A DNA stretch of 64,000 nucleotides, taken from positions 352,001 through 416,000 of the forward strand of contig CAWEYG010000003.1 in assembly GCA_963813155.1 (NCBI GenBank), written 5' to 3'. The notes beneath the pieces were generated by a model. That model was given only the letters and a program-made list of their open reading frames with translations, was not told where the DNA came from and searched no databases. Every line of letters begins with the position of its first letter. Positions within the stretch are counted from its first letter, which is position 1. Position numbers and translations under genes: made by a program. Source of the stretch: an uncultured Acidobacteriota bacterium (GTDB lineage Bacteria; Acidobacteriota; Thermoanaerobaculia; UBA5066; DATFVB01). Positions 1-64,000 of the stretch are shown piece after piece.

Positions 1-2
1 AT

Positions 3-1265
3 GGATCGGCCCGGTCGCTCTTCCGCGCGGGCGTGGCGCCCGGCGCGCCCCCGACGGCTCCATACTGGCACCGGCGAAGCGTGGAAGACTCGTTGTACGA
101 GATCGACGACCCTCGCCTCACGGGCGATCCGCGCCCGGCCTACCCGCTGACGGCGCGCATTCGATACGAGTTCGCGGGCACCGAAGGGTCGATCTCTCGA
201 ACCGTCGCGACGCGCACCGTCGATCCGCTCCGCGGGGAGCTGCCGCGGGACCTCGCCGTCGAGCCCGCCGTCTCCCTCCGCGTTCGTCCGCCGCTCGCCA
301 TCGTTCCCCTCGCGAAAGCGGGCGAACGGAACATCGCATTCGAGATCGAGGTGACGAACCATGCCGCCGGAAAGCAGGACGGGAAGCTTCAACTCGCGCC
401 TCCCGCCGGCTGGAAAGTGCCCGAACCCGTCGCGTTCTCGCTCGCGAAAGAAAACGACTCCGACCGCCTCGGGGCCACGCTCGCGGTCCCGAGGGGAGCG
501 AAGGAAGGAACGTACAGCCTGAAGGCGGCCGCCGGCCCGTTCGACCGCACGCTCGACATCCTGGAACATCCCGACATCGCGCCGACGTATTTTCTCAAGC
601 CCGCCGAAGCGAAAATCGAGGTTGTCGACGTGGCGGTTCCGGACAATCTCACGGTCGGCTACGTCCGCGGACCGGAGGATTCGATTCCGGAGTTTCTGCA
701 GCAGCTCGGGATCCACGTCGTATTCCTCGCGCCCGAAGACCTCGAAAAGGGGAACCTCTCCGTCTTCCCGACGATCGTCACCGGGCCGCGGGCGTACGAC
801 GTGCGCGACGACCTGAAGCGCTTTCACCGCCGGCTCATGGAATACGTCCGGAACGGGGGCCGCCTCGTCGTCCAGTACAACACGAACGTGCGCACCTTTC
901 GGGAGTTCCCGTTCTCCGCGTCCTTTTCCCCGGATACCCGGCGAATCACCGTGGAAGACTCGCCGGTCGAGATCCTTCATCCGGAGGACCCGGTCTGGAA
1001 CTTTCCGAACAAGATCACTCTCGCGGACTTCCAGGGCTGGGTCCAGGAGCGGGGCCTCTACTTTCCCGACCAGTGGTCGAGCGACTACACGCCGCTCGTC
1101 AAGATGACCGACCCGGGCGAGGAGCCGCTCCTCGGCGGCACGCTCCTCGCGCACCCCGGGAAAGGAACCTACATTTACACGGCGCTCTCGTGGTTCCGCG
1201 AGCTGCCGGAGGGAGTCCCGGGAGCGATCCGGATCTTCGTGAATCTCATCTCGCCCTCGAAGTAG
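3..1265 (+). CDS. C-terminal part of a PIG-L/LmbE-family large protein (NEW3-like Ig domain plus glutamine-amidotransferase-like domain); 5' truncated by window edge
   Basis: Frame open from window start; motifs VGYVRGPEDSIPEFL, LMEYVRNGGRLVVQYN, FQGWVQERGLYF and YTALSWFRELPEGVPGAIRIFVNLIS are typical of LmbE-family C-termini. Confidence 0.75.
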   Translation, partial: GSARSLFRAGVAPGAPPTAPYWHRRSVEDSLYEIDDPRLTGDPRPAYPLTARIRYEFAGTEGSISRTVATRTVDPLRGELPRDLAVEPAVSLRVRPPLAIVPLAKAGERNIAFEIEVTNHAAGKQDGKLQLAPPAGWKVPEPVAFSLAKENDSDRLGATLAVPRGAKEGTYSLKAAAGPFDRTLDILEHPDIAPTYFLKPAEAKIEVVDVAVPDNLTVGYVRGPEDSIPEFLQQLGIHVVFLAPEDLEKGNLSVFPTIVTGPRAYDVRDDLKRFHRRLMEYVRNGGRLVVQYNTNVRTFREFPFSASFSPDTRRITVEDSPVEILHPEDPVWNFPNKITLADFQGWVQERGLYFPDQWSSDYTPLVKMTDPGEEPLLGGTLLAHPGKGTYIYTALSWFRELPEGVPGAIRIFVNLISPSK

Positions 1266-1278
1266 CGCTCAGGTTTCC

Positions 1279-2619
1279 ATGACCGAGCTCAAGCGCGAAA
1301 TCGGACTCTGGCGCGGCGTCGCCCTGAACATGATCGACATGGTCGGAATCGGCCCGTTCATCACGATGCCCTTGATCCTGTCCGCGATGGGCGGGGGCCG
1401 GGCAATGCTCGCGTGGATCCTCGGCGCCCTGCTCGCGATCTCCGACGGGCTCGTCACCGCGGAGCTCTCGGCGGAGCTGCCGGCGTCCGGCGGCTCGTAC
1501 GTGTTCCTTCGGGAGGCGTACGGACCCGCGAAGTGGGGGCGGCTCGTCTCATTCCTGTTCCTTTTCCAGATCCTCATCTCGGCGCCCCTGTCGATCGCCT
1601 CCGGCTCGAAGGGATTCGCCAGCTACCTCAAGTTCGTCTTTCCCGGGATTACCTGGAGCGGCGGCGCGATCGCCGCGCTCGCGGCGCTCCTGCTGACAGC
1701 GCTCCTGTTCCGGAAGATCGGCTCGATCGGGAAACTCTCGATCCTCCTCTGGGCGGGCGTGCTCGCGACGATCGCGATCGTCATCGGGGCCGGGCTTCCG
1801 CATTTCCGTCTCGCGGCGGTCGAGTTCTGGAACGCTCCACGATTCGACGCGCGAGTCGGGTGGTCGGGGCTGGGAGTCGCGATGATCTACGCCGTGTACG
1901 ATTACCTCGGCTACTACAACATCTGCTACATCGGCGACGAGATTCACGAGCCGGAAAAAACGATTCCACGCGTTATCGTGATTTCGATCGTCGCGATCGC
2001 CGTTCTCTACCTGCTGATGAACGCGTGCCTCGTGTCCGTACTGCCGATGAAACAGGCGATGACCTCCGAGCATGTCTTCTCCGACTACCTCGCGGTGCTC
2101 CTGGGCTCCCGCTGGGCGAGGGCCGTCTCGGTCCTGATTCTCTGGACCGGCCTGGCGTCGATTTTCTCCCTCATGCTCGGCTACTCCCGGATCCTCTACG
2201 CCGCGGCGCGGGACGGGAACTTCTTTTCGTTCTTTTCCCGCCTCCACCCGACCGGCGCGTTTCCGTATGTCGCCCTTCTCGCTCTCGGGATCGTCGGAGC
2301 GCTGTTCTGCCTGCTTCCCCTTCCGACGGTCATCAAGTCGATCCTCTCCATCCGCGCGATCATTCCTTTCATGGCTCAGATCATCGGGTCCGTCGTGATC
2401 CGCCGCCGCAACCCGAACGGGAAACGTCCTTTCAAGATGTGGCTCTACCCCGTTCCCGTGTTCGTCGCGCTCGGCCTGTGGGCGTACATCGTGGCTTCGC
2501 CGGAAAAAGGCTTCCAGGTAGCCGGAGCGGTCGTCATGTCGGCCGGCGTCGTGTTCTTCCTGGGCCGCTCGCTGCTGTTGAAGCAGTGGCCGTTCCGCAC
2601 CGGCGCGAGAGCCCGCTAA
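1279..2619 (+). CDS. APC-family amino acid permease
   Basis: Many hydrophobic segments; NMIDMVGIGPF, AELSAELPASGGSYVFLREAYG and RPFKMWLYP motifs. Confidence 0.9.
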   Translation: MTELKREIGLWRGVALNMIDMVGIGPFITMPLILSAMGGGRAMLAWILGALLAISDGLVTAELSAELPASGGSYVFLREAYGPAKWGRLVSFLFLFQILISAPLSIASGSKGFASYLKFVFPGITWSGGAIAALAALLLTALLFRKIGSIGKLSILLWAGVLATIAIVIGAGLPHFRLAAVEFWNAPRFDARVGWSGLGVAMIYAVYDYLGYYNICYIGDEIHEPEKTIPRVIVISIVAIAVLYLLMNACLVSVLPMKQAMTSEHVFSDYLAVLLGSRWARAVSVLILWTGLASIFSLMLGYSRILYAAARDGNFFSFFSRLHPTGAFPYVALLALGIVGALFCLLPLPTVIKSILSIRAIIPFMAQIIGSVVIRRRNPNGKRPFKMWLYPVPVFVALGLWAYIVASPEKGFQVAGAVVMSAGVVFFLGRSLLLKQWPFRTGARAR

Positions 2620-2632
2620 CCGGGTTGGCCAC

Positions 2633-2664
2633 AAAAGAAAAGCGCCCCTGTTGGGGCGCTTTTC
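2633..2664. terminator. Bidirectional intrinsic terminator between convergent genes
   Basis: Perfect 12-bp stem GAAAAGCGCCCC-tgtt-GGGGCGCTTTTC (2637-2664) with T-tracts on both strands (TTTTCTTTT on minus). Confidence 0.85.
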
Positions 2665-2683
2665 GTGGAACCGTTCGACCGGA

Positions 2684-3289
2684 TCAGAGGCCGGGTTTGC
2701 CAGAGAGGCCAGGCTTCCCAGAGAGCCCCGGCTTGCCGGACAGTCCAGGCTTGCCCGAGAGGCCAGGCTTGCCCGAGAGGCCGGGTTTGCCCGAGAGGCC
2801 GGGTTTGCCAGAGAGGCCAGGCTTGCCAGAGAGGCCAGGCTTCCCAGAGAGCCCAGGCTTGCCAGAGAGGCCAGGCTTGCCAGAGAGGCCAGGCTTGCCA
2901 GAGAGGCCAGGCTTCCCAGAGAGCCCCGGCTTGCCAGAGAGCCCAGGCTTGCCTGAGAGGCCGGGTTTGCCAGAGAGGCCAGGCTTCCCAGAGAGCCCCG
3001 GCTTGCCAGAGAGGCCAGGCTTCCCGGAGAGCCCCGGCTTGCCAGAGAGGCCAGGCTTCCCGGAGAGCCCCGGCTTGCCGGACAGTCCAGGCTTGCCCGA
3101 AAGGCCGGGCTTACCCGAAAGGCCCTGCTTGCTGGAGAAGGTCGAGCCGGTGTGGCTCGAGTCGGGAGCCGAAAGCGCCGGGTTGTTTCCCAGGTTTCCG
3201 ACCCGGATCTCGCCCATGTCTTTGCCCGTTCCCGCCTTGATTTTCGCCATCTGCTCTTCAGTCAACTTGATTCGAACATCGTTTGCCAT
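2684..3289 (-). CDS. 201-aa repeat protein: 57-aa N-terminal segment plus (SGKPGL)x24; Gly-X-Y collagen-like or putative multi-core precursor
   Basis: ATG at 3289 with GGAGG 5 nt upstream; repeat invariant in this frame only; TGA at 2684 followed by terminator. Confidence 0.85.
2687..3118. repeat. Coding tandem repeat, 24 x 18 bp
   Basis: Consensus (+) GAGGCCAGGCTTGCCAGA; variation only at unit positions 1, 4, 7, 10, 13, 16; one degenerate unit (SSKQGL) at 3119-3136. Confidence 0.97.
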
Positions 3290-3321
3290 TTTGTCCTCCC
3301 TTTCGTTAGCTATCTCACATC

Positions 3322-3336
3322 GCAAGGGCCGCGCCA
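3322..3336 (-). promoter_or_regulatory. Sigma54 (-24/-12) promoter of the repeat gene
   Basis: Minus strand TGGCGCGGCCCTTGC versus consensus TGGCACG-N4-TTGC; GG-N10-GC spacing exact; predicted start near 3310, just upstream of the RBS. Confidence 0.7.
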
Positions 3337-3421
3337 CCGCGATCCGGCGAAGTCCGGCCCATCAACCCGAACAAAATACAGGCCAAATCCCAGGCCAGCA
3401 CATCGGCTGCAAACAAGCGGA

Positions 3422-3448
3422 GTCAAAATTTGACCGGCAATTTTGATC
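3422..3448. promoter_or_regulatory. Candidate enhancer-binding-protein site(s)
   Basis: Palindrome GTCAAA-A-TTTGAC (3422-3434) plus adjacent similar GGCAATTTTGAT, about 110-135 bp upstream of the predicted sigma54 start. Confidence 0.4.
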
Positions 3449-3687
3449 GAGACGGGGAAAAATTCTCCCTCTTCAGCCCGCAAGAGATCTTCGAGTGGCT
3501 CGGAACCCCCGAATCGTGAATGCGGTGTAAACTGCACGAATGTCACAAGCAAACGGAGACAAGGCTCGCTTCGCCAAGGCGAAGAAGAAGAGATTACGGC
3601 ATCGCGAGAACATGAAGAAGATCCTGTCCCCGCCTCCCGAGCGACCGGCTCGATCCGCGCATTCGCGCCCTTCCAAGTAGAAAGAGC

Positions 3688-4473
3688 TCAGCGCCGGGGT
3701 ACCAGCCCCGAAGGCAGGGAGATTCCCCCGTCGATCGTGAGACACGTTCCGGTCACGTAATCGGCGGCGGAAGAGCAGAGGTAGAGGATCGCGTCCGCCA
3801 CCTCTTCCAGCCGGGCGAGCCTTCGCGCGGGAATCGTCTTCTTCAGCTTCTCCTGCGTCTCGGGGTCCGCGAAGTTCAGGTTCTGGGACGCGCCTTCGGT
3901 CACCATGATCCCGGGAGCGATCGCGTTCACCCGGATTCCCCGCGAGCCCCATTCCGCGGCGAGCGTCTTCGTGATCGAGAGCACTCCCGCCTTCGCCGCG
4001 GCCGAATGGACGACGCCCGGCATCCCCGTTTCGGCATACGTCGCGACGACGTTCACGAGAGCTCCATGTCCCCTCGAAAGCATCCGGCGTCCCACGATCG
4101 ACGAACAGAACCAGGTTCCGTGGAGAACGATTTCCACGACCGCGCGAAATCCGTTCGGCGTCAGCTGCTCCGCCGGCACCAGGAAGTTCCCCGCGGCGTT
4201 GTTGACGAGGATGTCGAGGGGGCCGAGCTCCTTTTCGATGCGTTCGACCGCGGACTCGACGCCTTCCGGCGAGCGGACGTCGGCGGCGACCGGAAGAACA
4301 GCCGTCCCCGCCTTCCGGATCTCCGCGGCAGCCGCTTCGAGCCGCTCGGCCGATCGCGAGAGAATCGCGACGCGGGCGCCCGACTGCGCGAATGCGAGCG
4401 CCGTCGCCTTGCCGAGCCCCGACCCGCCCCCCGTCACGAGGACCGTTTTGGATTCGAATTCCCGATTCGTCAC
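3688..4473 (-). CDS. SDR oxidoreductase, 2,4-dienoyl-CoA reductase-like
   Basis: TGGGSGLG, NNAAGNF, HSAAAKAG, IRVNAIAPG; GTG start overlaps tgt stop, GAGGAGG RBS. Confidence 0.85.
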   Translation of the reverse strand: MTNREFESKTVLVTGGGSGLGKATALAFAQSGARVAILSRSAERLEAAAAEIRKAGTAVLPVAADVRSPEGVESAVERIEKELGPLDILVNNAAGNFLVPAEQLTPNGFRAVVEIVLHGTWFCSSIVGRRMLSRGHGALVNVVATYAETGMPGVVHSAAAKAGVLSITKTLAAEWGSRGIRVNAIAPGIMVTEGASQNLNFADPETQEKLKKTIPARRLARLEEVADAILYLCSSAADYVTGTCLTIDGGISLPSGLVPRR

Positions 4474-5606
4474 GATTCCTCCTCGTTCCCGCCCCTGTCC
4501 GGGGGCGCCTCGAGAGATGCCAGTGTGCCGGCCGCGATCGCCTCCCGGATCCGGGTCATCCAGGCCAGATAGAAATACACGTTGTGCTGGGAAATCAAGA
4601 CCGGCGCCGAGATGTCCTTGAGAACGAACAGGTGCCGGAGGTAGGCGCGCGAGTGACGGCGGCACACGGGACAGTCGCAATCGGGGTCGAGCGGCTCGAA
4701 ATCCGAAGCAAATCGCGAATTCTTGATCGTGACGCTTCCCCGCGACGTGAAGGCGTGGCCCATTCTCCCGTTTCGCGTCGGCAGAACGCAGTCGAAAAGA
4801 TCGATCCCCTGCCGGACGGCGCGGAGGAGGTCCGACGGCGTCCCGACCCCCATGAGGTACCGGGGCTTTTCGCCCGGAAGCGCCGCGCAGGAAATCTCGA
4901 CCGTCTCCGAGATTTCGGCCTTCGATTCCCCCACGGCGACGCCCCCGATCGCGTACCCGGGAAAATCCATCGGCACGAGTTCCTCCGCGCAGCGCCGCCG
5001 CAGGTCCGCCCGGCCGCCCCCCTGCAGGATGCCGAAAAGAGCGCCCGGCCCGCGCCACGCGTCCCGACATCGCCGCGCCCAGCGGATCGTCCGCGAGACC
5101 GCGGCTTCCAGCTCGGCTTCCGGCGCGGGAAGGCCGGGGCACACGTCCAGGCACATCGCCACGTCGGTTCCGAACGCGGACTGCAGTTCCATCGCGAGCT
5201 CCGGGGTGAGGAACCGGGGAGAGCCGTCGAGATGCGAGCGAAATTCGACGCCCTCTTCGCGGATCTTCCGGCTCTTCTCGAGCGAGAGGACCTGGAACCC
5301 TCCCGAGTCGGTCAGCAACGAGCGGTCCCAGCCGATGAAGGCATGAAGGCCGCCGGCGCGCCGGATCCCCTCGAGCCCCGGCCGCAGCATCAGGTGATAC
5401 GTGTTCGCGAGGACGAGCTGGCACCCCCATTCCTCGAGCCGGTCGAAGGGAACGCCCTTCACGGCCCCGAGAGTGCCGACCGGCATGAACGCGGGGGTCT
5501 CGACCGCGCCCCTCGACAGCGACAGACGGCCACGGCGCGCCGCCCCGTCGACCGCGAGAATTTCGAAAAATCGATCGGGGTTTTTCAAGAATCGCGAGCC
5601 TAGCAT
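4470..5606 (-). CDS. tgt: tRNA-guanine transglycosylase
   Basis: TPAFMPVGT, LANTYHL, TDSGGFQV, RYLMGVG, DCVLPTRNGR, CxCxxC zinc site. Confidence 0.96.
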   Translation of the reverse strand: MLGSRFLKNPDRFFEILAVDGAARRGRLSLSRGAVETPAFMPVGTLGAVKGVPFDRLEEWGCQLVLANTYHLMLRPGLEGIRRAGGLHAFIGWDRSLLTDSGGFQVLSLEKSRKIREEGVEFRSHLDGSPRFLTPELAMELQSAFGTDVAMCLDVCPGLPAPEAELEAAVSRTIRWARRCRDAWRGPGALFGILQGGGRADLRRRCAEELVPMDFPGYAIGGVAVGESKAEISETVEISCAALPGEKPRYLMGVGTPSDLLRAVRQGIDLFDCVLPTRNGRMGHAFTSRGSVTIKNSRFASDFEPLDPDCDCPVCRRHSRAYLRHLFVLKDISAPVLISQHNVYFYLAWMTRIREAIAAGTLASLEAPPDRGGNEEES

Positions 5607-5623
5607 GGAAGCTTTTCAATGCC

Positions 5624-5652
5624 TTGACGGCTGATAGCGGGGGTGGTACGTT
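5624..5652 (+). promoter_or_regulatory. Sigma70-type promoter for FYDLN-folK
   Basis: TTGACG-17 nt-TACGTT with extended -10 TG. Confidence 0.6.
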
Positions 5653-5673
5653 CGCCCCCGCTTTGGGGGGTGG

Positions 5674-5983
5674 ATGTCAAATCTCGGAAAAAAATTCGAA
5701 TGCTTCAACTGCCGGGCGAAGTTTTACGACCTCGGCAAGCCGGAAGCGATCTGCCCCAAATGCGGGGCCAACCAGAAGGACGCGAAGAACGCCGACGAGG
5801 CGGCCGGCCGCTCCGCGCCCGAGACGGATGGCTCCCATCGTCGTCGCGCCCGAAGAAGTCAACGAATTCGAAGACCAGCCGCAGGAAGAAGAGGCTGCTC
5901 CCGGGTACGGCGAAGAAGAAGAAACCGATGACGAGGAAGCCCCTCTCGAGATCCACGAACGGGAAGAAGAAGAAGAGTTCTGA
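5674..5983 (+). CDS. FYDLN acid domain protein (TIGR02300-like); apparent frameshift near 5820
   Basis: LGKKFECFNCRAKFYDLGKPEAICPKCG zinc ribbon in one frame; Glu-rich acidic tail in the other, ending 5983. Confidence 0.8.
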
Positions 5984-6437
5984 ACCGCGCGGACCCGCCT
6001 ACCTGGGGCTCGGAAGCAATCTCGGAAACCGAACGAAGCACCTCAAAGACGCCATCCGCGAGGTCGGCAGGATCGCCCGCGTCGTTTCCGTCTCTCCGTT
6101 TCACGAAACCGAGCCCGTCGGCTTCCGGCGACAGCCCCGCTTCCTGAACGCCGCGATGAAGATCGTCACGTCCCTCCCGGCGAGGGAGCTCCTCGAACGG
6201 ACCCAGGCCATCGAGGCGCGCCTGGGAAGGGTGAGGTCCTTTCGCAACGGGCCGCGGGTCATCGACATCGATTTGCTCGACGTGCGCGGGCAGTCCCTCC
6301 GCACGAAATCGCTCACACTGCCGCACCCGAGGATGCAGGAGCGTCGTTTCGTCCTCGAGCCCCTCGCCGAGATCGCGCCCCGCTGGCGGCACCCCGAGCT
6401 CGGCAAGACCGCCCGGCAGCTGATCGGAGAGTTGTAA
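5928..6437 (+). CDS. folK: 2-amino-4-hydroxy-6-hydroxymethyldihydropteridine diphosphokinase (start uncertain)
   Basis: AYLGLGSNLG, FLNAA, GPRVIDIDLL, LPHPRMQERRFVLEPL. Confidence 0.93.
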   Translation: MTRKPLSRSTNGKKKKSSEPRGPAYLGLGSNLGNRTKHLKDAIREVGRIARVVSVSPFHETEPVGFRRQPRFLNAAMKIVTSLPARELLERTQAIEARLGRVRSFRNGPRVIDIDLLDVRGQSLRTKSLTLPHPRMQERRFVLEPLAEIAPRWRHPELGKTARQLIGEL

Positions 6438-6443
6438 GGGCTG

Positions 6444-7358
6444 CTACTTCCAGGCCTCGAGGTCGCGGCGCGCGTCCGCCTGAACCCGCAAGTCCTCGAT
6501 GAGGTGATCGGGGCGCGGGGTGGCGGCGACGACCTTCTTCAGGATCTGGACAGCCTCCTCGCGCTGGTCGGTGTTCTCGCGGAGGCCCTCCGCGAGAAAG
6601 AAGAGATTCACGAAATTCTCGGGCGCGATCTCGACCGACTTTCGAAGGTAACGGACGCCCGCGTCGCGGTCGACCCAACCCGTGACGAAAAGGATCTTGG
6701 GCGACACGCAGTGGAGCCTTCCGAGCACGCGATAGCCGCCGGCGTCCTCGAGCTTCGGGTCGATGGCGATCGTCGTTCGCGCCTGGTCCCGGATTTTCGC
6801 CGCGACCCCCTGGCGGGCCGCCTGCAGCCTTCCGTGCACGAGGGCCCACTGGCCGGAAGTCACGGACGCCCAGAAGAACGTCTCGCCGGCCGTCTGGTCC
6901 CCGGCGAGGGCCGAACCGAGCTGCGCCGGCTCCATCGTTCGACCGTTCTGCGCGGACCGCCGCCCCGCCGTGTCGCGCTCGATCGCGATCGCCTCGTCCG
7001 CGATCGGCAGGGCCCTCTCGTACAGAGCGGCTTTCTGCTCGTCGTTCAGTCCCGTGTACTCCGCTTTGAAGTAGGTCGACCGAAGGTATTTCCATCGGTC
7101 TTCCACGTCGCTTCGATTTTTCTTGAGAGCCGCGGAATACGACTCGAGCGACGCGTCGATCTCGATCGACGACGCGACATCCGCCTGCCGGCCTTCCGCG
7201 CGCCGCTGGTAGTGAACGTCGCCTTCTTTCGCCTGCGCCTCCAGGTGGAGATTCTCCATCGCCCGCTCCTGCGGGGACGGCAGCGTCGGCTGCGAGGGAG
7301 GAGTCGTCGTGTGGATCTGGGCAAGGACGCAAAACACGACTGCAGACACGATGTGCAT
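6444..7358 (-). CDS. Exported TPR-like helical protein
   Basis: Signal-peptide-like N-terminus; TPR-like helices (AGGYRVLGRLH, YLRKSVEIAPEN). Confidence 0.65.
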   Translation of the reverse strand: MHIVSAVVFCVLAQIHTTTPPSQPTLPSPQERAMENLHLEAQAKEGDVHYQRRAEGRQADVASSIEIDASLESYSAALKKNRSDVEDRWKYLRSTYFKAEYTGLNDEQKAALYERALPIADEAIAIERDTAGRRSAQNGRTMEPAQLGSALAGDQTAGETFFWASVTSGQWALVHGRLQAARQGVAAKIRDQARTTIAIDPKLEDAGGYRVLGRLHCVSPKILFVTGWVDRDAGVRYLRKSVEIAPENFVNLFFLAEGLRENTDQREEAVQILKKVVAATPRPDHLIEDLRVQADARRDLEAWK

Positions 7359-7420
7359 TTCAGTTCCTTCCGGAATCGATTATAGAGGACGCCGTGCTAG
7401 ACTGACTCAGGAGCTGATCC

Positions 7421-7720
7421 ATGAGCGACGAAAAGCCGGCCGAGTTCAAGATGACGATCGACGAACCGACGTCCGCCGGCCACTACGTGAATTTCGCGAA
7501 CATTTTGCACAACCCCACGGAATTCGTGTTCGACTTCGGGCGCATCGTTCCGGGGCGGCCCGACGTGAAGATCCACGCCCGTATCCTGACGACGCCCGTT
7601 CATGCAAAACAGTTCCTCAAAGCCCTCACGCACAACATCGGCCTCTACGAGCAGCAGTTCGGAGCGATCCCCGAATACGCGCCGGGACAGATGCCCGCGC
7701 CGGAGCCCCAGACCAACTAA
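7421..7720 (+). CDS. DUF3467-family protein
   Basis: [50 protein letters not shown]; AGGAG RBS. Confidence 0.85.
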
Positions 7721-8802
7721 CGGCCCGCCGCGAGAATTCCGCCTCCGAGAATCCGCTCCCCACGAGAGAACACGGCCGCCTGGCCCGGAGAGACGGCCCG
7801 TACCGGCTCGTCGAAGACGATTCGGGCCGTGTCGCCCGCATCGGGGTGAATCGTCGCGGACGATTCCCGGCCCCGGTGGCGGATTCGAACGTCGGCGCGA
7901 ACGGGAGCGCCGGGCGAGGGGGGAGACGCCCACCGGACGTTCACCACGTCCGCTTCGCTCGACATCAGCTCCGACGCTTCGCCGAGGCGGATTGTGCCGG
8001 TTTCGGGGTCGATCCGAGTCACGTACCGGCGGCCGGACGATGCGACGCCGAGGCCGCGCCGCTGCCCCACGGTATAACGATAGATGCCGCCGTGCTCGCC
8101 GATCGTGCCGCCGGAGGAATCGACGAAATCCCCGTGGGCGGGCAGCGCGAAGCCGAGCGAGCCGGCCTGCCTTTCGATGAAATCGCCGACCGATTCCTTC
8201 GCCGGAACGAAACAGATCTCCATCGATTCGTCCTTGTCGGCCGTCGGCAAGCCCGCGCGGCGCGCCGCTTCGCGAACTTCGCTCTTCGTCAGCTCTCCGA
8301 CCGGAAAGATCGCCGCCTCGAGCTGATCCGGCGTCAGGTCATAGAGAAAATACGACTGGTCCTTTTCCGGATCCGCGGCCTTCCGAAGCACCGCCCGGCC
8401 CTTTTCGTCGCGCCCGATTCTCGCGTAGTGCCCGGTCGCGACCTTCTCGCAGCCGAAGGCGGCCGCCCGGTCGCGCAGAGCCCGAAACTTCACCTTCGTG
8501 TTGCATTCCGCGCAGGGAATCGGCGTCCGGCCCGCGACGTACTCCCCGACGAAGGGGACGACCACGTTTTCTCGGAACTCCTCCTCGAGGTCGAGAACAT
8601 AGTGAGGAATCCCGAGCGTCCACGCAACCTTGCGCGCGTCGGAAAGGTCGTCCAGCGTGCAGCAGCGCCCGCTGCGCCCCTTCTCGGCGCTGTGGTCCCA
8701 CAGCTGCATCGACAGACCCACCACTTCGTGGCCCTGCTGCTGGAGGAGGAGGGCCGCGACCGAGGAGTCGACGCCGCCCGACATCGCGACCGCGATTCTC
8801 AT
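7717..8802 (-). CDS. mnmA: tRNA 2-thiouridine(34) synthase
   Basis: [38 protein letters not shown]. Confidence 0.96.
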
Positions 8803-8815
8803 CGGTGGCCGGGAA

Positions 8816-9430
8816 TCATATCGTCTCGCCGGTGACGATCAGCATGAGCGTGGTGCCGCCGACCTCGAACTCGCCATAATTCTCGAGGTCCGCCCTTTCG
8901 ATTCGCCCCCCGCTGACGAACGTGCCGTTCGTCGAAGCGAGATCCACGAGAGTCACGATGTCGTCAGCGATTTCGACGGCGGCGTGCTCGCGCGAAATCT
9001 CCGAGTCGGAGAGCGCAACGTCGGCTCCCGTACGCCCGATGACAACGCGAGGCTTCTCGATGGGGAAATTCCGGCCCGAATCCGCGCCCGAGATGACCGC
9101 GAGCGAGAGTTTCTTTCCGGCGGGGAGCCTGAGATTCTGCGCCGGCATGGCCGCCCGGAGCTTCGCCAGGACGTACTGCTTCGTCGTTTCGCTCGGAGGG
9201 GGGCTGTCGTGCTCGGGCCTTCTCATCTGGGTCGTATCGCCCGCGCCGACCGGCGCCGGATTCACGACCGGCGGCTCCGGCCGCGTTTCGGAGCGCAGGG
9301 CGACCTCGGGGTTGTGCACCTCGAAGACGGTCTCGCACTTCGTGCAGCGGATTCTCTTCGACGCCTTGCCGTCGAACCGCGACTCCTCGTAGCGATACTT
9401 CGCCCCGCACGAGGCGCACGCCACGATCAT
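8816..9430 (-). CDS. MJ0042-type zinc-ribbon plus FHA domain protein
   Basis: CASCGAKY...[10 protein letters not shown]; FHA motifs [19 protein letters not shown]. Confidence 0.85.
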
Positions 9431-9514
9431 GACCGAAGTCCCTTCGCCGTTGTATTCCGTGTCATCGTGTCGAGAGGCCCCTGGGAGGCATTCTCCCATC
9501 GGCCGCGCGGGAGA

Positions 9515-10646
9515 TCAAGCGTGGACCCGCTCGAGCGCTCTCGCGAGAGCATCGATCACTCGCGGAATTTCCTCCTCGCGGTTGTCCTTCCCGAACGAGA
9601 AACGCAGGGTGGACTTCGCCTCTTCGCGGGTCGCGCCGAGGGCAAGGATCGCGGGCGACGGCTTGCAGCGTCCCGGACGAGCACGCGGACCCAACCGACA
9701 CCGCGATGCCCGCAAGGTCGAGAGAGATCAGCAGGCCCTCTCCCGAGAAACCCGGGAACGCGACCGCCGACGTGTTCGGAAGGCGGAGCGACTCCCGGCC
9801 CCAGATCCTCGCGCCCTCGAACCGGGCGGCCAGCTCCGATTCGAACCGGTCGCGCAGGCGGCCGATACGCTCCCTCGATTCCGACCCCTCCTCGGCGATC
9901 AGCCGGGCGGCCTGGCCGAACCCCACGATTCCCGCGACGTTCTCCGTTCCGCCGCGCCGGCGGCGCTCCTGGCCGCCCCCCGGGAAGAGGGGCTCCAGAT
10001 CGATTCCCTTTCGGGCGTAGAGCGCGCCCGTTCCCTTCGGGCCGTAGATCTTGTGCGCGGAGAGGGAGAGGAGATCGACCCCGAGCCGGCGGACGTCGAT
10101 CGGAATCCGGCCGAGCGCCGACACCGCGTCGCTGTGGACGACGGCCCCGCGCTCCTTCGCCATCGGGGAGATCTCCGCGAGCGGGAAGACCGTCCCGTAC
10201 TCGTTGTTCGCCGCCATTACCGAAACGAGGGCCGCGGCCCCTTCGAGGGCCTTCCGCACGGAATCGGGGTCGAGACGGCCGGTCCGGTCGACGGCGATCA
10301 CGCGAGTCGGATACCCTTCGGCGGCGAGCCGGCGAACGTACTCCGACACGGCCGGATGTTCGACCGCCGTCGTCACGATCGCCGAACCCCTTTCGAACGA
10401 CCTCGCGAGCGAGAGGGCGAGCGCGTCGCTTTCGGTCCCCCCGGAGGTGAAAATGATCTCTTCGGCGGCCCCCGCTCCGATCAGGGCGCCGACCTGCTCG
10501 CGGGCCTCCTCGACGGCCCGGCGGGCTGCCCGTCCGGCCGAATGGACCGAAGACGGGTTTCCCCACGAACCTCTCAGGAACGGGTCCATCGCGGCCGCGA
10601 CGCGGGGGTCCACGGGCGTTGTTGCGTTGTGGTCCAGGTAGATCAC
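9515..10646 (-). CDS. iscS: Cysteine desulfurase (IscS/NifS); apparent frameshift near 9665
   Basis: IYLDHNATT, FTSGGTES, SAHKIYGPKG, GSACSSG; C-terminal LRFSFG in second frame. Confidence 0.9.
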
Positions 10647-10723
10647 GAAGAGGATTCTAACTTCTCCAAAAAAAAGGAATAGTGTGTATTTTGACCGCGT
10701 TAGGATGCAATATCGAGGCTGGA

Positions 10724-13700
10724 ATGCGAATACCGAAATCGATCCGTTTTGTCCTTCTCCTCGCGGGATTCTTCTGTTCGGGCGGTTTTCCGAGCCGCGT
10801 CTTCGGCGAAGACCCGCCGCGCGACGAATCCGTCACGGCCGCTCCCCTGACGAAGGAGGAGAAACAGTGGCTCGACGACGTCGCTCCCCTGATGACGAAG
10901 GAGGAGAAGCGCGTTTACAGCTCTCTCGCGACCCCGGGCCAGCGGACGGCTTTCCGGGACGAGTTCTGGGCCCTGCGCGAGCGGGACGGTCTTCGCCCGC
11001 CCTTCGGCCCGAACTTCAAGAGCCGGTACGAATCGCGGCTCGAGATCGCGAACGCCGACTACGGCGGCCGAAAAACCGACGCCGGACGAATCGTTCTCGC
11101 CCTCGGCGAGCCGACGAGCGTTCTCAAGATCGAATGTGCGGGCGTGAACATCTTTCGCCCGATCGAGATCTGGGCGATGCCGCCGGCCGAAGGGCGCCAG
11201 GTCCCCCAGCGGCTCATCTTCTACCGGGACTACGAGTCCGGCCCCTTGAAGCTCTGGACGCCGATCCTCGGGCAGGAAGTCCTGCTGCAGCCGCTGGAGA
11301 GAGGAACTTCGACCCCGAAGCTCAGCAGCTCTTCAACGCGAGCCGCGACGCCCAGCAGATGTTCTCCGCGCGGTGCGGGCCGAGAGCCACGGAACCCGCG
11401 TGCGACCACGAGTGCGACGTTCTGTGGCCGACGATCATTTCGATGCGGAATTACGGAAACCTCGGCGCGGAGAGCTTCGTGGCCTCGCTCGCGCAGATTC
11501 CGTCCCCTCCGGAAGGGGACTGGAACCACTGGCGGTCGCGGTTCGTCGAAGGGAGTCCATCCCTGGCCCCCTCCACGGCGGCCGCGGCCGGCCCCCTCTC
11601 CGGAATTGTCGACGACTCCGTCGCCGATATCGCAGGAAGAGAGGCAGTGGATCGAGGAAGAGGTGGCCCCGCTCGCGACCGAGGACGAAAAGAGGCTCTA
11701 CCTGGGCCTTCCGTCGCCGAACCAGCGCACGGAGTTTCGCGCCGAATTCTGGCGGACGCGGGAAAAGGAAGGCGCGAAAGCCCCCTTCGGACCGGGATTC
11801 AAAAATCTGTACGAGACTCGCTTCCGGCTCGCCGAGGAAAAATACGGCGGCTGGAAGAGCGATCAGGGCAGGACCGTCCTGACGTTCGGCGTTCCGACGC
11901 AGGTGCTCCCGATCGAGTGTTCGGACGAGTTTCGGCCGATCCAGATCTGGGTTCTGGCGGCGGCGCCCGGACAGCCCGAGCCGCCGCGGCTCGTCTACTA
12001 CCGCGATTTCGACGGGGGCCCGTGGAAGTTGTGGACGCCGGTCATCGGCGAGGACGCCCTTCGCGTCCCTGGCCCGAAAGCGGATTGCAAGCCCGAGATC
12101 CGCGAAGTCCCTTCAGGCGGCGCTCCGCGGCCTGAGAGCCCCGGGGACGTCGGGCATTCTGGAGGAAGTCGGCCAGTTGACGGCATTCCGGCAGCCGCCG
12201 GAGACCGATTGGAACGCGTGGAAGACCCGCCTCGCCGGAAACGGTGCGCCCGCGGCTCTTTCGTCGATCGGCGTCTCGCCGGCGGCGGCCGAAACGCCGG
12301 TCTCTCCCGCCCGGAAACTCACGCGGTCCGACCGTTCGCAGCTCGAGAAGGCCCTGCCGGAGAAGTATCGGGAGTGGCTCTCCGACGTCGAGATGATCAT
12401 GACCGACGCCGAGCGCGACGTCTTCCTCCAGGTCAAGGACAGCATCGAGCGCGACAAGTTCATCGAGGAGTTCTGGCGCCGGCGCTCGATCGACAAGGAC
12501 GGCGTGCGTACGAACTTCCGCGAGGTCTACCGCGCGCGGACCGAATACGCGAGGGAGAATTTCAAGAACCTCTGGTCGGACGCCGCCAAGGTTTACGTCC
12601 TCAACGGCCCCCCGGACGCCATCATCCCGATCGATTGCTCCGAGGTCTTCGTTCCGATTCGAATCTGGTACTACGAACGCCTCGAAGCGTTGCGAAGCAA
12701 GGTGTACCTGATTTTCTACGAGCCGTACGGCGTCCCCGGCGACTGGAAGCTCTGGCTGCCTCTCGACGGGGTCGAGAAGCTCGCCGTCCGCGGGAGTTAC
12801 GACCCGCGCGCCGCGGAATCGCGCTGCTTCGACGCGCGCACGCTGCAGCAGGCGATCGCCGCCGAGAACGCGACTCTCGGAAACGGAATCTCCGGAATGG
12901 CGGAGGCCACGAAGATGTTCGTTCCCCCGCCGGTCGAGACGGAAGGAATCGACCGTTTTCTCGGCCTGACGACGCAGCTGGATGCGGGCGCCGCCTCGAT
13001 CCCGGTCGAAAAGACCTTCCTTTTCCCCGAGGAGAGGGACGGAAAGATCGCGTGCGACATCTCGGTCCTCCTCCCGCGAAAGGATCTTGCGCTGCGCGAT
13101 CTCGGCGACGAGAAGTTCTACGACATCGACCTCATCGGGGAGATCGTTCAGAACGACCGGCTCCTCGACAACTTCAAGTACCGGTTCGACATTCCTTCCG
13201 ACGAGGTCGGCGGCGACAAGCTCCCCCTCACGCTGAGGCGGTACCTCTTTCCGGGCCAGTACGAGTTGCGACTCAAGGCGGCCGACTCCAACCGAAAGGG
13301 CGAGGGACGGTTCGCGCAGGCGTTTCGAGTTCCCGAGAAGCCGGACGCCCCGGCGGCGCTCGTCGCCTCCGCCAGCCTCACGCGCAACCCCGGCGTTCTT
13401 CCGACGGGGGATTTCCGCCCCTCGGCGATCTCGATCCTGCCTCCCGTTCGGGAAATCCTGACCGGACTCCAGCGATTCGAGACGAAGTCGGCGGAAGGAA
13501 TCCTCGCCGTCGATTTCTTCCTCGACGGCATCAAAGTCATGACGCGGACGAAGTCCCCCTTCGACGCCGATCTCAACCTCGGCCCGCTGCCCCGCCGCCA
13601 CGCGGTCAAGGTCGTCGCCTACGACCGCCAGGGCCGCTCGGTCGGCGAGGACGAGCTCAACATCAACGAGGGAAGCGAGTCGTTTCGCGTGAAGATCATC

Positions 13701-14750
13701 GCTCCGCGCCGCGGGACCAACGCCTCCGGCCCGACGACGGTCGTCGCCGATGCGACGGCCCCCGAAGGGCACAAGATCACGAAGATGGAGTTCTTCTCGA
13801 ACAACACGAAAGTCGCGACGCTCTTCCAGCCCCCCTGGCAGCAGATCGTCCCTTTCCACAGCACCGGATCGCTCGGTTACGTCCGGGTCGTCGGGACGCT
13901 CGACGACGGGCTCATCGCCGAAGACCTTCGGTACGTCAACGCGCCGGCGTACATCAGCGAAGTCAACGTGGACGCCGTCGAGCTCTACACGTCCGTGACC
14001 CGCGGAAACCGGCCCGTCGAAGGCCTCGCGGAGACGAACTTCAAGGTCTTCGAGGACGGGAAGGAACAGCAGATCGCGCATTTCGAGCACGTCACGAACC
14101 TGCCCCTCACCGTCGGAGTCGCGATCGACACCTCGGCGTCGATGATCGAGAACCTTCCGGCGGCCGAGAAGGCGGCCGTGGATTTCATCGGCGCGACGCT
14201 CGGCGAAAAGGACCGCGGATTCACGATGTCGTTCGACGACTCCCCGTACACGCTGTGCAAGCTGACGAACAACCGCGAGAGGCTCGGCCGCTCGTTCGCC
14301 GGTCTTCGCGCCGAAGGCTCCACCGCGCTCTACGACGCGATCGTCTACGCGCTGTACCAGTTCCAGGGGGTCCGCGGGAAGAAGGCGCTCGTTCTCCTGA
14401 CCGACGGAAAGGACACCACCTCGAAATACGAGTTCGACACGCTGCTCGACTACGTGAAAAAGGCCGGCGTCGCGGTTTACGCGATCGGCCTGAACATCTC
14501 GAAGGCCGAGCTCGAAGTGAAGTCGAAACTCAATCGCATGGCGGAGGCCTCGGGCGGAACGACGTTCTACATCGACAGTACCCGAAGCCTTCAGAATGTT
14601 TACGGCCAGATCAACAGCGAGCTCCGGACGCAGTACCTGCTGACGTATTACTCGACGAACCCGTCGACCGACAACAAGTGGCGGCGGATCGAGATCAAGA
14701 CGAACCCGACCGCGCTGCTCGCAAGGACGATCTCCGGGTACTACCCCTAG
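10724..14750 (+). CDS. Exported protein with three GWxTD-like domains, Ig-like domains and C-terminal VWA; apparent frameshifts near 11300, 11590 and 12110
   Basis: Signal-like N-terminus; repeated W...EFW..R blocks with GGRKTDAGRI, GGWKSDQGRT, LWSDAAKVYVLNGPPD; VWA DTSASM, TALYDAI, LLTDGKD. Confidence 0.75.
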
Positions 14751-14753
14751 GTC

Positions 14754-15659
14754 TCAGACTTCCGGGTTCACGATCTGCGTCAGGAACCCCTCGTCCTCGC
14801 GCCAGTTCTCTCGCGTGCGGACGCGGAGGTCGAGGTAGAACCGCCCCCCGAAGCGCGCCTCGCACGCCGTGCGCGCGGCCGTGCCGATCTCGCGGATCAT
14901 CGAGCCTCCCCGGCCGATGACGATCGCCTTCTGCCCCTCGCGCTCGACCCAGAGCGTGGCTTCGACGACCGTGAGGCCCTTCTCTTCGTCGAGCCGCAGG
15001 TCGTCGACGACGACCGCGAGAGAGAAGGGCACTTCCTCCCGAGTCAGCGCGAGCGCCGGCTCCCGGATCTGTTCGGCGATCTTCTCCCGGAGGGGGCCGG
15101 GATCGGGCTCCTCCGCGGGGAAAAGGGCCGGCCCCTCTGGCAGCTGGGCCACGATCACCGTCATGAGCTCTTCAACTCCGTCGCCCGTACGGGCGGAGAT
15201 CGGCACGAGGTGGGAAAACGGCGCCAGGGCCGACAGCTCCGAAAGCTGAGGCAGGAGCTTCGATTTTGCGACGCGGTCGATCTTGTTCAGCGCCAGCACG
15301 GAGGGAGGGCCTCCCTCGCCGCGGAGGCGCTCCGCGATGCGGCGCTCGCCCGCGCCGTGCTTCTCCGACGCGTCCACCACGAAGAGCACGGCGTCGCAAC
15401 CCGCCATCGCGTCGAACGCGTCGCGAACCATCGCCGCGTTCATGCGGTGTTCGGGTCGGTGAATGCCGGGAGTATCGACGAGGACGATCTGGGCGCCGGG
15501 ACGGGACGCGACGCCAAGAATCCGCTTTCGGGTCGTCTGGGGCTTGTCCGAAACGATCGCCACCTTCGTTCCCACGAGCCGGTTGACGAGGGTGGATTTT
15601 CCGGCGTTCGGGAGGCCGACGACGGCCACCATGCCGGACCGGAACGGCGCTTCAGACAT
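14754..15659 (-). CDS. era: GTPase Era
   Basis: GLPNAGKSTL, KPQTTR, DTPG, NKID, KH domain VIGRGG. Confidence 0.95.
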   Translation of the reverse strand: MSEAPFRSGMVAVVGLPNAGKSTLVNRLVGTKVAIVSDKPQTTRKRILGVASRPGAQIVLVDTPGIHRPEHRMNAAMVRDAFDAMAGCDAVLFVVDASEKHGAGERRIAERLRGEGGPPSVLALNKIDRVAKSKLLPQLSELSALAPFSHLVPISARTGDGVEELMTVIVAQLPEGPALFPAEEPDPGPLREKIAEQIREPALALTREEVPFSLAVVVDDLRLDEEKGLTVVEATLWVEREGQKAIVIGRGGSMIREIGTAARTACEARFGGRFYLDLRVRTRENWREDEGFLTQIVNPEV

Positions 15660-16887
15660 TCGACGCCGGCACCGCGGCCTCGGCGACCGGTTCGACGCGC
15701 ACGCGAAGCACGCGCCGGCGGTCCGCTTCCTCCACGATGAATCTCAGCGCGTCTTCCTCGCGCTTCTCGCCGACCTTGGGGATCCGACCGAGTCTCGCCG
15801 CGAGAAACCCGCCCAGGGTGTCGAACTCCTCGTCTTTCGGGCCCCGGCCGAACAGCTCGTGGAGAATCTCGACGTGAGTCTTTCCGGAGATCGAGTAGGC
15901 CCCGCCGGGCAGCTCGACGACGGCCTCGCCCTCGTCCTCGTGCTCGTCGGCGATCTCGCCGACGATCTCCTCGAGAAGGTCCTCGATCGTAACGAGCCCG
16001 GAAACACTGCCGTACTCGTCGACGACCACCGCAATCGCGAGATGCTTCCGCTGGAATTCCCGCAGGAGCTCCGCCGTCTTCTTCGTCTCGGGCACGAAGT
16101 GGACGGGCCGCGCGATTTCGGAGAGCGTTCGCGACACGTTGCGCCTCACCGCCTCGAAGACGTCCTTCACGTGGAGGATCCCCGTCACCTGGTCGATCGT
16201 TCCCTTGTACACGGGAAGGCGCGAATACTTCGTCTCGACGAAGAGGTCCGCCACCCGATCGAGGGACGTCTCGTCTCCCACCGCGACGAGGTCGGTCCTC
16301 GGCGTCATCACTTCCTTGACAGTGGTGTCCCCGAAGTCGACGATCGAAAGGAGGAGTTTTTCCTCTTCCCGTTCGAGGATCCCCTCCTCCCGCCCGACTT
16401 CGATATAGGCCTGGATTTCTTCGTCGGAGGCCGGCCCTTCGTCCTCCGTTCTCGCTTCGAAGATCGCCCGCACGGGCCATGCGAGGGGGCGGATCACCCA
16501 GGAAAAAAGGGAAATGGCCGGATGAAGGCTCGTCAGGAGCTTTTCGGGCGCGGCCCCGGAGACTGCCCGCAGGAGCGCTCCCTCGATCAGCAGCCAGCCG
16601 AGCAGAAATACCGCCCCTCCGAGCATCCAGGGAGCGGGGACATCGAGAGCCGTCAGCCCGCGAATGAGCGTCCAGAGGCCGGCGAGCAGCAGAATCTGCA
16701 CGAGCACCTTCAACGTCGTCTTGACGACCGCCGGCTCCTCTTTGCCCGAAAGCAGAGACAGGGCCTTCGGATGCTCGTCCAGGAGCCCGCGGAGCTTGAT
16801 CGGCGAGAGCCGGTCGAGCGCCTGGTAGAACAGCTCGAAGAGCAGGAAGCCGCAGAGACAGAGGGCCGAAAGAAGAAGGGAAATCAT
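15652..16887 (-). CDS. Hemolysin/CNNM-CBS-CorC family protein
   Basis: N-terminal TMs; VKEVMTPR, YSRLPVY, VVDEYGSVSGLVTIEDLLEEIVGEI. Confidence 0.9.
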   Translation of the reverse strand: MISLLLSALCLCGFLLFELFYQALDRLSPIKLRGLLDEHPKALSLLSGKEEPAVVKTTLKVLVQILLLAGLWTLIRGLTALDVPAPWMLGGAVFLLGWLLIEGALLRAVSGAAPEKLLTSLHPAISLFSWVIRPLAWPVRAIFEARTEDEGPASDEEIQAYIEVGREEGILEREEEKLLLSIVDFGDTTVKEVMTPRTDLVAVGDETSLDRVADLFVETKYSRLPVYKGTIDQVTGILHVKDVFEAVRRNVSRTLSEIARPVHFVPETKKTAELLREFQRKHLAIAVVVDEYGSVSGLVTIEDLLEEIVGEIADEHEDEGEAVVELPGGAYSISGKTHVEILHELFGRGPKDEEFDTLGGFLAARLGRIPKVGEKREEDALRFIVEEADRRRVLRVRVEPVAEAAVPASNV

Positions 16888-17303
16888 CGAGCCGTCGAAA
16901 GCCGGCGCCGCAGCTTTCCCTCGAGCTCGTCCATTTCGCCCCCGTCCGTCTCGTGGTCGTACCCGAGCAGGTGGAGCAGTCCGTGGAGAAGGAGTTTTTC
17001 GACGATCTTCGGGAACGTCGACCGGACCTGCCGCGCCTGCCGCCGGGCCTCGGGCGCCGAGACGATCAAGTCGCCGAGGAAACCCTTTCTCCGTTCCCCG
17101 GAGGGGAAGGACAGCACGTCGGTCGTCCTGTCCTTGTGCCGGTACGTTCGGTTCAGCCGCCTCATCGCGGAATCACCGCAATAGAGAACGGAAATCTCCG
17201 CCGCCGAATGTCCGGAGAGCGCAAGGGCGCGATTCAGGAACTTCTTCGTTCGCGCGGCCGGGTACCCCGGGCGCTTCAGGGTCGATCGAACGTCGACCTT
17301 CAT
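16884..17303 (-). CDS. ybeY: rRNA maturation RNase YbeY
   Basis: LNRTYRHKDRTTDVLSF, HGLLHLLGYDH. Confidence 0.93.
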   Translation of the reverse strand: MKVDVRSTLKRPGYPAARTKKFLNRALALSGHSAAEISVLYCGDSAMRRLNRTYRHKDRTTDVLSFPSGERRKGFLGDLIVSAPEARRQARQVRSTFPKIVEKLLLHGLLHLLGYDHETDGGEMDELEGKLRRRLSTAR

Positions 17304-19615
17304 TTGACATGCAGCCGGACGGTGTCGCTCCCGCGGCGCGAGGACGGCTCGGGTTTTTCCAGCGCATTGAAATCGAAGCCCGGATAATCGATCCGGTGGT
17401 GAAACATCGTCGTCACCGTGCGGATGAGGGACTCCTGGATCGCCGTGAGGTCCCCCATCGTGAGGTCGCAGGAGTCGAACTGGCCGTCGCGGAGGCAATC
17501 GCTGCCGATCGCCCGGACCATCGCGGAGATCTTCGCGGGCGTGGGCTCGACGAGCGTCCGGGAAGCCGCCTCGACCGCGTCCGCCAGCATCAGGATCCCC
17601 GTGATGCGGTTCGAGGGTTTCGGCCCGGGATACCGATAGTCCGACTCCAGGATTGGCGGGGATCCGGCCTCGACCCGGGAAAGAGCCTTCTGGTAGAAGT
17701 AGCGAATCAGTTTCGTGCCGTGGTGCTCCCGGATGCCCGTCACGATCGGCTCGGGAAGCCGAGATTTTCGGGCCAGCTCGACGCCTTCCTTGACGTGGGA
17801 CGCGATGATCAGGGCGCTCATCGAGGGCTCGAGCCGGTCATGGCGATTGAAGCCCCGCGGCTGGTTCTCGATGAAGTACTCCGGCATCTTCGTCTTCCCG
17901 ATGTCGTGGTAGTAGGCGCACACGCGGGCGAGCAAGGGGTTCGCGCCGACCGCTTCGGCCGCGGTTTCCGCGAGATGACCGACCATCAGCGAGTGCTGGT
18001 AGGTCCCGGGCGCCTCGAACGCAAGGGTCCGAAGAGCCGGCAGGTTCAAGTTCGAAAGCTCCAGCAGGCGGATGTCGGTCGTGACATGAAACAGGGTTTC
18101 GAAGAGGGGCACCAGAAAGGCCACGAGGGCCGCGACGACGAGCCCTCCGGCCGCCGCGCTCGCCATGTCCGCGAGCAGGGTCGCGGCGTCTCCGGACAGG
18201 GCGTGCCAGATGGAAACGACGAACACGTTGGTGCCGGCCACGATCGCGCCCATTCCGAACAAAACGCTGCGCGAGCCGAGGCGTTTCATTCCGTAGATTC
18301 CCGCGAGCGATCCGGCCAGCGCGAAGAGTGCGAACTGGAAGTTCAGGCCGAGGAGAATTCCCGCGCCGACCGCCTGGATGGCCGCGAAAAGGACCGCGGG
18401 CCCGGGTCCGGCCCCGGCCACGAGAACGGCGACGATCGGCCCGGCCGCAAACGGCAGGGCCAGGGAATCGGACGAAAGCGCGTCGGAAGAGAAATTCGCG
18501 GAGAGCAGCTGCGCGACCGTGAACCCTCCGCGCATCACGAGCGCGAACACGATACCGACGGCGAGCAGGGGAAGCAGGGTCGAGGGCTCCTTGCGCATCG
18601 TGCGCGCCCGAACCTGGCTGTCGATCCAGAACGCGAGAGCGGCGAGGATCTGAATGCACACGACGCCGAGGAGCCGCCACCAGGGTTGCGGTTCGGAGGC
18701 CGAGCCCTGGACCGCGCCGATGATTCGCGCCGTCCGGGGCGTGATGAGATCTCCCCGGCGGACGATCGCCTGGCCTCGGGGGATCTTCACGAGGACGCTC
18801 TCGACCTGGCGGGCCGCGAGCTCCCGTCGCCGCGTGGTTTCCGCCGCGTTGTAAGTCAGGTTCGGAGTCAGGGCCGAGGCGAGAAACGCCGCGACCTCGC
18901 GAATCTCGGACGGGGTCAGCTTTCCCCCGGCGAGCTCCGCGGCGACGAGCGACTTCGTGTCCGACCCGTACTCCGCAGTCGAAAAGAGATCCACCGTCGT
19001 CCGCTCGGTCCCGGTCGCGGTATCGCGGAGCGTCACGCCCCGGTCACGGTTCTGAAGAAGGAGCTCCTTGTTGTCGACGATTCCGTCGCGGTACAGGCGC
19101 GCCGCGCTCGCGATCAGCCGGGCTTCGAGCTCGCCGGAGAACCGGTCCCGGGCGAGCGCTTGAAACGCCTCGTCGCCGATCGGCATCGTGAATCCGTCCC
19201 GGGCCGCCTCGAGGGTTCCCCGCTTCTTGCCCGACTGCGCGAGCCGCTCGGCCTCCCGGGCGCTCGCGAAAGACTTCTGGAGCCGGTCTTCGAGGCGCGC
19301 CGCGGCCTGGGTGTCGCGGTCGTAGACCGGCCGAACGGCAGCCGCCGCCTCGACTCTCTTTTTCTCGGTCGAGTCGGAATCCGGAAGAATGTAATCCTGC
19401 GCGGCGACGACGTCCCGACGCGCGATCGTGCCCGATTTCAGCTTCGTCGCGCGAAACGAGATCGCCGGCGCGAAACACAGGGACGTGACGGCGACGTAGA
19501 GCACCGTCCAGAGGGCGGTTCGATCCCGCCAGGAACTGCGGCGCGACCCGTCCGATTCCCTCTTCCGCCGAAAGGGAAACAGGCGCAATCGCGGGCGGGA
19601 GGGGCGGGAGTCCAT
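17300..19615 (-). CDS. 7TM-HD (HDIG) phosphohydrolase, PgpH-like
   Basis: Extracellular domain, 7TM region, APGTYQHS, YYHDIGK, FIENQ, EHHGT, MLADAVEAA. Confidence 0.9.
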   Translation of the reverse strand: MDSRPSRPRLRLFPFRRKRESDGSRRSSWRDRTALWTVLYVAVTSLCFAPAISFRATKLKSGTIARRDVVAAQDYILPDSDSTEKKRVEAAAAVRPVYDRDTQAAARLEDRLQKSFASAREAERLAQSGKKRGTLEAARDGFTMPIGDEAFQALARDRFSGELEARLIASAARLYRDGIVDNKELLLQNRDRGVTLRDTATGTERTTVDLFSTAEYGSDTKSLVAAELAGGKLTPSEIREVAAFLASALTPNLTYNAAETTRRRELAARQVESVLVKIPRGQAIVRRGDLITPRTARIIGAVQGSASEPQPWWRLLGVVCIQILAALAFWIDSQVRARTMRKEPSTLLPLLAVGIVFALVMRGGFTVAQLLSANFSSDALSSDSLALPFAAGPIVAVLVAGAGPGPAVLFAAIQAVGAGILLGLNFQFALFALAGSLAGIYGMKRLGSRSVLFGMGAIVAGTNVFVVSIWHALSGDAATLLADMASAAAGGLVVAALVAFLVPLFETLFHVTTDIRLLELSNLNLPALRTLAFEAPGTYQHSLMVGHLAETAAEAVGANPLLARVCAYYHDIGKTKMPEYFIENQPRGFNRHDRLEPSMSALIIASHVKEGVELARKSRLPEPIVTGIREHHGTKLIRYFYQKALSRVEAGSPPILESDYRYPGPKPSNRITGILMLADAVEAASRTLVEPTPAKISAMVRAIGSDCLRDGQFDSCDLTMGDLTAIQESLIRTVTTMFHHRIDYPGFDFNALEKPEPSSRRGSDTVRLHVK

Positions 19616-19617
19616 GA

Positions 19618-20605
19618 TCAGCGGGCGCTGTTCGCGGAATTCGACTGCCGGCCGTTCTCTTCCGATTCGTAGGCCGCGACGATCTTCTGCACGATCGGGT
19701 GCCGGACAACGTCCCGCTCGTTGAAGGTCACGAACCCGATCTCCGGAACGTCGGACAGGATTCGGCGTGCCTCGCGAAGACCGGAAGCCTTCCCCTGCGG
19801 CAGGTCGACCTGCGTGACGTCTCCCGTGATGACCGCCTTGGAGAAGAAGCCGATCCGCGTCAGAAACATCTTCATCTGTTCAGTCGTCGTGTTCTGGGCT
19901 TCGTCCAGGATGATGAAAGCGTCGTTGAGGGTGCGGCCTCGCATGAAGGCGATCGGAGCGACTTCGATCACTCCCCTCTCCAGCATCTTGCCGGTTTTCT
20001 CGTAACCGAGGATGTCGTAAAGGGCGTCGTACAGCGGCCGAAGGTACGGGATTGATCTTCTCGACGAGATCGCCCGGAAGGAAGCCGAGCCTCTCCCCGG
20101 CCTCGACCGCCGGGCGGCAGAGGACGATCCGCTTGATCTTTCGCTCGAGGAGAGCGGCCGCGGCCATCGCCACCGCGAGATACGTCTTTCCCGTGCCGGC
20201 CGGGCCGATCGCGAAAACGACGTCGTGCTCGGACACGGTTTTCAAGTATTCGCGCTGCTTCGCGTTTCGCGGCGCGACGACGGCCCGCAACGCGGGGCCG
20301 AGAAAGTCTCCCGAAAAGAATTCCGTGAGGGAAGCGGTCGGGTCCTGTTTCAGGACGGAAATCGCCGTCACGACGTCCGTTTTCTGCAGGGGGAATCCGC
20401 GCTGCAACAGCTCGGACAACTCCGCCAGCATGCGCTGCACGACCGGAACCTGAGGGCCGTCGCCGACGACCGAGATCTCGGTCCCCCGCGCCTTCAGTTT
20501 GACGCCGAAGGACTCCTCGATCGCGCGGAGATTCTCGTCGAGCCTGCCGAAAAGCGCCGAAATCCCGGCCTCCGGAATCGAGACGCTCTGTAAAATCTCC
20601 GAGAT
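19618..20605 (-). CDS. PhoH-family ATPase (YbeZ-like); apparent frameshift near 20050, start uncertain
   Basis: [48 protein letters not shown]. Confidence 0.9.
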
Positions 20606-20719
20606 CGTTTCCCTCCCGGCGGAACCGTTCCCGCCAGCCGAAAGGCTACCACCCCCGCGGGAGGGGCGCAAATACGAGGGCCCGCCGAAGCGGGCCCCAA
20701 GATACTCGAAGGAAAAGAG

Positions 20720-21307
20720 TTACTTTGCGGCGGCCGCCAGGAAATGCCCGATCTCGTCGCCCGCCACGTTCTCGACCCGGCGACGCAACGAATCCGAGGC
20801 TTGCGCGAGAAGCTTGTGGTGCCCCGCCGCGACGACCCTGCCCGACCCGTCGACGACCTTGAAGTCGAAAACGACCGTTCCCGAACCGGCGGCTTCCCCG
20901 ATCCAGCCCCCCCAGGAGGCTCCCGCCGAGGGCGGCCGAAACTCCGTCACCTGTCCCATCAGCTTGTAGCTTCCGGAGGATTTCGACAGCTTGATCGACC
21001 CTCCCGAACGGTCCGCCGCGTTGTCGAAGATCGCGTCCTGCATGAAGCCCGGAAGCTCTTTCCAGGAAAGATCGCCCTTTTCCTTTTCCGGGCGCTCGCA
21101 TTTGACATCGAACTTCTCGACGTGAATCGTCTTTCCCGAGAGATCCGCGCTCGGAGCGAGGTACTCCTGGTCCAGATACTTTCCCTTGTGCGTGTCGACG
21201 CCCAAGAACTCCTTGTCGGGCCCCGGGCTGTCCTTGCCCCGCGCTCGAACGACGGCGGGCGCCGCGAGAATCGCCGCCAGAATCCAAAGAATCCCGATTT
21301 TGCGCAT
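20720..21307 (-). CDS. Exported protein, DUF4410-like
   Basis: GAGGAGG RBS, signal peptide MRKIGILWILAAILAAPA; family assignment tentative. Confidence 0.6.
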   Translation of the reverse strand: MRKIGILWILAAILAAPAVVRARGKDSPGPDKEFLGVDTHKGKYLDQEYLAPSADLSGKTIHVEKFDVKCERPEKEKGDLSWKELPGFMQDAIFDNAADRSGGSIKLSKSSGSYKLMGQVTEFRPPSAGASWGGWIGEAAGSGTVVFDFKVVDGSGRVVAAGHHKLLAQASDSLRRRVENVAGDEIGHFLAAAAK

Positions 21308-21338
21308 GTCGACCTCCTCAAAAAACTTCAAAACGACA

Positions 21339-23438
21339 TCACGAAAGATGGGCGGAGAATTTCTTTCCCTGCAGGGTGATCGTGAGCACGCGGGAATCGC
21401 CTCCCGCGAGGGTCGCGTTGATCGGCTGATAGCCTTTCACCGAAGAATCCGGCGTCGTCAGCCAGACCTTGACCGTGGACGAGCCCGGCGCGACTTTCAG
21501 GGTGTCGGCCAGCACTCCCCCGTTCTCTTTCCCAAAATCGAAATTCTTCCGATAGATGATCGCATCGTTGACCGCGATCATGAGATACCCCTTCGGAATG
21601 GGGCTCGTGAACGTCACTTTGATCGTCGCGGGCGTCGTCGCGGAGGCTGCCGGCGGACGGCTTCCCGCGGAGCTCGCCGCGGCCGGCGTGGTCGCCGTCT
21701 TGGCCTGAGCCTCCCCGACCCGGGCGAGTGACTCGGCTTTCTTCTTCTTCTCGCCCTTTCTCAGCTCCGCCTTCTTTTCGTCGGTCAGGCGCTTGCGGGT
21801 GTCTTCCGAGAGCTTCGTCGCTTCCTCGTTCTTCGGGTCGAGGTTCAGAGCCGCTTCCGACTCCTTCAGCGCCGTCTCGAAGTCCTTTCCGTCCAGGGCG
21901 GTCCTGCCGGCCTGCAGGTGCGACGCGATTTGAGCGGACTTTTCCTCGTCGGCTTTTTTCTGCTGCTCGTTGCGAATCGCTTCTTCCGACATCTGGCTGA
22001 ATTCGCGAGCGGCCTTGAGCGAGGGATCCCGCTGGAGGACGGATCGAAAGAGCGCGAGGCTTTCCGCATAGCGTCCCTTCGCGTACAGGTCCTTGCCCTG
22101 GGCGACCTCTTTCTGCAGATCGAGCTGTGCGCGGCTCGCTTCCTCGACGGCTTTCGGGGGCTCGCCGCCCGGGATCCGGGACTTCAGCACGAGCAGCGCC
22201 GCCCCGACGATCACGACCACCGCGGCGACGATTCCCCACCAGTACTTCGGATTGACGGCGCTCTTCCAGACCGTCGCCTGGCCCGCCGCGGGAGCTCCTT
22301 TCGCGGCCGGACCCGGGACCGGCGCAGCGACGGCGCCGGGAACCGCCGAGGTGGCGGAGCCCAGCACTTCGCGCGTCGATTCGCCCACCGGGGCGGGAGC
22401 GCGGACGCCGCCCGTCCCTTCCGCGACCGCAACCGTCCGGCCCGGGGCCGAGTCCTCGAGCGCGGGCGCGTCGAGACGCGTGGCCTCCTCGAGCCCTTCC
22501 AGCCCTTCGAGCTTCATCGTCGGCAGGTTTTCGGCGGACGACACCATCGTCCCGAGGTCCTGGAAGATCGCCTGCTCCTCGAATCGCGCTTTCGCCTGGT
22601 AGAGCGCGAGAGCGAAATCCTTCCCGCGCTGGTAGCGATTCCACGGATCCTTCGACAGCGCCTTTCCGAGGATCGAATCGAATTCCCCCGGAACGTTCTT
22701 CGAGATGTCGGCGAGCGGCGTGAAATTCTCGTGAACGATCTTGTACGAGATGGTCGTCAGGTTCTCGCCGGAGAAGGGCTTTCGGCGGGAGAGCATTTCG
22801 TAGAGGACGACGCCGAGCGAGAAGATGTCGCTGCGCCCGTCCACCGACGCCCCGGTGACCTGCTCCGGCGACATGTAGTTCGGCGTTCCGAGGAATTGAC
22901 CCGTCGTCGTCAGGTTCGACGAGGCGACCTTCGCGATCCCGAAATCCGTGATCTTCACCTTGCCGTCGGTCGTGATCATGATGTTCGCCGGCTTGATGTC
23001 GCGATGGATGATTCCCTTGCGGTGCGCGTAGTCGAGGGCCTCGGCGACCTGGCCGATGATGTCGGAGATCTGGTCGGGGGCGAACTGGGTCATCTCGACG
23101 AGGAGGGCCTTGATCGTCTTGCCCTCGATGTACTCCATCGCGATGAAGGAGACCCCCGTCTCTTTGTCCTCGCCGACGTCGTAGATCGTGACGATGTTCG
23201 GGTGAGACAGGATTCCGGCCGTTTGCGCCTCGCGCATGAAGCGCTCGCGGAACTCCCGGGACTCCGAATCGTCCTCGTCGCCCCCGGAGGCCCGGATCGT
23301 CTTGATCGCGACGAGGCGGCCGATCGAAGGGTCCTTCGCGAGGTACACCACCCCCATCGCGCCCTTGCCGAGCTCGCTCAAGATCTCGAACCGTCCCAGG
23401 CGGCTCAACTTCGGAATGCTGTCGGCGCGATCGCTCAT
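21339..23438 (-). CDS. Membrane Ser/Thr protein kinase with extracytoplasmic TPR region
   Basis: LGKGAMGVVY, VAIK, HRDIKPANI, DFGIA, GTPNYMSPEQ; TM segment; TPR-like helices. Confidence 0.93.
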   Translation of the reverse strand: MSDRADSIPKLSRLGRFEILSELGKGAMGVVYLAKDPSIGRLVAIKTIRASGGDEDDSESREFRERFMREAQTAGILSHPNIVTIYDVGEDKETGVSFIAMEYIEGKTIKALLVEMTQFAPDQISDIIGQVAEALDYAHRKGIIHRDIKPANIMITTDGKVKITDFGIAKVASSNLTTTGQFLGTPNYMSPEQVTGASVDGRSDIFSLGVVLYEMLSRRKPFSGENLTTISYKIVHENFTPLADISKNVPGEFDSILGKALSKDPWNRYQRGKDFALALYQAKARFEEQAIFQDLGTMVSSAENLPTMKLEGLEGLEEATRLDAPALEDSAPGRTVAVAEGTGGVRAPAPVGESTREVLGSATSAVPGAVAAPVPGPAAKGAPAAGQATVWKSAVNPKYWWGIVAAVVVIVGAALLVLKSRIPGGEPPKAVEEASRAQLDLQKEVAQGKDLYAKGRYAESLALFRSVLQRDPSLKAAREFSQMSEEAIRNEQQKKADEEKSAQIASHLQAGRTALDGKDFETALKESEAALNLDPKNEEATKLSEDTRKRLTDEKKAELRKGEKKKKAESLARVGEAQAKTATTPAAASSAGSRPPAASATTPATIKVTFTSPIPKGYLMIAVNDAIIYRKNFDFGKENGGVLADTLKVAPGSSTVKVWLTTPDSSVKGYQPINATLAGGDSRVLTITLQGKKFSAHLS

Positions 23439-23476
23439 TGTCTTCTTTCGGTAGAAAGCCCTCTCCGAGTGGCTAA

Positions 23477-23505
23477 ATTCTAAGAGCGACCGGATCGAGT
23501 GTCAA
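23477..23505 (-). promoter_or_regulatory. Sigma70-type promoter of the kinase gene
   Basis: TTGACA-17 nt-TAGAAT on minus strand. Confidence 0.75.
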
Positions 23506-23530
23506 CGCGGGGAGACCGGCGGGCCCGGCT

Positions 23531-24601
23531 CTAGCCGATTTTCGGCGGTTTTCCCCGCCGCACGGCCCCTGCGCGCCGAGCCTCGAAGCGCTCCACGCCG
23601 TAACGCACGAGACGGTCGAGGAGCTCCGGCAGGGGAACTCCGGCATCGGCCCAGAGGCGCGGGTATTGCGAAATGGAGGTGAAGCCGGGAAGGGTGTTCA
23701 GCTCGTTCAGGACGAGCCCCCCCGATTTACGGTCCAGGAAGAAGTCGACCCTCGCGAGGCCCGAACAGCCGCACAGCAGGAACGCGCGCACGGCCGTCTT
23801 TCGCACTTCGAGCGCGATCGAGTCGTCGAGAGGAGCGGGCACGAGGAGTTGGGCTGCGTTCGAAAGGTACTTGTCCTCGTAGTCGTAGAACTCCCGGCCG
23901 GGGACGATCTCGGCGCATCCCGATGCCTCCGGCTCGTCGTTTCCCAGAATCGCCGTTTCGATCTCGCGGGCGTCGATGCCCTCTTCCACGAGAAGGGAGT
24001 CGTCGTAATCGAAGGCGAGAGCGACAGCCGCCGGAAGCTCGCTCCAATCCTTGACTCTGGTGATGCCGAGCGACGATCCGCCGTTGGACGGCTTCACGAA
24101 GACCGGGAGCGCAAATCTCCGGGCGACGGAGTCGGCGAGAGCCGCCGCCGACGCCGCCCACTCGGGCCTCGAGACGGCCAACGAGCGGACGACCGGTATT
24201 CCGGCTTCCCTCATCCTCGCCTTGAAAGCGATCTTGTTCATTCCCAGGGCCGACGCCGAGACCCCCGAGCCCACGTACGGCAACCCGATCGTTTCGAAGA
24301 AGCCCTGGAGCGTGCCGTCCTCTCCCGCCTCGCCGTGCACGATCGGGAACGCGGCGTCGACGCCGCGGAAGAACCGGCACGGGTCCTGGCTCTCCGCCGG
24401 CGGCGGCAGGGAATCGAAGCCCCGTTCGAGCAGGATTCGGGAATCCTCTTCGTTGCGAAACCGGCCGGCGGCGTCGATGCCGACGGGAACGGCAATCGCC
24501 GAGCCCGAGAGGCCCTCCAGGATTGCGCGGGCCGAGACGCGCGACACTTCGCGCTCGACCGACATGCCGCCGAAGACGACGGCGACCCGGCGCTTCACCA
24601 T
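23531..24601 (-). CDS. ddl: D-alanine--D-alanine ligase
   Basis: FGGMSVEREVS, HGEAGEDG, FVKPSNGGSSLG, FYDYEDKY, NELNTLPGFT. Confidence 0.95.
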   Translation of the reverse strand: MVKRRVAVVFGGMSVEREVSRVSARAILEGLSGSAIAVPVGIDAAGRFRNEEDSRILLERGFDSLPPPAESQDPCRFFRGVDAAFPIVHGEAGEDGTLQGFFETIGLPYVGSGVSASALGMNKIAFKARMREAGIPVVRSLAVSRPEWAASAAALADSVARRFALPVFVKPSNGGSSLGITRVKDWSELPAAVALAFDYDDSLLVEEGIDAREIETAILGNDEPEASGCAEIVPGREFYDYEDKYLSNAAQLLVPAPLDDSIALEVRKTAVRAFLLCGCSGLARVDFFLDRKSGGLVLNELNTLPGFTSISQYPRLWADAGVPLPELLDRLVRYGVERFEARRAGAVRRGKPPKIG

Positions 24602-26175
24602 TCGACGACGCGGACCCGCTCGATCGCTTCGGCGGTCTCGAGCGACGCGAGCGCCTTCGCCGGCGGGACCGTGTCCACGGTAAGGACCGAGGCGGCGCCG
24701 CCCGAGCCGTCCCCGCGCGAGAGAGTGAAGTCCGCGATGTTGACGCCCGCCGCGCCGAGAATCGTTCCCACGAGGCCGACGACGCCCGGCACGTCTTTGT
24801 TGAGGACGTAGAGGGCCACGCCGCGCGGACGGAATTCGAGGGATCGCCCGTCGATGGAAACGAGCCGCGGATCGCCCTTTCCGAAGATCGTTCCTTCTGC
24901 CGTGTGGACGCCCGTCCCCGATTTCAGGATCACGCGCAGAAGCGCCGCGTAGTCTCCCCTCTCTTCGTGGGAAGTCTCGGAGATCGACACGCCGCGATCG
25001 CGGGCGACGGCCCCGGCGTTGACGAGGTTGACGGTCTCGGGCGATACGCCCGAAAGAGCGCCCTTGACGGCCGCGAGCGCGACCGGCCGAAGGAATTCCG
25101 CCGGCAGGTTCCAGGCCTCGACGGAGACGGAGGAGAGAAGGCCGTCCGAAATGCAGCGCAGGAACCTCGCGGCTCGCTCCGAGAGGTCCATCCACCCGGC
25201 CGCCGCCCCCGCGTCCGACGGCTTGCGGAACGGAAGATTCACGGCGGGAACATAGGCGGCGCCGGACAGCGCCTCCCGCAGCGCCTCGACCGTCTGCGAC
25301 GCGACGCGCTCCTGGGCCTCCTGCGTCGAAGCGCCGAGGTGCGGCGTCGCGACGACGTTTTCCATGCGAAATATCGGGTCCGCAAAATCGGGGGGCTCGG
25401 GGTCGTACACGTCGATCGCGGCCCCGCCAAGACGGCCTGACGAGAGCGCGGAGTACAGCGCGTCGCGGTCCACGAGACTTCCCCTCGCCACGTTCACGAG
25501 AACGGCGCCCGGCTTCATCGACGCGAAGGCCTTCTCGTCCATCATCTTCTTCGCGGAGTCCGTCGCAGTCGCGTGGAGCGTGACGATGTCGGCCTCGCGG
25601 AGGAGCTGCTCGAAATCGACGAGAGCGGCGCCGAGCTCGCGGGCTTTCTCGGCGGGAAGAAACGGGTCGAACCCGATGACGCGGGCGCCGAAAGCGTTCG
25701 CCCGGGTCGCGACCCTCGAACCGACCTGGCCGAGCCCGACGATCCCGATCGTCTTGCCCTCCAGCTCCGTCCCGACGAATTTCGCCCGATCCCACTTGCC
25801 CTCCTTCAGGGAAGCGGCGGCGACGGTCACCCGGCGCAGCAGGGCGAAGAGGATCGCGAACGTGTGCTCGACGGCCGACACCACGTTGCCGGTCGGCGAG
25901 TTCAGGACGAGGACTCCCCGGCGCGTCGCGGCAGCCATCTCGATGTTGTCGACGCCGACACCGGCGCGGCCGATCACGGTCAGCTTCGGCGCGCGGGAAA
26001 GCAGGCCGGCGTCGACCTTCGTTCCGCTGCGCACGAGCAGCGCGTCGGCATCCTGGAGCGCCTCGAGCAGCTTCTCCCGCGGCCAGCCGACCGCGTCGAC
26101 GACGTCGTGGCCATCCTTTCGGAGCAGGTCGATTCCGGACGAAGAGATTTTCTCGGCGACGACGACCCGGCTCAC
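24595..26175 (-). CDS. serA: D-3-phosphoglycerate dehydrogenase (long form with ACT domain)
   Basis: GRAGVGVDNI, GLGQVG, NVARG, TPHLGASTQEAQ, NKDVPGVVG. Confidence 0.93.
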   Translation of the reverse strand: MSRVVVAEKISSSGIDLLRKDGHDVVDAVGWPREKLLEALQDADALLVRSGTKVDAGLLSRAPKLTVIGRAGVGVDNIEMAAATRRGVLVLNSPTGNVVSAVEHTFAILFALLRRVTVAAASLKEGKWDRAKFVGTELEGKTIGIVGLGQVGSRVATRANAFGARVIGFDPFLPAEKARELGAALVDFEQLLREADIVTLHATATDSAKKMMDEKAFASMKPGAVLVNVARGSLVDRDALYSALSSGRLGGAAIDVYDPEPPDFADPIFRMENVVATPHLGASTQEAQERVASQTVEALREALSGAAYVPAVNLPFRKPSDAGAAAGWMDLSERAARFLRCISDGLLSSVSVEAWNLPAEFLRPVALAAVKGALSGVSPETVNLVNAGAVARDRGVSISETSHEERGDYAALLRVILKSGTGVHTAEGTIFGKGDPRLVSIDGRSLEFRPRGVALYVLNKDVPGVVGLVGTILGAAGVNIADFTLSRGDGSGGAASVLTVDTVPPAKALASLETAEAIERVRVVEW

Positions 26176-27275
26176 GCCCGGCACTCGGGCAGAACCCGGT
26201 CGATCTCGGCGAGCAGCGAGTCGAGCGATTCGAGGTCGACGTCGCCCATGTGGCTGATGCGGAACGTGTCGTTCTTGAGCTTTCCGTAGCCGCCCCCGAT
26301 CGTCCATCCGCCCGCGGACAGGGCGCTCTTGAGCTTCTCCGGCGAGAACCCCGCAGGCGGCCGCAGGCACGAAACGGTCGGCGAACGCTGCTCCGGCCGA
26401 GCCGCGAAGAATTCACAGCCCTTCGCGGAAGCCCACGACTCGACACGCGAACGCATCGCGCGGTGGCGCTCGAACCGCGCCGGGAGGGTCTCCTGCTCGA
26501 AGAACCCGAGCTGGACGTCGAGAGCGAAGAGGTGCGGAAGGGAGGGCGTCGTCGGGGTGTGGTGCTTCTTCGAAAATTCCTCGTACTCGGCGAACTTGAA
26601 ATAGTGCGACCGCACTCCCGCGGACCGCGACCGGTCGAGCAGGCGCCTCGAAACGGCCCCGACCGCGAGCCCCGGCGGAAGGGCGAGGGCCTTCTGCGAG
26701 CCCGCGAGGACGAGGTCGATGCCCCACGCGTCGGTCTCGACCGGAGCCCCCGCGAGGGACGTGACGGCATCCACGAGAAGGAACGCATCGGAGTTCTCGC
26801 GGACCGCCTTCGCGATCTCTCCGAGCGGGGAAATCACCCCGGTGGAGGTTTCGTTGTGAACGACGGTGACGGCATCGTATTTCTTCTTCCCGAGGGCTTC
26901 GCGCACCCGGTCCGGGTCCGCGGCCTCGCCCCACTCGAACGAGAGCTTGTCCGCCTCGAACCCGTTGTCGGTCGCGATCTTGTTCCACCGCTCGGAAAAC
27001 GCGCCGACCGTGACCGACAGCACGCGCGACGGATTCGCGTTCTGAAGGCCGGCCTCCATGAGGCCCGTCGCCGAGGACGTCGCGAGCAGCACGAAGTTTT
27101 TCGTGTCGAACACGGCGGGAATCCGCTTTTCGATCCGCTCCTGGAGGTCGGCGTACGACTTGCCGCGGTGCCCGATCATCGGCTTCGAAAGAGCCGCGAG
27201 AACTTCCGGCCGGACGTAGACCGGCCCGGGCAGGAAAAACTTGACGGTGCCGGCGAACGGCGGTTTTTCGCTCAT
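26172..27275 (-). CDS. Class V PLP aminotransferase (alanine-glyoxylate/serine-pyruvate type)
   Basis: FLPGPV, VHNETSTGV, VDAVTS, GSQKALALPPG, FRISHMG. Confidence 0.9.
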   Translation of the reverse strand: MSEKPPFAGTVKFFLPGPVYVRPEVLAALSKPMIGHRGKSYADLQERIEKRIPAVFDTKNFVLLATSSATGLMEAGLQNANPSRVLSVTVGAFSERWNKIATDNGFEADKLSFEWGEAADPDRVREALGKKKYDAVTVVHNETSTGVISPLGEIAKAVRENSDAFLLVDAVTSLAGAPVETDAWGIDLVLAGSQKALALPPGLAVGAVSRRLLDRSRSAGVRSHYFKFAEYEEFSKKHHTPTTPSLPHLFALDVQLGFFEQETLPARFERHRAMRSRVESWASAKGCEFFAARPEQRSPTVSCLRPPAGFSPEKLKSALSAGGWTIGGGYGKLKNDTFRISHMGDVDLESLDSLLAEIDRVLPECRA

Positions 27276-27281
27276 GGCCGG

Positions 27282-27310
27282 ATTCTTTCCCGCAGGCGGA
27301 GCTATGTCAA
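27282..27310 (-). promoter_or_regulatory. Sigma70-type promoter, probably leaderless, for aminotransferase-serA-ddl
   Basis: TTGACA-17 nt-AAGAAT, 6 nt before the ATG at 27275. Confidence 0.55.
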
Positions 27311-27985
27311 TGAGCGGAGATGCCCGCGAGCGGAACGCGCCGAAAGGAGCGCGAGCGCGGCGGGCAGCTCCGAGAGGTCGTCGATCAGCAGATCCGCGCC
27401 GGCGGTCTCCAGGAACGCCCGCGATCGCGATCCCGAGGGCACGACGACCGCGCGGCAACCGCCGGCCCGCGCGAATTCCACGTCGACCTCCATGTCGCCG
27501 ACGCACACCGTCGCCTCGGGCGCCGCGCCGATCTCCGCCATCAGCGCCCGGAGCATCGAGGGATCGGGTTTCGGAGCGTGCGTCGCGTCGGGGCCGGCGA
27601 AGCCCCGGAAGTATGCGGCGACGTTTTTCGACTCGAGGATCAGCCGGGAGAACCGGAGCGGCTTGTTCGAGGCGAGGCACATCGAATACCCCTCCCGGGC
27701 CAGCCTCTCGAGCACCTCCGGCACGCCGGGCAGAAGCCGGGACTTCTCGATCGCGACTTCGGGGTAATACTCGCGAAAGAGGCGCACTCCCTCCGGAGCG
27801 TCCCCGGCCCCGACCGCCTGCTCCAGGAGCTTTTCCAGGCCGTGACCGACCATCTCACGGACGCGATCGCGGCCGGGAGGCACTTTCCCGAGCGCCTTCA
27901 CGGCGTGGGCGAGGGCTTCCTCGATCGCGTCGTAGCCGTCGATGAGAGTGCCGTCGAGATCGAACACGATCGCCCCGGGCTTCAT
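27302..27985 (-). CDS. HAD-family phosphatase (Gph-like)
   Basis: FDLDGTL, SNK, KPDP, VGDMEVD. Confidence 0.88.
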   Translation of the reverse strand: MKPGAIVFDLDGTLIDGYDAIEEALAHAVKALGKVPPGRDRVREMVGHGLEKLLEQAVGAGDAPEGVRLFREYYPEVAIEKSRLLPGVPEVLERLAREGYSMCLASNKPLRFSRLILESKNVAAYFRGFAGPDATHAPKPDPSMLRALMAEIGAAPEATVCVGDMEVDVEFARAGGCRAVVVPSGSRSRAFLETAGADLLIDDLSELPAALALLSARSARGHLRSLT

Positions 27986-28460
27986 TCGATTCCGAGCCGC
28001 CGAAAAAGGCGCGCGACGAGGCCCTCGAGGTCGTCGCTGTAGTCCGTCCCGTCGAATTCCACTCCGAACCGGCGGGTTTTCCCCACGTGGATTCGCGTCA
28101 TCGGAAGGCGCTTGTACCCCTCGACGAGGACGACGTCGCAATCGGAAAAGTCTCGCCGGAGGATCGTCTCGAGGTCGTCGGCTTCGCGGCGACGCACCGT
28201 GGACTCCGTCGTCCGAACGAAGGCCGACGGCTCGGCCCCGGCCGCCCGGACCCTCGACGAGTCCTTTCCCGGCAAGTCGTCCTCGACGTCGTGGGGAGTG
28301 TGCTTCACCGCGCCGACGCGAAGGCCCCGATCCCGAAGCCTCGGCACGAGCTTTTCCAGGAGCGTCGTCTTGCCGGAATTGTGCTCGCCGGAAATCCCGA
28401 TCGCCGCCGGCCGCTCCTCCGGGTAGATCCGGGTTTCGGGAGACGGATCGGCGACGCTTC
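27982..28460 (-). CDS. mobB: Molybdopterin-guanine dinucleotide biosynthesis protein B domain (no obvious own start; possibly fused to upstream gene)
   Basis: GEHNSGKTTLLEKL, VGAVKH, PGKDS, DVVLVEGYK. Confidence 0.8.
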
Positions 28461-29570
28461 GCTGCCGTTCGCAGTAGCGGCCCAGGGTCCGATGCCCTCC
28501 TCCAGGAGCTCGCGGAATTCCGGCGAGCCCGTCAGGAGATCGATCGCCGGCCGGCTCTCGAACTCGTAGGGCTGGTCCCTCCAGCGAAAATCGGACGGCG
28601 CCGAGAGCCGGCACGCCTCGAGGATTCGAAGCCCCGTTTCGAACGGCCGGTAGAGCTTCGCGTCGAGGACGTGCTGAAAGACGCCGTGGCAGATCTCTCC
28701 GGCGAACTTTTGAAACGTCGGAAGGAAGTGGACCGGCAGGAACCGCACTCCGGGAAGCCCGGCACCGTTCAGAGCGTCCGCGAGCCGGTCCGCGTCGAGA
28801 AACGGCGCGCCGACCTGCTCGAACGGCCGGGTCGTGCCGCGTCCTTCCGAGAGGTTCGTCGCCTCGACGAGGCAGGCGCCCGGGTAGACGCGGGCAGTGT
28901 CGACGGTGGGCATGTTCGGAGAAGGCGCGACCCACGCCGCTCCCGCGGGCCAGCCCGTCCCTCTGGCCCATCGGCTCATTCGGACGACGGAGAGGTCGAC
29001 GTCGAGCCCCTTCCGGTCACGGTAGAGCATCGCGATCTCGCCCGCCGTGAGGCCGTGCCGGACCGGCACCGGAAGAAGCCCCACGAACGAGCAGAGGTCC
29101 GGGCGCTGAGGCTCTCCCTCGCGGGCTCCGCCGAGGGGATTCGGCCGGTCGCACACGAGCACCCGGACTCCCGCCTTCGAACACGCTTCCATCGCGAGGC
29201 AGATCGTCCACACGAACGTGTAATAGCGGCTCCCGACGTCCTGGAGATCGCAGACGAGGACGTCGAGGCCCTCGAGGTCCGCGCGGGTCGGGGAGAGCGA
29301 GGCCGCGGTGCCGCCGTACAGCGAACGAACCGGAAGGCCGGTCTCGGAATGGACAGAATCCGAGACCTCCGCCATGTCCTGGGCTCCCCCGTCGATGCCG
29401 TGCTCCGGCCCGAACAACCGAACCAGGCGGACACCCGGGAGTTTCGCGAGACGCTTCCATCCCGGAACGAGGGAAGACGTGACGCCGGCCGGGTGGGAAA
29501 GCAGTCCGACGCGCAGCCCCTCGATCGGGGAGGGGTCGTCCAGGAGCCGGTCGATTCCGAATTGGAACAC
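28461..29570 (-). CDS. DUF1343/NamZ exo-beta-N-acetylmuramidase family; apparent frameshift near 28495, 3' end uncertain
   Basis: LFGPEHG, SLYG, DLQDVGSRYYT, DRPNPLGG, PSPNMPT, SEGRGTTRPFE. Confidence 0.88.
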
Positions 29571-29628
29571 GCGAGGGGGATTCTATGGCCGGTGAATCCT
29601 TTCGCGTATTTTTTCGTATTCTCCGCAC

Positions 29629-30747
29629 ATGGCGATCTTTCGCGACTGGGCCGACATGGCGAAGGAAACGGCGCGCTCGATCGGGCGAGACGACGTGCGC
29701 GAGCTCTTCTCGAGGGAATGGGCCGGCGCGCGGGAGATCCTCGTCGCGGAATATCGCGACCGCCTTCGAACGGAGCCCAGGCGGCTGCGCCGCTTTCTCC
29801 TCGAGGTCAACGCGATCGTCTACGGGCTCGTCCGGCGCCTCGCCCCGACGCGGCGGCTCGTGCTCGCGATCGCGCTCGTCTGCGTCGTCCTGAGCGGCAT
29901 GGGAGCGTGCCAGATCGGGAGGACCGAGAGCCGGCTCCACGTTTCGATCGACTTCGGCGGCATCCTCTCCGTGTCCGTCGTTCTCCTGCTGGGTCTGCTC
30001 GCGATGGAGCTCGTCGACAAGCTCGCGTTCCGGGACGAGCTCGTGCTGGCGCGCCAGCTCCAGGCCGACCTCCTGCCAAAGACGCCTCCCTCCGTGCCGG
30101 GGTTCGAGATCTCCGCGTTCAACCGGATCGCGAACATGGTGGGCGGCGATCTCTACGACTTCGTGATCCTGCCCGACGGGCGCCTTTCGCTTCTCTTCGG
30201 CGACGCGTCGGGGCACGGAATGGCGGCGGGGCTCGTGATGGCGGTCGCGCACGCGGGATTTCAGACGCAGCTCGAGGTCGATCCTTCCCCCTCGTCCATC
30301 TTCGGCGCGTTGAACCGCATCCTCTGCCGGACGGGCGGCCCGAGGTCGTTTTTCTCCTGCGCCTACGTCCTCCTGTCGCCCGACGGAACTTTCAGCGCCA
30401 CGTTCGCCGGGCACCCTCCCCTCCTGATCTTCGGCGCCAACGGCGAGCTTCGCGACTCGCTCGGCAAAGGCGCCTATCCGCTCGGCATCAAGGACGGACT
30501 GCGATGGGAAACTCTCGCGGGATCGATCGGCCCCGGCGAAACGCTCCTTCTCTACTCCGACGGGCTGCCGGAGGCGCGGGACGGCGAGCGGGAGTTCGGC
30601 GACGAGAGCGTGCGGCTCATCGTCCGGCAGTCGGCCGGGAAGCCAGTGTCGGAGCTGACGGCAAATCTCGCGCGGGAGCTGTCGGCGTTCTGCGGCCGGC
30701 GAGCGCCGGAAGACGACGTGTCGATCGTCGCGATCCGCAGGTCCTGA
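29629..30747 (+). CDS. Membrane PP2C/SpoIIE-family phosphatase
   Basis: Two TMs; LARQLQADLLP, VGGDLYDF, GDASGHG, LYSDGL, DDVSIV. Confidence 0.9.
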   Translation: MAIFRDWADMAKETARSIGRDDVRELFSREWAGAREILVAEYRDRLRTEPRRLRRFLLEVNAIVYGLVRRLAPTRRLVLAIALVCVVLSGMGACQIGRTESRLHVSIDFGGILSVSVVLLLGLLAMELVDKLAFRDELVLARQLQADLLPKTPPSVPGFEISAFNRIANMVGGDLYDFVILPDGRLSLLFGDASGHGMAAGLVMAVAHAGFQTQLEVDPSPSSIFGALNRILCRTGGPRSFFSCAYVLLSPDGTFSATFAGHPPLLIFGANGELRDSLGKGAYPLGIKDGLRWETLAGSIGPGETLLLYSDGLPEARDGEREFGDESVRLIVRQSAGKPVSELTANLARELSAFCGRRAPEDDVSIVAIRRS

Positions 30748-30768
30748 CCCGGCGCGCCGGGAATCCCT

Positions 30769-33187
30769 CTAGCGGGAAGAGCTCCCGATCGGCCGGCCGG
30801 GGGGAGCCTTCGGCCCCGGGAGGCGATTCTTCCGCGTCTCGGGCTTCTCGAAGAACTCGTCGAGGTCCCGCTTCGCGAGCGCCCGAAACTGCTCCTCGTC
30901 CCCGGGCGCGGAGGGGACTGCGGCCCTGCGCCGAAGGCGCGAGAGCTCGCCCCAGGCCGCCGCGCGGACTTCCGGAGAGGCCGAAGGGTTCGCGGCGAGA
31001 TCGAACGCGGAGTCGAGCACGGCTTTTTCCCCCACGCGGCGCAGCGCCGCGAGGCGCGAGGTTTTCGGCGCGGGCGAGCCCCAGGTCGAATCCTCGAGGC
31101 GCTTCAGGACCTCGTCGAGGCGCGGCGCGCCGGGCTCGCGGTCGAGCGTCAACCTCGCCGCGCGCGCCGGGTCGAGGAGCGGTTCGACGATGAGCCCGGC
31201 GAGCGTCCGGGCCGCCGTGAGGGGACTGAAGGTTTCTCCCGCCTCGGAGGGAGAACTGTTCGCGCGTCGGCCTCTCCCCCTGGGGAGGGGCGACGAGCGC
31301 GGCGACGATCGAATCGGGAATGTCGAGGTTTTCCGGAGAGAGCGCCGAGACGAGCAGATCCAGCGCTCTTCGCTGCTGCTTCGGAGAGACCCACGCGACG
31401 GGTTTCTGTCCGTCCCCGGCCAGCGCGTTCGTCTGAAACTGCCCGCCCACGAATTGCTGGGCGGCCTGGATCGCGAACCGGTGGTACAGATACGCGAGCG
31501 AGAACCGCTCTTCCAGATCGTGCACGGGCTCCCCGGGAGCGAGCTGACTCGCGCCGAACCGCGCGAGAATCGCCCCCCGAACTTCCTGGGTGGTCTTGAG
31601 CCACTCGACCGGGTCGCTGCCCCAGTCGTACTCGGCCCAGCGCGGGTCGCTCTCGAGCGGATAGACCTGCCCCTTCGAATAACCGTCGCGGACGATCTCG
31701 CCGAGCCGCGCCGGATCGTTCGAAGCCGTGTATCCCCACCGGATCATCAACCGGTCGTAAGAGCCGACGTCGGCGGGATAGGCGTCCGAGAGGTCGAACT
31801 TGCCGTTCTTGAGCTGGATGTTCGGCGCGAGGTAATCCATGACGGACCCCCACCCGAACGTCGTCGCGGCCCAGTTGTGCATCAGGCCGAGCGTGTGGCC
31901 GACCTCGTGCGCGGCGAGGTAGCGGAGTCTCTCGAGCACGAGGGATTGCTCATCGATTCCCGGATCCCCCGGGCCGCCCGCCGCGAGCCAGGAGTAGTCG
32001 GGAGAGTCTCCGGCGCTGCAGCCGCCGGAGGGGGTCTGGAGATTGCGCCAGATCCGCGAGGTCGTCCGCCGCCGGTGGGAATCGATCCGCGCGACGCCGT
32101 GAAGGATTTCGCCCGTGCGCGGATCGACCTGGATCTCTCCGACCGACCATCCCCGCTCCGCGCGATTGACCCACTCGACGCCGGAATAGCGGACGTCCAG
32201 GAAAGTGGCTCCGACCGGAAGGTCTTCGAGTCGAAGCGCGTCCGGGAAGCCGGCCTCCGCGAAAGCGTGATTCCACCAGAGCACGGCGCCGCGAATCGCC
32301 GCGCGCTCCGGCTCCGGAATTCCACGGTCGAGGTAATAGACGATCGGGTGCGCGGCGTCGAGCCGCCAGCGCGTCGCCAGGTAGCGCTCGATCGGTTGCG
32401 ACACCGGAGCGGTCTGGTCCCGGTAGAACAGGGGAATGAATCCGATCCGAGGGTCCAGCGGCCGCGGTTCGAATCCCGGCTCCGGCAGCTGAACGAACGA
32501 GTGGTGGATGCGCAGCGTCATCGTCCGGCCGTCCGGCAGGACGTCCGCAGCCGCCGGCGAGGGGTTGTCGGAGACGTACGAGAGCTGCGCTTCGATTTCC
32601 GTGTTCCGGGGGAAAGCGCCCGTCCTCTCGAAATGGAGGGCGGAACGCGCGGCGTCCTGCCTCCAGTCGCCCTGCCGGGCCTGGCGGAGAATCGGCAGCA
32701 CCTCCGTGTCGCGCAGCAGAAACTCGGTCGCGTCGACGAGCGCCCGGTCTCCCTCTTCCGCGACGACCGGCATCGCCGCAAGGATCGACGTCGGAAACGA
32801 CTCTTCGACGACGCGCGTTCGCTCGGGGTCCGGGTCCCCGCTGCGGTTCGTCGTCTGCTCCTGCACGAGGAGCACTCTCGGACCGACGCGCTCGAACCGG
32901 CACAGGCCGAGGCTTCCCGGCTGCCCCCGGTCGAGAAACGTCTCGATCATCCCCGTTCCCGACGCAAGGCCCGATCCGTAGAGGAATTTCCCCTTTCCGG
33001 CCGAAATCTCGAGCAGCAGCGCGCCCTTCCGCGCGTCCCAGTAGTACGGGATGAACCCGTCGTGACGCTGGAGACCCGCGGTGCGCTGCGAAATCGACGC
33101 CGGCGGCTCGTCCGGCGCGGCGAGGAGAGCCAGCGGAAAAGCGGCAAGGACCGAGGCGAAGAGCAGGCGAAAAAATCTCTGGTTCAT
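30769..33187 (-). CDS. Exported zinc metalloprotease (metzincin, DUF4953/DUF5117-like); apparent frameshift near 31250
   Basis: Signal peptide; DPRIGF, DPRTGEIL, HEVGHTLGLMHN, SVMDY Met-turn. Confidence 0.88.
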
Positions 33188-33235
33188 CCGGTCATTAAAT
33201 CACGCGCCGGCGCGCCGCACTAGAATCGCGACGCG

Positions 33236-34237
33236 GTGGAACGACAGAACTACATCCCGCCCCTCTGGCTGCGAAATCCGCACGTCCAGCTCGCGCTGGG
33301 GCCATTGCTGCGGAGCCGAAGACTCGTGGCGTTCCGGCGCGAGGCGCTCGAGACGGCGGACGGCGACGAAATCCTCCTCGATCACGTCGACGCGGGACGC
33401 GGCGATCGGCCGCGTCTTCTCGTCCTCCACGGCCTCGAGGGGAGCTCGTTCTCCGTCTACGCGCAGGGGCTGCTCGCCCTCGCGCAGGCTCGCGGCTGGA
33501 ACGGAACGGCGCTGAACTTCCGGTCCTGCGCGCGCGACCCCTCCCGGCCTTCGAGGCGAATCGCGAACCGCACCGCGCGCCTGTATCACTCGGGCGAAAC
33601 GCGGGACCTCGACCTGGCGGTCGAGACGCTCGCCCGCCGCGAGCCGAGCGCGCCGCTCGTCGCCGTCGGAGCTTCCCTCGGCGGCAACGTCCTGCTCAAG
33701 TGGCTGGGAGAGCATCCGGGCCAGCGGCGGGTGCGGGCGGCCGCGGCGATTTCAACGCCCTACGACCTCTCCGCCTGCGCCCGGAATCTCGAATCGCGGA
33801 TGGGACGCGTCTACGTCTCGGCCTTCCTTCGCACCCTCCGCCCCAAGGCCCTCTCGGTCGTTCGCCGGTTCCCGGACGCCGCCCGGCGGATCGATCCGGC
33901 GCGCGTTGCCGCCGCCCGCACGTTCTTCGAGTTCGACGACGCCGCGACGGCGCCCCTCCACGGATTCGAAGGCGCGGACGACTACTATTCGCGCTCGAGC
34001 TCGCTCGGTTACCTGCCGAAGATCGACACCGAATCGCTTTGCATGACCGCGCGCGACGACCCGTTCCTTCCGGGTCGAGTCGCCGCGGCAGCTCGCGACG
34101 CCGCGTCGCCGGCCGTCGAGTTTCGGATGCCCGACCGGGGCAGTCATCTCGGATTTCTCTCGGGCCGCAACCCCTGGACGCTCCGGTCGTGGGCCGAACA
34201 GGGCGTGATCGCCTGGCTGGAGGAGAGAATTGGCTGA
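33236..34237 (+). CDS. YheT-family alpha/beta hydrolase
   Basis: NPHVQ, LHGLEGSS, YHSGET, GASLGGN, DDPF, GSHLGF. Confidence 0.88.
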   Translation: MERQNYIPPLWLRNPHVQLALGPLLRSRRLVAFRREALETADGDEILLDHVDAGRGDRPRLLVLHGLEGSSFSVYAQGLLALAQARGWNGTALNFRSCARDPSRPSRRIANRTARLYHSGETRDLDLAVETLARREPSAPLVAVGASLGGNVLLKWLGEHPGQRRVRAAAAISTPYDLSACARNLESRMGRVYVSAFLRTLRPKALSVVRRFPDAARRIDPARVAAARTFFEFDDAATAPLHGFEGADDYYSRSSSLGYLPKIDTESLCMTARDDPFLPGRVAAAARDAASPAVEFRMPDRGSHLGFLSGRNPWTLRSWAEQGVIAWLEERIG

Positions 34238-35018
34238 GCGCCGGGTCCCCGCGTTCCGGCGTTTCGGAATGCTCGCGCGGCTCGGGCATTTTGCCCGGGC
34301 CGTCGTTTACCTCGCGATGGGCATCTGGACGGCGCGGGCGGCGGTCTTCAGTCATGCCCGGGCGGTCGGCCCCGGCGCCGCGCTGAAGGCCGTCCTCGGC
34401 GGCGCGGAGGGCCGACTCTTCGTCGGCGCCGTGGCCTTCGGGTTCTTCGCCGACGCTCTCTTCCGGCTGATTCAGGCTCTCTCGCGGAAAAAGCGGGGAA
34501 TTCTCGCGCGACTGGCGTTCTTCGTTCGGGCCGTCGGCGCGGCCGCCCTCGGCGCGACCGCCTTTCAGGTCTATCGAAACGTGCGGCTGCAGCGGGAGGG
34601 GGACTTTCTCCGGGAAAGGCTCGGCTGGGTCATGGCTCGGCCGTGGGGGACGAAGGCCATCATCGTGGCCGGCGCGATCGCCGCCATCGTCGGTCTCCGG
34701 GAGATCTTCCAGGGCGCGACCGGACGTCTCCGCGAGACCTTCGTGAAAAAGAGAATGGGAAGGCTCGAGAAAAAATGGTCGATCCCCGTGGCCCGGTTCG
34801 GCCTCGCCGCGCACGGAATTCTCGTCGCGGTCATGGGCTTCTTCCTCGTGCGTGCGGGACTGGCCGCCAATCCGAGCGGCGCCGTGCTGACCGGAGGAGC
34901 CCTCCGGCGCGTCGGCCTCCTGCCGTTCGGTTCGGCGATCCTGGCGGGGCTCGCCGTCGGGTTGATCGCCTACGGGCTTTCCCAGCTGCTCTTCGGCTTC
35001 TATCGCCGCGAGTCGTGA
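34230..35018 (+). CDS. DUF1206-family membrane protein
   Basis: ARLGHFARAVVY and internally repeated TM blocks ending GLIAYG. Confidence 0.75.
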   Translation: MAERRVPAFRRFGMLARLGHFARAVVYLAMGIWTARAAVFSHARAVGPGAALKAVLGGAEGRLFVGAVAFGFFADALFRLIQALSRKKRGILARLAFFVRAVGAAALGATAFQVYRNVRLQREGDFLRERLGWVMARPWGTKAIIVAGAIAAIVGLREIFQGATGRLRETFVKKRMGRLEKKWSIPVARFGLAAHGILVAVMGFFLVRAGLAANPSGAVLTGGALRRVGLLPFGSAILAGLAVGLIAYGLSQLLFGFYRRES

Positions 35019-35320
35019 TCCGGCCTGCCGAGCCGGTCCAGGTCTTCCGTGCCGATCACCGGCTTCCAGGGGAGGATCTCGTACTGTGCCATCCCGTCCC
35101 GAACGAACGGGTCGGCGTCGCGAATGGCGTCCAGTTCGGCGGTCGTCGACCCTTCCGGGACCCTCAGGAGCAACGCGCCTCCCGAACGCGGATCGAAAGG
35201 GCCCGACGCGAGCAGGATTCCCCGGTCCCGAAGCTCTCGCAGATACGAACGGTGGGCGTCGAGCCGCGTCAGGATCTCCTCGAGACTCCGGCGGTAACGA
35301 AGAATCGCGAGCACGTACAT
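35000..35320 (-). CDS. YciI-family protein
   Basis: AHRSYL, LASGP, GALLL, DPFV. Confidence 0.85.
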   Translation of the reverse strand: MYVLAILRYRRSLEEILTRLDAHRSYLRELRDRGILLASGPFDPRSGGALLLRVPEGSTTAELDAIRDADPFVRDGMAQYEILPWKPVIGTEDLDRLGRPDHDSRR

Positions 35321-35364
35321 GAAGATCCGATTATCTCAGAGTTGAAGAAGATAGAATCCCCGAA

Positions 35365-38244
35365 ATGCCGCCCACGCGCCCGGCCGGGAAGGCCGACGAA
35401 GCCGTTTCGGACCGAACGCCCTCCTCCGGCGAAATTCAGCACGAATTCGAAGCCCTTCTCCAGGCGCAGAGCGATCTCGGCGAGGGGTTCTTCCTCAGCA
35501 AAGGACAGAAGCTCACGTACGTCAACGAGGCGTTCTGCAAGATCTCCGGGTACCCGGCGAGCGAGCTGCTCGCGCTTCCGTCCTTTCTGGACCTCGTGGA
35601 TCCGGAGATGCGTCCCATGCTGGAAAAGCGCCTCCGGGAACGCATCGCCGGAAAGGAGGTCCCCGATCACTACGAGTCGGCCCTCCTGAGGAAAGACGGC
35701 ACCCGTGTGGAGCTCGAGGTCGCCGTCAAGCGGTACAGCCCGGAGGATCCCACGAAAATCATGGCGATCCTCCGGGACATCACGTCGCGAAAAAGGGGCG
35801 AGGAGGCGAATCGCCGGACGCTGTCGCTTCTCGCGGCGACTCTCGAATCGACGGCGGACGGCCTTCTCGTCGTCGACGGCACCGGAAAGATCGTCAGCTT
35901 CAACCAGCGCTTCCTCGAGATGTGGCAGATCCCGGATGTCGTGGCGGCGACGGGAGACGACAACGCCGCCCTGTCGGTCGTCGTCAGCCAGCTCCAGGAC
36001 CCCGACTCCTTCCTGCGCAAGGTCCGCGAGCTGTATTCCCACCCCCAGGCGGAGAGTTACGACGTTCTCGAGTTCCTCGACGGGCGCGTTTTCGAGCGGT
36101 ATTCGATTCCCCAGCGCCTTCACGGCGAGAGTGTGGGCCGGGTGTGGAGTTTCCGGGACGTCACCTCCCGGCAACGCGCGGAAGAGGCCTTGCGCGAGAG
36201 TGAAGGCCGCTATCGCGAGGTCGTCGAGAACCTCAACGAAGGGTTGCTGATCACCGACCCTGCCGACACGATCCTCTTCCTCAATCCCCGGATGGCGGAA
36301 ATGGCCGGACGGACGGTTGCGGAGCTGACCGGGCGAACCGCGCACAGGGAGCTTCTGCCCCCGGAAGAATGGCCTTCCATCGACGAGAGGAATCGCCGGC
36401 GTCTTCTCGGCGAGAGCGAGCGCTACGAAGTCGAGATGGTCCGCAAAGACGGCGGCCGCTTCTCGGCGGAGGTGAACGGCATCCCCTTTCGCAACGCCGC
36501 CGGGGAAATCGTCGGAACCCTGGCCGCGATCACGGACATCACGGAGCGCAAGCAGGCCGTGGAGTCGCTCCGCCGGTCCGTCGCGGAATACCGCGACCTC
36601 TTCGAGAAGGCCAACGACGCGATCCTGATCCTGCGGCCCGAAGACCAGACGATCCTCGAAGCGAACCGGAAGGCGTGCGAAACGTACCGGCTTCCGCACG
36701 ACGAAATCGTCGGGAAGAGCCTGAAGAGCTTCACGCGCGATGTCTACCGGAGCGAGGAGCAGATTCGCCGCATCCTGCGCGAAGGAAGCAGCGAGAATTT
36801 CGAGACCGTGCATTTCGGGCGCGACGGCACGCCGGTCGACCTTCTCGTCAGTTCGTCCCTCGTCGACTACCGGGGAGGGACCGCGATTCTCTCGGTTTGC
36901 CGCGACATCACTGAGAGCAAGCGCGCGAAGGTCCAGATCGAGCGCCTCGCCTACCACGATGCCCTCACGAACCTGCCGAATCGGACCCGCTTCGCCGATC
37001 GCCTCGATCTCGCGCTCTCGCAGGCCCGGATCGAGGGCTACCACGTCGCGATCCTGTTCCTCGATCTGGACCGCTTCAAGGTCGTCAACGACAGCCTTGG
37101 CCATAAGGTGGGCGATCTTCTCCTCCAGAAGGCCGCGAATCGGCTCGCTCAAATCATCCGAGGAGGGGACACGCTCGCGCGTCTCGGCGGCGACGAATTC
37201 ATCATTCTGCTCTCCCAGATCGAAAACGACGACGACGCCTCGCGCGTCGCGCAAAAAATCCTCCACCTGTTCAAGAAGCCCTTCGTCCTCGGCGACCGAG
37301 AGCTGTTCGTGAGCGCGTCCATCGGGATCAGCATCTATCCTCAACACGGCGAAGATCGCGAGACGCTCGTCAAGAACGCGGACATCGCGATGTACCGTGC
37401 CAAGCAGGAGGGTCGCGACAACTTCCAGGTTCACACGTCCCGGCACACGCACGACGCGATCACCCGCCTCGCCCTCGAGACGGACCTCCGCAAGGGTCTC
37501 CAGAACGGCGTCTTTCCCGTCTACTACCAGCCGCTGATCGACCTCGGGACGGGCGAGATCGTCGGCGCCGAGGCTCTTGCGCGGTGGCGGCATCCCCTTC
37601 GGGGACTCATGCGCCCGGCAGAATTCATCCCGATCGCCGAAGAGACAGGCCTCATCGTGCCGCTCGGAGCCCGAATCCTCCGCGAGGCGTGCCGGCAAAC
37701 GCGCCAGTGGCACGCGCTCGGGTTTCCCGGCCTGAGGGTGTCGGTGAATCTCTCGGCGCGCCAGTTTCACCAGCAGGACCTGGTGCGCCAGGTCGGTGAA
37801 GTGCTGGAAGCGACGGGGATCCCGGCCGAGCAGCTCGAGCTCGAAATCACCGAGAGCATCGCGATGCAAAACGTGGAGGTCAATGTCGTGACGCTTCGGC
37901 AGCTCAAAGCGCTGGGCATCCGGATCACGATCGACGACTTTGGGACCGGCTATTCGTCGCTCTCCTACCTGAAGAAGTTTCCGATCGACACGATCAAGAT
38001 CGACCAGACGTTCGTCCGCGACGTGACGACCGACGCCAACGACGCCGCCATTGTTCGCGCCGCGATCGTCATGGCGCACGAGCTGAAGCTCAACGTGATC
38101 GCCGAGGGAGTCGAGACCCGGGACCAGCTCGAATTTCTCAAGCGCCGGAAATGCGACGAAATGCAGGGCTACCTTTTCAGCGAGCCGCTGACGAACGACG
38201 CGTTCGAGGCTCTTCTTCGGAGCGGCAAGACCTTTCCGGTCTAG
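35365..38244 (+). CDS. Multi-PAS diguanylate cyclase/phosphodiesterase (GGDEF-EAL)
   Basis: About four PAS/PAC modules; [39 protein letters not shown]. Confidence 0.95.
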
Positions 38245-38744
38245 CCGCTCCGTCCGGGCGGATGCGCCGGGTGAATCGCTTCGCCGCGAACGACCGATAC
38301 TGCGTGGGGAATGAGCCCGGCGACCGCCGACAGGCAGTCGACGGCGCCTCGCGGAGATCCGGGCAGGGCGAGGATCAGGGTCCTTCCCCTCACGCCCGCG
38401 ACTGCGCGCGAGAGGTAGGCAGCCGGAAAGGCTTCCCCGGTCTCGGCCCGCATCCGCTCCGCCAGCCCCGGCACCTCGATGTCGAGAACTGCGCGAACGG
38501 CTTCCGGCGTGCGGTCGCGGGGCGAGACGCCCGTTCCTCCCGTCACGACGATGAGATCCAGCTTCTCGGCGCACCACCGGCGAAGGAGAATCTGGATCTC
38601 CTCCGGCTCGTCCGGCAGAACGGCCGACGTGGCGATCTCGGCGCCGCACATCTCCAGCAGCGCCTTCCGGACGGCCGGTCCTCCGCCGTCTTCGCGCGTT
38701 CCCCGCGCGACGGTGTCGGAAACGGTCAACACCCCGGCTCTCAC
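38241..38744 (-). CDS. MogA/MoaB molybdopterin adenylyltransferase family
   Basis: [25 protein letters not shown]. Confidence 0.9.
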
Positions 38745-39238
38745 CGCGCCCGCCGCCCCGGCCGCGAAGCCAGAAAGCGGCCCGACCGGCCGCCGGTCTT
38801 TTCGAGCAGACGAATCTCCCCGATGACGGCAGAGCGATCGATCGCCTTCACCATGTCATAGACGGCGAGACACGCCGCCGACACCGCGACGAGAGCCTCC
38901 ATTTCGACTCCGGTTCGTCCCCGGATCGAGGCGGAAGCGGCGACGACGACCCGGAGCGCGGCGCCGTCGAGCGTCAGATCGACCGAAATCGAGTCGAGCG
39001 ACAGTGGATGGCAGAGCGGAACGATCTCCGAGGTCCTCTTCGCCGCCTGGATGCCCGCGATTCTCGCGACGGCGAGAGCATCGCCCTTCGCGAGTCTCCC
39101 GTCGAGCAGCGCTCGAAAGGCGGCGCGGGAGAGCCGGACTTCTCCCGAGGCCCGAGCCGAACGCTTCGTCGTTCTCTTGTTTCCCACGTCGACCATCCGG
39201 GCCCGGCCGCGGGTGTCGAGATGCAGGGCTCTGCGCAC
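38741..39238 (-). CDS. moaC: Cyclic pyranopterin monophosphate synthase
   Basis: RMVDVG, KGDAL, PLCHPL, TGVEMEAL, YDMVKA, KTGGRSG. Confidence 0.95.
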   Translation of the reverse strand: MRRALHLDTRGRARMVDVGNKRTTKRSARASGEVRLSRAAFRALLDGRLAKGDALAVARIAGIQAAKRTSEIVPLCHPLSLDSISVDLTLDGAALRVVVAASASIRGRTGVEMEALVAVSAACLAVYDMVKAIDRSAVIGEIRLLEKTGGRSGRFLASRPGRRAR

Positions 39239-39294
39239 GGATGAATTGTACCGGCGATCCGGAATCCCCGGGCGGGTATGAAATAATCTTCGTC

Positions 39295-41241
39295 GTGGGA
39301 ACCCCGTCCGACTTCGGCTTCTTCCGCGTCGCGGCGGCGGTGCCTGTCTGCGCCCCCGCCCAGCCCCGGGTCAACGCCCGGAGGATCGCCGAGCTCGCCC
39401 AGCGCGCGGCCGACGAGGGCGCCCGGCTGGTCGTCTTCCCCGAGCTCTCTCTCACAGGGTACACGGCGGGAGACCTCTTCCTCCAGAAACGGCTCGAAGA
39501 CGAAGCCCGCGACGCAGCGCTGTGGCTGGAGCAGAACCTTCCGGCGTCGATCGTCACGGTCGCGGGCGTGCCGTGGCGCAACGGCGGAATGCTCTTCAAC
39601 ACGGCAATCGTGTTCGCGGGAGGCCGGATCGAAGGCTTCGTTCCGAAGACGTTTCTTCCGAACTACAAGGAGTACTACGAGAAGCGATGGTTCGTCTCGG
39701 GGCTCTCCGCGCGCTCCTCGGAGGTCCCCGTCGGGGCCCGCTCGGTGCCGTTCGGGACCGACCTGCTCTTCCGGGGGTCCTGGGAACGGCCGATCGTGTT
39801 CGGAATCGAGATCTGCGAGGACCTCTGGGTCCCGACGCCGCCTTCCTCGTTCCAGGCGCTCGCGGGCGCTCAGCTCCTCCTGAATCTCTCCGCTTCCGAC
39901 GACACGATCGGCAAGCGCGAATATCGCAGGGCGAACCTGGTCGCGTCCCAGTCCGCGCGCTGCCTCGCCGGAATGATCTTCGTCTCGTCGGGCCCGGGCG
40001 AATCCTCCTCCGACCTCGTCTTCGGTGGACATTCCCTGATCGCCGAAAATGGCGCAATCCTCGAAGAGCGCCGGGGCTTCCAGGAGGGCCCGACGCTCGC
40101 CGTCACCGAGATCGACATCGACCGGTTGACGGCAGACCGGGACCGCATCGGGAGCTTTGCCGACGCGGCGGCGCTGAGCCCTGCGCGTTTCCGCGTCCTC
40201 GAGCTGCCCCGGCTCGAAACGAAACCGGCGCTCGCGTTCTCGCGGTACGTCGAGCCGCACCCGTTCGTTCCCGACGACCCTTCGACCCTCGACGCGCGAT
40301 GCGAAGAGGTCGCGAGCATTCAGGCGGCCGGGCTCGTCCGCCGCCTCCAGCATGTTTCCCCGTCGAGGCCCGTCCTCGGCCTCTCGGGCGGCCTCGATTC
40401 GACGCTCGCCGCGCTCATTTCGCTTCGAGCGCTCGAGCAGCTCGAGCGGCCCGCTCACGACCTCCTGACGGTCTCCATGCCCGGTCCGGGGACTTCCGCG
40501 CGCACCCGCGAAAATGCCCATCGGCTCGCCTGCTCGCTCGGGGCCGAGTTTCGCGAAATCGACATTCGCGCCGCCCTCCACCAGCACCTGACGGACCTGA
40601 AGCACTCGGGCTCGGCCGACCTCGCGTACGAAAACGCGCAGGCGCGGGAGCGGACCCAGATCCTGATGGATCTCGCGAACGCGGAACACGGCATCGTGGT
40701 CGGCACGGGCGACCTCTCCGAGATTGCGCTCGGGTGGTCGACGTACGGCGGCGATCATCTGTCGATGTACGCCGTGAATTCTTCCGTTCCCAAAACGCTC
40801 GTCCGCCACGTGGTCGGGTGGTTCGCCCGCCACGCCGACCCGAAAATCGCGCGCGTGCTCGACGACGTGCTCGGCACTCCCGTCTCGCCGGAGCTCCTGC
40901 CGCTCGAATCGGGCGCCGAGATGCCCCAGCGCACCGAGGACATCCTCGGCCCGTACGAGTTGCACGATTTTTTCCTCTACCATTTCCTGCGGGGCGGCGA
41001 TCCGCCGAGGAAGCTGCTGTTTCTCGCCGGCCGCGCCTTCGGCGATAAATATCCGGCCGCCGTGGTGACCCGGACGCTGCGGACGTTCCTGACGCGCTTC
41101 TTCGCGAATCAGTTCAAGCGCAACGCCATGCCGGACGGTCCGAAAGTCGGTACGGTGGCCCTGTCCCCGAGGGGCGACTGGAGAATGCCCGCGGACGTCT
41201 CGCCGGAGGCGTGGCTCGCCGATCTCGACAACGAGGGCTGA
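39295..41241 (+). CDS. nadE: Glutamine-dependent NAD+ synthetase
   Basis: Nitrilase domain FPELSLTGY, PKTFLPNY, EICEDLW; SGGLDST, ENAQARERT, QFKR. Confidence 0.93.
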   Translation: MGTPSDFGFFRVAAAVPVCAPAQPRVNARRIAELAQRAADEGARLVVFPELSLTGYTAGDLFLQKRLEDEARDAALWLEQNLPASIVTVAGVPWRNGGMLFNTAIVFAGGRIEGFVPKTFLPNYKEYYEKRWFVSGLSARSSEVPVGARSVPFGTDLLFRGSWERPIVFGIEICEDLWVPTPPSSFQALAGAQLLLNLSASDDTIGKREYRRANLVASQSARCLAGMIFVSSGPGESSSDLVFGGHSLIAENGAILEERRGFQEGPTLAVTEIDIDRLTADRDRIGSFADAAALSPARFRVLELPRLETKPALAFSRYVEPHPFVPDDPSTLDARCEEVASIQAAGLVRRLQHVSPSRPVLGLSGGLDSTLAALISLRALEQLERPAHDLLTVSMPGPGTSARTRENAHRLACSLGAEFREIDIRAALHQHLTDLKHSGSADLAYENAQARERTQILMDLANAEHGIVVGTGDLSEIALGWSTYGGDHLSMYAVNSSVPKTLVRHVVGWFARHADPKIARVLDDVLGTPVSPELLPLESGAEMPQRTEDILGPYELHDFFLYHFLRGGDPPRKLLFLAGRAFGDKYPAAVVTRTLRTFLTRFFANQFKRNAMPDGPKVGTVALSPRGDWRMPADVSPEAWLADLDNEG

Positions 41242-41245
41242 AGCG

Positions 41246-41569
41246 TCAGTATCTCGGGACCGAAGGGTCCACGAGAGTCGACCACGCGTCGATGCCGCCG
41301 GCGAGGTTCCGCACCCGCGAATACCCGTTGCGAAGCAGGTACATCGCGACCTGGGCCGAGCGGGAGCCGTGGTGACAGAACACAATGATGTCGTGGTCCG
41401 GGGGAAGCTCGGCCGCGCGGGGCGGGACCTCGCGCATGGGGATCCACACGGAGCCCTCGATCGAGGCGCGGTCGCGCTCGAAGCCCTCGCGCACGTCCAG
41501 CAGGACGGCCTCTCCCTTTTCGAACCTCGCCTTTGCCTCGGCCGCGGAGATCTCGAACTCGTCGTTCAT
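41246..41569 (-). CDS. Rhodanese-like protein
   Basis: LDVRE, CHHGSRS, NLAGGIDAWS, VDPSVPRY. Confidence 0.9.
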   Translation of the reverse strand: MNDEFEISAAEAKARFEKGEAVLLDVREGFERDRASIEGSVWIPMREVPPRAAELPPDHDIIVFCHHGSRSAQVAMYLLRNGYSRVRNLAGGIDAWSTLVDPSVPRY

Positions 41570-41574
41570 CGGGC

Positions 41575-42117
41575 TCAGAATCCTTCCAGAATGCTCGTCA
41601 CGAGCGATTGCGCGAAACGGTCCGCCTCGGCGTCGACCGCGACGTTCTCGAGATCCGAGAAGTTCGCCGCCGAAACGTTTCCCGCCGCGACATCGTAGTT
41701 CTCCCGGAACGTGTAGGCGTCGTTTTTCCAGATGACCTTCCCGTCGGGAAGCTGCGTCAGCGAGACCTTGACCACGATCTGAATCTGATACTGCGTCGCC
41801 CGCCCGAGCGAGTCCGCCGCGACCGGATACAGGGAAAAGGACGTGATCTCGCCGGAGAGCTGCGCGTCGCCGTCCCCCTCCCGGGCGGAAACCGAGAACC
41901 GCCCGCGCGACGCGAGCTCGGAGGCCACCGCTTTCGAGAGCCGCTGCTCGAGCCCGACTCGCGGGGTCGAATTCTTGAACGTCGGGAAGGAGACCCGCTT
42001 GACGGACTCCGGCAGGAAGCTCCCGCGGCCGACGAGCGCGTACCCGCAGGCCGCCGTCCCGGCGAGAGATCCAACGAGGAAGACTTGAAGCAGCCGTCCC
42101 GCGAATCTCCGCCTCAC
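41575..42117 (-). CDS. lptE: LPS-assembly lipoprotein LptE family (start may be 42159)
   Basis: Lipobox ...AAC-GY; conserved position downstream of leuS. Confidence 0.75.
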
Positions 42118-42158
42118 GGACCGACGCTCCGCCGCGGGCGCTTCGACGTTCTGCCGCA

Positions 42159-44649
42159 CTATCGCACGACCACGTTCAGCAGGCGGTCGGGGACGAAAAC
42201 GACTTTCACGCGCTGCTTGTCTGCGAGCCACTTCGCGACCGATTCGTCGGCCTCGGCGGCGGAGAGGACGTCGTTTTCCGCGGCGCCGCGGCCGAGTGTC
42301 ACCTGGCCGCGAAGCTTCCCGTTCACCTGCACCGCGTAGGTGACGGTTTCTTCGATCACGAGGGCGGGGTCGAAGGCGGGCCAGCCCGAGAACAGCAGAC
42401 TCTTCGCGCCCCCCGAGGCGCTCGTTGAGCTCCTCCGTGAGGTGCGGAGCGACCGGGTGAGCGAGAGACAGCAGGGTCCTCAGGGAGGCGTGCTTCTCCG
42501 CGGCCTCCGCGGCCGGGTCCCCGACGAGATCGACCACCTGGTGAAGGTACTCCATCAGGTGGGCCACGGCCGTGTGGAACGAAAAGTTCTCGAAATCTTC
42601 CGTGACGGCCTTCACGGCCCGGTGCCGGGCGCGCGAGGCGGGCGTGTCGGCCGCGGGGCTTCCCGACGGCGCCGGTCCGGCCTCGATCAGCCGGTCGGAA
42701 ACCGCTCGAAGGCGAGCCAGAAACCTCTCCGCGCCCGCGATCCCCTGGTCGCTCCACTCCGCCTCGGCCGTCGCGGGCCCGAGGAACAGCACGTACGTTC
42801 GGACGGCGTCCGCGCCCTTGCTCGCGATCAACGGGTCGAGCGAGACGGCGTTCCCGCGCGACTTGGACATCTTCTCCACCCGGCCCGAAGGTCCCATGCG
42901 CGTGATCATCCCCTGGTTGAACAGCGCCGCGAACGGTTCCTCGGCCTGAAGCATCCCGAGCCCCTTGAGCACGCGCGCGAAGAATCGCGCGTACAGGAGA
43001 TGGAGGATCGCGTGCTCGACGCCGCCGACATATTGCGTGACCGGAATCCAGCGCCTCGCGATCGCGGGATCGAACGGCCGTTCCGCATTCGAGGGGTCGA
43101 GATAGCGGATGAAATACCACGCGGAATCGACGAACGTGTCCATGGTGTCGGTCTCGCGCCGAGCCGGCCCTCCGCAGCGCGGACACGAAGTGTGGACGAA
43201 AGAATCGACTTTCTCCAGAGGGTTTCCGCCCTTCCCCGTGAACGGCGCTTCGGCCGGGAGCAGAACCGGGAGCTCGGACTCGGGCACGGGCACCCATCCG
43301 TCCTTCTCGCAGCGGACCATCGGGATCGGGGTTCCCCAGTAACGCTGCCGCGAGATCAGCCAGTCGCGAAGGCGGTACGTGACCCGGCGACGGCCTGCGC
43401 CCGACTCCTCGAGCGTTGCGATCGCCGCCTCGACGGCCTTCGGCCCGTTGGGAATCCCGTCCCACGACCCGGACCGGTAGAGAACACCCTCGTGCGCGAG
43501 GGCCGCCGCGGTCATGGCCGCCGGGTCGAGCTCCTCCTCGGTTCGATAGACCGGCCGGATGGGTAGCCCGTACTTGCGCGCGAATTCGAAGTCGCGCTGG
43601 TCATGCGCCGGCACGCCCATGATCGCGCCCGTTCCGTAGTCCGGCAGCACGAAGTTCGCGAGCCACACCGGGACGGGTTCGCCGAGAAGCGGATGAACCG
43701 CCTCGAATCCGGTCGGAATTCCCTCCTTCTCGCCCGATTCCGCCTCGCGAACGATCCGCGACTCCTCCCGGACTCTCCCGACGAAGGCCTCGATCTCGGC
43801 GCGGCGAGGACTCTTTGAAACGATCTTCGCGACGAGCGGATGCTCCGGCGCGAGCGCGACGAACGTCGCGCCATAGAGCGTGTCGGGTCGCGTCGTGAAC
43901 ACCGTCAGATTTTCGGACAGCCCGGGGATGCGGAACACGACGTCGGCGCCCGAGCTCTTCCCGATCCAGTTGCGCTGCATCGCGCGGACTTTGTCGGGCC
44001 ACTTGCCTTCGAGGTCGTCGAGCCCCGAGAGGAGCGATTCCGCCTCTTCCGTGATTCTCAGGAACCACTGCTCCAGCTCCCTCGATTCGACCGGACTGCC
44101 GCACCGGTCGCACACTCCGCCCTCGGCCTGTTCGTTCGCGAGGACGGTCTGGCAGGACGGACACCAGTTGACGGGGGCCTTCTTTCGAACCGCGAGGCCC
44201 TGCTCGTGCATTCTCAGGAAGAACCACTGGTTCCAGCGGTAATACCCGGGCTCGCACGTCGTGACTTCCTTCGTCCAGTCGTAGAGAACGCCCCAGGCGC
44301 GGAACTGCTCCTTCATCGCGGCGATGTTGGCGAGCGTCGACACGCGCGGATGAATCCCCTTTTCGATCGCGTAGTTTTCCGCCGGCAGTCCGAACGCGTC
44401 CCATCCCATCGGGCAGAAGACCGTGTTTCCCCGCTGCCGCCAGTACCGATGAAGGGCGTCGGTCAGGAAATACGTCCTCGCGTGTCCCACGTGAAGCCGG
44501 TCGCCGGAGGGATACGGCAACATGACGAGAAGGTACCTGCCCGACACCGACTCGTCGGAAGTGTCCACGAAGGCGGCCCTGTCTTTCGCCCACCGCTCCT
44601 GCCACTTCGGTTCGATCTCGTCCGGCGCGTAGCCGTCCCGCTCGTTCAT
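42159..44649 (-). CDS. leuS: Leucine--tRNA ligase; apparent frameshift near 42400
   Basis: PYPSG..HVGH, TTRPDT, RQRYWG, KMSKS; C-terminal VQVNGKLR in second frame. Confidence 0.95.
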
Positions 44650-44694
44650 GAAAGAGAAGCGAATCTAAATGACCGGAGACCGCGATTCAAGCAG

Positions 44695-45732
44695 TTACGC
44701 CCGAAGCTCCAGGTTTCCCATCGACGAGAGAACGCGAAGGAGGGTCCGCGGCATCTCCGCGAGGGAAACGACTTCGTCCACGGCCCCCGACTCCGCCGCC
44801 TCGCGTGGCATGCCGAAAACGACCGCCGACTCCTGCGACTCCGCAAGCGTCCGCCCTCCGGCTCCGCGCACGGAAACGACGCCCTCCCGCCCGTCACTGC
44901 CCATTCCGGTCAACACGACGGCAACGGTGCGGGCCCCGAACGTCGCGGCCGCGCTCCGGAAGAGCCGGTCGACCGACGGCGAATAGAGGTCCGGCGGCTG
45001 GCGGGGCGAGAGGTGAAATCTCGCGTTCTCGGCTTCCCCGGAAAACTCCAGATGGCCGCCTCCCGGGGCGACATAGGCCGCGCCCGGCTTCGCCCGCTGC
45101 CCTTCTGCCGCCTCTTCCACCGGAAACACGGCGCTCCGGGCGAGCCGCTGGGCGAAGAGGCGGGTAAACCCCGTCGGCATGTGCTGCGCGACGACGATCG
45201 GGAACGGAATCGCCGGGAGAGCCGCGAAGAGCGTCGAGATCGCCGACGGACCTCCCGTCGAGGCGCCGATGACGAGCACCCCCACCCCCGGGGCGATCGG
45301 TTCCGGCGGTCGGATGCGGTCGACGATGATCGGCCGGCTCAATCGCGCGCCGGCCGCCGCTCGGAGCTTCTCGAGCAGCACCTTCTCGAGCTTCGAATAC
45401 TCGGGCGAAGCGGTTGCCTGCGGCTTCACGATGAAATCCACGGCCCCGAGCTCGAGGGCGCGAAAGACGTCTTCCCGGCCGTGCCGGGAAGAGACGACGA
45501 TCGTCGGCGTCGGCCGGTTCGAGGCGAGCCAGCGGAGAACCGAAAAACCGTCGAGACCCGGCATCTCGAGATCGAGGGTGATGATGTCAGGCTCGTGCGC
45601 CATCGTCAGGCGGATCGCCTCCTCCCCGTTGACCGCCGACGCGACGACCTTCATCTCGGGGTCGGACTCGATCATCCGGGAGAGCGTGACCCGGGAGAAG
45701 GCGCTGTCGTCGGCGACGAGGACCCGGATCAT
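44695..45732 (-). CDS. cheB: Chemotaxis methylesterase (REC plus CheB)
   Basis: VADDS receiver; GASTGG, QHMP, LTGMGSDG. Confidence 0.93.
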   Translation of the reverse strand: MIRVLVADDSAFSRVTLSRMIESDPEMKVVASAVNGEEAIRLTMAHEPDIITLDLEMPGLDGFSVLRWLASNRPTPTIVVSSRHGREDVFRALELGAVDFIVKPQATASPEYSKLEKVLLEKLRAAAGARLSRPIIVDRIRPPEPIAPGVGVLVIGASTGGPSAISTLFAALPAIPFPIVVAQHMPTGFTRLFAQRLARSAVFPVEEAAEGQRAKPGAAYVAPGGGHLEFSGEAENARFHLSPRQPPDLYSPSVDRLFRSAAATFGARTVAVVLTGMGSDGREGVVSVRGAGGRTLAESQESAVVFGMPREAAESGAVDEVVSLAEMPRTLLRVLSSMGNLELRA

Positions 45733-46568
45733 TTCTGGTAGACCATGTCGTTTTTCAGGTGGCGAAGATGGAACTCGGTCGAGAAAGCCACGAGCGATTC
45801 GACTCGCCCGAGAAAGAGGTGCCCGCCGGGCGCGAGCCTCTTGTGCAGCGAGGCGACGACGGAACGCTTCGCGGAATCTTCCAGATAGATCAGGACGTTT
45901 CTGCAGAAGATGACGTGAAAGATCGGAAGCGCGGCGAGGCGGGCCGACTCGATCAGGTTCACACGCCCGAACGAGACGCGCCGGCGAACGTCCTCCCGGA
46001 TCCTGTATCGCCCGGGGCCTTCGAGCTCGAAGAACTTCGAGCGGCGATCCTCCGACGTCTGCCGGAAGGAGTTCTCGCGGAAAATGCCGGCCCGGGCCCG
46101 GCCGATGCTTCCCAGGGACACGTCGCTGCCGAAAATCTCGACCTCTCGGCGATCGAATGCGCCAATCTCCTCGAGAAGCATGGCGAGCGTGTACGGCTCC
46201 TCTCCGGAAGCACAGCCCGCGCTCCAGATCTTCAGCGGTTCCGCGCCGCGAGACGCCGCTTCCCATTCCGGGAGGACCTCGTCCGTGAAAGCCGCGAGTT
46301 GCTCCGGCTCCCGAAAGAAATATGTCTCGGGATTCGTGATCCGGTCGATCAGCGCGTCAAACTCGGACTCCTCGGGGCTGCCGTAGCGAAGGCGAAGAAG
46401 ATAAGACCGGGGGCCGTCGAGCCTCAGCTCTTCGACCCGGCGGAGGACCCGCGACTCGAGGAGAAAACGATTCGAGTCGGTGAAATCGATTCCGCACCTC
46501 TCCCGGACGAGGTCCGCGAACACGCGGTAGAGCTCGTTCGGAAAAGGCGCTCCGCCGTTCTGCGTCAC
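45729..46568 (-). CDS. cheR: Chemotaxis methyltransferase
   Basis: ETYFFRE, WSAGCASGEEPYTLAM, IFCRNVLIY. Confidence 0.93.
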   Translation of the reverse strand: MTQNGGAPFPNELYRVFADLVRERCGIDFTDSNRFLLESRVLRRVEELRLDGPRSYLLRLRYGSPEESEFDALIDRITNPETYFFREPEQLAAFTDEVLPEWEAASRGAEPLKIWSAGCASGEEPYTLAMLLEEIGAFDRREVEIFGSDVSLGSIGRARAGIFRENSFRQTSEDRRSKFFELEGPGRYRIREDVRRRVSFGRVNLIESARLAALPIFHVIFCRNVLIYLEDSAKRSVVASLHKRLAPGGHLFLGRVESLVAFSTEFHLRHLKNDMVYQK

Positions 46569-48793
46569 TGCAACGGCTCGCTCCGGAGAACTTCCGCGAG
46601 GATCCCGGCCGTGCGGGGCTCTGCTTCGCGCCATGCGAGCTCGATCTCGGCGGACAGCTTCGGCCGCAGGCGCGCGAGAGTCGCGCTCACGTCTTCCGCG
46701 AGCGCGGTTCGGGACAGCGCCCCAACGAGGACCGGAACGTCCTGCGCCGCGGCGATCCGCTCGATTGCGGCGAGGGCGGAGCGCGCGACGAGATCGTCCG
46801 GGTCCCGCAGAAGGGCCTGGTGGAGGAGCGGCCGGCGGTCCGTTCGGCCGCGGCGCCCGAGCGCCTCGAGCGCGGTCGCGCGCAGCCTCCAGTCGGGGTC
46901 GGCCGCGCGCCGGTCCAGCTCCCGATCCGCCTCGGCGGTTGGCGTGTCCGCGACGGCTGCGAGAGCCGCCTGCCGGATCTCGGCGTCCGGGTCTTCGAGC
47001 GAGCGCGAGATCGAGCCCCACGCGGACTCTCCCCCGATCCGCCCCAGAGCCTCGAGGGCGGCAATCCTCTCCGGCGCCTCCCCTTTTTCCGATATCTCCG
47101 CGAGCCGCTCGGCATCCTCCGGCTCGCCCATCGCCCCGAGGCCCCGGCAAGCAGCCGCGCGCACCCAGAGATCGTCGTCCTGGAGCGACGCGAGAATCGC
47201 CTCCCGGCGGCTGGATGGCTGCGGCGTCGCTGCGATCGCGACGACGGCCGCCTGTCGAACGAGAGCGTTCTCGTCCGCAAGCGCGTGGTCGAACAGGGGG
47301 GCCAGCGACACGTCCATCGACCGGGCCGCCAGGGCCACGGCCCTCGCCCGGACGACGGAGTCTTCGTCTTTGCTCGCCGTCGAGACCCTCGAGCGGAACT
47401 CTTCCGATCCGATCTCGAACAGGAGCGAAAGGGCGTTTGCCCGGGTGAGAGCATCGCGTCCCGCCGCCGCGCGCACGACCCGGCGCTGCAGCGGGTCCCG
47501 GAGCTCGGGGTGTCGCCGGACGAGCGCCGCGAGCGCATCCACGGCGGCGGTGTCGACGCCCGCGTCGGAATCCCCGAGGTGGGCGATCAGATAATCCATC
47601 GCGCGCGAATCCGCGATTTTCGAGATCAACTCGACCGCTCGGCGCCGAACCGCGGGCGAGTCGTGCTCGAGCAGCCCGAGGACCGGAAAGAGCATCCCGG
47701 CCTCGGGTCGGGTCGAGAGCAGCTTCAGCGCGATCTCTGCCTTCTGTTCGTCGGCAGACGGCGAAAGAAGCGACAGCAGTGCCGGGTCCGACGCCGCGCC
47801 GAAGTCCGCGAGGGCCTTTTCGGCGGCATCAGAAACCTCCGACCCGAGCGCTGCGAGGAGCACGGGAACCGATTCGGGAGCGGCGATCCAGCCGAGCGCC
47901 CGCAGCAGGTTTCCTTTTCGGTCGGGGCGATCGGTCTTGCGGATGGCCAGGGCGATCGCGGCGGCCGTGCCCGGCGGCGCGTTCTCGCGGAACTTTCGCC
48001 GAAGATACGCCCGCTCGCGGTCGGCCACGATCCGGGGCCTCGACGCCTCGTCCACGGCCACGAAGGCCTGGAGCAGCGGAAAATCGGGAACAGAAGAAGA
48101 CGACAGCCTCGAAGCGAGCAGATCGATCGAACCGAATCCCCCGATCGAGCCCGCCGCCTCGAGAATCGCTTTCTTGAGCGCCGCATTTTGGTCGCAGGCG
48201 ACGATCGCCGGAAGCGCCTCGACCGCCTTCAGCCGGCCGAGGGTCTCGATCGCGTGGTAGTGGAGCCAGGGATTGTCGCCCGAAAGGATGGCGACCAAAG
48301 CGGGAATCGCCTCGCGACGGCTGAGTTTTCCGAGAGAAACGATGGCGGCCGACGCCACGTTGACGTCGTCATGACGCAGCAATTCCACGAGCGCCGCGAC
48401 GCTCTCGTCGCCCGGAATGTCGCCCAGCACGGTTGCGATCGCGATCTTGCTGTCGGGCTCCGTGACCCGGTTCAACTCGAAGAGCAGGTAAGGAAGCGCA
48501 CGGCTTTCGATCGCCCGTAACGCGTCGGCGGCGGCGTTTCGCCGCCCGGCGTTCGCCTGGTCGTAGAGAGCCGGAATCAACGCCCGAACGACATCTTCGC
48601 TGGGGTTCGCTTCGAGCCCTTCGATCGCCGCCTTCCGCACCCGCCAGTCGGGATCTCCCGCGAGCTGGACGAGCAGGTTCAGGGACTCCGCGTCCGACCG
48701 CTCCATGAGGATCCGCGCGCACTTCTGCCGCACGTCCGAGTTCTGGTCCTGCGAATCGCGCTTCAGCGCGTCGATCAGATCTCCGTCGTTCAC
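46565..48793 (-). CDS. HEAT-repeat (PBS lyase-like) protein
   Basis: Many D.D..VR..A..ALG repeats; start/stop overlaps with both neighbours. Confidence 0.88.
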   Translation of the reverse strand: MNDGDLIDALKRDSQDQNSDVRQKCARILMERSDAESLNLLVQLAGDPDWRVRKAAIEGLEANPSEDVVRALIPALYDQANAGRRNAAADALRAIESRALPYLLFELNRVTEPDSKIAIATVLGDIPGDESVAALVELLRHDDVNVASAAIVSLGKLSRREAIPALVAILSGDNPWLHYHAIETLGRLKAVEALPAIVACDQNAALKKAILEAAGSIGGFGSIDLLASRLSSSSVPDFPLLQAFVAVDEASRPRIVADRERAYLRRKFRENAPPGTAAAIALAIRKTDRPDRKGNLLRALGWIAAPESVPVLLAALGSEVSDAAEKALADFGAASDPALLSLLSPSADEQKAEIALKLLSTRPEAGMLFPVLGLLEHDSPAVRRRAVELISKIADSRAMDYLIAHLGDSDAGVDTAAVDALAALVRRHPELRDPLQRRVVRAAAGRDALTRANALSLLFEIGSEEFRSRVSTASKDEDSVVRARAVALAARSMDVSLAPLFDHALADENALVRQAAVVAIAATPQPSSRREAILASLQDDDLWVRAAACRGLGAMGEPEDAERLAEISEKGEAPERIAALEALGRIGGESAWGSISRSLEDPDAEIRQAALAAVADTPTAEADRELDRRAADPDWRLRATALEALGRRGRTDRRPLLHQALLRDPDDLVARSALAAIERIAAAQDVPVLVGALSRTALAEDVSATLARLRPKLSAEIELAWREAEPRTAGILAEVLRSEPLQ

Positions 48794-49158
48794 ATCTCCT
48801 CCGCGTAGAGCGCGACGTTCCCCGCGAGCGCTCGGGAAACCGTCGCCGGCCGGGTCTCGGCGACGAGAAAGAAGTCGTGCTTTGCCCCGCGAACGAGAAC
48901 GAAGCTCTCCGCAGGGCCCCCGATACCGCGCACTTCCAGCGCCCGTCCGCGCCAGAAGGAGACTCCGATGCCCGGGGCGCCGGGGAGGAGCGAATAGGCC
49001 AGCGCGGGCGCGATCTCGACGACGGAACCGGCCGGGAGGAAAACGCCCCTCCCGCCGTGTCCGAAGACGAGCCCGAGGTCGTCGGGCGTCAGAGCCGGCG
49101 GCTCGCGAAAATAGCGGCCGATCGCCCGCCTCGCGGGAAACTCCCGACGCTCGCTCAA
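48790..49158 (-). CDS. Short degenerate CheW-like protein
   Basis: LPAGSVVEI, LPGAP, GVSFWRGR resemble the CheW core; lies directly after cheA. Confidence 0.5.
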   Translation of the reverse strand: MSERREFPARRAIGRYFREPPALTPDDLGLVFGHGGRGVFLPAGSVVEIAPALAYSLLPGAPGIGVSFWRGRALEVRGIGGPAESFVLVRGAKHDFFLVAETRPATVSRALAGNVALYAEEM

Positions 49159-51023
49159 TTCGGCTTCTCGAAGGCGCTGCGGAGGAGCCTTTTCGGGTCG
49201 AGGACGAGGATCGCCTCCTCGCCCTTTCCCTCGGAAGCGCCAATCAGATACGAGGGCGCCATCGACGTCGCGACCGGCCGAACGACGAGCATCTCCTGGC
49301 GGAGCACCTCGCCGACGGAAATCGACGAGGAATCCGGCAGGAAGATCTGCACGCGCCTCCTACCCGCGGGCGGTTCGCCGCCCCCGAGCGCGCGCGAAAG
49401 CGGAAGGGCGCCCGACTCCGAGCCCTCCCTCGCGACTCGCGCGACGGCGGCGAGGGGAAAAGCGTAGGCGTGGCCCGATTCGCGCACGACGATCGCGTCG
49501 AAGACGGCCTGCGAGACGGAGACCTCGATTTCGAATCTCGTCCCCGATCCCGGAGTGGAGAAGGTACGAACTTCCCCGTGCCGGGACTCGACCCGGTCTT
49601 TGACAAGGTCCAACCCGACTCCCCTGCCCGAGATCTCGGAAATCGCGCTCGCGGTCGAGAACCCGGGACGAAACAGAAACGCGAAGACTTCGTCCCGTGT
49701 CGGGACAGCCCCGTCCGGAATCCAGCCGAGGATCTTCGCCCGCGCCACGACGGCCGCTTCGTCGATTCCTTTGCCGTCGTCCGCGATGGAAACGACGAGG
49801 CGGGAGCTCCGGGAGCGGGCCATGATCGTGATCGAGCCCTCCTCGGGCTTTCCCGCCGCGCGCCTTTCGAGAGGTGACTCCAGCCCATGGTCGATCGCGT
49901 TTCGAACGAGATGGAGAAGCGGATCCGCCAGGTCCTCCGCGAGGGAGCGGTCGATCTCGACGTCCCCTCCGAGGATCCGGAACGCGGCTCGCTTGCCCGA
50001 GGTCGAGAGGATCCGCCCGGCCGCCCGCCGCAACCGGTCGGCGAGCGACGAGAGGGGAACCGTCCGAATCGCCGCCGCCTCCTTCGTCAGCCGCGCCAGC
50101 GAGGCATCCACCCTCTTTCGCAGGCGGGAAAGGGAGACCCTTTGCGACGGCGCGAGGCCCGACTCGAGTCTCTCGACTTCCGCGGACAGTTTCTGGAAGG
50201 CCCCGCGGGCTTCTTCCGCCTCCGAAAGGAGCTGCTCCACCCGGGCGGTCTCGAGGCGGATGCTCTTGCCCGTTGTGGAACGAATCGATTCGACCTCCGG
50301 CTCGGGTTCCCGCTCGCGGTCCACCCGGGCGACCGAGACTCCCTCTCCAAAGCCTTCCGGATCGCTCGCGGCGGCGGCCAGCAACTGGACCGACAGGCGC
50401 TCCGCCGAGAACCCCGAAACCTGGGGCAGCGTCGCAATCCATTCGCCGTTCTCGTTCAGCTTCGCTCCGACGCCCTTGAGACCCGACTCGAAGTTCTCGA
50501 GCGGAAACGAGGCGTCCAAAGTGAAAATTCGCAATCCGGCCGAAAGGTTGACGCGAAGCCGGCTCTCCTCGTACTCCGAGAGGCACGACACGGTCTTTTC
50601 CGGCAGATTCACGAGCTCGGACAGGGGCGTGAGCGGCCCCGCGGCCTCCGGCTCCCGCGCCCGGGAAAGGGACACGAGGGCTTCCTCGGCGGAAAACCCG
50701 TCGTCGGTTCCGCCCTGCGCCGCGGCGGCCAGCGAGTCCTCGAAGATCTCGAAGAATCTCGACAGCGAGTCGCGAACCGGCCCCGACCACGGAAGTTTCG
50801 AAAGGCGGATCGAGTCGAGGAGATTCTCCGCCTCGTGAAGAGCGCGGCCGAACTTCGACATGCCCGCGAGACCCGCGAGGCCCTTCAGCGAATGAACCGC
50901 TCGAAACAACTCGTTGATTTCCGCGATTTTCGGCGCGCGTCCGGCCTCGAGGATCCGGTGGATGACCTCCAGCCTCTCCGATGCCTCCGCGGCGAAATCG
51001 ACCCGCCCGGCGGGTCCTTTCAT
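49155..51023 (-). CDS. cheA: Chemotaxis histidine kinase
   Basis: HPt LFRAVHSLKG; HLVRNAIDHG, DDGKGID, GFST, SGRGVGLD; C-terminal CheW-like domain. Confidence 0.92.
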   Translation of the reverse strand: MKGPAGRVDFAAEASERLEVIHRILEAGRAPKIAEINELFRAVHSLKGLAGLAGMSKFGRALHEAENLLDSIRLSKLPWSGPVRDSLSRFFEIFEDSLAAAAQGGTDDGFSAEEALVSLSRAREPEAAGPLTPLSELVNLPEKTVSCLSEYEESRLRVNLSAGLRIFTLDASFPLENFESGLKGVGAKLNENGEWIATLPQVSGFSAERLSVQLLAAAASDPEGFGEGVSVARVDREREPEPEVESIRSTTGKSIRLETARVEQLLSEAEEARGAFQKLSAEVERLESGLAPSQRVSLSRLRKRVDASLARLTKEAAAIRTVPLSSLADRLRRAAGRILSTSGKRAAFRILGGDVEIDRSLAEDLADPLLHLVRNAIDHGLESPLERRAAGKPEEGSITIMARSRSSRLVVSIADDGKGIDEAAVVARAKILGWIPDGAVPTRDEVFAFLFRPGFSTASAISEISGRGVGLDLVKDRVESRHGEVRTFSTPGSGTRFEIEVSVSQAVFDAIVVRESGHAYAFPLAAVARVAREGSESGALPLSRALGGGEPPAGRRRVQIFLPDSSSISVGEVLRQEMLVVRPVATSMAPSYLIGASEGKGEEAILVLDPKRLLRSAFEKPN

Positions 51024-51409
51024 GGCGCCGAGGAAACCTTCTTTTCGAGGAGCCGGTCGACCGCGGCGCACAGCTGCTCCGGCGTGAACGGCTTCCGGAC
51101 GTAATCCTCCGAACCGAGCGAAAGGGCTCGCTCCACGTCTTCCTGGGCGACCTCCGTCGAGACCACGAGGATCGGGATGGTCTTGTACTGCGGGTGATTT
51201 TTCAGGAAGCCGATCAGTTCCAGACCGTTGATATCGGGCATGTTCACGTCGGTCACGATGATGTCGAACAGGTGCCGCGGCAGGAGCCTCAGCGCTTCGA
51301 AGCCGGACGCCGCTTCGAAAACTTCGCGGCGCTCGGGGTCGTCGAGCGCGGAGACGATCATCGACCGGGTCGCGTCGGAGTCTTCGACGACGAGAACGCG
51401 CTTGATCAT
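51020..51409 (-). CDS. Single-domain response regulator, CheY-like
   Basis: VLVVEDS, TDVNMPDING, VST, KPF. Confidence 0.9.
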   Translation of the reverse strand: MIKRVLVVEDSDATRSMIVSALDDPERREVFEAASGFEALRLLPRHLFDIIVTDVNMPDINGLELIGFLKNHPQYKTIPILVVSTEVAQEDVERALSLGSEDYVRKPFTPEQLCAAVDRLLEKKVSSAP

Positions 51410-52101
51410 TCTGCCCCCTCCGAAATTCGCTGAAGATGAAGATCTTCCGGCCGCGTCCAGGATCGATGCGCGAAAGGCACGTAGTGCGCGTTCACGGAGA
51501 GCCGGCGGGCGAGAGGGTCGGCGAAACGCCAGCCGCGGCCGGGCGAATAGATTTTCACCCACCGATGATAAACGCCGCCGAGCTCCGGCGCGTAACCGGG
51601 CATCGAGGGGTCCGCGACGAGGATCCCCTGCACGGTTTCGGCGGCGATGCCTGCCCGCCGCAGCAGGTCGACGGCGAGCTCCGCGAACCCGACGCAATGG
51701 GCGCGCCGGGACGCGAACACCGAGACGGGGTCCTGCGGGAGGCCGCGATCGGGGTCGTACTCGATCTCGGCCGAGACCCATTCCAGAATCGCTCCCTCCA
51801 CCTCTCCTTCGACGGTTTTCCCGCGGCAGAGCTGCGCCGCGAGCGCGTCGCGCTCCGGAGCGGACGGAAGGCGGAATCCCGACCGGTCCGGGGTATACGG
51901 CAAACGCCGCTCGGCGCCGGCGGGCGCGGTCCGAACGATCAGCCGGACGCCCGCGCGCTCCGGAAAGGCCTCCATTGAATAGCCGTTCACGTCGTACTGG
52001 CCGAACAGAGAGGCGTCCCTGCCGTGCGCCAGGTAAACGGCCGTTTCGGCGGCGGCGGGCAGCGAGGCGAGAAGCGCGGCGAAGGCGACAATCGTCCTCA
52101 C
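51406..52101 (-). CDS. Exported transglutaminase-like domain protein
   Basis: Signal peptide; Cys-His-Asp triad motifs AHCVGFA, YHRW, FADP. Confidence 0.75.
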   Translation of the reverse strand: MRTIVAFAALLASLPAAAETAVYLAHGRDASLFGQYDVNGYSMEAFPERAGVRLIVRTAPAGAERRLPYTPDRSGFRLPSAPERDALAAQLCRGKTVEGEVEGAILEWVSAEIEYDPDRGLPQDPVSVFASRRAHCVGFAELAVDLLRRAGIAAETVQGILVADPSMPGYAPELGGVYHRWVKIYSPGRGWRFADPLARRLSVNAHYVPFAHRSWTRPEDLHLQRISEGAE

Positions 52102-52517
52102 GGGCGTTCCGATTCCGCCGGAGCCTTCAGCACCCCGTCGAGAATCCCGTTGATGAACTGGGAGGACCTCGGGGTGGAAAAGCGCTTCGCGATCTCGAGC
52201 GCCTCGTCGATGACGACCGGAGCCGGCGTGTCCGGCTCGTGCCGGATCTCGTAAAGCGCCATCCGAAGGATGTTGCGGTCGACGGCCGGCATCCGCTCGA
52301 GGCGCCAGTTGTCCGCCTGACGCACGATCAGCGCGTCGATCTCGGAACGGTGGTTGAGAGTTCCCACGACGAGCTTCTTCGCGTAGTCGCGCGTCGACTC
52401 GGCTGCGTGGTGCCATTCCTGGAAGTGCGTGAACATGTCCTCCGGCGAGGTTCCGGTCAGATCGTTCTCGAAAAGCATTTGCAGCGCGAGCTCCCTCGCG
52501 CGACGACGCGAGCCCAT
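52098..52517 (-). CDS. nusB: Transcription antitermination factor NusB
   Basis: RRRARELALQML, WRLERM..VDRNILR, FINGILD. Confidence 0.95.
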   Translation of the reverse strand: MGSRRRARELALQMLFENDLTGTSPEDMFTHFQEWHHAAESTRDYAKKLVVGTLNHRSEIDALIVRQADNWRLERMPAVDRNILRMALYEIRHEPDTPAPVVIDEALEIAKRFSTPRSSQFINGILDGVLKAPAESERP

Positions 52518-53029
52518 CAGCGCACGGATCCCGGCGCGCGGCGCGTCCGGGCGGGAAGAGAGCCCCGCCTCAGCCGGGCCATCTCGACCGCCGCCTCGGC
52601 CGCCTCGATTCCCGCGTGGCCGGCCGCTCCCCCGGACCGGGCCCTCGCCTGCTTTTCGTTGTCGCAGGTGAGAACGCCGAACGAGATCGGGACGTCCTGC
52701 GTGGCGTTCAGATGAGCGAGCGCGGACGCGACCGAGTTCGCGAGAACGTCGAAGTGGGGGGTCTCCCCCCGAATCAGGCACCCGAGAGACACGATGGCGG
52801 ACACGTTGCCGCCAAAAGCAGCTCGCCGGCAGGCGGAAATCAACTCGAAAGAACCCGGCACTCGGACCACCGAAACGTCTCCCTTCTTCGCGCCGGCGTC
52901 GCGGAGCGCGCGCAGGGCCCCGGCGAGGAGACGATCGGTGAAGCGCGAATTCCAGCGGGCAGCGACGACGGCGAAACGGAGTCCCGTCGCGTCCAGGCCT
53001 TCCGGAGACTTCAATGAACCATTTCGCAT
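52517..53029 (-). CDS. ribH: 6,7-dimethyl-8-ribityllumazine synthase
   Basis: ARWN, VPGSFEL, GCLIRGETPHF, FGVLT. Confidence 0.95.
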   Translation of the reverse strand: MRNGSLKSPEGLDATGLRFAVVAARWNSRFTDRLLAGALRALRDAGAKKGDVSVVRVPGSFELISACRRAAFGGNVSAIVSLGCLIRGETPHFDVLANSVASALAHLNATQDVPISFGVLTCDNEKQARARSGGAAGHAGIEAAEAAVEMARLRRGSLPARTRRAPGSVR

Positions 53030-53047
53030 CGGCCGAGCTTCGTTATT

Positions 53048-54037
53048 TTATGCCAGAACCGGCTCGAACAGGCCCGAAAGTTCCGGTGCGTCGCCGTAGC
53101 TCTCGCGGAATCGGTCGGCGAACGCCTCCCGACTCATCCGGGGCGGCTGCGGGCCGACCGATTCGAGGCAGAATGCCGCTGCAACGCTCGCGATCTGCCC
53201 GCAGAACTCCCAGCGGTCTCCCCGCAGCATCCCCTTGAGAAGACCCCCGCGGAACGCGTCTCCCACCCCCGTGGGGTCCGCCGCAGGCGCGCGGAGCCGG
53301 GCCGCCGGAATCCGGAAGGACGCCGAGCCCGACCGGAAACTCGAGCCCTCCGCTCCGTGCGTCACGATCAGCGTCGCCACCCGGGACAAAATCTCCCGTT
53401 CGTCCTTCCCCGTCTTCTGCAGGATGATGCCCCATTCGTAGTCGTTGCAGATCAGGACCGAGGCGCCCTCCATCCCGTCCCACAGGTCTTCCCCGGAGAG
53501 CCGGGCGACCTGCTGCGACGGATCGTAGACGAACGGGATGCCCGCGCTCCGGCAGTCCCGGGCGTAACGCGCCATCGCCGCGGGATCGTTCGGCGAAATG
53601 ATCGCGTACGCGATCTCGGAGGGGTCGCCGTCGACGAGCGAAACCTCCGACGCGCGAGCCATTGCGCCCGTGTAGAAAGAGGCGATCTGGTTCTGCTCGA
53701 GATCGGTCGACACGAAGAACGAGGCCGTGAAAAGGTCGTCGAAGATGCGGAACCCCCCAACGCGAACTCCTTCCGCCGCCAGCCAGTCGCGATACTCCAC
53801 GGCGTCGCGGCCCGCGGCGGCGACGATCCGCGGCTTCTCGCCCAGCAGCGCCAGGCCGTAGGCGATGTTCGGGGCGCATCCGCCGCGCACTTTGCGCATC
53901 TCGTCGACCAGAAAAGAGACGGAGATGTGATGCAGGCGGTCCGGCAGAAAATGCTCGAGGAACCGGCCCGGAAAAGTCATCAGGTAGTCGTACGCGACCG
54001 AACCCGTCACGACGATGTCGCGCCCGCGGACGCTCAC
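53048..54037 (-). CDS. PfkB-family kinase, adenosine-kinase-like
   Basis: TGSVAYD, GGCAPNIAY, DPTGVGDAFRGG. Confidence 0.88.
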   Translation of the reverse strand: MSVRGRDIVVTGSVAYDYLMTFPGRFLEHFLPDRLHHISVSFLVDEMRKVRGGCAPNIAYGLALLGEKPRIVAAAGRDAVEYRDWLAAEGVRVGGFRIFDDLFTASFFVSTDLEQNQIASFYTGAMARASEVSLVDGDPSEIAYAIISPNDPAAMARYARDCRSAGIPFVYDPSQQVARLSGEDLWDGMEGASVLICNDYEWGIILQKTGKDEREILSRVATLIVTHGAEGSSFRSGSASFRIPAARLRAPAADPTGVGDAFRGGLLKGMLRGDRWEFCGQIASVAAAFCLESVGPQPPRMSREAFADRFRESYGDAPELSGLFEPVLA

Positions 54038-54894
54038 GACAGGTAACGCCCGAGAAGCGGAGCGAGCTCCGATCGCAGGGCCGCCGGGATCGAGGCCGCC
54101 GGGGTCAGCACCGCGAAACGGAGCGCCTCGCGGCAGGAACAGGAACGCGCGCCGTCCACGCCGGCCACCGCGTCGAGCAGCGCGGCCTGCGCCCGCTGCG
54201 CGTTCGCCTTCAGCACCGAGAGGATCGTGTCGACCGAGACCGCCTCGGTTCCCTGCCTCCAGCAGTCGTAGTCGGTCACCATCGCCATCGTCGAGTAGCA
54301 GAGCTCGGCTTCCCGCGCGAGCTTCGCCTCGGTCAGGTTCGTCATCCCGATGACGCTCGCGCCCCACGAGCGATAGAGCTCCGACTCGGCGCGCGTCGAA
54401 AACTGGGGCCCCTCCATGCACACATAGGTCCCGCCCTCCGTCACGGCCGCGCCCGCCTTCCGGGTGGACGCCGCCAGCACGCCCGAGAGCGACGGGCAGA
54501 CGGGATCGGCGAGCGAAACGTGGGCGACGACGCCGCGGCCGAAGAACGTGTCCGCGCGAGAGCGGGTGCGGTCGATGAATTGCGCCGGAATGCAGACGTG
54601 CGAAGGCGGCATTTCCTCGCGAAGGCTTCCAACCGCGGCGACCGACAGAACGGCGTCGCATCCGAGAAGCTTGAACCCGAAGATGTTCGCGCGGTAGTTG
54701 ATTTCCGACGGGCTGAAACGGTGACCTCTTCCGTGGCGCGCGAGAAACGCGACCGGCCTGCCGGCGAGGTCGCCGACGACGTACGAATCCGACGGCTCCC
54801 CGAACGGCGTCCGCAGCGCCTCTTCGCGCGCGTTCGCGAGCGCCGCGAGCTCGTACAGTCCGCTTCCCCCGAGAATTCCGATTCGGCCGCTCAA
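54034..54894 (-). CDS. mtnP: S-methyl-5'-thioadenosine phosphorylase
   Basis: GGSGLY, TPFGEPS, RHGRGH, EGPQFSTRAES, VTDYDCW. Confidence 0.92.
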   Translation of the reverse strand: MSGRIGILGGSGLYELAALANAREEALRTPFGEPSDSYVVGDLAGRPVAFLARHGRGHRFSPSEINYRANIFGFKLLGCDAVLSVAAVGSLREEMPPSHVCIPAQFIDRTRSRADTFFGRGVVAHVSLADPVCPSLSGVLAASTRKAGAAVTEGGTYVCMEGPQFSTRAESELYRSWGASVIGMTNLTEAKLAREAELCYSTMAMVTDYDCWRQGTEAVSVDTILSVLKANAQRAQAALLDAVAGVDGARSCSCREALRFAVLTPAASIPAALRSELAPLLGRYLS

Positions 54895-55844
54895 GACACG
54901 CTCCGCTGGTGCTCCGCGATCGCATCGCGGACCTCGAGGGCCAGCGCGAGCGCTTCCCGGCCGTCGCGGCCCGAAACGAGAGGAGGGCCGGAGCCCCGGC
55001 AGGCGCGGACGAAGCCCGCGAGCTCGCGACGAAGAGGCTCCTCGTGGACGACCTCGATCTTCGACGGCACGATGACCGGCTTGCCACCCGGGCCGGGGAC
55101 GAGGGCGGCCGCCGAAATTTCCTGCGATCCCATGTCGATTGAAACGTACCGCGAGGGCCCGAAGACCCGGAACTTGCGCACCTTGTCGGCGGACACCCGC
55201 GACGCCGTGAGATTCGCGACGCAGCCTCCCTCGAAAGCGATCCGGGCGTTGGCGATGTCGATCTTCGGCGTCAGGACCGCGACGCCGGCCGCACGGACCT
55301 CGACGACCGGCCGCCCAACGACGGTCTGCGCGATCTGCAGGTCGTGGATCATGAGGTCGAGCACGACGTCGACGTCGAGCGACCTCGGCGTGAACACCGC
55401 GAGGCGGTGCGTTTCGATGAACCGGGCGCCGGACGCGAGAGGGAGCGCCGCCTCCACCGCGGGATTGAACCTCTCGATGTGACCGACCTGGAGAACGACG
55501 CGCGCCCTGCTCGCCGCCCGGATCAGATCATCGGCCTCCGTGAGAGTCGACGCGATCGGTTTCTCCACCAGAACGTGCCGCCCGGCCGCGAGCGCCGCGC
55601 CCGCGACGTCGCGGTGAGAGATCGTGGGCGTCGAGACGACGATTGCGTCCGAAACGTCGAGCAGCTCCTCCAGCGACCGGCTCGCGGGGAGGCCGAATTC
55701 GCCCGCGACAGCGTCGCGCCGCGCGAAGTCCGAGTCGTAAACCCCGGAGACGACGGCGCCCTCGAGGGCCGAGGCGACGCGGGCGTGGTGGCGGCCGAGC
55801 GATCCGACGCCGGCCACACCGATGCGAAACGCGGGCTCCGTCAC
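54891..55844 (-). CDS. Gfo/Idh/MocA oxidoreductase, GnnA-like
   Basis: GVGSLGRHH, VEKP, QVGHIERFNPA, DLMIHD; directly downstream of lpxA. Confidence 0.85.
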   Translation of the reverse strand: MTEPAFRIGVAGVGSLGRHHARVASALEGAVVSGVYDSDFARRDAVAGEFGLPASRSLEELLDVSDAIVVSTPTISHRDVAGAALAAGRHVLVEKPIASTLTEADDLIRAASRARVVLQVGHIERFNPAVEAALPLASGARFIETHRLAVFTPRSLDVDVVLDLMIHDLQIAQTVVGRPVVEVRAAGVAVLTPKIDIANARIAFEGGCVANLTASRVSADKVRKFRVFGPSRYVSIDMGSQEISAAALVPGPGGKPVIVPSKIEVVHEEPLRRELAGFVRACRGSGPPLVSGRDGREALALALEVRDAIAEHQRSVS

Positions 55845-56623
55845 TTGTGGACGCCCCGCTTCGAGGTCCGGATGAACTCCGCGATGTACACGGCGTCTTC
55901 GTTGGAGGGAAATTCCGCGGCGATGCGCTCGAGGGCCTGCGAGGTATTGAGCTTCGGGGACACGAGGAGGCGGTAGATGCCCTTCAGGGCGTCGATCCGC
56001 TCGTCGGAGAACCCTTTCCTCTTGAGGCCGAGGGTGTTGACCCCGTACGTCTTGACGATGTGGTTGCCGTCGGTCTTGACGAACGGAAGAACGTCCTGGG
56101 ACGCGCCCGTCATCGCCCCCATGAACGCGTGCCGGCCGACTCTCGAGAATTGCTGGATCGCGCAAAAGGCGCCGACGATCGCGTCGTCCCCGATCTCGAC
56201 GTGTCCCGCGAGCGCGGCATAGTTCGCGAAAATCGTACGCGAGCCGACGTGGCAATCGTGCGCGATGTGGATGTAGGCCATCAGGAAATTATCGTCTCCG
56301 ATCGTCGTCACGGCTCCGCCCCCGGCCGTGCCGCGATGAACCGTCGAGAACTCCCGAAACGTGTTTCGCGACCCCACCCTCAGGGTCGTCGGCTCGTTCC
56401 GGTACTTCAGGTCCTGCGGCGCGAACCCCAGGGCCGCGTGAGGAAAGATCCGGTTCTCCTCAGCGAACGAGGACGGCCCCTCGAGAACCGCGTGCGCGCC
56501 GACCGTGCACCCGCGGCCCAGCTCGACGTCCGCGCCGATCACCGCGTACGGCCCGACCTCGACGTCCGGCGCGAGACGGGCCTCGGAAGAAACGATCGCG
56601 GTCGGGTGGATTCGGGAGGCCAT
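55841..56623 (-). CDS. lpxA: Acyl-ACP--UDP-N-acetylglucosamine O-acyltransferase
   Basis: IHPTAIV, PQDLKY, TVHRGT, HIAHDC, LAGHV. Confidence 0.95.
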   Translation of the reverse strand: MASRIHPTAIVSSEARLAPDVEVGPYAVIGADVELGRGCTVGAHAVLEGPSSFAEENRIFPHAALGFAPQDLKYRNEPTTLRVGSRNTFREFSTVHRGTAGGGAVTTIGDDNFLMAYIHIAHDCHVGSRTIFANYAALAGHVEIGDDAIVGAFCAIQQFSRVGRHAFMGAMTGASQDVLPFVKTDGNHIVKTYGVNTLGLKRKGFSDERIDALKGIYRLLVSPKLNTSQALERIAAEFPSNEDAVYIAEFIRTSKRGVHK

Positions 56624-56625
56624 CT

Positions 56626-57066
56626 CTAGCCTCGCCGGTCGACGAAAGAGGAGAGAATCTGCGCCTCCGCGCAGAGCACGCCGTTCACCGTCGCGAGGCC
56701 GCGGCACTTCGAAAGCTTCGTCCGCGCGGAGAGAATTTCGACTTCGAGGCGAAGCTGGTCTCCCGGAACGACCGGGCGACGGAACTTGCACGCATCGATT
56801 CCGGTGAAATACGGGATCCGGGCGTCGCGGTCGGGAAGCGAAACCAGGAGACAGACGGCGGCCGTCTGGGCCATCGCCTCGACGACGAGGACCCCCGGCA
56901 TCACCGGATTCCCGGGAAAATGCCCCTGGAAGAATTCCTCGTTGAACGAGACGTTCTTGAGACCGATGGCCCTCTTGCCGGGCTCCATCTCGAGGATCCG
57001 ATCCACCAGCACGAAGGGATAGCGATGCGGAATGATCTTGAGGATCTCGGTGATTCCCAGCTCCAT
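56626..57066 (-). CDS. fabZ: 3-hydroxyacyl-ACP dehydratase
   Basis: [29 protein letters not shown]. Confidence 0.96.
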
Positions 57067-57068
57067 GC

Positions 57069-58098
57069 TCAGTCCTTCCTTCCCGACGCGCCGAGCTCTT
57101 CCTCGAGCCGGCGGACCCGTTCCATCAGCTCGGGAAGACGGTCGGCCGCCGCTTCCCGGCGGAGAAAGTCGGCGTGCGGCTCCGCCGGCATGCCGGAGAC
57201 GATCGCGCCGGCCTCGACTTTCCGCATGACTCCCGCCTGCGCGGTGACCGTCGCGCCGTCGCCGATCACCATGCGGTCCGCAACGCCGACCTGCCCGGCG
57301 ATCGTGACTCCCCTGCCGATTCGGGCGGAGCCCGCGATCCCCGCCTGGCCGCACACGATCGAGTGCTCGCCGATCGTCACGTTGTGGCCGACCTGCGCGA
57401 GGTTGTCGATTTTCGTCCCTCGCCCGATGCGGGTTTCGGTGAGCGCCGCGCGGTCGATGCAAGCATTGGCGCCGACGTCCACGTCGTCCTCGAGCACGAC
57501 GATGCCGACCTGGGGGATCCGCCGGTGGCGCTCGCCGTCCCACGCGTACCCGAAGCCGTCCGCCCCGATCACCGCCCCCGGCCCGATCCGGCACCGCGCG
57601 CCGAGGCGGCACCCTCGCTCGATCACCGCGCCGGCGAGAACGCGACACTCCGATCCGATCGCCGCGCCCTCCCCGACGAAGACGTTCGGGCCGAGGGAAA
57701 CGCGATCCCCGATCACGGCCCCGGCTTCCACGACCGCGCCCGGCCCGACCGACACGCCCGTGCCGAGAGCGGCCGACGCCGCGACGCGCGCCGTGTCCGA
57801 AATCCCGGCGACGACGTCTCTTTCCGGGTGCAGGTGCTCCAGAACTTTCGCGATCGCGACGAGCCGGCTTCGGGTGGATCAGGGCCGGCCGCCCGCCGGC
57901 GAGCTCCAGGGCCGGCACGATCAGCGCCCCCGCCCGGCTGTCCCGCGCGTCCGGCGCGTTACGGGCGCCGGCGACGAACGAAAGGTCGGCGGGCCCCGCC
58001 TCGGCCAGAGGCGCGACCCCGCGCAAAACGAGATCGCCGGGGCCGGCGAGCGTGGCGCCCGCAACCCCGGCGATTTCTTCTAAGGAAAAAGGCCTCAC
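57069..58098 (-). CDS. lpxD: UDP-3-O-acylglucosamine N-acyltransferase; apparent frameshift near 57870
   Basis: N-terminal LpxD domain in one frame; [23 protein letters not shown] in the other. Confidence 0.92.
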
Positions 58099-58108
58099 GA
58101 ATCCCGGA

Positions 58109-58735
58109 TTACCGCGATCCCCCGGGCGGCGGAGGAGGCGTCTTGGGCTTTTCCGCCGGTTTGCCGGCCGGAGGCTTCGCCGTCGCGGCGGGCTTCGCCG
58201 CCGGAGCGGGAACGGTGACCTGCGTGTTGAACCGGCGAAGGACCTCGTCGGTGATGTCCACCGACTCGTCGGCGTACACGAGCATCCCCGGGGCGAATTT
58301 GTTGAAGATCAGCGTGTAACCCTTTTCTTTGCCGACCTGGTTGATGACGGGGAGGACGCGCTTCTCGAGCTCCGCGAGCTCCTTCTGCTGGGCCTCCTGG
58401 ACGTCCCGCTGGGCGTCGTCCTGGAAGCGCTTGTACGCGATCCCTTTCTCCTGGTATTCCTTGTTCAGCTGATCGCGCTTGTCGTCGTTCATCGACGGCC
58501 CCTGGTCCGTCAGCCGCTGCTGGAGCGCCTGCAGATCTTTCTGCAGCTTTTCTCCCTCGCCCTGCTTGGAGTCCACGACCTTTTTGACGCGACCCTGGGC
58601 TTCTTTACCGGCGGCCGACTCGACGACCAGCTTTTGAATGTCGATCACCGCGATCTTGGGCGCGCTCGTCTGAGCGGCGACGGGAAGCGCCGCGGCTCCC
58701 GCAATCAAGAAAACAGTCCAAAATTTCATCCCCAC
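58109..58735 (-). CDS. skp: OmpH/Skp periplasmic chaperone
   Basis: Signal peptide, KIAVID, coiled coil, DITDEVL; lies between bamA and lpxD. Confidence 0.9.
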
Positions 58736-58803
58736 TCCTTGTATGTCCGGCCGCTTTCGGGCGGTTTCACGGACGATCTGAGCCTCGTGAAGGCGGAAGG
58801 ATA

Positions 58804-61329
58804 TCAGAATGTCGAGCCGATCGAGAAGTCGAATCCGCTTCGCTTTTGCTTCAGCCGGCGAATCTCAAAACCGAACTGATCGAGCGGATCGATGGGGTGG
58901 AGGTTCCACGAATAGATGAACCGCAGCGGGGCCTGGAAGATCGGCAGCGTCAGCCGCATCTCGAGCCCGGTCGAGGACCTCAGGTCGCCGAGAACGATCG
59001 GCTGGTTCTCGATCCAGGTATTCCCGACGTCGACGAAGGTGAGCACTTTCACGGGGCCGATGTGCGCGAAGATGTATTCCAGGTTGAGGACGGCGTACTT
59101 GTCCCCGCCGAGAATTCGCCCCTGGTCGTCGACGTAAATCCGATTCTTCAGGCCGGATTCGGTGTGAAGGGGAATGATCGACCCGATCGAATAACCGCGG
59201 ATGTTCTGTTCTCCTCCGAGCTGGTACCTCTCGAAGATCGGGAGGTCTCGCCCCGCGAATGGTCTCGCGTACCCCGCTTCGAAATGGAGGCCGAAATACC
59301 GGTTTCGCAGGAAGGGGATGTACGCGGTGCCGCCGATCGACGGCTTGAGGAAGTAGTTCGTGCCCCCGACGCCTGCGTACTCGAGCACGGCCGAGAAACG
59401 CGTGCCTTTCACGGGGTCGAAGGGATCGTCGGTGGAGTCGTAGCGGTAGGCCGGCGAAATCGCCGAAGTCGTCCCGTCCACGAGCGAAGTCGCGAGGTCG
59501 GGAACCGGGAAACCGGGTGGATTCGGAGCGGCCTGCACGGGATAGCGGGAGTGAATCGATTCGAGCCCGTAGCTCACCGAGTAGGTGTCGAAGACCCCGA
59601 GCGAGCGTCCGTAGAAAATCGAGATGCCCTTGCGCCGGTCGTCGATCGAGAGATAGGTCGACTGACGGCTGTAAATCGAGCCTCCGACGGACTGGTCCTT
59701 GTCGAGGAACCACGGCACCGTGTATCCCAGATCGTAAAGGCTCGTGATCTTTCCGATTTGAACGGAGGCGGAGATCGTCTCGCCGCGGCCGAGAAAATTC
59801 CTCGTCGCAAAGGAGAACTGGCCGAAGAAGCCGTCGAAGCCCGAGTAACCGGCCCCGAAGTTCACCTCGTTGCGCGAAGTCTCCTGCCCCTTCACCTGGA
59901 TGTTGACCTTCTTCGCCGCGTTGTCCGGCACGAAAGACGGGTCCTCGCCGAGCTTGAAATATCCGAGCTGGGAAATCTTCAGGACGCTCTTTCGGAAGGA
60001 CTCCATGTCGAGGACCTGGCCCTCGTCGACGACGACCTGGCGGCGAAGGACCTTGTCCTTCGTGCTGGTGTTTCCCGTGAACTCCAGCCGGCCGAGCCGG
60101 AACTGGTCTCCCTCGAACATGCGGACCACGACGTCGACATCGTGCCCCTTCGGGAGAGCCTGGTACTGGGGCTCGCCGAACCAGTAGATGTAGCCCTTCT
60201 TCTTGTACTTCGTCTCGATCTCGGCGAGCCCCTCCTGGAGCCGCGCCCGGGACAACACCTGGCCGGGCTTGCAAAAGCGGAACGCCCGGAGGATCTCGGC
60301 CTTCGTGAATACCTTCGGATCGCCTTCCTCGAGCGCGACGTCGACTTTGCCGAAAAAGAACTTTTCGCCCTCGACGAGCGGAATCGTGATTCGCATCCTC
60401 TTCCGGATCTTCTTCGCGTTCTTCTGGTTCGGGTTCGCAATGAAGATGTCGAGGACGGGGTCCTTCACCACGATGTCCTTGTAGCCGTAGTCCTGGTAGA
60501 GGTGCTTGATCGACTCGACGTCCTCGTCGAAATTCGCCTGGTTGTAGACGGTTTTGTCGGAAAAGACGCGCCAGAGAGAATTGACTTTGGACTTCTTCAT
60601 CGCGAGCCGGATCCGGGACGCGGAGAACACGTGATTCCCCGTGAACCGGATCGAGGCGATCTTGATCTTCTCCCCTTCGTCGATCACGAAGACGAGCTTC
60701 TGCTCCGCTTTCGTCTTGCCCTCGACCTTCCAGTCGATCGTCACCCCGCGGAACCCGTTCTCCGCGTACACGTCTCGGATCGCCTGGGACACGGATGCAA
60801 CGTCCTTCATCGACAGGGGGACGCCGGTCTTGATCGCGGCCTTCTGCTGCGTGAGTTTGTCCCGGATCTGGGTGAGCGCGAGCTTCTTGTTTCCCGTGTA
60901 TTCCACGGAATAGACCGTCGGGCGCTCGACGACGGTGAAAAACAGAGTGACGCCGCCCGGGCCCCGGTCCGCTTCGACCTTCACGTCGTCGAAGAGGTCG
61001 GATTTCCAGAGAGTCTCGAAGTTCTTCTGAATCTTCGCGGGGTCATAGGCATCGCCGACGTGCATCCCGAGATAGAAAAGGACCGTCTCCGCCGAAACCG
61101 TGGAGCTTCCCACCATGCGAACTCCGACGATCGGGGGGCCGGGGGTTGCGGGAGGAGCCGGGATCGCGACGGGGGCCCCGGCAGGCGGAACCGGCGCCGG
61201 AGGAACCGATGGCAGAACGGCCGCGGGCGGCACCGGCTCGGGAACCGGCGGCGGCGGCGCGCTCTGTCCGGGCAACGTCGCCGCGCACAAAATCGCACAA
61301 GCAGCGGCGAGTAAACCGAACCGCTTCAA
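58804..61329 (-). CDS. bamA: Outer membrane protein assembly factor
   Basis: POTRA repeats, NFLGRG, IRGY, terminal Phe. Confidence 0.95.
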   Translation of the reverse strand: MKRFGLLAAACAILCAATLPGQSAPPPPVPEPVPPAAVLPSVPPAPVPPAGAPVAIPAPPATPGPPIVGVRMVGSSTVSAETVLFYLGMHVGDAYDPAKIQKNFETLWKSDLFDDVKVEADRGPGGVTLFFTVVERPTVYSVEYTGNKKLALTQIRDKLTQQKAAIKTGVPLSMKDVASVSQAIRDVYAENGFRGVTIDWKVEGKTKAEQKLVFVIDEGEKIKIASIRFTGNHVFSASRIRLAMKKSKVNSLWRVFSDKTVYNQANFDEDVESIKHLYQDYGYKDIVVKDPVLDIFIANPNQKNAKKIRKRMRITIPLVEGEKFFFGKVDVALEEGDPKVFTKAEILRAFRFCKPGQVLSRARLQEGLAEIETKYKKKGYIYWFGEPQYQALPKGHDVDVVVRMFEGDQFRLGRLEFTGNTSTKDKVLRRQVVVDEGQVLDMESFRKSVLKISQLGYFKLGEDPSFVPDNAAKKVNIQVKGQETSRNEVNFGAGYSGFDGFFGQFSFATRNFLGRGETISASVQIGKITSLYDLGYTVPWFLDKDQSVGGSIYSRQSTYLSIDDRRKGISIFYGRSLGVFDTYSVSYGLESIHSRYPVQAAPNPPGFPVPDLATSLVDGTTSAISPAYRYDSTDDPFDPVKGTRFSAVLEYAGVGGTNYFLKPSIGGTAYIPFLRNRYFGLHFEAGYARPFAGRDLPIFERYQLGGEQNIRGYSIGSIIPLHTESGLKNRIYVDDQGRILGGDKYAVLNLEYIFAHIGPVKVLTFVDVGNTWIENQPIVLGDLRSSTGLEMRLTLPIFQAPLRFIYSWNLHPIDPLDQFGFEIRRLKQKRSGFDFSIGSTF

Positions 61330-61332
61330 CGA

Positions 61333-63765
61333 TCAGTTTTCCTGGACCACGATCTCTTTGTCGCGCGCGGAGACGTCCAGCTCTCCGTCGGTCACCGTGA
61401 CCACGAAGCTTTCGATCTTTTCGTCCCGATCGACGATCAGCGACTCGGAGATTCTGTCCTCGACGTATTTCTGGATCGTCCGGCGGAGCGGGCGCGCGCC
61501 CATGTGGGGATCCTCGCCCGCGCGCGACAACAACCACTCGATCGCTTCGTCGTCGATCGCGACCGACACCTTCTTGTATCGAAGCGTTTCGTTGACGTCG
61601 TCGATGAGAAGCCGGCAGACGCGCCGGAGCTCGTCGTGGGAGAGCGGATGGAAGACGATGACGTCGTCGATGCGGTTGATGAATTCGGGCGAGAAGTCCC
61701 GGCGCAACTCCTTGAGCACCAGGTCCTCGATCTCCCGGTGGGTCTTGCCTTCCTTGACGTCGCCGAAACCCATTCTCGTCTGGCTGACGAGGTGGCGCGT
61801 CCCGATGTTGGACGTCATGATGATCAGGGTGTTCTTGAAGTCGACGACGTTTCCGTACGCGTCGGTCAGAATCCCGTCCTCCAGGATCTGCAGGAGCAGG
61901 TTCGAAATGTCGGGGTGCGCTTTTTCGATCTCGTCGAGCAGAATGACGCTGTACGGATTGCGACGGATCTTCTCCGTGAGCTGGCCCCCCTCTTCGTGGC
62001 CGACATACCCCGGGGGCGATCCGATCAGCTTCGAGACGGCATGCTTTTCCATGAATTCCGACATGTCGAAGCGCACGAGCGATTTCTGGTTCTCGAACAG
62101 GAATTCCGCGAGACGGCGCGCGACCTCGGTCTTTCCGACGCCGGACGGTCCGAGAAAAATGAAGGACCCCATCGGGCGGTTCGGGCTGTTCACGCCGAGC
62201 CGGGAGCGCCGGATCGCCTTCGCGATGGCCGTGACGGCGGGCTCCTGGCCGACGATCCTCTTCCTCAGGGCGTCTTCCATGTGCAGGAGTTTTTCCGCCT
62301 CCTCCATCTGCAGCGAGGAAACGGGGATTCCGGTCCACGAAGAGATGATCTCCTCGATGTCCTGGCGGGTGACTTCCTGGGACGACTCCGGACGCTCGGA
62401 AGACGAGGCCTTGACCCGCTCGATCTCCTCCTTCAGCTCGATCTCCCTCTCGCGGAGAAAAACCGCCTTCTCGAAATCCTTGTCCGAAATCGCCTTCTTC
62501 ATCTCCTTGACGATCTGCTTGATCTCGGTTTCGAGCTTGCGGAGGTTCTGCGTGTCGGCGACCCTCTTGAGCTTGACCTTCGCGCCGGCCTCGTCGAGCA
62601 GGTCCAGGGCCTTGTCCGGGAAAAAACGGTCGGTAATGTAGCGGTTCGACTGGTAGACGGCCGTTCGAATCGCCTCCGAGGAATACCGGACCTTGTGAAA
62701 CTGCTCGTAACGCTCCTTGACGCCCTCGAGGATTTCGAACGTCTCGTTCTCCGAGGGCGGCGCGACGGTGACCGCCTGGAACCGGCGCAGGAGCGAGCGG
62801 TCCTTCTCGATGTACTTGCGGTACTCGCGCATGGTCGTCGCGCCGATGCAGGAGATTTCCCCCCGCGACAGCGCGGGCTTCAAAATGTTCGCCGCGTCGA
62901 GCGATCCTTCCGCGGAGCCCGCTCCGATCAGCGAATGGATCTCGTCGATGAAGATCATGATGTCGCTGTTCTCGCGCAGCTCTTTGAGAATTCCCTTGAG
63001 TCGCTCCTCGAACTGGCCCCGGTATTTCGTCCCGGCCACGATCAGGGAGAGATCGAGCGCGAGGATCTTCTTCGTCGAGAGAAACAGCGGCACCGCGCCC
63101 TCGACGATCCTCGTCGCCAGGCCCTCGACGATCGCCGTCTTTCCCACGCCCGGCTCGCCGAGGAGAATCGGGTTGTTCTTCGTGCGGCGCGAGAGGATCT
63201 GGATGATGCGCTCGACCTCCTTGTCGCGGCCGATCAGCGGGTCGAAGTTGCCGCCGCTCGCCGCGGCCGTGAGGTCCCGGCTGTACTCGGCCAGGAAAGG
63301 AAGCTCCTTCTTCTGCTTGCTCGCCTCGCGATCCTTGATCAGGGAGATCGTCTCCTCGCGAACCCCGTAGAGGTTGAACCCGCGAGCCGTCAGAAGCCTG
63401 CCGGCGACCGACCCGTCGACGCGAAGAATGCCGATCAGCAAATGCTCCGTTCCGACGTACGGGTGAACCATCGACTCCGCCTCGTGGCTCGCATAGGCGA
63501 GGATCTTCTTCGATTCCTCCGAAAGCGGAAGCTCCGCGGTGGACGAGATCCGCTCCACGAAGATCCTGTCCCCCTCGATCTCGCGCCGGATCTCTTCCGG
63601 CTTCACGTTGAAGCGGGAGAAGATCTCCTTGATGATGTCTTCCCCCTCGCGGAGGATGCCGAGCAGGATGTGCTCGGACTCGATCACCTTCGATCCGAGC
63701 TTGGAGGCCTCGTACCGGGCGAAGAAAAGCGCTCGCCTCGCCTTCTCGTTGTATTTTTCAAACAT
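61333..63765 (-). CDS. clpC: ATP-dependent Clp protease ATPase subunit (ClpC type)
   Basis: Clp-N domain, GEPGVGKT, UVR-like linker, GPSGVGKT, GSPPGYVG, GARPLRR. Confidence 0.92.
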   Translation of the reverse strand: MFEKYNEKARRALFFARYEASKLGSKVIESEHILLGILREGEDIIKEIFSRFNVKPEEIRREIEGDRIFVERISSTAELPLSEESKKILAYASHEAESMVHPYVGTEHLLIGILRVDGSVAGRLLTARGFNLYGVREETISLIKDREASKQKKELPFLAEYSRDLTAAASGGNFDPLIGRDKEVERIIQILSRRTKNNPILLGEPGVGKTAIVEGLATRIVEGAVPLFLSTKKILALDLSLIVAGTKYRGQFEERLKGILKELRENSDIMIFIDEIHSLIGAGSAEGSLDAANILKPALSRGEISCIGATTMREYRKYIEKDRSLLRRFQAVTVAPPSENETFEILEGVKERYEQFHKVRYSSEAIRTAVYQSNRYITDRFFPDKALDLLDEAGAKVKLKRVADTQNLRKLETEIKQIVKEMKKAISDKDFEKAVFLREREIELKEEIERVKASSSERPESSQEVTRQDIEEIISSWTGIPVSSLQMEEAEKLLHMEDALRKRIVGQEPAVTAIAKAIRRSRLGVNSPNRPMGSFIFLGPSGVGKTEVARRLAEFLFENQKSLVRFDMSEFMEKHAVSKLIGSPPGYVGHEEGGQLTEKIRRNPYSVILLDEIEKAHPDISNLLLQILEDGILTDAYGNVVDFKNTLIIMTSNIGTRHLVSQTRMGFGDVKEGKTHREIEDLVLKELRRDFSPEFINRIDDVIVFHPLSHDELRRVCRLLIDDVNETLRYKKVSVAIDDEAIEWLLSRAGEDPHMGARPLRRTIQKYVEDRISESLIVDRDEKIESFVVTVTDGELDVSARDKEIVVQEN

Positions 63766-64000
63766 CCAGGCTCCTGACACCCTCTGCTGACATCGTGAAA
63801 ATTTTATCACACCGCGCCGCCAGATCGCGGTCGTGAGTGACGACAACGACCGTTCCGCCGCCCTCCCCGTGGAGCGCTCGAAGGAGATCGAAGACGGCGC
63901 GAGCATTGTCGCTGTCCAGATTTCCGGTCGGCTCGTCCGCAAAAAGGAGACGGGGCTTCGCGATCACCGCGCGGGCGACCGCCGCTCTCTGCAACTCGCC
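63758..64000 (-). CDS. ABC ATP-binding protein, LolD-like (3' end only)
   Basis: QRAAVARA, FADEPTGNLD, VVTHD. Confidence 0.8.
   Translation of the reverse strand, partial: GELQRAAVARAVIAKPRLLFADEPTGNLDSDNARAVFDLLRALHGEGGGTVVVVTHDRDLAARCDKIFTMSAEGVRSLDV

Follow-up and report, generated by a model that had tools for sequence, protein, structure and literature searches.

A collagen-like SGKPGL repeat protein of an uncultured Acidobacteriota bacterium as a probable stray member of a sigma-54-dependent precursor-peptide family

A gene on the minus strand of the DNA analyzed here (a stretch of 64,000 nucleotides, called the window below) encodes a short N-terminal region followed by 24 identical copies of the hexapeptide SGKPGL. 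The question it raises is whether such a protein is a bacterial collagen, as glycine at every third position would suggest, or a precursor from which the repeat is released. A sequence-only reading had left both answers standing, a cytoplasmic triple-helical polycation on the one hand and the substrate of Ser/Lys/Pro-modifying enzymes encoded elsewhere on the other. The gene is a member of a sigma-54-dependent precursor-peptide family of the Acidobacteriota, as its leader and the conservation of its promoter show; it is probably a stray but intact copy of that family, and its collagen-like look is probably incidental.

The gene and its repeat array

The frame is just as the sequence-only reading described it, a 57-aa unique N-terminus and then (SGKPGL)x24 up to the stop, with the exact units beginning at residue 58 (Table 1). 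Residues 56 to 200 include 49 glycines, all at a spacing of 3, and 48 complete G-X-Y triplets. The array is cationic, as had been claimed (24 Lys and not a single Asp, Glu or Arg; pI 11.4), its last residue is Leu, and the reported absence of a signal peptide or TM helix agrees with a top 15-residue Kyte-Doolittle hydropathy of only 0.007. The underlying DNA is less uniform: Tandem Repeats Finder reports a period of 18 and 24.8 copies with DNA matches of only 85%, and the 24 units exist in 12 distinct DNA versions that differ by 43 synonymous and 0 amino-acid changes. All of the differences between units are synonymous third-position changes (the Lys codon, for example, is only AAG or AAA); this synonymous-only pattern is far above chance and shows that the reading frame is under selection. 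An in-frame GTG at 3337 would yield a protein of 217 aa. The ATG at 3289 is preferred as the start, since every orthologue begins at ATG and a GGAGG precedes the ATG of the target.

In an AF2 monomer model a helix is predicted at leader residues 11-21 and the repeat is without structure; such a model is uninformative for a trimer. The only Pfam or NCBIfam domain in the target is Collagen. The leader alone has no match in NCBIfam, and a search of the ESM Atlas with residues 1-57 gave no usable match.

Table 1. Positions in the window of the target gene, its parts and its putative expression signals
Feature	Coordinates	Strand	Basis or remark
Complete ORF including the stop (201 aa; leader, linker, 24 SGKPGL units)	2684..3289	minus	ATG at 3289, stop 2684-2686
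Conserved leader, residues 1-37, terminal Asn-Asn-Pro conserved	3179..3289	minus	Alignment A1, profile, hhalign
Variable linker between leader and array, residues 38-57	3119..3178	minus	Sequence comparison with orthologues
24 x SGKPGL array, residues 58-201, up to the stop	2687..3118	minus	12 DNA variants, 24 Lys, 0 acidic residues
Shine-Dalgarno GGAGG, 5 nt upstream of ATG	3295..3299	minus	GGAGG-type site before nearly all listed orthologue starts
Sigma-54 type -24/-12 promoter, TGGC-N7-TTGCG	3321..3336	minus	Pattern match
Enhancer-like AT-rich dyads (13-nt palindrome at 3422-3434 and two further imperfect copies)	3422..3470	minus	Dyad scan
Intrinsic terminator hairpin (12 pairs, 8 of them G-C), then T run, 20 nt past the stop	2637..2664	minus	Predicted

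Expression signals

The pattern TGGYN7TTGCR has a single match in the 64 kb of the window, which is the putative promoter of the target and would place the transcription start near 3310, and a -24/-12 element (TGGY-N7-TTGC) is present in all 25 orthologous upstream regions, 43-81 nt ahead of the start. Seven of the 25 loci have dyads at -140 to -162, where 0.6 would be expected, and dyad half-sites number 39 against 2.3 in shuffled sequences. The host genome carries rpoN. The predicted terminator behind the stop makes the gene monocistronic. No RNA dataset is listed among the matches to window positions 3100-3700, which are only DNA contigs from soil and rhizosphere (best word share 0.43).

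A conserved leader in front of species-specific repeats

The N-terminal ∼40 aa recur in 61 of 301 genomes of the class. Compared with 23 orthologous leaders, that of the target shows 59-80% identity, and alignment A1 of the leaders has 12 invariant columns and a mean column identity of 79%, with Leu, Thr, Gln, Ile and Glu-Ile-Arg-Val among the invariant positions. A profile search with the leader returned 79 clusters at E<=1e-10 and 140 representative clusters at E<=1e-3 (best E 1e-24), nearly all of them short proteins in which the leader is N-terminal. Leaders from the Blastocatellia, a second class, align with this family by hhalign at 98.6% probability, and at the junction the Asn-Asn-Pro of the leader aligns with a recurring Arg-Ala-Asn-Pro of the Blastocatellia precursors. 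Ten distant family members searched against NCBIfam gave nothing significant. Two other ideas about the leader were dropped. Its LTEEQ..IKAG stretch resembles double-glycine leaders, but conservation extends 20 residues beyond the putative Gly-Gly site and the cassettes described below have no C39/ABC gene; an AbrB-like or ribbon-helix-helix fold was an idea by eye that found no support in the Pfam search.

Behind the leader, every species has its own short tandem repeat, mostly without glycine. Repeat periods range from 4 to 11 among the 19 full-length members tabulated, and the sister genus in the same family has SGKSL and SPKL units. Orthologous repeats of these periods lack Gly at every third residue, those of the sister genus included, a finding that the sequence-only reading had itself named as decisive against its collagen model. 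As each species' repeat differs and most do without glycine, the collagen periodicity is a genus-level quirk. Within the genus, a second species (unpublished genome G104) retains both the SGKPGL unit and the stray locus beside an SDR gene. The tails are rich in Ser, Ala, Pro, Lys and Arg, with 16-26 basic residues; positive net charge is not universal, as four of the 19 tails carry 10-24 acidic residues and one is neutral. The Thermoanaerobaculia members have no evident repeated cleavage motif between units, whereas in Blastocatellia members the units are delimited by the repeated, cleavage-like Arg-Ala-Asn-Pro; acidic units and single short cores also occur there.

A stray locus and two cassettes

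The neighbors of the target are those named before, an amino-acid permease, an SDR and a TGT gene; neither a sigma-54 regulator nor a convergent operon encoding an RRE-M50-HlyD protein is adjacent to it. Two cassettes elsewhere in the same genome each have a gene for an RRE-M50 metalloprotease-HlyD protein, and with these neighbors and the cassettes located elsewhere the target is regarded as a stray copy. The SGKPGL unit is also found in a cassette copy. Another genus likewise has a stray copy that shares its repeat unit with the cassette copy. A comparable stray copy is G204:C51.

All 18 relatives with full flanks, and both cassettes of the host genome, share one gene order: HlyD, kinase, regulator and precursor, followed by the convergent genes for RRE-M50-HlyD and GAF-HlyD. 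A sigma-54 response regulator lies directly upstream of the precursor in 27 of 30 loci, and a STAS gene is present in 20 of 22 loci as part of a convergent STAS / GAF-HlyD / RRE-M50-HlyD operon. Only HlyD, kinase, regulator, STAS, GAF-HlyD and protease genes are conserved; the protease is accompanied by three conserved HlyD-type periplasmic adaptors, counting the one to which it is fused. In the Blastocatellia (Pyrinomonadaceae) the order is rearranged and the set is kept together; the regulator and the M50 gene each occur in 11 of 12 loci. Over the 301 genomes of the class, leader and protease are found together in 58, the leader only in three, the protease only in three and neither in 237. 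Gene linkage and the co-occurrence of leader and protease are observed parts of the model proposed below.

The conserved leader family and the two RRE-M50-HlyD cassettes in the genome support the earlier proposal of a leader followed by tandem identical cores with a maturase encoded elsewhere. The proposed Ser/Lys/Pro-modifying enzymes, on the other hand, find no support, as the conserved cassette consists of regulators, HlyD-type adaptors and the protease only. Of the enzymes that had been suggested for a co-occurrence check, an RRE-bearing protein does accompany the leader in the form of the protease, and the cassette has no conserved radical-SAM, YcaO or ATP-grasp gene. A search of the genome for prolyl hydroxylases found one PF13640 match (C1:65597). 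Its frame is interrupted by a TGA, it shows no linkage with any of the three loci, and it is no evidence for hydroxylation.

The cassette protease

The host genome has an intact RRE-M50-HlyD gene at L004 4227-6422. The protease has an intact HELGH motif and matches the NCBIfam model of the daptide intramembrane metalloprotease (NF041824) at E 2.4e-34 over profile positions 6-369 of 379, with a score of 119 bits against a curated cut-off of 300; the YydH/LiaK model matches at E 2.3e-11, also below its curated cut-off. Its N-terminal domain folds like RiPP recognition elements (RREs) in an AF2 model whose core has a pLDDT of about 80: the top 10 Foldseek matches of this model are all RRE structures (TbiB1 with leader peptide, PqqD, CteB and lasso B1), with TM 0.73-0.77 for TbiB1 with leader peptide. 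In sequence searches of the domain Pfam gave nothing at E<=10 and a PDB profile search gave 0 matches at E<=10, so the RRE is seen only by fold search; one protease homologue has a precomputed PqqD Pfam match. A complex prediction for the RRE domain (A2, residues 28-125) with the leader (A1) scored 0.00 and gives no verdict.

Literature searches found no published description of the cassette or the leader. The main text of the RRE-Finder paper (PMC7470986) does not mention M50, metalloprotease, HlyD or Acidobacteria, although the supplementary RRE family lists of the RRE-Finder and daptide papers might include these proteins. In what could be searched, no protein is described that combines a domain for leader recognition with an intramembrane protease and an envelope adaptor.

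A model for processing, and its alternatives

In the reading we favor, and consider moderately likely, the gene encodes a precursor under sigma-54 control: the RRE-M50-HlyD protein binds its leader and takes it off, and the cationic repeat is set free or exported. A cognate PrsR-like response regulator from the two cassettes elsewhere in the genome would bind the upstream dyads and activate the -24/-12 promoter. The PqqD-like RRE at the cytoplasmic N-terminus of the M50 (site-2) intramembrane metalloprotease, which is fused to a periplasmic HlyD adaptor, would bind the ∼37-aa leader of the 201-aa product, and the protease would cut off the leader, probably directly behind the conserved Asn-Asn-Pro. 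The remaining Gly/Pro/Lys repeat of ∼160 residues and charge +25 would be released, most likely outward via HlyD-type adaptors. Leader binding, cleavage site, export and a role of the repeat outside the cell are the parts that we infer. There is precedent for such a machine: according to the daptide preprint, an RRE-fused site-2 protease removes the daptide leader with Pro at -1, and according to a review the M50 protein EpeP is thought to cleave and export alike. Several observations count against this reading. The target lies >350 kb from the nearest cassette, the precursor of that cassette has a frame break in this assembly, and many genes of the second cassette are broken; the protease operon runs toward the precursor gene and is not co-transcribed with it; the cassette kinase is a 238-aa soluble protein without a sensor; the tails are not all positively charged; and there is no ABC, RND or MFS pump among the conserved cassette genes, which leaves export without an evident driving force. 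The signaling parts of the cassette include STAS and GAF proteins (and a PP2C phosphatase in the Blastocatellia), and a cassette so rich in signaling would equally suit a regulatory rather than a secretory role.

The lack of a pump would fit an alternative in which the M50 protease clips the leader at the cytoplasmic face, as SpoIVFB does in processing pro-sigma-K, and the freed tail binds DNA or polyphosphate in the cell in the manner of histone H1 or AlgP. The missing signal peptide and the strongly basic tails are in keeping with this, the SPKL units of the sister genus resemble the DNA-binding motif SPKK, and one distant member matches a Burkholderia H1-like model (E 5.8e-7, 30 bits, cut-off 80), while the target itself has no match at E<=10 to the H1-like models NF038053 and NF038052. 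Nevertheless we consider it improbable, given the three HlyD-type periplasmic adaptors conserved with the protease, the neutral or weakly basic charge of some tails, and the acidic units and single short cores of the Blastocatellia, which are unlike DNA binders. The cytoplasmic location proposed before is likewise doubtful in view of the envelope-spanning partner. Compatible with leader processing, and quite improbable, is the idea that within this genus (GKP-GLS)24 trimerizes into a ∼40-nm cationic rod, inside or outside the cell, that is the functional form. The uninterrupted G-X-Y run, a Pfam Collagen (PF01391) match of 94.6 bits over a cut-off of 27.2 (E 2.9e-27), and a hexapeptide that is perfectly conserved under purifying selection and shared with the cassette copy and the second species all point that way. 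Against it, orthologous precursors have periods of 4, 5, 8, 9, 10 and 11 and are mostly Gly-free; among 22 other parsed loci G-X-Y recurs only in the same-genus copy (L007, in G104); no trimerization domain is present, the leader being the sole folded part; the 24 Lys have no counter-charge in the chain; and the Scl and Lcl models score far below their cut-offs (41-71 bits against 325-500). The strong Collagen match is here compositional, a warning for annotation.

Remoteness from any cassette and the frame breaks in other copies of the assembly could also mean that the stray copy is a decaying paralogue, left over from duplication and itself without function. This is highly improbable, as the frame is intact with its 43 to 0 ratio of synonymous to amino-acid differences, promoter and dyads are retained, as are ribosome-binding site and terminator, the SDR-adjacent locus is conserved in the second species, and a stray copy with the unit of the cassette copy occurs in another genus. 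A more far-reaching proposal, which we regard as unlikely, is a peptide-pheromone circuit in diderms: the array would be the source of many copies of a species-specific hexapeptide, or of a species-specific polymer, the RRE-M50-HlyD protein would release the product, and HlyD, kinase and sigma-54 regulator would sense it and feed back on the precursor promoter, with stray copies amplifying the response. A self-recognition signal would fit because the unit differs from species to species, selection keeps the units of one protein identical, a genome's cassette and stray copies have the unit in common, and a cleavage-like motif delimits the Blastocatellia units.

If the favored processing model is true, a large group of uncultured soil Acidobacteria, spread over at least two classes and including 58 of the 301 sampled genomes of this one, has its own tightly regulated machine for unmodified, species-specific repeat peptides. 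RRE-guided leader removal would then reach beyond tailored natural products, and the system would be a testable case of possible pump-free transfer of a peptide from a membrane protease into a periplasmic conduit. It would also provide a set of natural polycationic repeat peptides, a collagen-like one included, that could act in matrix, signaling or antagonism.

Comparison with known systems

Like Scl1/Scl2, BclA and Lcl, the target has uninterrupted G-X-Y and a Pfam Collagen match, but unlike them it lacks a signal peptide, an anchor and a trimerization domain, has only two triplet types, and loses the periodicity in its orthologues. Histone H1-like and AlgP polycations share the short tandem Lys/Ala/Pro/Ser repeats and very high pI, and have neither a cleavable conserved leader nor a protease-adaptor partner. 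Eukaryotic multi-copy precursors (yeast alpha-factor, fungal Kex2-processed repeat proteins, ustiloxin) similarly contain many identical units, each under selection; they have a dibasic site per unit and a secretory-pathway protease, whereas the Thermoanaerobaculia members show no evident recurring cleavage motif and the Blastocatellia members have one in Arg-Ala-Asn-Pro. Double-glycine export through a PCAT and HlyD conduit with a two-component loop, of the ComC/ComAB/ComDE type, also involves an unmodified peptide with a leader, a protease linked to an envelope conduit with an HlyD adaptor, and a kinase and regulator beside the precursor that they probably drive. The system described here differs in having no C39/ABC gene among its conserved genes, an RRE-M50 protease, a sigma-54 activator and long tandem-repeat cores.

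EpeP/YydH is an intramembrane M50 protease that is said to cleave and export a ribosomal peptide; here there is no radical-SAM epimerase, the RRE and HlyD fusions are additional, and the match lies below the cut-off. In the daptide protease MpaP an N-terminal RRE precedes an M50/S2P membrane domain with HExxH, short precursors are encoded nearby, and their conserved leader ends in Pro, as is the case here. The present protease differs in its C-terminal HlyD fusion and in a score far below the NF041824 cut-off. The daptide tailoring genes MpaB/C/D/M are not conserved here, the precursors end in tandem repeats with no invariant Thr, and the leader motif is another one; sigma-54 control and diderm Acidobacteriota hosts, as opposed to Actinomycetota or Bacillota, further set the two apart. 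The RRE-fused site-2 protease is thus a feature in common with the daptides, but it is encoded in the cassettes and not beside the target.

The stray precursor gene

Translation bears out the 201-aa frame of the sequence-only reading, with 24 perfect SGKPGL units running to the stop codon behind a leader (residues 1-37) and a linker (38-57), and residue counts agree with its account of the repeat: glycine lies at every third position from residue 56 to 200 (48 full, uninterrupted G-X-Y triplets), and the repeat has 24 lysines and no acidic residue (pI 11.4). No signal peptide, transmembrane helix or other hydrophobic stretch is present, the highest 15-residue hydropathy in the whole protein being 0.007, and the neighbours are indeed an amino-acid permease, an SDR and TGT (tgt). 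The DNA of the array is only 85% identical to itself; the 24 units comprise 12 distinct 18-nt versions, and all differences are synonymous, third-position changes. Since the peptide is left unchanged by all of these at least 12 independent codon changes, selection on the reading frame is clear. The Pfam Collagen model matches the protein (E = 2.9e-27), the curated models for the Scl and Lcl adhesins stay far short of their cut-offs, and the N-terminus alone (58 aa) matches no curated model. An AlphaFold2-type monomer model gives a helix in the leader (residues 11-21) and leaves the repeat unstructured.

Features of the stray locus and of related cassettes (window positions unless a contig or locus is named)
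Feature	Position	Strand	Remarks
410-aa ORF	33-1265	+	upstream of permease; coding-like composition, no Pfam match at E<=1e-5
Terminator hairpin	2637-2664		12 pairs and T run, after precursor stop; between convergent permease and precursor genes; A and T runs flank both sides
Precursor ORF, 201 aa	2684-3289	-	ATG at 3289, stop at 2684-2686
24 exact SGKPGL units	residues 58-201	-	up to stop
TGGYN7TTGCR element	3321-3336	-	32 nt before ATG; only occurrence in the 64-kb window
13-nt palindrome	3422-3434		upstream of precursor; two imperfect copies up to 3470
PF13640 match	G000:C1:65597-65830		2OG-Fe(II) oxygenase; only such match in own genome; in-frame TGA
Cassette, precursor side			HlyD-type adaptor; 238-aa soluble histidine kinase; PrsR-like sigma-54 response regulator; precursor
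Cassette, convergent operon			STAS protein; GAF-GAF-HlyD protein; 731-aa M50 (HELGH intact) plus C-terminal HlyD protein
Precursor of first own-genome cassette	L004 (G000:C3), about 3430-4290		array with frame break
Second own-genome cassette	L005 (G000:C4:108000-127999), 8896-17250		65-96% identical to the first
Region with FHA-GAF-SpoIIE (PP2C) phosphatase gene	L066, 2024-5241		Blastocatellia-type locus; phosphatase gene adjoins STAS gene

The hairpin between the convergent genes may, because of the A and T runs on both its sides, terminate both of them.

A conserved leader family

A word-indexed search with residues 1-57 alone, the query that the sequence-only reading had proposed, matched two proteins, both with the target's type of N-terminus and both with glycine-free repeats. 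Residues 1-45 are matched in 61 of the 301 genomes of the class (a tally that includes the unpublished genomes G004 and G104); with the target's own genome set aside, these are 4/4 genomes of family f1, 40/43 of f2, 14/27 of f3, 2/72 of f5 and none of the others. Thirty loci were fetched, 23 of which were parsed by script (seven, missed by the start pattern, are untabulated); the first ~40 residues are near-identical across these 23, and in a leader alignment of 24 rows 12 columns are invariant, with a mean column identity of 79%. Neither Pfam nor NCBIfam has a model for the leader. The profile of the alignment matches 140 clusters among 1.84 billion representatives at E<=1e-3 (79 at E<=1e-10), nearly all of them short proteins with the leader at the N-terminus. 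Among the 42 matched sequences fetched, the weaker ones include precursors in which a related leader stands before a single short core, before Ala/Lys repeats or before multiple units with Arg-Ala-Asn-Pro ahead of each. Four database proteins (P0005, P0011, P0015 and P0072; 224-505 aa) in which Arg/Ala/Pro-rich sequence follows the leader probably arose where gene calling continued across a frame error within a repeat of high GC content. Cassettes on contigs G076:C75, G172:C138 and G228:C2 each have two tandem leader genes, 700-830 nt apart.

The cassette

The target's own genome (3.8 Mb, 23 contigs, 90.8% complete) contains exactly three leader copies, and the other two each lie within a cassette. 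The cassette is rich in signalling parts, its kinase lacks a sensor, and there is no pump among its conserved genes; the regulator matches TIGR02915 at E = 1.8e-128, under that model's cut-off. In the 30 loci with 1.5-kb flanks, the regulator gene is directly upstream of the precursor in 27 and the M50-HlyD gene downstream in 23 (one locus so counted, L032, is from unpublished G004, and L007 is likewise from an unpublished genome). The sequence stops on the M50 side in four regulator-only loci, and three loci have neither gene: the target, another stray copy and a contig of 1.1 kb. When the flanks are widened to 18 kb, the complete gene order is the same in 18/18 relatives, and the STAS gene, matched in 20 of 22 loci, is a seventh conserved member. 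The RRE-M50 part (RRE, RiPP recognition element) is matched in 61/301 genomes, G004 and G104 again included. Leader and protease occur together in 58 of the 301, leader only in 3, protease only in 3 and neither in 237, counts to which no statistic is attached since the genomes include kin and are not independent; the leader-only cases are two fragmentary genomes and one weak match, and the protease-only cases one fragmentary genome and two weak matches near 1e-21.

Related precursors with the same partners in rearranged order are found in Blastocatellia/Pyrinomonadaceae MAGs (regulator upstream in 11/12 loci, M50 gene in 11/12), and genes for a STAS protein and an FHA-GAF-PP2C phosphatase are also present in one annotated locus of this type. 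This linkage argues for a shared function, because it survives rearrangement across two classes. The phosphatase gene adjoins the STAS gene in Blastocatellia-type loci L058, L061 and L064-L066, and the two look like a partner-switching pair. Blastocatellia versions also carry a second M50-like gene, a small one, located upstream of the kinase gene; the kinase there has a HAMP domain. MAG records labelled uncultured Clostridia and Heliobacteriaceae (L057, L061) carry an acidobacterial-type cassette and precursor; these may be mislabelled bins or reflect transfer.

The precursor of the first own-genome cassette has about 26 SGKPG(L/M) units, a frame break and about 12 more units in another frame, and its last unit and its stop match those of the target; the break is either a one-base sequencing error or a real frameshift. 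By tblastn the second cassette is broken in its kinase (two pieces), regulator (three), protease (several), GAF-HlyD gene (four) and, soon after the leader, its precursor. It may be a decaying duplicate or reflect a low-quality contig or sequencing errors.

Predicted sigma-54 control of the stray copy

A single TGGYN7TTGCR match is not significant alone (50 of 100 shuffles have one); 25/25 orthologous upstream regions carry the same -24/-12 element, 43-81 nt ahead of the start, and a GGAGG-type ribosome-binding site precedes nearly all orthologue starts. AT-rich dyads of the TGAA-N3-TTCA type occur at -140 to -162 in 7/25 loci (8 sites versus a shuffle mean of 0.62, maximum 4), and there are 39 half-sites between -230 and -100 (shuffle mean 2.3, maximum 7). 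The own genome has rpoN. Because -24/-12 element, dyads and terminator are all present, the stray gene thus appears to be a complete monocistronic sigma-54 unit, which the cassette regulators presumably serve in trans.

Repeat diversity and the role of the repeat

The tandem repeat behind the leader differs by lineage (SPKL, SGKSL, KSPSL, AAPRN, SSKDL and Ala/Arg/Lys-rich units of 8-11 residues). Among the loci parsed, SGKPGL is confined to the target's genus (the target's genome and L007 of unpublished G104); its retention and that of the stray locus in a second species rest on L007. In the sister genus, which belongs to the same family, the units are SGKSL and SPKL, so that six-, five- and four-residue units occur as stepwise relatives within one family. 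Units within one protein are identical while their synonymous sites drift, and stray and cassette copies of one genome have a common unit and C-terminal ending (G000, the target's genome, and G204). Such behaviour is consistent with a product in which the precise short sequence matters and varies between species.

The favoured reading is leader-guided cleavage followed by outward release of the repeat; processing is rather probable, and export is held with less assurance. The sequence-only reading had proposed an orphan leader with tandem cores: the conserved leader and the RRE-M50-HlyD cassettes elsewhere in the genome speak for it. The Ser/Lys/Pro-modifying enzymes that it invoked are not supported, the cassette holding no tailoring enzyme among its listed genes. 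Ranked next is a cytoplasmic polycation resembling H1 or AlgP. All 19 tabulated tails have 16-26 Lys+Arg and 15 have 0-2 acidic residues, but four carry 10-24, and one tail is neutral; a polycationic tail is common, not universal, and this role is unlikely. The functional form might be a collagen triple helix peculiar to this genus; this is compatible with the other readings and would accord with the unbroken triplets of the target. The glycine at every third residue that the collagen proposal called for is absent from the repeats of homologues outside the genus, most of which have no glycine, and no single structural periodicity is conserved, because periods span 4 to 11 among the tabulated tails. 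We consider the helix improbable, and rank it after the polycation. The sole prolyl hydroxylase-type match in the genome (table) is interrupted and gives no evidence for hydroxylation. Last comes the view that the stray gene is a decaying copy. The frame breaks in the other own-genome copies are possibly decay, but the stray gene keeps its promoter, dyads and terminator, and this view is very unlikely.

The protease and its relation to known systems

Neither Pfam nor the PDB gives a sequence match to the ~170-residue cytoplasmic N-domain of the M50 protein. Its AlphaFold2 model, built from 20 aligned rows (pLDDT averaging 69 overall and about 80 for residues 30-120), has three strands followed by three helices, and the ten best Foldseek matches in the PDB are all RiPP recognition elements, headed by TbiB1 with leader peptide (E = 8.8e-3, probability 1.00, target TM 0.73-0.77) and including PqqD (0.67), CteB and a lasso-peptide B1 protein; PbtF, TruD, LynD, TigE and McbBCD follow after the top ten. 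The E-values are modest and it is the consistency of the matches that carries weight, so the N-domain is probably a leader-recognition domain of the RRE fold. One homologue has a precomputed PqqD Pfam match. The JGI name for the protease family is "putative peptide zinc metalloprotease protein". In the main texts of the largely open-access papers searched, neither cassette nor leader is described.

The NCBIfam daptide intramembrane metalloprotease model aligns to the protease from position 6 to 369 of its 379 (E = 2.4e-34; 119 bits against a cut-off of 300), and the YydH/LiaK model matches at E = 2.3e-11. Profile-profile comparison aligns the Thermoanaerobaculia and Blastocatellia leaders with 98.6% probability (E = 1.2e-15), so that Asn-Asn-Pro of the target (residues 35-37) falls opposite the Arg-Ala-Asn-Pro found ahead of every Blastocatellia precursor unit. 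According to a daptide preprint, an RRE is fused N-terminally to a site-2 protease, and the peptidase MpaP removes a leader with Pro at -1. From this Pro at -1 and the alignment of the two junctions we infer, by analogy, that the leader would be cleaved right after Pro37. A review says that the M50 protein EpeP is believed to cleave and export its epipeptide, and a 2026 paper has an S2P-clan protease removing a bacteriocin leader.
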